Part shown: one piece after another, positions 1 to 32,000 of the stretch | Layout: the number at the start of each line of letters is the position of its first letter | Numbering within the stretch: position 1 is the stretch's first letter | NCBI RefSeq assembly: GCF_000400465.1 | Contig: NW_008806275.1 | Coordinates: 120,001-152,000, forward strand | Direction of reading: 5' to 3' | Origin: Wallemia ichthyophaga EXF-994 | Lineage: Eukaryota; Fungi; Basidiomycota | DNA: 32,000 nucleotides | Notes under the pieces: model-generated | The model's input: only the letters and a program-made list of their open reading frames with translations | Told to the model about the DNA's origin: nothing | The model's database searches: none | Translations under genes and position numbers: made by a program

Positions 1-337
1 ATCTGGGTAATTGAGGAGGCATATACGGGGAGTAGACTGAGGTGAATGATATTAGAATTCTTAATATTAATCCACTAAAACCCACCTTTAGTGAATCCAA
101 ATGAATGCTTGCATATTTCGCAGTGTTCTTTCTTCGTAACTTTTAGCCATTCCCTTAGGCAATCTTGATGTACATATTTCAAGCTACCTGAGCATTTACA
201 TGGATGATATAAACTTCTACCTTCTTCTGAGCTGCAACGACAGATTCTGCAGACGTCTACAAGGTAGATATTAGTATGAGATGGATAACGCGTAAAAACC
301 ACAACTCACCCTCATCGTCTAAAGCAGTATCCTGCAT
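1..337 (-). CDS. SSM4: RING-CH (RINGv) E3 ubiquitin ligase, Doa10/Ssm4/MARCH6 family, 5' part only (runs off the window start)
   Basis: The spliced N-terminus reads MQDTALDDE|DVCRICRCSSEEGRSLYHPCKCSGSLKYVHQDCLREWL...HCEICKHSFGFTK|VYSPYMPPQLP. This is a C4HC3 RINGv placed at the extreme N-terminus and followed by the YSPxMP motif typical of Doa10/MARCH6. ATG is at 337 and there are two GT-AG introns. Confidence 0.85.
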
Positions 338-456
338 TTTAATTATTTTTTATTTCTACAGAATTCCACGATGATGATATTTCGGGGACAAGTGATTATC
401 TAGTCGCGTTCAATCGTACCTTCACGAGTAAATTCAGTAAATTGAGTAACTTACAA

Positions 457-1051
457 ATGTCTGCTAAGGATGTAAGTGGGGGATTTCTTTAAGGTCCAAT
501 TAACTGATATCCACTCAGTATTACCACGCTGGTGGCCCACAATACGTCAGTATATCAAATTGCTTGGCGTGCATTTCATTTAGTCTAATTGATCACAGCC
601 ACCAAATTCTTATTCTCAACAACCTCCTCAAGGTGGCCAGGGCGGCTATTATCCTCCTCCTCCTCCTAATCAAGGCTATGGTGTGTTTGGTGGTCCAGCT
701 CCTCACATATCTAACACACATTTAAGGCGGTGGTGGCTATCAACAGCCATATGGTCAACAACCTTACCCAAATCAACAATATCCTCAACAGCCTGGTGTA
801 AGTTGCGATGCACTCCCACTTTAACCTAATCATCTAATCGTATGTTTCAAGTACCAGCAACCTATGTACGTAGCTCAAGGCAAGCACGGTAAACAATCTG
901 GTGGTATGGGTGGTATGGGCTCAGGTGGTGGCTGCATGGGTGAGGTTTTTCATCAATAACTAATTCATTCACCTGACGATCCCTTTCAGCCGCTTTAGCT
1001 GCATGCTGTGCAGGTGTTCTCGGCTGTTTATGCTTAGACGCTATTTTCTAA
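457..1051 (+). CDS. Small Q/P/G/Y-rich protein with a C-terminal cysteine-rich transmembrane (CYSTM-like) tail; six exons, absent from the ORF track
   Basis: Hand-spliced exons (457-471, 519-545, 599 onward) join in frame to MSAKDYYHAGGPQYPPNSYSQQPPQGGQGGYYPPPPP...GGGCMAALAACCAGVLGCLCLDAIF*. All five introns are GT-AG with branch-like motifs. The C-terminal CC..C.C hydrophobic tail matches the CYSTM architecture. Confidence 0.8.
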
Positions 1052-1208
1052 TCTTACTTGTCTGAACCGCTCGTTGTAAAATATTCACCTCGATTTCAAG
1101 GTAACATAGCCTAACTTGATTCAAAACTATTTATTGTTAATATACATTTACATTACTTTATATCTATACAGTTGAGTAATCCCTTATCTCTCCTTCATTC
1201 TCATCTTT

Positions 1209-3700
1209 TCACCGACAATGCTCAGCGTCTCCGGACGGATTGAGAAACCAGATCGGTACTATGACCAGAATCCAAGGTAGTGCCAAATAGGCGAAAAATG
1301 CAGAGATACTAGTACCTGCGTCCAATGCAGCACTTAGTATAAAATTGTTTGCATACCACGTTGGATATTTCCTCCTAACTACATACTGTGATATATATCC
1401 TACGATAAGCAATGACACTATCACGTTTGCAGGCATTTGAGGCACCAAATTTGCTCCAAACAATATCAGGGGAAATGATATATGCTTGAATCCAAGCCTT
1501 GGATAGCGCTTATGAACTGCCCACGTCAATATTGGCAATATCAATCCCAATATAAACCCGCTTATCAGTAATACCTTGTACTTCCCCACAAAAAATCTTG
1601 CAGGTCCTACCAATCCCCAAATAACTGATGCAGAGAACATTATACGCGGTGATCTTCCTGTGTATTGACCTGTCGGATCAACTAGAGTACCGTCGAGGTA
1701 TGGTCGCTTGGTATCAATGACATTTTGTAGAACAACAAAATTCACAATTGCTCCAATTGCTGTGCCGATATATTGACATATAAATACATCCTTTTGAGGA
1801 CAATGAATCATCATCCCTAGCTTGGAGTCCTCAATCAGATCCAATGATTGAGACAGAGAATTGTACGCGAATGTTTTGAAGACGGCGTTAGCCACTGGCT
1901 TACCCGGCATTATATAACCTATCACTAGCTCTGAAAGTACGTTCAATCCAATGCTCTGACCGCTAACAGCTCTAATAATACCAAGTGGTATCAAGCACAC
2001 GGCTGCCATTAGCACTGATAGCGACAAGGCCCAGAATGGTAACTGAATGATAGGTTGGGCGCATGCGATAGCAGCGACGACGAATGTGATAACGAAAGTA
2101 GATATGTAGTATGATTTTGGTACTGATTGTGCCACCTCCTCTTGACTGGTTTTTTCCTTTCTCGCTGATAAGAGAGAAGCCTTGATATCTCCCGAATACC
2201 ACAAGATAACGTGAACAATTGTAGCTGTGAATGTTGCGAATGAGCACAAGTAGAATACACTAAAGTATGGTGTCAGAAGTAATGGTTTTTGCTGATCCCA
2301 GCTATTCAAATCGAGCTTTAGATCAGGTGTCAATACACCTTGAACATCGAACGCTTGGTGATTCTTCGTAAATAGCCCGGTCGACATTGGCAGGTCGAAT
2401 GAGAGGGCGTTCCAAAAATCTGTAAAATATATCAACGGTCCGACTATCCACACCATTCCCACCAGACCAGCGCACATGTTGAACAGTGCATCAGGGGGTG
2501 TGTAGAGAGGGCCCAAGGATGACAATGCAGACCAATCAAGACTAAAATCGAGCATTCCAAAACCCTGATAGCCACTACCAAGCGTGCGCATAACCCAGTT
2601 GTTGGAAAAATAGCATAAAAATGCGATGCTCGTTAGTGTTGGTGCGAAAAGGGAAGGAAGAAGCTGGTATAATATGACCTGAAGCTATTTCAGCAATTTG
2701 GTAGATATCCCAAAGTGAAAGACTAACTGCAACGAAGGAAACGATGAAAAATTTAAGTTTCTTGTCTACCTTTGACCTCTTGAGTTGATTGGTTTCATGA
2801 AGCGTGGTCAATACGCTGATAGTGGGTAGGTTGGCTGGATATACCATCTATGCAATACACGTTAGGCGTGAATGGTGAATATGATCAAGACTTACATTGA
2901 GTGGTTTGACCAAGATGTTGTATCCCAAACCGGCAAACGAGTATCCAATGAATTGGGATGTCAAAATGAGGGCAACAGCGACCCAGGTCGGGAAGTCGAC
3001 TTTAAAGTAGAGTGTGCAGATAGCCAAAACATCAGAAGCATAAGCAGCAGTCCCGCTAAAATACTTGTTAGTAAAACAATAAGCTAGTCATACACCTTTT
3101 CCCACCCGCTAGTTGCTAAAATGCTTATTAAACAATGCTCCTTGATGTTGAAGGTGCCAGGATTAAGGTTGATACCGAGGAAACGGCGGTGCGGCATCGA
3201 CTTTTCCATCAGTTTTCCAACGGGATAAGAGCTGAGTAGAACAATGAAGGGGTTCCATTGAGGTGCATTGTCCTGACTGTGTCAGCCACGGGAGAGAAAA
3301 GTTAAACACGGTCGTACCTGGAGAATGCTGTGAGCAAGCGTATATACATGCACTCACACCCACCTTAAAGTAAAATAGCTGCGAGAACGCCGCCCTAACA
3401 TCCCAATCAGCTGGAACCGGAATAAGATCGGATGACGCACCCAAGACTAACAAAGACGGAGCCAATGACGATGACTCTAATTGTGAGTGTAGGGAGTGAA
3501 GGATCATCAGATTCTGGTACGATTGCTGTTACAGCGTCGATAATCGAGCTGTGCCTCGAGCGAGCTCGTTGGCCATCCTTAGGCAACTGTACACGCTCAG
3601 AACCAGCCAGCGGTTCCAATTCAAAGTGATCAAAATCATTGCCACGGTCATCACCCTCGTTATCGCTCTCACTGTCATTCGCTAGCCTGTCATATCTCAT
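1209..3700 (-). CDS. OPT-family oligopeptide transporter, multi-exon
   Basis: The motifs SDDPSLPTLTIRV, NPGTFNIKEH, KLG..H.P, LIEDSKLG and SAALDAGT are present with many hydrophobic segments. The exons in 2591-3700 can be joined in frame. Confidence 0.92.
3273..3363 (-). other. 91-nt compound intron in the OPT gene made of two complete intron-like units (46 nt and 45 nt)
   Basis: On the minus strand the sequence is AAG|GTGGGT GTGAGT...GCTCAC...CTCCAG|GTACGA...GCTGAC ACAGTCAG|GAC AAT. Removing all 91 nt restores the frame FYFK-DNAPQW...NPGTFNIKEH. Confidence 0.65.
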
Positions 3701-3784
3701 GGCCGTTCTCTTTAAAACGTATAATCAACAACTGGATTTGGTAATCTAATGATTCCGCTGCGATCTTCAAGTCATAAGGCTTTA

Positions 3785-4623
3785 ATGGCGGAATATGATA
3801 ATAAGTGGGTCTACGACTTCTCCGGCACCCCGCCCGATTCTCAAATGGCATTGTAAAGTTCACGACGCTATGACGACGACGAGCTGTACTCGAAGCCACC
3901 GATTCGGTGAGTTCAATCTTGGTCGTGATATACACACAGCTAAATGTTATATTTACAGCGCACTGAGGCAGCGACTAGTACGTGATGCAAGCAGGTTCGT
4001 TGGACAGCAACGGATAAACTGTCTTCTTGAAGGCGCATGGTTCAAGTGAGCTGAAATGCGTATTTGTAGTCAGCGCTAATGCCTTCGCCCCAGGAATGTT
4101 AAGGAGAGCAGGAATAAACTCAGTGGATACAAGTACTTAAGACTTTCCCCGAATAGGCGACATCTTCACTATATTGACGCATTGGAGACTTGCGATACAC
4201 CAGATGGCCTTGATAGTATTCCAGATTTCATTAATTTGGATTCAATCACATCCGTTCAGTCCAAACTCGCTGGATCATCCACAGCTAGCCTCACCTCGAC
4301 GATAAACATCCTCACTTTCGTTTCTAAGCAGGCTGTCGTCGCTGAGCTTATCCCAGTTACTGCTTCCCAATACTCGGAATGGTACGATGGTTTGCGCTAT
4401 ATCCTCGACGAATCCTCGTCTATGACGGGCCAGTCGAGTGATTTGGTAAATGTAAGACACTCTGTCGCTCTCTTTAACTACTCACTCTACTTCACAGACG
4501 CTCACAGATCTCGGCGTAAAGATCAAGCTTCTCGATCTCGCTGGTGAGAATATGGATATACCAAACAACATCCCAACGCCTCCTCCGCCACGCGACACAA
4601 ACTTTTTCTTTGCAGACAGTTGA
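3785..4623 (+). CDS. ELMO/CED-12 C-terminal module only (PH domain plus proline-rich tail), about 212 aa
   Basis: Exons 3785-3804, 3859-3906, 3959-4045, 4094-4451 and 4498-4623 give ...LYSKPPIRALRQRL...FVGQQRINCLLEGAWFK...YLRLSPNRRHLHY...EWYDGLRYIL...LTDLGVKIKLLDLAGENMDIPNNIPTPPPPRDTNFFFADS*. This matches the ELMO1 C-terminus pattern (QQRLNRLVEGTCF; RLSPNHKVLHY; IKLRLLDLENIQIP..PPPIP). The first exon is the least certain (weak branch point, AAG acceptor). Confidence 0.8.
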
Positions 4624-4692
4624 ATGATTGGAATAGATAGTACATTGCTCTTTCTTCTTTTTTTCTTTTTTTCTTCCCTCTTTTAGGCATAA

Positions 4693-7600
4693 TCAACTAG
4701 CTGATGGTGGTGGTGTAGCTTGCCCAGCGGGAATATCATCGAAAATTCTGAGTATTTGAGACTTGGGTGCTTTGCGCAAAACAAAGTCATACAATCCTGG
4801 TCGCAGCGTCGGTTGCTTTTTGACTAAATCCTTGAGCGTATCTTGAGGCAACTGGAGCAAAGCGCCGAAAGATGCAGGTGCTATTACTTTTGCACAGCGT
4901 ACGAATCCCTCCCACATTACAGGCATCAGCCAGATCTTCCTTGTTATCAACCTTGAGAACAAGTTTGTCGATACAAATGGCACGAGTGTTTTATATGTCG
5001 TAACTGCTTGTATCACAGTGCGCATGAAGAGCTTAGGTAGTACCTTGACTTCAGACATTGATTGCATGAAAATTGCCAAAACATCTGATCTAAATATGTC
5101 TGTGAGCGAGAAACAAATAGCAATTGCTTGAGTGTTTTGTTAGATTTACGAGTCGCAACGTGAACGGAATACCCACCAATTATAGTCTCCTTCAGACCGA
5201 TCTCAGTCTCACGCTCATGAAGTATTGTCAGCAGCTCAGCCGGTGTTATCTTATCTGGCTTATCCTTATCGACACGGACGACGTTGGTATTCACACTACC
5301 GAATGATTGAGGAGGTTCCACAACGGAGCTAAAGACAGTCCTGATGAGTTGCTTATTTTCCTCGCTCTTGAGAAGTTTAACGATGCGGGGTAATTCAGCA
5401 ATAATTTCATCCTTGAGGAGTTGTTAACCTTGCTATATTCTCAGTAAAACACTTACCTTTGAAAGCTCCTGCAAAATGGGTATGACGAAGCGCGGATCAA
5501 TTTTACCTTCACGTTCAGCGCTCAACTCTCTTATAAACTTAACGAGCTCAGCACTAGGTTTCTCTTTGCCAAAGTCAGTCAACACGTTCAAGATGCGTAG
5601 TGCTAATGGCTCAGAATCCTGATCGAAAGTTTTCAAAATAACCAACAGATTCTGATTCGAAGAACCCAATCCTCTGATCATAGGTGTGAGCGCTTTTTCG
5701 AACGAATCTTTAAGTTCTGGAGATAGTCTCGTGTAAACAATAAAAATATCTTTAAGAATTTCCGTTTGTCTCAAACACAACGAGAAGACTAATTCTGATC
5801 TCTCCAAAATCCTTGTGTCGATGGCAGCAGCGCGCTCTTTGGGAGATAATGTTACTCCCTCTTCATGGCTCTCTTTCTGAGAATTCTCTGACGCACCACC
5901 GTCTTGCTTCATAGGCTGATCATCATTATCCAGCTTTACGTCTGCCTCTTGATTAATTCCAAAATCAGTTCGCGTACCATCTTCTTCTTTCTTCACGTCG
6001 AGACTCGAAAGGAAAGTTTGCTGGTCCTGATACAAGCTGTGAAGAGATTTCAAGGCATGATCGAGAACAATAGGCGTGAGCTTCTCGTTATCCGGAACCC
6101 ACTTCCTGACAGAGTTGACAGCCGCTCGACGCGTTTTCAAATCAGGATGCACGGCGAGCGTGAGCAGTATCTCAAGTGAAGCCTGTCGCACCGGCAAGCG
6201 CATCGCGACTAGTTCCCTGAGTATAATAAATCCCACTGGGGCCTTCAAACTCTCACTATCTAAGCAAATCTTATGCACTTTATTCAAAGAATCCTGACTA
6301 ATGATTGGCAAATCCATCACAAATTTGACGAAAGCCGCGCTTGTTATATTGGAATTATTGTTCGATAATTGCGTAATCTGACGATCAATAATATGCGACA
6401 GTAACTCATTGTATCCATCCAGACTCGCATTCTCTTCTGTATCTTTGAGCAAGGTATAATTGAACCACTCTTCATTGAGCCAGAGAATAGCAATGTTGTA
6501 TCGTCTGTCGAAGTCCATACTGATAAAATCTATTAATGTCTCCCGAGCGCGTTTCTCTAATTGTAACTGCTCGTCTTGGATATGGTTTCCAACGTACGAC
6601 AGACCGCGAGTGAGCAACCTTACTAAAACAACAGACCACAGATCCCTGCCTTGAAATTTTAACGTTGACTTGCGAATATCTTCATCTGCAGTCTCGGTAA
6701 GAGCACTGTGTGGGATAGATTTACATATCCTTCCGATAGCATTCCTGATCACGAGTAATCTATCTCTTTTATCGAGGTTGGTTGGATGTTGCACTTTTTG
6801 CATGGCGCTAAGCAGAGACTGAGCTTTTGATTTAACACCTTGCATTCTGGTGGCACCCTGTTCATTTTCGCTGTGATTCTGATTCTGACTCTGACTCTGG
6901 ATGGCTTGCTGTGCCTCTCCAAATGGCGCCACAGTGTCATTGAGGTTTCTATTAATCCCTTCCACATCATCTTCCAATTCGTCATCGTCTATATCTACCT
7001 TTAGCGGATCGATAGGCTTTTCGTCAACATCCATCCCATCTTGCGCAAATGGTTGCGATTGTGGCTCTAGTTGTCTAGATGGACCTGGCTGTGGACGAGA
7101 TGGTAATACATGGGTGGTGGATTGGGAACTCTCTTCCGTCTTGATTCTCTCTCTCGACTTATTTATTGCATTTTCAAGACTTTGTTTGCTGACTTTCTCA
7201 AGACTCTCTATAAGCCCATCAATGACACTCTCGAGTGGGAGCTTCGTCACGTCAATGTCCATCCTAGATGAGCTGTCAGCAAAGACTGAAGGCAAGTGGT
7301 CATTTGTACGCTGACGCTTAAGATCTAAAGATTTAAGACTTGGAGTTTCAGCCATTGCACGCTTCATAGCCTTCTTCCTCGATTGCTCATCCCTAGTAAG
7401 CTGCTCAATCCGCTGAGCTTGCTTCGACAGGGACTCCATAACGGTTGGTGTGCTGTTACCAGTGAGGCCAAGTTTAACGAGATGTTTGAGCACGCCATAG
7501 AGCAACTTATCGACAGATTTGAGCTGAGAAGGATTCGTGACCATAGTCTGGAGGGGTGCCGGAGTCCAAGTCGCGAGAGCTGGTGCGATTGCAGCTGCGT

Positions 7601-8234
7601 ACTGAGGCCGCTGTCTGGCCAAAACACCCAATATATTAATAGTCGCTGTAACGATGGATAGCTTTTGTGGGGTAAATATCAAAGTAAGGAGGGAGTGTAG
7701 TGTGCGAGTATTCTCACTCTCGAGGGCTCTTGTGTCGATGAAGGGGTGATTGCCAGCTATGAGAGATACGTTGACATCCCTCGACGATGTTCTGCCTTGT
7801 GGACGCGATTGGACGACGATGGACCGTTGGGCAAACTTGATAGCAGACAGACGTAGACTGAGTGGAGCGTGTTTCTGCTCAACCAAAGCAAATATCGCTG
7901 ATTTTACGCTTTGCAGCTTATTCCAGCCTTGTGGCTGCCCTTGATTAACCGCGCTGTGTGCAAGGTCAGAATCGGCCGTATTGAATCAACAGAACGCACG
8001 AGAATTTAAGAATATGATGGTATGCGGAGGCCAAGCAGAGAATAGCGTGCTGTCTGTGCAGAGGATCTACGCTCTCGTCGCGGAAGATGGTGATGAGTAC
8101 ATCGAGAGATTGGACAGCGACTGGAATTGGGTGAGATGAGGAGTATAATAGACGCAAACCCAACTTATTGGATCGAGTCCGCTATTATCCAGCGCCTGCT
8201 TGAGCGGTGGTAGCAATTCAGCTGGGTCGACCAT
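4693..8234 (-). CDS. PTA1: Symplekin/Pta1, scaffold of the mRNA 3'-end cleavage and polyadenylation complex
   Basis: The long helical ORF 5433-7886 joins C-terminal exons with symplekin-C motifs (ITPAELLTILH, LPKLFMRTVIQA, LITRKIW..PVMWEGFVRCA..IAPASFGALLQLP). The spliced start MVDPAELLPP is at 8234. Confidence 0.88.
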
Positions 8235-8295
8235 CAGTCGTCGTTGTCGCTGTTCAAGATGTATAAATAATTATTTATTATGTAATTTAAATTAT

Positions 8296-10219
8296 TTAGC
8301 CAGGCGTCGATGGCGACGAGAAGCCCTTATAGATGGGTGCTGCAGATAGCGGCATTTGAGCTTGACTGGAAGGCGGTGGATTAGAAGAATGCGTTTCGCG
8401 TGACTTGTTGCTTGAAATGTCTGTAAGCGTTATAATGAGCAAATATCATCCACAAGTCACCCAACTCACACCACGAAGGAGTCCATCCGCGTTCTCCATT
8501 TGGCTCTTTCACCACGTAGCACCAGTGGTTATGTTTCTTGTAAACCCTCAGCTTGTCGTCCTTGTGTAGCCCACATTCGTTGTGTGTGTTGGCAGTGTAT
8601 TTTATCAGCGCAGTGGCTGCGTAGCTGTTGCTGAGAATTTGCATCTGAGTGGCATCGTTGGATAGACTGGAGACCTCCAGCAAACACCCCGTAGGCACCC
8701 ATCCAACCTCATTCTTAGCCTGTCTGCGTACAACCCACCATCCTTTGGCTCGTTGCACTATCTCAAATTGATCACTGACATTTACGTCAAATTCATCTTC
8801 TCTATCCGCAGTGTATGGGTATATGGCTATAGCGTAGCCTTGTATCTCCTCACTGCTACAAATTTCAGCGAGTGGTTTACCATTCCGGAAGCTAGTAACG
8901 TTAGCGTTTGCACTGGATAGTGACGAGTGCGGCTGATTACTACTACTGGAGGGTGGAGTGAGGGTATTGTTAGCTTCGCGTCTAGATCGCTGCTTTTGCA
9001 AGGCTATAGATATAGGTGATCTGAAGGAAGTATAAGAATAATAACCATGAAAATTAAAACACCAACCTCAATTCCTTGATATGTCGGAGCATGAAGACGG
9101 GTTGCTGAGACTGTTCTTTTAGCTTCTGGAAGAGCTGCAGAGGACGCTCATCGTATGACAAGCAACGTTCAGTTTTACCATCTTTGAGGGGTGAGAATGA
9201 GAATGAGAGTCCAAGATAAGGAGCAGCCCCACTCACAGCAAATGAACAAGGCATACTTAGTCCAATCATCATCAATTTTGTATTTCTTGAGCGCAGCAGG
9301 GAGGACAGTCCAGCAGCTGTCATCGAGCTTAACTTTTACGTTTGATTTAGCTTTACCAGATCTAGCACGGGATAAATCACCAAGAGAAGCCTGCCTGAGA
9401 AGTCTGGTGGTGTCTTTCAAGTTATTAGAATCCCTGGTATCCTCGTTGTCGTCATCTTTGAGTGTCTCAGATATGTTTGAGGAAGCAGAGGTGGATGAAG
9501 TGTTTGGGGGAGCAGAGCTTGGTGCGGAAGTGGTAGCAGGGGAAACGGTGATAGTCTTTGGAGAAATTTCAAGTTCGGAATCGGGGGATTTGAGCAAGTC
9601 GTCGAGGTGCTTGGAAGGTTTCGAGGAACTATCAGACTTCAAACACATAAGCTCATCGTAAGTAGCTTCGAAGGACTTGAATAACCTCCTGTAATCAGAT
9701 TCCAGAGCGTTTAGTCTATCGTCGTGGACGGACACCTTGTTTATAAGGTTAGATTGGCTGTAAGATGAGGATTTAGATTGGTTTATGGTTTCAGCTAAGA
9801 ATTTGAGTGAGCAAATGTCTTGTTATCTGATAGACTGGAGACATACAAGGTGGTACATAGTGCTCTGGTTCAACAGAAATATCAAAAAAGAGCTTGAGAT
9901 GATAAATTTCACGTAGAATGTTAAGCCTGATTCCAACGGATATAATACCCAGATCCTTGAGTGCTTCATGGTCTAGCAGCGGGTGTTAGCGTGGAACACT
10001 AACGCAAGCAGCAGCTCACCCAAATGAACGAGGATTTCACCAGAAATCTCATTTTCTAGGGGAATTGAGATGATTATGATGATATAAAAGACACACACCT
10101 TTGAACATGTGCAGATGCTGTGGGTAATTGAGCTGCTGTAACCAACATCCGACATCAAAATCACTCCAATTAAGAATATTCTTATTCCTTAGATCTTCAT
10201 TGAGGTTTGGTGGTGTCAT
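8296..10219 (-). CDS. STE50: Ste50/Ubc2-type MAPK adaptor with SAM, Ras-association and two C-terminal SH3 domains
   Basis: The N-terminal SAM reads ILNWSDFDVGCWLQQLNY...NEISGEILVHL.HEALKDLGIISVGIRLNILREIY. The RA domain reads LPAALKKYKIDDDW..YALFIC..TERCLSYDERPLQLFQKLKE...PVFMLRHIK. Two SH3 domains follow (AIAIYPY...GWWVV...GWVP; ALIKY...GWTPSW). This is the layout of Ustilago Ubc2. Confidence 0.88.
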
Positions 10220-10276
10220 TTAAAGCACAAGCTGTTCAATCCAAGCTGCTCAAGCTGTTGGTTGTTATTTACAACG

Positions 10277-10710
10277 ATGAGCTCGAGGTGGGCTACAACA
10301 TAGATTTAAAGAACTCCTCTGACCACTTGAACAGATTCAATTCAGATTCCCATTTACGTGATAGAGCTACCCTGTTCAGCACTCAAAACCGCTCAGATTC
10401 CCCTTTCTATAGCCATACTAGGCCTACGCAGGAAATGGAAAACCAAAATGATCAGCATATTGAAGGCCTATCCAGTAAGGTTAGGTTGCTAAAGGATATT
10501 ACTCTAAATATCGGTCAAGAAGCGAGAGATAGCGCTATCGAATTGGGCAGTATGAACGACAGCTTCGACTCCACAGGTAACCTCTTATCAACCACAATGA
10601 CTAGACTCAAGCACATGTCAACAAAGCAGAGTGGCAGATGTTGGATTTACACCGTCTTCTTCTTTCTAATTTTTTGGATTTTCATTATAACGTGGTTCTT
10701 AAGGCGGTAA
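10277..10710 (+). CDS. BET1: Bet1/Sft1-like Qc-SNARE with a C-terminal transmembrane anchor
   Basis: The sequence EMENQNDQHIEGLSSKVRLLKDITLNIGQEARDS is a SNARE heptad and is followed by a C-terminal hydrophobic anchor. ATG is at 10277 and a 47-nt intron (10288-10334) gives MSSRFNSDSH. Confidence 0.88.
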
Positions 10711-10799
10711 TACGTGAATATCCAAGACACTTTAAAAATACCCTGTAATTTATTCTATACAAATGCTATAAATACTGTCCCAAGGTTTGGTTCTCCCTT

Positions 10800-13700
10800 C
10801 TAATCTGACTCCGTGTCTGGTTCACGCTCATTAATTGTTGAGTCTGACAAGAATCTCAATGTTCTTTGTCTCCTCCTCTCCTCCTGTGCCTTTACTTCAT
10901 TTCTAGACATCTTCTTCTTCTTCTTTGGCTTTGGTACGCTAGATCCGCTGTCCTCTGTTGCTGATGTAGCTGCTGAGTTGGCAGCAGATGCAGCAGCTGA
11001 AGCGGCTCTAGAAGCAGCCTTAGATCCTGGCTTTGGTCCCTTCTTCTCCTCAGGCGCATCTTCTATCTCTGCTGCCTTACCCTCGATCGACAATACACCG
11101 GCATCTACGTTCCAGATCTCTGGACAGACAGCGTGAACGAATTCGAGGTTGTGTGAGATAACACAAACAGCTCCTGTCCATGTGTTAATTGCTGTTGCGA
11201 GACCACCTACTGACTCTCTATCCAAGAAGTTGGTTGGTTCGTCGAGAATCAATATCTGTGGGTTGTTGTACATGGCTGCTGCAACTACAACCTTGACCTT
11301 TTGTCCACCTGACAGACCTGATATTTCATTGTACTGCGCAATATCACCATCCAATCCAAGATCTTCAAGCATCTTTCTAATCAACTCTGCCTTATTATCA
11401 CGCTGTCCTGCACCCTCTCTAGATGCTTCGAAATCATCGAATTGTTGAACGAGCTTTGAGAAGCCTGAGTCGATAAGCAACTCACGAGGAAGCCATACGT
11501 TCATCTATCTTATGTCAGCAAATTTTATCTCAGATATAATATACCATCCCACCTTATGAGGAAGACCCTTCCATTTGACGTCGTATTGGTAAGATTTCTT
11601 GAGCTTTTGACGACCCATAATTCTCTCCAAGTAGCGCGCTTCACCTGTTTTACCAACGATAGGAGTATCGAACATTTTCTTATCTTCATCGGTGAGCACA
11701 CGCGTCTCCTTCTCGAGCACTTCACGATCATATCCCTGCGCATAACGCCACTGGATGTATCCGATTGGTGTCTTTTCGAGATGTTGTTCAATGTGGTGGA
11801 AGGCGTGCTGGGCAACGTAACCGACACGAAGATTAGGATGCTTGTAAACGGATCCAGTTTGCGGCACCGTCTCACCAGTGATGAGCTTGATGAGTGTGGA
11901 TTTACCAGCACCGTTTGGACCAAGTATACCAACTCTGGAGCTGAGCGACAGCGCACAACTAACGCCATTTAATTGGGGTCTTGGTGTATTTGGATAAGCA
12001 AAGACACAATCCTTCAGTTTCATGATGGCGCGCGTGTTGGACCTCACTCCCATGAGTGATCCTGGTGGTGGGAAAGAAAACTTAATCGACGTCGCTTCGA
12101 GCGTGTAGTATGCTTGTGCTGCAGGAACTTGCGCAACAAATGCAGAAAGGTTGCCCTTGTAGTATACTAGTCTACGGTCTTCGTAGTGCATGATATCAGT
12201 GCACACAGCATCGAGGAAACCTGAGTCGTGAGAAACGGTGAGGATGGTGGTGTTGTTCTCGACCAACCAATTCTCGAGCCATTGAACAGATGGAACATCC
12301 AAGTGGTTCGTTGGTTCATCGAGCAGCAACACATCAGCCCCAATACACATGGCACGTCCGAGCTCAAGCTTCATCTTCCATCCACCAGACAATGACCCAA
12401 CTGGATCATTCTGCTTCTCTTGCGAAAACCCAACAGACTCAAGTGCTTCAGTGATTTTCTCACGTGCGAGTCCCTTGAGGTTTGGATCCGAGGCGACATA
12501 ATCTCCAATTGAAAGTGAGGCATCCTCACCTTGAAGAGCGTGCTCGACCATGATTGTACGAAGCTGGTCTTGGGTAGGGAAACCTTCAACCTTACCATCG
12601 CGGAGTGCCTTCAAAAGGGTGGATTTACCCTTACCGTTACCAGCACAGATACCGTATCTGCGACCACGTACGATTCTCAGAGTGGTGTGGTTAAGAAGCA
12701 ACAAACCACCGTAAGCTAAGGAAAAGTCAGTGCGACAAAGTTCTTCCCCATCGTCTTCGTACTCGTTGAGAGTACTAGCGTTGGCCTTTTTGTCAATTTC
12801 CAAAAAGACATCGAGGGTCTCTTGAGCGACCTTGTTAGCTTCGTCGCGCTTTCCTTGGAGGAAGTGTTGGAGGTACGGAGCGATGGTGAGATCAACCCAT
12901 TTAGATCTGTCAAAGTCACGGTCGTATGCGAGATCGACGATCATGTCTGAGATGTACTTGAGAGTGATAGCGATAAGGTCATCCTCTTCAATCTTTGGAG
13001 CAGCGACAACAGTAGTAACACCCTCGGCAGTAAGGAGGCGATTGAAGACTTCACACGCGTGGATAACTTCTTCAGGTCTCGAACGTGATGCTTCTGGGTT
13101 AGAAGAAGAAGCACCAGCGGAAACCATAATTTTGTGGGTTGTAGCAGCGAAAGCTCTAACTTCAGGGAAAGCGGCACCTTCCTTGATGTTGGTAACACCT
13201 GGGAAAAGGTCACCTAAATATCTTGCAGCAACGCGTGGGTCTCTGACGAGTTTAACGAGGTTACCAATGACGATGACGGTCATACGGATAGTCTCCATGC
13301 TCTTTTCTTTCAAAGCTCTACCAAGAAGAGGAACGAGAACGGCGAGACAAGGTCCATCGACTTCAGCAACGAAAGTGGTGGAGCTGAGTTGCTTGATGAG
13401 AGCAGGAACAGCGGTTGAAGACTGCATTGCGCTGACTAAAGAGGGGACATGTGGAAGAATGTCTGGGTTTTGAAGCAAAGAACAAACAGCCATAGAGCAC
13501 TTCTTAGCGGCTGATGAGACTTCAGATTTAGTGTCGTGCATAGCGGCTTCAAGGTGAGGAACGATTTCACCGAGATGTTCAGCGAATCTGCCTCTCCAAA
13601 GGGGACCACCAGATTTGACAAGTTTAGTAATAATTTGGAGAGCCATGGATTTGGATTTCCACTTGGCGGAGGAAGAAGACGTGAGTGACCAGATGTTCTC

Positions 13701-14162
13701 GAGTAGAGAAGTAATAGAATATGGATTGACCAATGAAATCAGAGCATCGATTGCAGATTGAGCAGCATCTTTAACGGCTTCGCCCTTGTCTGCAACGAGG
13801 TCGAGAAGAGTTGGGAGAGTGCCTATATAGAACACCTCCAAGCCACCGTGAACCTTTGCTCTTTTGAATAAAGATAAGAAAGCGATACACGCAGATTGAC
13901 GCTCATCGCCAGATTTCTTGTTTGTGGCTGATTTCAACAGTTTTTGGACGACGTCACTGGGCATAAGCGTGAGCGGGTAATATTATACTTGATTATAATT
14001 TAATCACCTCAAATATCTCACTCCTGCCTTGTCAAGGGTGGCTGCCAAAATTTCAGCGTGGTGTTTGGAATCCTCGGTAGACTCAGCCTTGAGGAGAGCG
14101 TCTACCGCGCCATTCAAATCACCAGAGAAATCGTTCAAGTTGAGCGATTCGACGCTGATCAT
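10800..14162 (-). CDS. NEW1: eEF3/New1-family ABCF ATPase (HEAT repeats, ABC1, ABC2 with chromodomain insert, Lys-rich tail); closer to New1/Elf1 by C-terminal motifs
   Basis: There are two Walker A motifs (GNGKGKST, GPNGAGKST), signatures LSGGWKMK and LSGGQKVK, two LDEPTN motifs and the chromodomain GRQKLKKSYQYDVKWK. FDDFEASREG, AVCPEIW and the KKKKKMSRNE..AQEERRRQR tail resemble yeast New1 more than Yef3. Introns are at about 13959-14008 and 11505-11552. Confidence 0.85.
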
Positions 14163-14268
14163 TCTGCTGGCTGTGGTGATCGTTGATAAGAAGGAAGAAT
14201 TTCTTAAGTTGAGTTGTTGGACAGCAACGACGAAATCAAAAATAATCAAAATTCAATTAAATTAAATT

Positions 14269-15682
14269 ATGAATAGAAATTCTATAGCCAGTGTCAGCCA
14301 CAGCTATTTGAGTCTCATCGTGCTCAGGATTCTCGCTGCGAATGGATTCAACAGGTCATCACAGCAATCCATCGAGTCTCTCACCCACGTTCTTGAATGC
14401 TTTCTCCTCAATTTGGCCCAATCTGCTGCCGATTACGCCCACATCGGCAGAAGATCTGATGTCTCCACCCACGACGCTGCTTCTGCCGTGCATGACGCTT
14501 TAGGCGATAACTACTTGGATAGTCTACACGATCTCATTGAAGACTCTCCTCGTCTCCACCTCAACAAGTCTCCCTGGGAGATTGAATGCCAAAAGGCTTT
14601 ATCCGGTGCGTTTGCTGTGTGTTTGGTGCTGCCCCTTTAACTCTCCCAAAGACCCAGAATTCGTCGGCTACAACCTCCGCCCAAGAGCCGTGCGCTACGA
14701 TTATGATAGAGTGCCTGAATTCCCCACCGCATCCCTCACTCGCTCTTCATCCGATATGGACATTGAGGACGACAACGATTTATTCGGCCAATCTGAACAG
14801 CAGCAGGAAGCAGTGGAAGTGGAAAAGGAAATCGATTGTGAAGAAACTTTCGATGTCGACGACGCTACCCTCATTCCACCCAAAAAGCGCTTCAAAGATG
14901 ATGCGCAACTCGTTCCAGCCGGTTTCCCTGATTTGCCTACGCAGAATCCACTTGAGGATCTCCCTGATGCCGAGGACATACATGCCACGCCTCAACTACC
15001 AAAAGCGCGCCAACAAGATGTCACCCAAGACATCTACGACCCTTACCTCAACCCTATCCCCTACAACCAATCGCAGCTATCGTCGCTGCATCCATACACA
15101 CCCCTCACTGCAGAGAACAGCAAAGAGGGTGCTGACAGTGTATCCGAAGCTGATTTCCTCGCTTTACTCCTCAATGCACATTCGAGTGCTGCTCAAATAC
15201 CCCAACTTAACAAATCGAATGGCAAGAATGTACAGAGGGAGAGAGTGGGCACGCTGTTATCGGCAGTGACGTTGAGTGATTTCAGTGCAGCTGATTCGCT
15301 TTACGGAATGTTCCCAGCAGCTGGTTTGAAAACACAAGCCACTGCACCCGCACCCTCACACTACCAGTCGAATAAGGAGAAGGAGAGTATGGATAATTAC
15401 GCAGATAAACTCAGACCTGTCGCTGCACTTCCTAGCTCGGCTGTTGCCGCTAATGCCCTCTTTAAGGCTAGATCCCCACTCGCTGCTCTAGCTAGAGTAC
15501 TTCCGAGCGACTTTAATAGACGTGTGACGAGAATGAAACACCCTGAAGCCCTTCACGACCCAGCTCACAAACATAAATTCACTTATGGTAGACCGCACTC
15601 GGTTCCAGGCAAGGAGAAGGATGAAAAAGGTCACTTGATCTACACATGGGATCACAAGCTTAAGGATTGGGGTAAGAGTTAG
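14269..15682 (+). CDS. Bromodomain-associated (BTP) histone-fold protein, TAF3/TAF8-like
   Basis: The N-terminal histone-fold pattern is IVLRILAANGF...SIESLTHVLECFLLNLAQSAADYAHIGRRSDVSTHDA..AV. A 46-nt intron at 14606-14651 joins ORFs 14269 and 14537 in frame. Confidence 0.7.
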
Positions 15683-16645
15683 ACGACGTTGTATTAGTGT
15701 TTGAAAGTGGTAATATGAATGGTACTTGATGCATTACGTAATTGACGGACGAAACTGACGACACTGATACACTGACTGCGATGAATATGGATAGCCAACG
15801 TGGCCTTCAACTCAAGTTGAACATGAGATGAGCACCTCTACCACCCACCCATCACGAGCATTTGGACCATTCAATTGAAATTGAACGACACGTATCGGCA
15901 TCAATTCTGGGTATTAACTAAACAACATAAACAATCAAGATGAGTTTAGAAGACTAGTGTTGATTGTGCGCATGCAACACACACGACTAAATAATACTGC
16001 CAGCTCGCGTTAACAAACAAGTTGAATCGAAATCGTTAACCTCAGATCACCACTTGGGCATTTTAGGCCGCACATGCCAAATCAAGCACATGAAGATGTC
16101 TAGGAAGGTCAAGTGGATTGGGTTGATGGGAAGCACTCCCCCGGCTCACAAGACTCCCCAGGAAAGTGGTGGCTGTCGCAACAAATGTGTTTACTGGAAA
16201 GCAACAACAAACAATATATCCAGCAGATTACCAAGTTAAAGTATTGCCCGTTCGCTAAACAGATTATTCATTACTCTGATTCAGCGATGACGGCAATCTC
16301 ACACTTGAAGGCTGGGGAAATTCCCGAGATGTTAGGGAAGATATACCATCGCCTGCTGGAGGCTTAGGGAGAAGATATTGAGTGAAATTGAGCAAGAAAA
16401 GGCGTTCGCCATATCTGTCGTTGAAGCTATACGAAAGGAAGCGTGTATTGATTAACAAGAATAAGAATCTACTGAAAGATTGAGCTCCATTTCAATGGCT
16501 TTGTATATTGTACATGCAACCACCCAAATGGTCCCAGCCTAAAGCGGAAAGGAGGTCTACAACAAGCAAAGGAGAAAAGATTATTCAAAATACACAACAC
16601 CCCTAAAACTCGTTTTATCTCATTAATACAAATTTTTCGCACTCG

Positions 16646-16680
16646 AGAGGAGATTTGCCGGGTGAATTAAATCTTCCTCT
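16646..16680 (+). promoter_or_regulatory. Inverted repeat (hairpin) immediately upstream of the eIF5A start
   Basis: AGAGGAGATTT (16646-16656) pairs with AAATCTTCCTCT (16669-16680), giving 11 bp with one bulge around a 12-nt loop. The function is not demonstrated. Confidence 0.4.
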
Positions 16681-16693
16681 TAGACAACTATCA

Positions 16694-17317
16694 AGTAAGA
16701 AATTTTTGAGAAAAGAGTTGAGTACGGCTGATTGTACGACGCAGTGAGCGACCACGAGGATCAACCAACTTTCGAATCAGCTGGTTAGTTGCTGTCAGGT
16801 GATATACGTGTTTACGCTGACATGAGGGAATTCAGGTGCCGGTGCTGCCCAGACTTACCCAGCCCAATGCTCTTCATTGAGAAAGAACGGCCACGTCGTC
16901 ATCAAGGGCATGCCTTGTAAGATTGTTGATATGAGCACTTCCAAGACTGGTATGTGGGGTGTACGCTTACAGGATTAGCTCAAAATACCACTAGGAAAGC
17001 ACGGTCACGCAAAGGTCAACCTTACTGCCTTGGATATCTTCACCGGCAAGAAATACGAGGATGTCTCACCATCCACCCACAACATGGACGTTCCAAACGT
17101 CAAGAGAACTGAGTTCCAATTGGTCGACGTCGACGACGGTTTCCTCAGCTTGCTCATGCCAAACGGCGATTCCAAGGACGACGTCAAGGTCCCAGAGGGT
17201 GAATTGGGTGAAAAACTTGAGAAGGACTTCAAGGATGGCAAGGATCTCATGGTCTCCATCCTCTCCGCTATGGATAGAGAATCTTGTGTTGGCTACAAGG
17301 AGGCGCCACAAAACTAG
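16694..17317 (+). CDS. TIF51A: Translation factor eIF5A; start codon split by intron 1
   Basis: The spliced product is [52 protein letters not shown]|[22 protein letters not shown]...KEAPQN*. The hypusine motif SKTGKHGHAK is intact. Intron 1 is 16695-16744. Confidence 0.95.
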
Positions 17318-17491
17318 GCTGGGTCTTTTGAAATTTTTGCATGATGAGTTGCTTCCCAAAGACGTTATCTTGTTATTTTTGAAAATATATAAATTTTAAA
17401 TATTCACATGTTCTGCTTTGATTGGGCGAGCGTCTTGGCAGGGTTTCAACCTGATTTTTATATTGTCTCGATACAATCACGAAACGGCGTG

Positions 17492-18729
17492 ATGAGAGCA
17501 AGTGTATTCTTAGTTGTGGAGTTGTTTATAGTAGTCTTTGCACTGTCCATTCTCTACACGGTCCTGCCGGCACACAAAGAGCCATTTTTCAGACCAGCAG
17601 ATGTGATGGAGAGTAAGGTGAATAACGAGCTTTTTCGAGCACCCTACAACGAAGTTTATCCACCACCGCGATCTTTCGAAGAGCCTGACTTTGGGCTGCT
17701 TACGAGCTCACCGCCGAGCCACTACCCTTGTAGCTCAGACAATGCACCGCGGCTATTCATCGGCATCTTCAGTACGCCAGACCCATCAGCTACAGCGCGC
17801 CGTGCGCTAATCCGCTCGCTCCTTTCGCAGACTTTCGAAGCAGTCGGTAATGCTGTGCTTGAGTACAAGTTCGTAGTGGGCACGAGTGAGCATGATAGTC
17901 AAAACAACGCACTCGCACAGGAGCATTCGGTGCATAAAGACATCCTTACCTTACCCACAAGCGAGAACATGAACAGCGGCAAATCGTACGCCTACTTCCG
18001 AGCGCTACTCGAGATGCACAAGCGCGACCCAGCCTTCACGCCGCAGTTTGTGGCGAAATGTGACGATGATACCCTGCTAGTTGTGCCTGCAGTCCTCAAC
18101 TCACTGAGTGGGCTACAGTGCGATCAGAATGTCTACTGGGGGACTTCGGCAGGACGCAGCAATCACTTCCCGGAGTACTTTCGCGGTCTCGCTTATATAC
18201 TCTCTTGGCCTCTCGTAGGATGGATCGGGGGGAGCGATGTTGGAACGCTGCACCAGCACGGCATCGAAGATGCTAGGACAGGCCAGTGGATGCAGATGCT
18301 ACCATATCTCTCACCCAGTGAAAGCGTCAGGCGTGTAGATAATAAGTGGAACATGGGAGATTGGAACCAGCTGAGCATCACGCAGGATACGCTGGCTTTG
18401 CATTGGTAGGTGTCACATCTGTGGCTGTCTAATGCTAGTCACGAATCCGTAATTACCCATCACTTATCACTCATACTCGTCCCAGGCTTAAAATGGACGA
18501 CTGGTATCGCACTCAGGCGGCTCTCATCGACGAGGCGTGGGACCTCACCAACGGTGCGTGGGTCTGGCGGGGGTTGCCGTCTCAAGAGGAGGAGAACCGG
18601 CGCAAGGAGATGCACAGAGTGGCTGTCGTGGAGAAGGCAATGGTGCGAGAGGCGTCCGAGAAGAGCGGGGTCTTGTTCGATGATGCTGAATATAACCGGT
18701 TACATCCGGAAGGGTTCACTGTGTTTTAG
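17492..18729 (+). CDS. Type II membrane glycosyltransferase, GT31 (galactosyltransferase-like) family
   Basis: An N-terminal signal-anchor is followed by RLFIGIFS, ARRALIR, YKFVVG, EHSVHKDIL.L...ENMNSGKSY.YF, AKCDDDT (DxD), RGLAYILSW and EDARTGQW. An intron near 18407-18487 joins ALHW|LKMDDWY. Confidence 0.8.
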
Positions 18730-18963
18730 CACGTCACGTGTCTTGGTTATTTTTTCGCTCTTTAATCGCATGCACGGGACGTGCACGGGATATACATGGA
18801 CATTGAACAGTAGACATTTATGCATGTACATAGAGAGAAAGAAAGAGAGGTATGGATGGTGTGGAGGAGGTATGAATTGTGCATAGAGGGTGAGTTGGGC
18901 GTTGAGAGCTGTGCACTGTGTTTGTATGCGCTGTTGTGCTGCTATGATTTATGCTTCAATGCT

Positions 18964-19339
18964 TCATATAAACCACCTGCGACTATTCCTGGCTGGTCTC
19001 TTACCCGAGCACTGCGGCTGTGTTAGTTAAAGTTGCACTAGAGCACTAAGCACTGTAGCAAAGCACCACATCACACCACACTCACAAAAGCATCGTCGCA
19101 GAACTCGTGTTGGGCTTTACACATGAGGCCACAGATGTCGCAACTCCAGTAGCAATCGACGTTGGACACGCCTGGATCGCTGACTGTCTGATTGGTGCGC
19201 TGCGTCGTGCGTGTGAGTTATTCTGCATGTTGTATTCTGTTTGTGGATACCTCCACACTCCTTCACAACTCACCTGGCTGATCGCACCACTAGCACTGCT
19301 AGAGACACTGGACTGCGACGGATTATGTACCATTTTCAT
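18964..19339 (-). CDS. Three-exon microprotein (75-77 aa) with a RanBP2-like zinc finger; not in the ORF track
   Basis: Exons 19339-19274, 19199-19086 and 19011-18964 (or 19017-18964) are separated by two phase-0 introns with GTGAGT donors, CTCAC/CTAAC branch motifs and CAG acceptors. The product is MKMVHNPSQSSVSSSASGAISQRTNQTVSDPGVSNVDCYWSCDICGLMCKAQHEFCDDAFCSGKRPARNSRRWFI*. Confidence 0.7.
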
Positions 19340-20103
19340 ACTCGGTTTTATTTCTTCGACACCCAGCAGACGTTACGACGTTACGGAAAAGCAGCCAAGG
19401 ATTCGCAAATTTATAAGCTACGCCCGGCAGCCGCGTGCCGGGAACTTGATCACTGAGGGGCGGTTGTGCGGGTGAGTGGGTTCCTGGAAGAGGAGTAGTG
19501 GTGGGAAGAGTGGTGTGTGTGTGTGGTGTATATGTGTGTATGTTGAATGAATTAATTCCTCACGTCACCCCGCGATAGAGTCCGATATGGAAAACAAGGT
19601 ACAGGTGCAGGATCGAATCAAACCAAGAAAAACCATGAACCAAATATTGGGGAAGGAGATTAAGGAGAAGGATTAAAATCAAAAATAAGGAAATTAATTT
19701 GAGTTTTGATGAATGGAGTATTGCGGATACGCGGCAGGTACAGCGGGATGTAAGGGTAGGTTGGGAGAAGCAGCTCTTCTAGCAACTTACCCATGGCTGT
19801 GTGTTGTTTTCCACCTTATTGTGATAATCGAGAAATCTCAACTGCGATTAATTTGCACCTCGGTATCAATTAGATAAGTAGAAGCTGTTTAAATGATATA
19901 TAGCGTGTATAGCGTACATGTCTGTGCTTATAAGACTCCATCACTTTGTTCATCTATCGCAAGCTGAGAAAGTTGATCGAGCAATTGTACGCCTTGAATT
20001 TAAAGGAAGAATATAAATAATGAATAAAATATTTCAAGTACATTATGAACACCACCAAATATACCGACCCGACCCTCCGTCTTCCAATACACTCACAACA
20101 CCC

Positions 20104-21334
20104 ATGGACCACACACGCGACGATAAATTGGTCTTTGAGAGCAGCGAGGAGGTTAGCGTGGCTACGTCATTTGATAAGATGGGCTTGAACGAGGATTTGA
20201 TCAGGGGGATTTATGCGTATAACTTTGAGAAGCCTTCTGCCATCCAGCAAAGGGCTATCGTACCTATAACCAAAGGCAGAGACGTTATTGCTCAGTCGCA
20301 GTCAGGCACCGGCAAGACTGGCAGCTTTGCTATATCGGCTCTTCAGGCTATTGATACGAATGTGAGGGATACACAGGCGTTGGTGTGAGTTGGAGCGGTA
20401 ACATGGATTATCCCAGCTAACAAATCACAGACTCAGCCCTACACGTGAATTGGCCACACAAATCCAATCCGTGGTCCTCGCTCTCGGTGACTACCTCTCC
20501 GTCCAATGCCACGCTTGCATCGGTGGTACCAGTGTTGGTGAGGATATCCGCAAACTCGACCACGGCCAGCACGTAGTCAGCGGTACTCCTGGCAGAGTAT
20601 ACGACATGATCCGCCGCCGTAACCTCCGCACGCGCAACATCAAAATGCTCATCCTCGACGAGGCAGACGAGCTCCTCAACCTTGGTTTCAAAGATCAGAT
20701 ATACGACATCTATCGCTATCTTCCACCAGCGACTCAAGTAGTCTTGTTCTCAGCCACCCTCCCTCACGATGTACTCGAAATGACCACCAAGTTCATGACT
20801 GATCCTATCCGCATTCTCGTTAAGCGCGATGAGATTACACTCGAAGGTATCAAACAGTTCTTCGTCGCTGTTGAAAAAGAGGAGTGGAAATTCGACACAC
20901 TCTGCGACCTCTACGACACCCTCACCATCACACAAGCTGTGATATTCTGCAACACGCGCAAAAAGGTCGACTGGCTTACTGATAAAATGCGTGAAGCTAA
21001 CTTTACTGTGAGCGCTATGCATGGTGAAATGCAGCAAAAGGATAGGGATGGAATCATGAATGAATTCAGGGGTGGAAATAGCAGAGTCCTCATCACTACT
21101 GACGTCTGGGCTCGTGGTATCGATGTCCAGCAAGTCAGTCTCGTCATCAACTACGATCTCCCAAGTAACCGTGAAAATTACATTCATCGCATTGGTAGAT
21201 CAGGCAGATTTGGTAGGAAGGGTGTTGCTATCAACTTTGTAACCACGGAAGATGTTAGGATACTCAGGGATATTGAGCAGTACTACGCTACTCAAATAGA
21301 CGAGATGCCACTTAATCTCTCTGAAATGGTTTGA
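20104..21334 (+). CDS. FAL1: DEAD-box RNA helicase eIF4AIII/Fal1 (exon junction complex core)
   Basis: All DEAD-box motifs are present ([45 protein letters not shown]). The eIF4AIII-type ends [11 protein letters not shown] and [10 protein letters not shown] are also seen. There is one intron at about 20385-20430. Confidence 0.93.
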
Positions 21335-21466
21335 GTGTTTGTGTTTAGTGCTTAATTTTGTCATGTAAAAGTAAATATTCATTATAAACGTAAACTAAAG
21401 ATGATTGATAATACACAAGTATTACACAGTATTACACAGTATAAAACACTCCTTCTCACTCCCTGG

Positions 21467-24026
21467 CTACCAGCCATGCAGGCTACCAATTGTCTTGCTG
21501 CCATCATCAAAGAATGGATCGTGGGTCATAGTGTTGAGGTGCACTTCATGGTCTCTGTGAGCATGAAGGGTGTGACTCTGAGCGTGATGCTCATCGGGTC
21601 CTATCCCAGCCAACGCCGACAGGTTACTTGGAAGTTCATGACTAGCCGCCAATCCGCCTGTTGCACTAGTCGCCGCCGCCTGCGGCATGAATTGCGTACC
21701 CCATCCGCTATCGAATGACGGTACGAATGATGGACTTCCACCGTGTATATAATTTGGTGCATCCAGCGTCGATAGTATATTCGACGGATCCCATGGATGC
21801 ATGTCGAAACTATTTCCTCCCTTATTCACATCCAGACTCCCTGTGCGATGTTTAATAGGTAATGATGTAGCAGTGGGAGGTGAAGTGGTTGATGTGCTTG
21901 GTGTGTGAGTGTGTCCAGGTGCATTTTGTGACGATTGTGGTGAAGGCTGGGAAGCTACTTGTGTAGGTGCATTACCATTACTATTACCATTTCCTGCACT
22001 CGCGCTTGCTCCAGCTGCCGCTGCACCGGCCGCTGCTCCAGCACCAACACCAACGCCAACACTTCCGCCTCCACTTCCTCCACCACCGCCGCTGAAGGAC
22101 GCCGAGCGACTGTGATGGTGCTGCGTAGCGCCGCTCGGATCGTACACAAATTTTCCCTCGAGCGCCGCCAATATATCAGGTCGGTGATATTTGCGTAAAC
22201 GCACCATTACATCCGCCGCCTTCTCGAGCGCCTTATGCACAAGATCCCACTTGTAATTCTTCGCCGTGCGCTGAAGGATGAGCGAGTACTTAGCGAGCAG
22301 TCCAAGCGGGCTCGAGTGGGTGTTATGTGGTATAAAAGGTGCCATGGCCGACTCCTTGCTATAGAAAGCGAGACGGATGAGCACCGTCAGCAGCAGCGTA
22401 AAGTGGTTCGCTGCATAAATTAGCCAATAACCGCGTATATCAGATTCGGAAAGTGTGCTAAGGAACTCCACCATCATGTGCACAAGCTCCATACTCTGCT
22501 TGTCCGGCGGAGGGAGTGCAGCTCCGTGGTGCTGAAATTCTAGCGCTTGCTTGCGCAAAAATAATCTCAGTCCCATGATCTCCCATTGGAAACTAAGCGT
22601 GCCGGGACTCTTCTCAAGTGGGATAGACTCGTTGTAGAACTTCTCCGCTTCGTGCTCGAGAACGAACACCGTCTGCAGCTTCTCTTGACGGTTCTTCTGC
22701 CGCTTTGCGCGCACTGTGACAAGCGCCTCGTGGGTGCGTACTAGCAAATGGCATAACGCACACATACCGCGGAAACTCCTCGCTGAGGGCGACGGCTGGG
22801 GGAGAGAATTGAGCGATGGGAGCGGTACGTCTGTGTCTGCGGGCGAGATGTGCGTCGGCCGATTCTCATATACGGCAATAGAGGAGGAGTGAATGACACA
22901 CCCCCACCATAACCTTATGCGCAGATCACGCTCCCAGCTCGGAATAGACCAGTCAGTGGGGTCAAGGTGAAGACCAAGGAGCTGCGCCTGCGCGACTGTG
23001 CGTGCTAGAACTAAATAGTTACCGCGTGGATCCATCGATGGTCTTCCATTGAGATCTAACAAGTTGGCAGCGATAGTCGACAGCTTCGGTTTGTCGAAAT
23101 CTGGGTGTGTGGCTACGTGGAGGATAGCCCAAGCGTTGATAGGTATGGAGGTTTGGTCGGTGGTGAAAATAAGCGCTGAGGAGTATATAGCACCGAGTAA
23201 GTACGGTGGGGTGGTCTGATTGCCATCGGGGAGGACAGGATAGGCAGGGTGGACAATAGAGAGGTAGTTCTGGATGAGTTGGTCTCGGGAGCAGTCGCAT
23301 TGGGCGAGTACCTGGTCAACTTGGGAGAGGAGAGCCAAACCAGGATCCAAAGAGGAGCGGTAGTGGGGCTTCCTCTCAAAGACGGCAAAGACGGGCCTGT
23401 TAGGGTCGAGGCTGAGCTGCCGGACTAAAGAAGGGCCGGGTGGGAGAAGGTTTGAGATATCGTCTGGTGCCGAACTAACGAGATGTGGTTCATGTGATTC
23501 AGGGGTACTGAGGTCGAGACTAGCGAAAACGTTGCTGAGAGAAGACATATCAGAGGGAATGTACGGGGTGAAGTTAATTTCGTCGTAAGGGTTTTGCTGG
23601 GTGCCGGAATTCGAAGGTCTCTTGCGTGTGCCACGTGTGGTGGAGGGGGGCGTGTTAGAAGAGGGGAGTGGCTGCGTAGTCGTTGGCGGTGGTTGTAGAT
23701 TCTGGTCTTGGGGAAGTGGAAGCTTCCTCTTCCTCTTCTGTGGAGCCTCTTGGAAGGTACAAGACTTATTCGTTTGCTTACACTCGTTGCAAGGAGGACC
23801 AGATTCGGTAATAAAGCAGCGAGTCTTAGATCTACGGCCTGCGAGTGGGGTTAGTTGCAAATGTCTCAAAGGTAAACCAAGTTGTCTCACATAAATCGCA
23901 TGGACGCTGCTTTCTCGATCTGAATGGTCTGGCACCGTGAGCAGACGAGGTGCTGGCTAGATGCGTGGCTGGTATAGAGTAGTCCAGGTTACTTGAACTG
24001 CTGCTGAATTCCTGCCCTAAGTCCAT
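21467..24026 (-). CDS. Zn(II)2Cys6 fungal transcription factor, Dal81/TamA-like, with fungal TF middle homology region and low-complexity tail
   Basis: After removing a phase-1 intron inside the cluster, the sequence reads RPFRSRKQRPCDLCRRSKTRCFITESGPPCNECKQTNKSCTF (C-x2-C-x6-C-x8-C-x2-C-x6-C). The middle region contains YLSIVHPAYPVL and AQLLGLHLDPTDWSIPSWERDLRIRLWW, as in Dal81/TamA homologues. Confidence 0.85.
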
Positions 24027-25461
24027 TAAACGCTGTTGAAAGTTCACAAAGAGGGCACCATGTTCGACTTTGTCGGGATAAATTAAATTAAATATAAATT
24101 ACAAAAAATGTTTCATATATTCCTCACGACGCAGGCGTTTTATCTGTTTATATGTTAGAATGCCCCTAAACATAATTGTAAACCCACTTGCTGGCCGAAC
24201 CCCCGAGCAACCCGCTTGGTGAAGCTCACAGCGCTCGTTTGTAATTGGATTAACGAATCTGCAAATGTTACATATCCATAATTCAGCAAATGGCTAAATA
24301 TGTTATTAGCCTCGCCGCACCCGCCACACCTCCTCACCATTTTCTGTAGTTGATTGACAGTATTTAATGACACAAATTAATAAAACAAAGAGATTGACAT
24401 GCTTTCATTTTTTATTTTATTCCTATCGGTCTCTCTCCCCTTTGCAACCTGGCCTGTGTGTATAGCTGTTAGCCTGGATAAGACACTGGCAACTTCACCC
24501 ACTTCAAACACCTCAAACACACTAAAGGTACCTCCATTCCACATCTGTCACATACCCAGATCCTGTGGCTTTCTTTCAGCGAGCGTAAACAGTTCTCCTG
24601 TTTCTTAGTTTCGCTTGTTTACTCAATGCCTCACCCACAAAAGTCATATTGAAAAAGTTGTGAAAACTTTGTAATCGCTGGAAAAGAGCGTTTAATACAC
24701 CTACATCTCTTATATACTCGCCCTTGATTGACCTCTTGAAATGTACTTGATAATCTCATGACTACTTTGCTTTTCTAATCACATTTGTGCACTTAATAGT
24801 TTCAGGTAACATTGACCAACGCGTACAAATACGCGTAGATTCTTTCCTTTTGTCTCATTTCCAAACCCCTACACACTCCCTCTAAATTCACGCTTTCTTT
24901 TTAACAATACATAATCTGGTTACATCCCAACACCTTTACTCCCCCCCATTATCAACTCTCTCTTCTCTTGTCACACCTGTCAAACTCATGTCAGCACCCC
25001 CGCTTGATGAAAGCCTCCGAACTGACGCACATGTTACAAGTTTGGTAAACTATCGGTATAAGATACTTGCAGCTACTGCACTTCCAACATCCTATGGCTG
25101 CTGATCTGTCTTTGTTCATTGCAATTGTAGTACTTGAAGTTTTGACGTTAAATTATCAGTCTAGATTAATAGCTGCAGATGAGAATGTAAATCTCCAACC
25201 TGTCATTCTAGACCTGTTCTCTAATAACTCCAGAATCTCCTGCTCACGTGGTTTTTCAATCGTTCCGCTTATTCATTCATGCATGACATTCCAATTTGCA
25301 AATCATTCGCAAATGTTTCTTCATCATATCACATCCGAATTCTCATTAACCCTCAACAATCACATCTTAATATCCTCACTTGTCATCACACTGTCACTGC
25401 CATTGTCACCGCCTCATCGTTTCACAAACAATATGTATTGATGTAATTGGTATAATACATT

Positions 25462-26592
25462 CTAAATAATGTGAATAGAAGTGTATAAATGCCTAGAACA
25501 AAACCTCTCTAAAGCTCTGCTGTCAAAGAGCGGATTTCTGATCAAAGTCAAACTTTTGAGAGCAGGAAGGGCAGTATCCAAGTAGCCATCATTAAAAGCC
25601 CTCATAAATCCCCTAATCTTTGAGCTATTGTGGTAATCCCGATAATCTAAAATAATCATACCGGCATTGTTCATTCTAGCCATGCTCTCGATATCCGTTA
25701 TGAGAGGAATAAGTGGATCTAGTATCAGATGCTCCATTCTGAAGGATACATATTCTAGTTGCGAAATGAAGGGATTATTGTAATCGACTAGAACATTTGC
25801 ATCGGTCACATCTATGGACATGAGTTCTGGTAGTGATATATCCCGCAAATCAATCATGATATTTTTAAGATATAATTGATTCAAAGATGCCAAACAAGCT
25901 GGCAAAGAAAACGAATTTCTGAGAGGGAATGTTACTTTGTTTGGTACGACATTGCAAGACAAATCTAATTGCTTAAGTCTCGGTGCTCGTGACACAAAAT
26001 CGTTGATGCCTGCAGTCAGGGCCTCATGGTCACCCTTAATCTCCACCTCATCAAGCATTAGAAAATTGCCATCAGTGTTCATTATAGGGTGTATGTTTAT
26101 CATAAGAACATATTCCAAATTCTCCCGAGTATCAATTGAAATTGAGCTCAGGTCGAAGAAATAATTTGTGACGATGCTCTCTTCATCTTCAGGCCTGCAC
26201 CGTATCCGAAGAAATGTTTCGACTAGCAAGTCTGAAGGTAATGAAAGACATTCTGCCTCATCGTGATCCAAGACTAAATCCAAATAACAAATGACATTTC
26301 TACCAAATGGAATTTGTTTAAAGAGTGCTGCGTTCTTTATCTGGATTTGAAGAAAGTTAATCTTCCTGGATACGTTAAAGCATTGAGTGAGAATCCTACT
26401 GATAATCCCAAGATCGACTTCATCTTCCAATTTAATTACTCGTGAGTAAGTGTAGGCCTTGGATAAAGTTAAACCGTCCATCCAATTCCTATTGATCTGA
26501 AGAGAAAGACATTCTCCCCCAATGAATAACAGCTCGTTGGCTATAAGAGCAACAAGTTCATGTGGTAGATTAGACGCATTTAAGTGCGACAT
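25462..26592 (-). CDS. Intronless F-box protein with a divergent leucine-rich C-terminal region
   Basis: The N-terminus NLPHELVALIANEL...LQINRNW fits the F-box pattern. Later LxxLxL repeats occur (RLKQLDLSCN, LNQLYLKNI, ALKSLTL). The likely ATG is at 26592. Confidence 0.6.
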   Translation of the reverse strand: MSHLNASNLPHELVALIANELLFIGGECLSLQINRNWMDGLTLSKAYTYSRVIKLEDEVDLGIISRILTQCFNVSRKINFLQIQIKNAALFKQIPFGRNVICYLDLVLDHDEAECLSLPSDLLVETFLRIRCRPEDEESIVTNYFFDLSSISIDTRENLEYVLMINIHPIMNTDGNFLMLDEVEIKGDHEALTAGINDFVSRAPRLKQLDLSCNVVPNKVTFPLRNSFSLPACLASLNQLYLKNIMIDLRDISLPELMSIDVTDANVLVDYNNPFISQLEYVSFRMEHLILDPLIPLITDIESMARMNNAGMIILDYRDYHNSSKIRGFMRAFNDGYLDTALPALKSLTLIRNPLFDSRALERFCSRHLYTSIHII

Positions 26593-26860
26593 CCTCGCAT
26601 GTCGATGATGATGATACGTTTTCGAGAGAGTAGCATCCAAGTAAAAGGGTATGACACCGTAGGTATCAAAGGCGTTAGAGCATGGCTTCGAGTGTGATTA
26701 CGGTGCATCAAATCCAGCACAAACATCAAGCTTGCGCTTCCATGTGGGGGAACAAACTGATTAGGATTATTAAAGTGTACATATAACATATTATTTCAAA
26801 ACGATTTTGGTATGGTCTCTGTGTGTGTGATATATGCAATGCATTGGCAGCTGTTTGAAA

Positions 26861-26894
26861 TTTTGTGTTTTGCGTTTTGCGTTTTGTGTTTGCG
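26861..26894. repeat. Tandem 7-mer TTTTG(C/T)G, four full copies plus a partial
   Basis: The sequence ttttgtg ttttgcg ttttgcg ttttgtg tttgcg is read directly. Confidence 0.8.
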
Positions 26895-27662
26895 TTGCAA
26901 AGTGCAGATTAGCGACGACGTCCCCCTGAGCCTTTACCTGCGCCGGCATCCATCGACCACGCTTTAGGAACGTCAATGATTGCTTTGATGTTTGTGTGCT
27001 TCCTCCCGTCGCACTTTCTCATGTCGCTGAAGTATGTCGAGCCGTGTGAGCCTTGTTAGCGGAAAAAGAAGACCGACGCACTTTGTACACCAAATATAAC
27101 TTTCTTCGTTGTACCTGGATAGCCTCTAAGCTAAACACGTAATATCTGTTTACTCAACACACCAATGACTGCAATTTAGACTCCTGTTGGTAAATCAAAA
27201 AAATCATTGAATCACTACCTACCACTTGTTGCAAATCCACACATTTTTACGTGTTGCACCTGACATTCCTTACCAAGCTCTACCGTAGTTTCTCCAGAGG
27301 CCTATCAGACTATCAGCCAGCTAGAAGTATTTGAGGTGAAACTTTTCATCGACTTATTAGAGCAAGAAAACGACATTGATAGCAAAATTGTGAAAAATTA
27401 GTACAAATGATCCATTATGAATAGAGGTATGAGTGAAAAGATGAAAATGTTTTTGCTTGTTTGGTATTGTGATTGATTTGAACGTGTATGTTGATCGTGT
27501 ATGTTAAATAATGTAACTGATCGTGAAAATCCGTCTATATTTTTGCGTAAATATTTGTGTACTGATTCTGTGATGAATATAAATAGTCGTAATAGCAGTA
27601 TTTATAAACATATGAGCGAATAAGTTAACAGCGTGTTGAATAGAACACGCTTTCCAAGTTGC

Positions 27663-27677
27663 TTTTTTTTTTTTTTT
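27663..27677. repeat. Homopolymer T15 (A15 on the minus strand) 2 nt after the stop codon of the 27680-29563 gene
   Basis: The run is read directly from the sequence. Confidence 0.9.
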
Positions 27678-27679
27678 GC

Positions 27680-29563
27680 TTAGAGCGTGCTTTTTTCGCG
27701 AGCAGTAGCGGTGCCTTGATTGATATCCATGTACTGCATAAAGTTGTTCAGCGCCAACTCAGATCTGGTTGAGTAGCTGTCCATGGTGTATCCAGCACCA
27801 GCAGCAGCTGTATAGTTATTCGTACCATTGTAGCTATAGTTGTTTGGAAGGTTAAGTGATTTTAAGTGAGACACTGACGAGCGTGGAACTAATCTGCTGT
27901 AATTCGCGTAGTTGTAGTTGTTCAACAAGTCCATTTGAAGCGGCTCGATTGGAGATGGTTCGGGTGATGTACCAGATTGAGTAGAGTTGCTTGGTGTCAT
28001 CGACAATGGTGGTAAATCTGATGCGGATGAAACTAAACGTGAGCTTGTACGAGATGGTGACGAAGAGAGAGATACTCCAAGTGGACCGCTACTACCAGGA
28101 AATAAGGTCGTATGTGATAAGTCGCGATGAGCTTCAGCTCTCAAATGATCCCTATTGAACGCTTCAATAGTCTTGTATCCACTGATAGGTGAATATTCTG
28201 GTAGATCGTTAGTGAATTGTGTAAATTCCGATAATTTTCCTTTGGCAGGAGTAGCTGCAGCAGAGTGAGATGCAGTTGCATGTAACTGAGGTGGTGTTGA
28301 TAAAGGAGCAAATGAAGTATTGGATAATGTTATTTGTGGACGATGAGTGACAGATGCGTAGCTACTGAGACTTTCGGATGCGTTTGCACTTCTAGCCAGA
28401 GTTGGCGTGTGTTGTAATGTTGGGTTGGCTACTGATGGTCTGAGCAAAGAAGGACTGTAGAGTAGGCTATTTGATCCAGCCATAGGCTTTGATCCGATAA
28501 TACCAGCACTAGTTGATCTCTCCAAGCTGCGTTTGTGTTGATGTTTTGGTGTTGCTAAGTTTGAAGAATTGAAAGCTGGATGAATGCCAGGTTTCTGTGG
28601 ATCTTGAGAACGGTCTTGAGAACGGTCTCGAGAACGGTCTTGAGGCTTCGCCGGCATAGCAGGTTGAATAGACGCAGGAGGCTGGATATTGCGCTTGTTG
28701 GCTTGGTTACGTTGATTGCTGCGCTGCTGGCTTCCTTTCTTTGACTTATCCCTATTGTTTCTTCCTGGTTTACCGTCTAAAGCTTCCATTCCTTGGAATG
28801 ATCCGGATAGCGCGAAGACACGCATGCCCATATCGAAAGCGGTCTGAACTTCTGGTTCGCAGAGGGCAATTTCCTTTTTTAAGAAGTGGCGGGGAATTTC
28901 GTCTTTGTGATCGCCCTCGTAAACACAAGTATCACGTTTTGCCCAGCTCTGTAAGACGATATTAGTGATGACGTTGAGTAGACAAGAAATGAACTCACGA
29001 CCATTTTGCAATTGTTGCAAAACCAATCACCAACTCTCGTCCATTCGACTTTGCTCGTCGCCAAATGTAGTATACAGTGATACGCAAAGTGAGAATCGAG
29101 GTGCTTGACGTACTCGTCAATAGCCCACATGGTGATAATTTCGCGAGAGGGAGTAACGCCTACAGGGAGTTTGGCTCTGACTGGGAAGAATCCGAGTGCG
29201 CATTTGTCTGCAGGTATGTCTCTGCCTCTAACGTACGGGATCTTGTTGAAATCATCCATAGAGTGCAGTTCCATATCGGTGGACGGACGCCCGAGAAACT
29301 TGTAAAGGATTAGGCACTCGTAGAACTGCTTTATATGGCCTCGTGAGTTCTTGAACCTGGACATGTCCTTGAAAGTTACTTGATCGAATGAATGCTTCGA
29401 TCTGTTAGCCTGTACTGATTTCGCGAGTTGGTGTATGTCGAGTATATCCTCGCTGTATGGCATTTTATTAGCGTCGTAAGCACAAGAAACCATTCCTGCG
29501 ACGGACTCACCGGGGTCTGTCAACTTGCCCACGCACGCCCGCGCTCATCTGAGTGAGTGACAT
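27680..29563 (-). CDS. Protein with an unassigned N-terminal domain, a degenerate RanBP2-type zinc finger and a long S/P/Q/N-rich tail
   Basis: The start MSLTQMSAGVRGQVDRP|REDILD is at 29563. A GTGAGT...CTAAT...TTACAG intron near 28930-28998 joins the two ORFs into EWTRVGDWFCNNCKMV|SWAKRDTCVYEGDH. Confidence 0.75.
28602..28644. repeat. 12-bp coding tandem repeat (about 3.5 copies) encoding QDRS/RDRS
   Basis: The sequence tcttgagaacgg tcttgagaacgg tctcgagaacgg tcttgag encodes PQDRSRDRSQDRSQD. Confidence 0.85.
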
Positions 29564-30638
29564 TTCCTATATTGTTTTATTTTTACTTGATGATAGTTTA
29601 GATCTAAGGAGTTGATGTGCTTATATGGCTATCAGAGACAAAGGATCTTCTTGACATGTGCTCAATTTAGATAATAAAAAGCACCATTTGTTAGAGCAAC
29701 TCAGTCAGTTTTTATCCAGGCTATAATATTAACATCTCCTATTCACCAATCGTGAGTAAATTCACTTGGAAACTTAGCGCGTGCCTGCATATCGACCCGT
29801 GACCAGTAGGCGTCTTGGAGCGCTCGGCATTGTACCGGTTAAGTCATTTATGTAATAATAGCAATTGTATTCGTACGAGCTTGTCTTCCTAACATTCACC
29901 TCGTTCACCACGTTCGCGTTAGCCGATAACGAGCGTGGATAAGCGTGGATTGGCGCTTTTTCGGCGATTCTCAAAGGAAGTAAAATGATTTAGGGGTAAT
30001 AATACACTTTTTAAAGGCATATGAATCGATTAATACTCAATACACAGCATACTCGTTATCCTCACCCACACTCCACCCCAGTCTCAGCGAGTGGGGGCTG
30101 GTAAATCGGGACAGAAATCCGTGTGCGTTTGTGAGAATACCGCGTATTATGCAAAATGTGATTCCCGTGGGTATCGTAATTACTTCCACCTGCATGTGCG
30201 TGCGTTAAGACTATTGTAATCCGGGCAGAGACGGCCAACGATATCGAGCGACTGTGGACCGCGATAGATGATAATTGATGGGCGTTAAACGGCGTTATAA
30301 GGCCACCGTCCCTTGCACCGCTTATACCAACCTCCACATCCTTGCCCTACCACAGCCCATCCTGCTGTCACCCTAAGTCTGAAACACGGTCCGTGCCTTA
30401 ATTGCCGGCGTATGACACAGTTGACGCATTTTGATTTGCACACCACTGCTGCAAATTATGCACAGAAACCGTTCCCGTCACGATATCCACCTCGGCAGTT
30501 ACCAGTTACAAACCGCAGCCAACGCCCCAACGCCAAATTACAGCGAATATGTATAAATAGGATCTTTACAAATTAAAATTGATTTTGATAAACTATAACA
30601 TGAGAGTGTTGATGTGTTGGGTGAGCTGAGTTTTCACT

Positions 30639-32000
30639 TCAGTTCAAGCAAAACTCCACGAGTGCTGTTGACGCTTTAAATAAAGCATCCTCGACGTCTT
30701 GCTCCGATGGTGAGGTTGGTATATCCTTGGTATGTTTGTTTGTGATGTTCTTGCCGACCGCGTTCTCGTTGTTGTTGAATGGATCAAACTTGTTTGGAGA
30801 CGACTCAGCTGATTGCGGTGGAGAAGGCAAGTTGGCGGTAAAGTTTGTCTGGTATGGGTTCGCTGTCTTTGCCTTTGGTCTGCCAATAGGCTGGATACCG
30901 GATCCTGAGCCCGACGATCTACGTTCAACTGGCTGGGCGTCAGCGTGCAGATCTGCAAGTGTGAAGTTGTCTGAGGTGGTCGAGATGGGTGACGAGATGG
31001 GAGTGAGCAGACCGGTCGACTTGAGGGGCGCTGGAGACAGATTGTAATTGTGGTCCTGCTGCGACCATCCCGAGGCAAATATTGGCAGCAACGGTGTAGG
31101 TGGGTTGCGTCTCGAGTTGTTTGCCCTCGAGCGCTGTCTCGATAGGAATCCGTTATTCTCTGGGAACGTGTTCGATGCGCTGCCAGTTGGCATCCACGTG
31201 GTGTCGAAGCTTGTAGACGTTGGGAGGGGCGACGTGGACAAACGTGGTGCTGCTTTTGCCTTGTTTGAATGTGCTTGAGCGTGTGCGCTAGCTGGGTTCG
31301 ATCCCACTCCGCTCCCGGTCGATCCAGTTGACGAGCGAGACGACGAGCGCATTGGCAGCGGTGCAGACTGTGGCATCTGTGCAGAGACGCCGGACTGCAC
31401 CTTGGCTGGCGTGATTGGAATCCTCTTCTTGTCCGCTTCTGGGGAGCGTCTCGATGCTGCAGTGCCTGTCTCTATCTTTTCTCCACCCGAAATGAGCATT
31501 ACCGTTTCACTCTTTGCGAAAGCATCTAATGCCTCGACACAAAGAGCATTTCGCAACGCCACTCTCACCGGTGGCTGCTGAGGGCGAGCTGTTTGAACCG
31601 ATGACTTGTTAACAGGATCATTTCCGCTGGCTCCACACTCGCGGCATTCGTTCTTTGATGCCCAGCATAAAAAGCGGCATTCTGAACAAACCCAGTCTCC
31701 CATTTCGTACCAGTGCTCAATACCCTGAAGATGTCACGTCAGCATGCTACTTTCCAGCACGCTGGTACTCACAATATCTGGTCGTCCAATCTTGCATAAA
31801 TGATCCTCGAGCACGGGTGCCTTGTTGCCTACGCCTCCCTGTGGCAGCTTGAGGCCAGTCTTGCAGATCTCCTCTGCGTCCCACTCCTTGTCGGCTGGAA
31901 GGTGCAGCCATATAGGCATGAATGCTATCCTCGACATGCCCGACTCAAGATCCAGTCCAGGCAGTGTAGCAAGCTCGCTGACGTGCTGGAACATTTTACA
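30639..32000 (-). CDS. RanBP2-type zinc-finger protein with an S/P/T-rich tail; 5' end lies beyond the window
   Basis: A GTGAGT...CTGAC...TTCAG intron near 31725-31772 joins ...HLCKIGRPDI|GIEHWYEMGDWVCSECRFLCWASKNECRECG, which is a W-x-C-x2-C-x10-C-x2-C finger. Confidence 0.75.

Follow-up and report, generated by a model that had tools for sequence, protein, structure and literature searches.

The ratchet points of Drosophila and vertebrates are the animal counterparts of the zero-nucleotide exons described in fungi. Fungal zero-nucleotide exons were identified by spliceosome profiling in the BOT1 gene (CNAG_07884) of Cryptococcus neoformans (Burke et al., bioRxiv 10.1101/224170) and in SPNCRNA.445 of S. 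pombe (Chen et al., bioRxiv 10.1101/226894). The intron described here, located in an OPT oligopeptide transporter gene of the halophilic fungus Wallemia ichthyophaga, resembles both cases in that it was annotated as a single intron, a 3' splice site abuts a 5' splice site within it, both parts are complete introns, and the final mRNA would be the same as that obtained by one-step removal. A further likeness to the S. pombe case is that sister species also conserve the splice sites flanking the zero-length exon. However, the proven recursive cases concern long introns (375 nt, split into 210 + 165 nt; 336 nt; kilobases in animals) with spliceosome-bound intermediates, whereas the Wallemia intron, a candidate case, measures only 91–103 nt.

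Complex introns composed of two units have also been described in other fungi. In the 'stwintrons sensu lato' of Lipomyces, which include the [D6,7] and [D7,8] types (Sci Rep 2020), splicing starts with the smallest intron unit that is available (PMC7138796). These introns share with the Wallemia intron a complex sequence of two canonical U2 units, for which one-step and two-step routes are both possible, and abutting 5' donor hexamers with an internal acceptor halfway, as in the GTGGGT|GTGAGT...CAG of W. ichthyophaga, in which the second hexamer is a candidate donor. In contrast to the conserved Wallemia layout, which is end to end, the Lipomyces units are nested and removed inside-out; furthermore, Lipomyces is an ascomycete yeast, whereas Wallemia is a basidiomycete in which the abutting donors were found in one species only. 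The stwintrons sensu stricto of the Pezizomycotina ([D1,2] and [D5,6]; PMC9024468, PMC5639578, PMC6616335) likewise consist of two ordinary-size U2 introns at one position, with predicted consecutive removal. By this strict definition the Wallemia intron is not a stwintron, as none of the splice motifs of an outer intron is broken up: the donor GTGGGT at its start, the terminal branch motif GCTGAC and the terminal acceptor CAG are all intact, the two units abut, and neither unit needs the prior removal of the other.

Our analysis suggests that the 91 nt are probably two canonical-size U2-type introns (46 + 45 nt) lying end to end, with a zero-nucleotide exon (a recursive splice site) between them, and that they would be excised in two reactions.

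The OPT gene and the anatomy of its second intron

The gene was located on the minus strand of the window, which is the whole 32,000-nt stretch of W. ichthyophaga EXF-994 DNA that was analysed. Its 735-aa product is identical, letter for letter, to the reference protein of this strain (EOR03944.1/XP_009266161.1), and a full-length match to the Pfam OPT profile PF03169 (3.3e-128, covering profile positions 2–622 of 623) assigned the host gene to the OPT family. The features of the gene and of its second intron are as follows.

1209–3700, minus strand: OPT oligopeptide transporter gene, with a spliced model giving 735 aa
3700–3441, 3394–3364, 3272–3106, 3055–2896, 2847–2728 and 2678–1209, minus strand: exons of the OPT gene
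3364–3394, minus strand: exon 2, 31 nt, encoding (G)AAFSQLFYFK, in which SQLFYFK lines up with a motif conserved among other fungal OPTs
3273–3363, minus strand: intron 2, the intervening sequence of 91 nt
3318–3363, minus strand: unit A, 46 nt, with donor, branch motif and acceptor all present
3363–3358, minus strand: outer donor GTGGGT of unit A
3352–3357, minus strand: a second hexamer resembling a donor, GTGAGT, directly next to the outer donor and specific to W. ichthyophaga
3335–3330, minus strand: branch motif GCTCAC of unit A, with the branch A 13 nt from the AG
3320–3318, minus strand: internal acceptor CAG of unit A
3312–3320, minus strand: putative zero-length-exon junction CAG|GTACGA, where the internal acceptor is followed at once by the internal donor
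3273–3317, minus strand: unit B, 45 nt, with donor, branch motif and acceptor all present
3317–3312, minus strand: internal donor GTACGA of unit B
3301–3310, minus strand: conserved block CGTGTTTAAC inside unit B, which reads CGTGTTTTAC in the other three lineages (hand-anchored comparison)
3286–3281, minus strand: branch motif GCTGAC of unit B, with the branch A 9 nt from the AG
3277–3280, minus strand: ACAG, the alternative acceptor of 726-aa NCBI models, 5 nt from the branch A
3275–3273, minus strand: terminal acceptor CAG of unit B

Excision of the 91 nt joins TTT TAC TTT AAG to GAC AAT GCA CCT in frame, and this FYFK|DNAPQW exon join is common to both reference annotations, those of EXF-994 and of W. 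mellicola CBS 633.66. Exactly 91 nt need to be removed between FYFK and DNAPQW, which confirms the initial annotation. The same annotation had described two full signal sets meeting at CAG|GTACGA, and all of the motifs quoted in it were found on the minus strand at the coordinates that it gave. Its description of the intron as about twice the usual length is also correct, because the other introns of the OPT gene were 46, 50, 48 and 49 nt and approximately 20 other high-confidence introns across the window were 45–58 nt. This length census was restricted to the filtered intron list; permissive scans gave mostly false positives. A mean intron length of 61 nt has been published (PMC3849046), which suggests that Wallemia tolerates some longer introns.

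Inside the annotated intron, a YAG is followed directly by GT..G (CAG|GTACGA), and the branch motif lies at a working distance upstream of the internal acceptor, which makes unit A a complete intron. The unusual letters of the two units recur in the confident window introns, among which the donors GTGCGT (three times), GTGGGA, GTAAGA and GTGAGA and the branch motif CTCAC (three times) were found. Removal of only one unit leads to a stop codon or a frameshift; when unit B is kept, the translation reads FYFK-VRPCLTFLSRG-stop. With the outer donor, the terminal branch site and the terminal acceptor intact, removal of all 91 nt in one step is mechanically possible and would give the same mRNA.

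Conservation of the double layout in Wallemia

The intron was compared among four Wallemia lineages, namely W. ichthyophaga and the lineages designated L005, L001 and L006, which amount to approximately two to three independent comparisons. The protein clusters contained these four Wallemia lineages only, and a scan of JGI metagenome contigs for further relatives found none. The orthologous intron was of double length with a central split in all four lineages (unit A + unit B: 46 + 45 nt in W. ichthyophaga, and 52 + 46, 51 + 52 and 51 + 52 nt in the other three), so that the whole intervening sequence measured 91–103 nt, with each half at the modal length of introns in the genome. Outside W. 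ichthyophaga, unit A carried a YTRAY motif (CTGAC or TTAAT) 11–13 nt from the internal AG, and unit B carried a GCTGAT or GCTGAC branch motif. The central YAG|GTNCG was kept in every lineage, as CAG|GTACGA in W. ichthyophaga, CTAG|GTGCGA in L005 and CTAG|GTTCGT in L001 and L006, with an internal donor that is sub-consensus throughout (C at +4). Introns 1, 3, 4 and 5 of the gene were 44–50 nt in every lineage and exon lengths were identical, including that of exon 2, which was 31 nt in all four lineages with synonymous differences only.

The internal site was kept in the four lineages beyond the intron background. Third-codon-position identity between the two deep clades was 0.41–0.43, and intron identity between them (0.47–0.60) was at the level of shuffled sequences (0.48 ± 0.04); the internal signals are therefore unlikely to have been retained passively. 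Default MAFFT misplaced the central junction between the clades, and the units were compared after anchoring at AG|GT. An alignment of orthologous introns, which the initial annotation had put forward as a check on the internal signals, gave a positive outcome: YAG|GTNCG, the branch motif and the layout of approximately 50 + 50 nt were kept, with the rest of the intron at background. Besides the six splice signals, a CGTGTTTWAC block was also conserved inside the intron, which shows constraint beyond the splice signals and leaves room for other explanations of the conservation.

A valid central split was obtained in 0.2–0.6% of interior shuffles in each lineage and, with approximately 11,800 introns (PMC3849046), a few chance cases are therefore expected per genome. 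Thus, the pattern in a single genome exceeds chance only weakly, and it is the conservation in four lineages that lifts it above chance. When both strands of the window were searched for the tandem-unit pattern, the OPT intron and one further match (25030–24934, minus strand) were found; the latter was rejected as a false positive, as a small zinc-finger ORF reads through it. The L001, L005 and L006 loci were scanned over approximately 33 kb on both strands, and in each of them the pattern occurred only in the OPT intron. A small RNA or structured element hosted by the intron was considered and rejected: the intron did not match Rfam at E ≤ 1, and folding (z-scores of -1.1 to +1.0) revealed neither a stable nor a conserved RNA structure; structured RNA therefore does not explain the conservation.

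Removal of the intron in one or two steps

The anatomy, its conservation and the length constraint are documented here, whereas in vivo use of the internal sites and the order of that use are inferred. Because Wallemia introns are confined to approximately 44–58 nt and the pairing of splice sites presumably takes place across the intron, GTGGGT, the outer donor, would be expected to use the branch site and acceptor closest to it (GCTCAC...CAG), and the internal donor GTACGA would use GCTGAC...CAG. Removal of unit A first would join AAG to GTACGA and regenerate a donor, after which unit B would be removed. The predicted half-spliced junction would be TTTACTTTAAG|GTACGACCG with unit A gone and CATTCTCCAG|GACAATGCA with unit B gone, and removal of the units in the reverse order would lead to the same mRNA. 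No spliced or half-spliced Logan-derived ORF of the OPT gene was present in the protein clusters, and when the spliced N-terminal region was used as the query of a protein search, the only matches were a Syncephalis OPT and one ORF of an unrelated lineage that lacks an intron at this position.

The conserved double layout argues for such a two-step removal. Alternatively, the 91 nt may be an ordinary single intron for which GTGGGT and GCTGAC...CAG serve in a single reaction, while the internal AG|GT and the branch-like motif are not used as splice sites and were conserved by chance or for another reason (e.g., as an intronic splicing enhancer that binds U1 or U2AF). This is possible but rather unlikely. 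The outer signals are complete and canonical, the EXF-994 and W. mellicola CBS 633.66 annotations join the same exons, the CGTGTTTWAC block represents constraint within the intron that is unrelated to splice sites, and the shuffles together with the published intron count (PMC3849046) indicate that a single-genome pattern of this kind is expected a few times by chance. However, all elements of the second signal set are conserved together and correctly spaced, both halves have kept the modal intron length in four lineages at saturating divergence, and unused decoys in competition with the true sites should tend to disappear rather than persist.

Two further explanations assign other roles to the internal sites. 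The initial annotation had allowed for a route nested behind the outer donor, corresponding to a '[D6,7] stwintron sensu lato', in which GTGAGT (3357) and the internal CAG (3318) would remove a 40-nt inner intron, and GTGGGT fused to unit B (GTGGGT|GTACGA) would form a 51-nt outer intron that is removed second. The same architecture was experimentally shown in Lipomyces starkeyi (PMC7138796), and W. ichthyophaga does have the abutting donors GTGGGT|GTGAGT, of which GTGAGT is the better donor and the commonest donor hexamer among the confident window introns. This hexamer is absent from L005, L001 and L006, however, so that the nested route cannot explain the conserved layout, and 40 nt is below the shortest confident Wallemia intron found here (a minimum of 44–45 nt); we regard this route as improbable. 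Regulated unproductive splicing is also quite improbable. In that case, one unit used alone would produce a frameshift or stop codon, and the locus would serve as a switch through which nonsense-mediated decay reduces transporter output, with productive removal taking place in one or two steps. Retention of either unit does break the reading frame in all four lineages (46/45, 52/46 and 51/52 nt), and intron retention is the main mode of alternative splicing in W. ichthyophaga, with half of the events occurring at one limiting salinity only (PMC3849046), but any ordinary retained intron would have the same effect and the double layout would not be needed for it.

If the internal sites are used, as proposed for recursive splicing at the zero-nucleotide exon, the OPT intron would be the shortest recursively spliced sequence known to us and among very few fungal cases, kept genus-wide. 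Recursive splicing would then not be confined to the handling of very long introns, and it could also arise where a compact genome sets a tight upper limit on the length of its introns.

Micro-exons at the same site and effects on gene models

The possibility of an in-frame micro-exon between the two units was considered and rejected. Inclusion of CATTCTCCAG (10 nt) or GTACGACC (8 nt) would disrupt the reading frame, and an 18-nt micro-exon would leave introns of 36–37 nt in which the branch motif lies right next to the AG. Elsewhere in Wallemia, the equivalent segments were 8, 12 and 13 nt, with inconsistent frames, and none of the four lineages allows an in-frame micro-exon. Furthermore, the protein aligned without gaps across the K|D junction with eight other fungal OPTs, and no residues are missing. 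The suggestion that the locus is the relic of a lost micro-exon is thus not supported as a loss, but the underlying idea keeps some merit, given orthologues with micro-exons at the same spot. In Atractiella rhizophila, separate introns flank a 13-nt micro-exon here, and the Naganishia albida orthologue has 13- and 7-nt micro-exons. The introns of these two species are only 13 and 7 nt apart at this spot, and two introns are therefore a natural state for this gene.

The likeness extends to the same few codons (FYFK-SNAP), into which two or three introns of approximately 50–70 nt are packed. Atractiella and Naganishia differ from Wallemia, however, in having real coding micro-exons and introns in other phases (Lys phase 1, Asn or Pro phase 2), whereas both Wallemia units lie at one phase-0 site and all residues come from the flanking exons. 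Together with these micro-exons, a recursively spliced OPT intron would provide a concrete series for the evolution of neighbouring introns and micro-exons, for intron-position shifts of 1–2 bases, and for the origin of complex introns outside the Ascomycota. A more far-reaching proposal, which we consider doubtful, is that the double-length sequence can be removed only piecewise in Wallemia, with its introns confined to approximately 45–58 nt, and that the zero-nucleotide exon is obligatory and represents the end point of a micro-exon that shrank from 13 to 7 to 0 nt across basidiomycete orthologues via intron-position shifts; other double-length Wallemia introns would then be built alike, and twin introns lying end to end would make up a class of their own throughout a basidiomycete genome.

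In practical terms, gene predictors were misled at the OPT locus, where the exon adjoining the double intron was dropped: eight NCBI protein models of 726 aa from other strains, which cover 20 W. ichthyophaga accessions, skip the 31-nt exon 2.

Anatomy of intron 2 in the OPT gene

In the extremely halophilic basidiomycete W. ichthyophaga, the minus-strand gene at 3700-1209 yields, once spliced, an OPT-family oligopeptide transporter of 735 aa (Pfam PF03169, 3e-128), identified by exact-sequence look-up as 'Oligopeptide transporter 5' of strain EXF-994 (EOR03944.1/XP_009266161.1). Intron 2 of this gene is 91 nt long, and the other introns are 46, 50, 48 and 49 nt. A filtered intron scan of the whole window yielded approximately 20 confident introns of 45-58 nt, against which intron 2 is approximately 1.9 times the norm, in agreement with the initial annotation, which had called it about twice the usual length. 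The W. ichthyophaga genome was reported to contain 11,786 introns with a mean length of 61 nt (PMC3849046).

The minus-strand order across the intron 2 site is TTTTACTTTAAG, GTGGGTGTGAGTGCATGTATATACGCTTGCTCACAGCATTCTCCAG, GTACGACCGTGTTTAACTTTTCTCTCCCGTGGCTGACACAGTCAG and GACAATGCACCT, and the splice motifs quoted by the initial annotation were all confirmed in place on this strand (slashes mark boundaries here and below).

Features of the intron 2 site (minus strand)
3364-3394: exon 2
3273-3363: intron 2
3318-3363: unit A, 46 nt
3273-3317: unit B, 45 nt
3358-3363: outer donor GTGGGT
3352-3357: adjoining second donor GTGAGT
3277-3440: 164-nt intron of the 726-aa NCBI models (P0001, P0054-P0059), running from the end of exon 1 to the acceptor ACAG (3277)

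The reading frame is kept solely by removing all 91 nt; retention of unit B leads to a stop after 11 codons, and retention of unit A causes a frameshift. The unusual letters of the two units, namely the internal donor's C at +4 and A at +6 and the branch sequence CTCAC, recur in confident introns of the window.

Conservation among Wallemia lineages

The comparison covered the four Wallemia lineages present in the protein clusters. Exons of 31, 167, 160 and 120 nt had the same lengths in all four, while third-codon-position identity was 0.41-0.43 between the two clades, 0.59 between W. ichthyophaga and L005, and 0.82 between L001 and L006. Introns 1, 3, 4 and 5 were 44-50 nt in every lineage, and between clades they retained the donor, branch motif and AG alone, with overall identity equal to that of shuffled sequences. 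Intron 2 was double-length with a mid-point division in each lineage.

Units of intron 2, central junction and position of the CGTGTTTWAC block in unit B
W. ichthyophaga lineage (window, L003 and L004; intron 2 of L003 and L004 identical to the window's): 46+45 nt; CCAG/GTACGA; block at window 3301-3310 (minus)
Close relative (L005, Logan run SRR25399871): 52+46 nt; CTAG/GTGCGA; block at ~3546-3555
W. mellicola-type lineage (L001 and L002; values for L001): 51+52 nt; CTAG/GTTCGT; block at ~5410-5419
Second lineage of the W. mellicola-type clade (L006, SRR33769985): 51+52 nt; CTAG/GTTCGT; block at ~3410-3419

A YTRAY motif lies 11-13 nt before the internal AG in each case (CTCAC in W. ichthyophaga, CTGAC in L005, TTAAT in L001 and L006), and the 3' end of unit B carries GCTGAY followed by YAG in all four lineages. 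The internal signals were thus kept in all four Wallemia lineages when the conservation check proposed by the initial annotation was run. With a valid central split defined as HAG/GTNNG preceded at 7-22 nt by a branch motif, in an intron whose halves are each 38-66 nt, shuffling the interior of each lineage's intron 2 produced such a split in 0.2-0.6% of trials. The tandem-unit pattern matched this site alone in the related loci, on both strands, and in the window it matched this site and one false positive in a small zinc-finger ORF. Conditioned on W. ichthyophaga having prompted the choice, the chance of the other clade showing the split without selection is on the order of 10^-3. On comparative grounds we conclude that purifying selection acts on the internal acceptor, the internal donor and the branch motif upstream of them.

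The CGTGTTTWAC block, which follows the internal donor by 8-13 nt, was also kept in all four lineages amid intron sequence at background level, and is not accounted for by the donor, main branch site or acceptor. Constraint in intron 2 therefore exceeds the six splice motifs; the block may bind a protein or act as a distal branch site (TTAAC or TTTAC). Folding of intron 2 gave neither a stable nor a conserved structure, and a comparison with Rfam matched no family.

Splicing route and comparison with known systems

[quoted passage not shown] Since the introns are short and uniform, splice sites would presumably be paired across the intron, and a donor should favour whichever compatible branch site and acceptor lie nearest, a preference seen for complex introns in Lipomyces (PMC7138796). 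Excision of unit A would join AAG to GTACGA and regenerate a donor, and if unit B were excised first, unit A would still be intact. The reference mRNA is identical from A-first, B-first or one-step removal, so that sequence alone cannot prove the pathway; an ordinary one-step intron, with internal motifs conserved for another reason, is a less likely but credible explanation, and use of the internal sites mainly for regulation is improbable.

The initial annotation had also offered a nested route, in which GTGAGT is spliced to the internal acceptor inside an outer GTGGGT intron. Its donor layout, GTGGGT/GTGAGT followed by an internal acceptor, does resemble the '[D6,7] stwintron sensu lato' of Lipomyces starkeyi; however, the second donor is W. 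ichthyophaga-specific, being missing from L005, L001 and L006, and the inner intron, at 40 nt, would be shorter than any intron seen here. The nested route thus leaves the conserved layout unexplained and is improbable as the main one, but may be a side path in W. ichthyophaga. One-step splicing of the stronger donor GTGAGT (3352-3357) to the terminal acceptor (3273) would remove 85 nt and leave GTGGGT in the mRNA as six in-frame bases; a W. ichthyophaga-specific isoform with two additional residues (Val-Gly) is possible.

In a stwintron, an internal intron interrupts a splice motif of the external intron (PMC8469720, PMC7138796). No splice motif is interrupted in intron 2, and the strict stwintron was therefore rejected. 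Zero-nucleotide exons have been proven in two fungi, in BOT1 of C. neoformans (375-nt intron, split 210+165; bioRxiv 10.1101/224170) and SPNCRNA.445 of S. pombe (336-nt intron, sites conserved in sister species; bioRxiv 10.1101/226894), both long introns, whereas the Wallemia halves are of modal intron length. Given these cases, and stwintron literature that, as found, concerned Ascomycota throughout, OPT intron 2 is a well-supported candidate to join the known fungal zero-nucleotide exons. It is notable for its small size, with halves at modal length, its genus-wide conservation and its placement among micro-exon introns.

Micro-exons in other fungi and gene models

The initial annotation had suggested the relic of a lost micro-exon, but alignment with eight other fungal OPTs was ungapped at the K/D junction, and no residues are missing at this point. 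In Atractiella rhizophila (L009 752-875), introns of 55 and 56 nt surround a 13-nt micro-exon at the FYFK-SNAP codons (TTC A/gt...ag/AGTCAAACGCCCC/gt...ag/G TCA), and in Naganishia albida (L012 ~703-889) three introns enclose two micro-exons at these codons, one 13 nt (GTGTTCTACTTCA) and the other 7 nt long (AATCCAA). A phase 1 intron that splits the Lys codon 2 nt before the Wallemia junction is common to both species, and Phaffia has a single intron in the Tyr codon, 7 nt upstream. No intron was found at the junction stretch in the OPT genes of Kwoniella, Sporobolomyces, Gigaspora and one further fungus. The stretch therefore often bears tightly packed introns, of which the zero spacing predicted in Wallemia is the limiting case. 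The Wallemia units might have arisen either from two such introns by position shifts or by insertion of one unit at the AAG/GT boundary of the other.

Intron 1 lies in a Gly codon at phase 2 in Wallemia (window 3395-3440) and phase 1 in Atractiella (L009 672-721); intron 2 is phase 0 after Lys in Wallemia (window 3363) and phase 1 within Lys in Atractiella (L009 752) and Naganishia (L012 ~770). These 1-2 nt offsets of homologous introns between Wallemia and other basidiomycetes look like intron sliding.

Exon 2 is absent from eight 726-aa NCBI models (20 accessions) of other W. ichthyophaga strains (E3P.. locus tags), whose ACAG acceptor is just 5 nt from the branch A. Because exon 2 is kept at 31 nt in all four lineages with differences that are all synonymous, encodes the conserved SQLFYFK motif, and is present in the W. 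mellicola reference protein, the 726-aa model is wrong. The EXF-994 model (735 aa) contains exon 2 as well, and the skipping looks like a systematic misannotation.

The small ORF at 24934-25117 (minus) has a zinc-finger-like CWKCSSC...CNMC motif, and the DNA around it is GC-poor (38-41% G+C over 24-28 kb; GC skew -0.31 at 24-25 kb); its tandem-intron-like pattern was rejected as a chance match, since the reading frame continues through it. Upstream of the PH-domain gene in other strains (L003/L004 1-2008; window ~5436-9900, minus), a single NCBI product of ~1,560-1,600 aa carries symplekin domains in addition to SAM, RA and SH3 domains. W. mellicola-type contigs have separate gene calls for the SH3 and symplekin parts, and the joined product may be a fused gene model.

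Follow-up and report, generated by a model that had tools for sequence, protein, structure and literature searches.

Does an apparently empty gap in the genome of Wallemia ichthyophaga EXF-994 hold a gene, and what kind of protein would it encode? The gap lies at 18964..19339 on the minus strand of a 32,000-nucleotide stretch (KE007225.1:120001-152000), which is the window analysed here and to which all positions refer. The original prediction, made from the letters alone, placed a three-exon gene there, likely unannotated, for a 75-aa microprotein with a non-canonical RanBP2-like zinc finger. The emptiness, with spurious ORFs only, is indeed just apparent, since spliced genes do not show up in a list of stop-to-stop ORFs. 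Nor is the gene hidden from the databases: it has been deposited as J056_002030 (EOR03952.1), a GenBank hypothetical protein of 73 aa that starts at the second ATG, and its expression has been published under the name GME498_g. Altogether, 17 W. ichthyophaga contigs carry an annotation of this identical protein of 73 aa (EOR03952.1 and 16 further strain copies). The EXF-994 model was produced by GeneMark-ES alone, and MAKER, which annotated all the other copies, drew its evidence from the EXF-994 proteome; every database entry thus goes back to one prediction.

The gene is found in the neighborhood of genes encoding a helicase, a glycosyltransferase, eIF5A, EF3 and a transcription factor. The helicase, an eIF4A-like DEAD-box protein, is encoded by a divergently oriented gene about 770 bp away. 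Annotation around J056_002030 is unstable, with fused and split models that differ between strains.

Gene structure and promoter

The three-exon model with two phase-0 introns was predicted with exact coordinates and equals the GenBank model except for the start codon. All of its parts are on the minus strand. The coding part of exon 1 (19274..19339) encodes a Ser-rich, poorly conserved N-terminus and includes ATGs at 19339 and 19333. Intron 1 (19200..19273) is in phase 0, 74 nt long and bounded by GTGAGT..CAG. Exon 2 (19086..19199) encodes the motif SDPGVSNV, which is conserved, together with the bulk of the finger, including its Trp (at 19148) and the first three predicted Cys ligands. Intron 2 (19012..19085), likewise in phase 0 and 74 nt long, has the signals GTGAGT..CTAAC..CAG, and exon 3 (18964..19011) encodes the last Cys of the finger and a conserved basic tail, C-S-G-[KR]-R-P-[AP]-R-N-S-R-R-W-[FY]-[IM], directly followed by the stop codon at 18966-18964.

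When spliced from the first ATG, the product is a 75-aa protein, MKMVHNPSQSSVSSSASGAISQRTNQTVSDPGVSNVDCYWSCDICGLMCKAQHEFCDDAFCSGKRPARNSRRWFI, in which the expected layout of Ser-rich N-terminus, W-S-C-x2-C-x3-C-x6-C-x4-C and basic tail is entirely present. The spliced ORF thus holds up, apart from its start: the ATG at 19339 occurs only in W. ichthyophaga and was rejected as the ancestral start, while the ATG at 19333 is conserved and is the annotated start (73 aa). A tandem acceptor that would add the residues PQ had also been proposed. A second AG (19019-19018), 6 nt upstream of the acceptor of intron 2, is present in this sequence, but it is lost by a G>C change at 19018 in 8 of 10 strains and is missing from every other species, and the PQ isoform was rejected. 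No signal peptide is visible in the protein sequence. A search of Rfam with 18400-20500 yielded no RNA family; hence, the introns are not snoRNA hosts.

A TATAAA box is located at 19410..19415 (minus strand), 71 nt upstream of the first ATG, and the sequence TATAAATTTGCG is kept in W. ichthyophaga, W. hederae and the Wallemia genome L014. This conservation supports the reading of J056_002030 as an independent transcription unit. Further upstream (19425..19440, minus strand) is a CGG-N10-CCG inverted repeat, CGGCACGCGGCTGCCG, within the palindrome CCCGGCA-N6-TGCCGGG. W. hederae and L014 have the element too, at a distance of 15-20 nt upstream from the TATA box, and over the 54-nt block that spans it, W. 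ichthyophaga and L014 share 89% identity. CGG-Nx-CCG repeats are known sites of Gal4/Put3-type factors, and by analogy, this repeat may be bound by a Zn2Cys6 transcription factor.

Conservation in Wallemia

Orthologues of J056_002030 were rebuilt in four other Wallemia genomes (W. hederae, W. mellicola, L014 and L015), in which the gene is unannotated. The three-exon ORF is intact and syntenic in all four, with identical positions and phases of both introns. The search by tblastn thus recovered orthologues in which the frame and the Cys spacing are kept and the four finger Cys are invariant across the five species, as the original prediction would have it. Exon 2 is matched with 76-86% amino acid identity (E 1e-20 to 3e-24), and the tail encoded by exon 3 is 73-94% identical across the genus. 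The junction of intron 1 (..CAG|GT .. AG|CGCAC) is kept in position and phase in all five species, while the intron itself varies from 45 to 74 nt and has only 42-59% sequence identity between the more divergent species. The position of intron 2 is kept in the same five species, and the position of the stop codon is conserved among the orthologues. In four of the five species, in-frame stops precede the conserved ATG by 12-57 nt; W. mellicola is the exception, with an open frame that reaches an ATG 162 nt further upstream.

The pattern of substitution is that of a protein under strong purifying selection. Over exons 2 and 3, pN is 0.07-0.13 against a pS of 0.68-0.95; in comparisons with unsaturated dS, dN/dS is about 0.05. 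Variable columns are distributed over the three codon positions as 9/7/38, out of 47 each. Exon 1 is less constrained than the other two exons, with a pN of 0.23-0.52 among the nine species pairs that diverge more. The introns are 42-63% alignable in nine of the ten species pairs, compared to 72-82% for exons 2 and 3; for W. mellicola and L015, which are close to each other, identity is 92% and 81% in the two introns and 91% in the exons. Within W. ichthyophaga, the coding sequence has two synonymous SNPs, both at third positions of exon 2 (19095 and 19089), and no non-synonymous ones. The gene model is far beyond chance, and J056_002030 is confirmed as a real, expressed protein-coding gene that is conserved in Wallemia.

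Outside the genus, no counterpart was found in the databases searched. A word-indexed search of 5.8 billion proteins, using both the sequence and a family profile, found nothing beyond the annotated W. ichthyophaga protein. An exhaustive phmmer search of 1.84 billion representatives gave no homologue outside Wallemia, its returns being the EOR03952.1 protein, an unspliced ORF call on an L014 contig (P0044) and repeat-driven noise. In the data searched, the finger family, including the paralogues described below, is genus-restricted.

A variant finger and its neighbors

RanBP2 fingers are described by the PROSITE pattern W-x-C-x(2,4)-C-x3-N-x6-C-x2-C. The first half of this pattern is well preserved in J056_002030: the C-x2-C knuckle and the Trp that precedes its first Cys by two residues (W-S-C-D-I-C) are invariant in the five orthologues and in the paralogues B, C2 and C3, and the C43-x10-C54 spacing that corresponds to the third RanBP2 Cys is invariant across the family alignment. 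At the position of the canonical Asn, four residues past the second Cys, all five orthologues have Cys, as predicted; B and C3 keep the Asn. The second knuckle is widened, from C-x2-C to C-x4-C (C-D-D-A-F-C) here and to C-x3-C-C (C-E-D-[AP]-C-C) in the other species, and its last Cys comes from exon 3 in all five species. The corresponding spacing is x5 in B and x6 in C3, and x2 is found only in the neighboring microgene C1.

The predicted zinc ligands are likely C40, C43, C54 and C59 (73-aa numbering), which are invariant in orthologues and paralogues alike. C36, C47 (at the Asn position), H51 and position 58, which is Phe in W. ichthyophaga and Cys in the other species, are lineage-specific extras. 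The 7-8 Cys and the one His also leave room for a different metal stoichiometry or set of ligands.

Profile comparisons and structure prediction suggest that this finger is close to the RanBP2 class, largely by way of its relatives. Pfam scans gave no family over the cut-off for J056_002030, its orthologues or its paralogues, and for the protein and its orthologues, there was no match at E<=10, PF00641 (gathering cut-off 27 bits) included; ten genuine RanBP2 fingers scored 25.6-46.7 bits in the same search. These ten Pfam-validated fingers make up the RanBP2 reference profile. Direct hhalign comparison of the J056_002030 profile with RanBP2 fingers gave a weak match in the correct register (Prob 26-44%), equalled by 1 of 300 and 2 of 100 shuffles. 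The transitive route is stronger, leading from J056_002030 to C3 at 91.8% and from C3 to the RanBP2 reference at 87.4%.

An AlphaFold2 model of J056_002030 made with the paralogues in the window reached pLDDT 80-86 over the finger, from an alignment of five hand-picked rows, some of them already RanBP2-like, so that the model may lean to the RanBP2 fold; the single-sequence model (pLDDT 45.6) was unusable. Foldseek matches to the model were nearly all RanBP2 or NZF fingers (Nup153, RanBP2, Trabid, TAB2/3, HOIP and Npl4). The best was Nup153 ZnF3, with an rmsd of 0.8 Å over 28 columns, TM 0.86 and prob 0.98, in a list with no E-value <=0.001. No match by Foldseek or in the PDB is statistically significant because the domain comprises only about 28 residues. 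Structure prediction, which the original prediction had put forward as a check, thus suggests a two-hairpin RanBP2/NZF-like ribbon, with the reservation of a shallow alignment and of structural matches below significance. The best PDB sequence matches were the metal knuckles of rubredoxins (E 0.0016-0.006, not significant).

The label of a RanBP2-like finger is supported indirectly by the profiles of the paralogues and neighbor and by the AlphaFold model, but not by the formal family tests (no PF00641 match, no Asn, no C-x2-C in the second knuckle). From spacing, profile comparison and the shallow-alignment model, we infer that J056_002030 carries a variant RanBP2-like zinc ribbon that binds zinc. 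None of the ligand signatures known from such fingers is found in it. It shares with the fingers of Nup153 and RanBP2 the Trp two residues before the first Cys, the C-x2-C knuckle, the 10-residue gap and a basic-Pro sequence after the last Cys, and its predicted two-hairpin ribbon superposes on Nup153 ZnF3; however, the Ran-contact residues of Nup153 (L-V-x-N..A-C) are missing, and RanBP2 fingers are modules of large proteins, whereas this one stands alone in a 73-aa protein.

NZF fingers (Npl4, TAB2/3, Trabid, HOIP and the Vps36 NZF-N, PF16988) belong to the same fold class as the predicted finger, but their ubiquitin-contact motif, which consists of T-F following the second Cys plus a hydrophobic residue in the second knuckle, is replaced by G-L and D; C3 has R-F and L at these positions. 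No ubiquitin-related neighbor or domain is present for J056_002030. The ssRNA-binding fingers of the ZRANB2/FUS/RBM5 type have the same spacing, and paralogue B has N-V-N after the first knuckle, as in ZRANB2. In place of the N-x-N-[FW]-x-x-R contacts, however, J056_002030 has G-L-M-C-K-A-Q-H, and it lacks an RRM or RS domain.

Several finger microgenes are found close by. The W-x-C-x2-C motif occurs seven times in the window, always on the minus strand, against an expectation of 0.86. The microgenes are all on one strand within about 6 kb, and the opposite-strand helicase gene is situated between J056_002030 and C1-C3. C1 (24952..25119, minus strand; exons 25119-25031 and 24976-24952) encodes 37 aa, MNKDRSAAIGCWKCSSCKYLIPIVYQTCNM from the first exon and CDKRRES from the second, with the canonical spacing W-x-C-x2-C-x10-C-x2-C and a second knuckle that is split by the intron. 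It is intact in five species with GT..AG introns, its variable columns are distributed over codon positions as 10/8/17, and it matches the RanBP2 reference at 92.8% (0 of 100 shuffles). Against J056_002030, its hhalign Prob is only 1.4%, and C1 was not placed in the family.

C2 (24423..24647, minus strand; exons 24647-24639, 24597-24503 and 24453-24423) encodes 44 aa, namely MTF, ENCLRSLKESHRIWVCDRCGMEVPLVCLRCLK and PGCKGERDR from its three exons, and matches J056_002030 at 91.6% (0 of 60 column shuffles). In L014, intron 1 of C2 is about 48 nt long (GTCAGT..CCAG, read by eye); a ATGAAATTT that lies earlier in that sequence is not C2 exon 1, and the 642-nt intron that it would imply is false. 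C3 (24124..24340, minus strand) encodes 42 aa and begins with an exon that holds only the ATG (24340-24338), followed by exons 24293-24188 and 24143-24124, giving M, PFAELWICNICRFVNPITNERCELHQAGCSGVRPA and NKTPAS. It retains the canonical Asn, and 0 of 60 and 0 of 100 shuffles equalled its matches to J056_002030 and to the RanBP2 reference. Sub-threshold Pfam matches of C3 are to Vps36-NZF-N (E 4e-4) and Zn_ribbon_RanBP (E 0.004; 13.8-16.8 bits). C1, C2 and C3 are unannotated in every assembly examined. Paralogue B is unannotated in all four species that carry it and matches J056_002030 at 79.7% (0 of 60 column shuffles); tblastn of the W. ichthyophaga window gave no match to it.

J056_002030 (A), B, C2 and C3 thus form a family of proteins of 42-77 aa, each encoded by three exons in a helicase/transcription-factor neighborhood, with some first coding exons of only 3-21 nt. 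Its members are intact in four to five species each and share the signature W-x-C-x2-C-x10-C-x4-6-C-x-G-x-R-P, and in an alignment of 15 sequences, the W, the four Cys, the G and the R are invariant. Pairwise hhalign probabilities are 77-92%, never equalled in 60 shuffles; the exception is the pair C2-C3, at 37% (also 0 of 60). Two larger genes in the window, with fingers at 29025 and 31694, have the form GDW-x-C-x2-C..W-A-[KS]-[RK], with a ZRANB2-like flavor, and one of them has Cys for Asn.

Possible roles and alternative explanations

Expression of the gene depends on salt. In the transcriptome published in 2013, GME498_g, labelled “no significant similarity found”, has four-fold less mRNA at 30% than at 10% NaCl (PMC3849046); Table S6 of that paper lists 501 reads at 10% and 125 at 30% NaCl, or RPKM values of 115.3 and 28.0 (log2 ratio -2.04, FDR 7e-56). 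GME498_g was matched to J056_002030 via the sequential GME numbering of neighboring genes in the 2013 supplements.

Taken together, J056_002030 is probably a spliced, independent gene for an intracellular RanBP2/NZF-type microprotein of 73-75 aa that belongs to a locally duplicated, genus-wide family. The protein would consist of a disordered Ser-rich N-terminus, one Cys4 zinc ribbon and a basic, aromatic-ended tail, [KR]RP[AP]RNSRRW[FY][IM]. A, B, C2 and C3 would have arisen by local duplication, with the more canonical C1 alongside. Finger and tail might together bind a partner, either a protein or an RNA, in the manner of a free-standing module, acting as an adaptor or competing with larger finger proteins, and the salt dependence of transcription possibly acts via the CGG-N10-CCG promoter site.

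A different reading is that of a Cys-rich metal-buffering or redox microprotein, holding two metal ions or undergoing thiol-disulfide cycling in ion or oxidative homeostasis, with an incidental RanBP2 spacing. It would fit the 7-8 Cys and one His within 27 residues, the arrangement C-x3-C-x2-C-x3-C-x6-C-x3-C-C with 8 Cys plus a conserved His in four of five orthologues, the salinity-responsive mRNA and the rubredoxin knuckles among the PDB matches, W-[VS]-C-x-I-C-G being a textbook rubredoxin knuckle. We consider it unlikely. Only four Cys are invariant in the family; the extras do not occur in B, C2 or C3, and in W. ichthyophaga itself, one is replaced by Phe, while SDPGVSNV, the W, G-x-R-P and RNSRRW are as conserved as the Cys, which points to a specific fold and interface. 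Metallothioneins are marked by a very high Cys content, arranged in C-x-C, C-C or C-x2-C clusters, with few aromatics and without a fixed fold; unlike them, the protein has 7 Cys in 73 residues (9.6%), with W, Y, F and H within the Cys region. The fold of rubredoxin, 50 aa in size, has two C-x2-C-G knuckles separated by about 30 residues, and the matches span only 8-9 residues of a knuckle.

The remaining explanations concern the gene model itself. That the database entries all derive from one GeneMark-ES prediction, with a divergent helicase gene nearby and no homologue among the 1.84 billion representatives outside Wallemia, might suggest a spurious ab initio call on a non-coding spliced transcript from a promoter shared with the helicase; the comparative data, with frame, start, stop and both introns kept between species with saturated synonymous sites, the low dN/dS, the third-position bias and a conserved TATA box of its own, effectively refute this. 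It is very unlikely that the exons are alternative or terminal parts of a longer transcript, for example from an upstream paralogue or the transcription-factor gene, as the shared strand of the microgenes and the unstable annotations of the region might suggest. The upstream in-frame stops (W. mellicola excepted), the conserved promoter block and TATA box just upstream, the conserved stop position and the opposite-strand helicase gene that separates J056_002030 from C1-C3 all speak against it. Just as improbable is a RiPP-like or dibasic-cleaved peptide precursor, in which flanking invariant prolines (D-P .. K-R-P) would mark the release of a cross-linked, Cys-rich core of 34 residues. In its support, P29 and P64 do not vary in A and B, P64 follows a K/R-R pair, and basidiomycete RiPP precursors are likewise short and without signal peptides. 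The neighborhood, however, includes no modifying enzyme, protease or transporter, the tail beyond the putative cleavage site is the most conserved region of the protein, and the core folds as a zinc ribbon in the AlphaFold model.

As regards the function of the probable RanBP2/NZF-type microprotein, an analogy exists with microProteins, small single-domain proteins that titrate their larger relatives, a concept that comes from plants and animals. J056_002030 is likewise tiny, has a single interaction domain and is paralogous to domains of larger proteins encoded nearby; the parallel would be one of mechanism. A rather doubtful extension would cast the Wallemia finger microproteins as decoys or adaptors under salt regulation that engage the partners of larger finger proteins (Ran, ubiquitin chains or RNA).

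J056_002030 has been in GenBank as a hypothetical protein since 2013, yet it is salinity-responsive in the most halophilic fungus known. What is new is its predicted fold class, its likely metal ligands, its genus-wide orthologues and four neighboring finger microgenes. Standard pipelines missed the W. hederae and W. mellicola orthologues, B in four species and C1-C3 in all assemblies examined, and the cluster is a compact test case of how microgenes with micro-exons escape annotation. It also offers a test of how far the RanBP2 finger tolerates a change of Asn to Cys and a second knuckle of 4-6 residues, and of whether stand-alone fingers regulate. If the decoy or adaptor reading were true, the cluster would represent a microProtein-style regulatory layer, and the widened-knuckle finger with Cys for Asn would be a structurally distinct subclass.

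Annotation of A and its conservation in Wallemia

Gene A lies on the minus strand of the window, near ORFs that encode elongation factor 3 (EF3), a fungal Zn2Cys6-type transcription factor, a DEAD-box helicase and a GT31 glycosyltransferase. The original prediction joined three exons (19339-19274, 19199-19086 and 19011-18964) through two phase-0 introns of 74 nt each (GTGAGT..CAG) into a 75-aa product with the motif W-S-C-x2-C-x3-C-x6-C-x4-C, and the coordinates, product and motif were all confirmed on the sequence. Contrary to the original claim, the gene is neither hidden nor unannotated. A database search with the spliced product returned a single protein at 97% identity, a W. ichthyophaga “hypothetical protein” of 73 aa that is annotated as EOR03952.1 (J056_002030) in strain EXF-994 and also as TIA74665.1, TIA83076.1, TIA92079.1 and others. 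This 73-aa protein is present on 17 contigs. In GenBank, the model begins at the second ATG, covers 370 bp (19333-18964) and has both predicted introns with the downstream acceptor. Around A, the window is identical to the EXF-994 reference at every base (KE007225.1 position = 120000 + window coordinate).

GeneMark-ES was the only annotation tool used for EXF-994 (PMC3849046); the other strains were annotated with MAKER, using the EXF-994 proteome as evidence (PMC6738226), so that a single ab initio call underlies all annotated copies. In W. hederae this second pipeline left A uncalled, and the gene is absent from the annotation of every W. mellicola assembly. Since the annotation of A rests on that one prediction, independent evidence was needed.

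Syntenic loci were obtained through the adjacent glycosyltransferase from W. hederae (L011), W. mellicola (L012 and L013) and two public Wallemia-like assemblies, L014 (Logan SRR25399871) and L015 (Logan SRR33769985). L014 clusters with W. ichthyophaga and W. hederae, and L015 falls near W. mellicola (dS about 0.45). The 1.8-1.9 kb interval between glycosyltransferase and helicase has no eukaryote-style gene model in any fetched locus: the annotations of W. hederae and W. mellicola leave it empty, and L014 and L015 carry only prokaryote-style ORF calls, in which spliced genes show up as read-through ORFs (e.g., P0044). Models of neighboring genes also differ between assemblies (L005 12017-15065; L011 8001-10016; window about 14500-17300). 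The EXF-994 model GME496 fuses a Bromo_TP-domain gene to eIF5A (612 aa), the W. hederae model fuses eIF5A to the glycosyltransferase (547 aa), and other strains keep split models; the glycosyltransferase model ranges from 372 to 421 aa.

The proposed tblastn search of related genomes found A in W. hederae, W. mellicola, L014 and L015. Exon 2 (76-86% identity, E 1e-20 to 3e-24) and exon 3 were both recovered on the expected strand, and blastn at the orthologous loci matched exons and left introns unmatched. Explicit models give an intact ORF of 71-76 aa in all five species, with introns of 44-74 nt. Intron 1 keeps its position (..CAG/GT..AG/CGCAC) and intron 2 always directly precedes the last Cys codon, so the predicted placement of the last finger Cys on a separate exon holds throughout. 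Over exons 2 and 3, pN is 0.07-0.13 versus a pS of 0.68-0.95, dN/dS is about 0.05 for the two pairs with estimable dS, and variable columns of the A alignment fall 9/7/38 on codon positions 1/2/3. In nine of ten species pairs, introns are 42-63% identical versus 72-82% for exons; the close pair W. mellicola/L015 is the exception, with identities of 92% and 81% for the introns and 91% for the exons. Both coding SNPs within W. ichthyophaga (19095 and 19089) are synonymous. With the conserved upstream elements described below, these comparisons show A to be a genuine protein-coding gene that has a promoter of its own.

Translation start is conserved at the second ATG; the first is missing from the other species, which have AAA-ATG at the site of the second. 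The acceptor homologous between species is the one originally preferred (19012/19011). A tandem AG 6 nt upstream, which had been proposed to add PQ, is present in the window but confined to the reference-type allele. Position 19018 is polymorphic (G/C), and 8 of 10 strain loci have the C, which destroys this upstream acceptor, and no tandem AG was found at intron 2 in any other species examined. The claim of a PQ isoform is thus rejected, and the PQ form would at best be a strain-specific minor isoform. Exon 2 ends in C-E-D-[AP]-C in the four other species, giving C-C over the junction; the Phe at this position is a substitution of W. ichthyophaga.

Expression and promoter flank

GME identifiers are ordered along the scaffold, from GME495 (3264 nt, EF3), GME496 (1839 nt) and GME497 (1158 nt, glycosyltransferase) and on past A to GME499 (1095 nt, helicase) and GME500 (2508 nt, transcription factor) (PMC3849046). 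A is GME498_g, its exact 73-aa sequence being listed in Table S6, sheet DownAtHighSalinity, as a gene of 222 nt with “no significant similarity found” (PMC3849046). In that 2013 study, in which reads were mapped against genome and gene sequences, GME498_g went from an RPKM of 115.33 (501 reads) at 10% NaCl to 28.05 (125 reads) at 30% NaCl, a log2 ratio of -2.04 (FDR 7.3e-56) (PMC3849046). At 10% NaCl it stands above the helicase (82), glycosyltransferase (52) and transcription factor (75), and at 30% NaCl, with 28, it is below all three (122, 94 and 86, respectively) (PMC3849046).

Upstream of A, on the same strand, a TATAAA box (19415-19410) and a CGG-N10-CCG palindrome (CCCGGCA-N6-TGCCGGG, 19440-19425) are conserved in the three closest species. 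The stretch 19410-19442, the palindrome followed by TATAAATTTGCG, is kept in W. hederae and L014. The palindrome looks like a candidate site for a Zn2Cys6 factor; a gene for such a factor lies at a distance of about 2 kb. Farther out in the 5' flank is a CA-rich tract, acacacatatacaccacacacacacacc (about 19510-19545), which appears to be a place of strain length differences. Strain alignments lose register upstream of about 19526 in 6 of 10 loci (L001, L004, L006, L008, L009 and L010).

Paralogous single-finger microgenes

A second microgene, B, lies on the same strand about 500-670 bp upstream of the A orthologue in the four other species (L011 11081-11158, L012 10339-10416, L014 10425-10502 and L015 10331-10408, all minus strand) and is unannotated in all four. 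It encodes 53-54 aa in exons of 21, 36-39 and 105 nt (in W. hederae, MFLSALV/NWPTSMNNLPACW/VCGFCFNVNRIQEELCINHFSCRGKRPPLEELLL), and its finger keeps the canonical W-x-C-x2-C-x3-N-x6-C. Only the penultimate residue of the last exon varies (L, V or I), and variable columns at codon positions 1/2/3 number 5/1/26. B was not found in the W. ichthyophaga window. Since the sister species W. hederae (PMC6738226) carries it, parsimony suggests that B was lost or moved in the W. ichthyophaga lineage.

Scanning the six-frame translation of the window for W-x-C-x2-C gave seven matches, all on the minus strand, versus 0.86 expected. Three lie within 24124-25119 (minus strand), unannotated in every assembly examined, and belong to C1 (37 aa), C2 (44 aa) and C3 (42 aa), each with one finger. 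The coding first exon is only 9 nt in C2 and the ATG alone (3 nt) in C3, and there are one or two GT..AG introns of 41-54 nt per gene. All three genes are intact in the five species, each with a third-position bias.

In two further cases a larger gene begins with the finger. The match at 31694 opens a 354-aa ORF (30639-31703, minus strand) with MGDWVCSECRFLCWASKNECRECG (31614-31703); it has full RanBP2 spacing with Cys for Asn, as in A, and Pfam gave no match for this ORF. The other (28930-29031, minus strand), inside an annotated 591-aa gene, is the finger GDWFCNNCKMV/SWAKRDTCVYEGDH, interrupted by a 50-nt GTGAGT..CAG intron, with Ser in the Asn position and without a C-x2-C second knuckle.

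The finger and its possible role

A Pfam scan of A found no family even at E<=10, phmmer over 1.84 billion representatives found nothing outside Wallemia, and a family-profile search over 5.8 billion proteins had the annotated A protein as its sole match. A, B, C2 and C3 share an invariant W, four Cys, G and R in the signature W-x-C-x2-C-x10-C-x4-6-C-x-G-x-R-P. By hhalign, A matches C2 (Prob 91.6%), C3 (91.8%) and B (79.7%), scores reached by 0 of 60 column shuffles each. Against a RanBP2 reference of ten fingers, validated beforehand against PF00641, C1 reached 92.8% and C3 87.4% (0 of 100 shuffles each), and A matched weakly (26-44%). C3 has sub-threshold Pfam matches to Vps36-NZF-N (E 4e-4) and Zn_ribbon_RanBP (E 0.004). 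In the suggested structure prediction, the pLDDT of the A finger rose to 80-86, with two short strands, when AlphaFold2 was given a five-row alignment of paralogues encoded in the window. Foldseek with this 28-residue domain retrieved almost only RanBP2/NZF fingers from the PDB, the best being Nup153 ZnF3 (rmsd 0.8 A, TM 0.86, prob 0.98), although no E-value was significant.

On these profile comparisons, C3 matches and predicted model, the domain is read as a variant RanBP2/NZF-like zinc ribbon, and the RanBP2-like character originally proposed was a good reading. Unlike a RanBP2 finger, A has neither the canonical Asn nor a C-x2-C second knuckle. Both features and the HMM cut-off were tested, and because A shows none of the three it is not filed under PF00641.

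The protein has three parts: a Ser-rich tail, a single finger and a basic tail that is conserved. One Zn2+ would be held by C40, C43, C54 and C59 (73-aa numbering). The main rival explanation gives the extra Cys a two-metal or redox role, but it is weakened because the paralogues do not share them and W. ichthyophaga itself has Phe in place of one. The protein would act as a free-standing binding module, probably intracellular since there is no signal peptide. Of the known ligand signatures (ubiquitin, ssRNA and Ran), none is present.

The product of A is a small, expressed, conserved and salt-responsive protein of a local family. What is gained is a gene conserved genus-wide, with a published response to salinity and membership in a cluster of single-finger microgenes, most of them unannotated.
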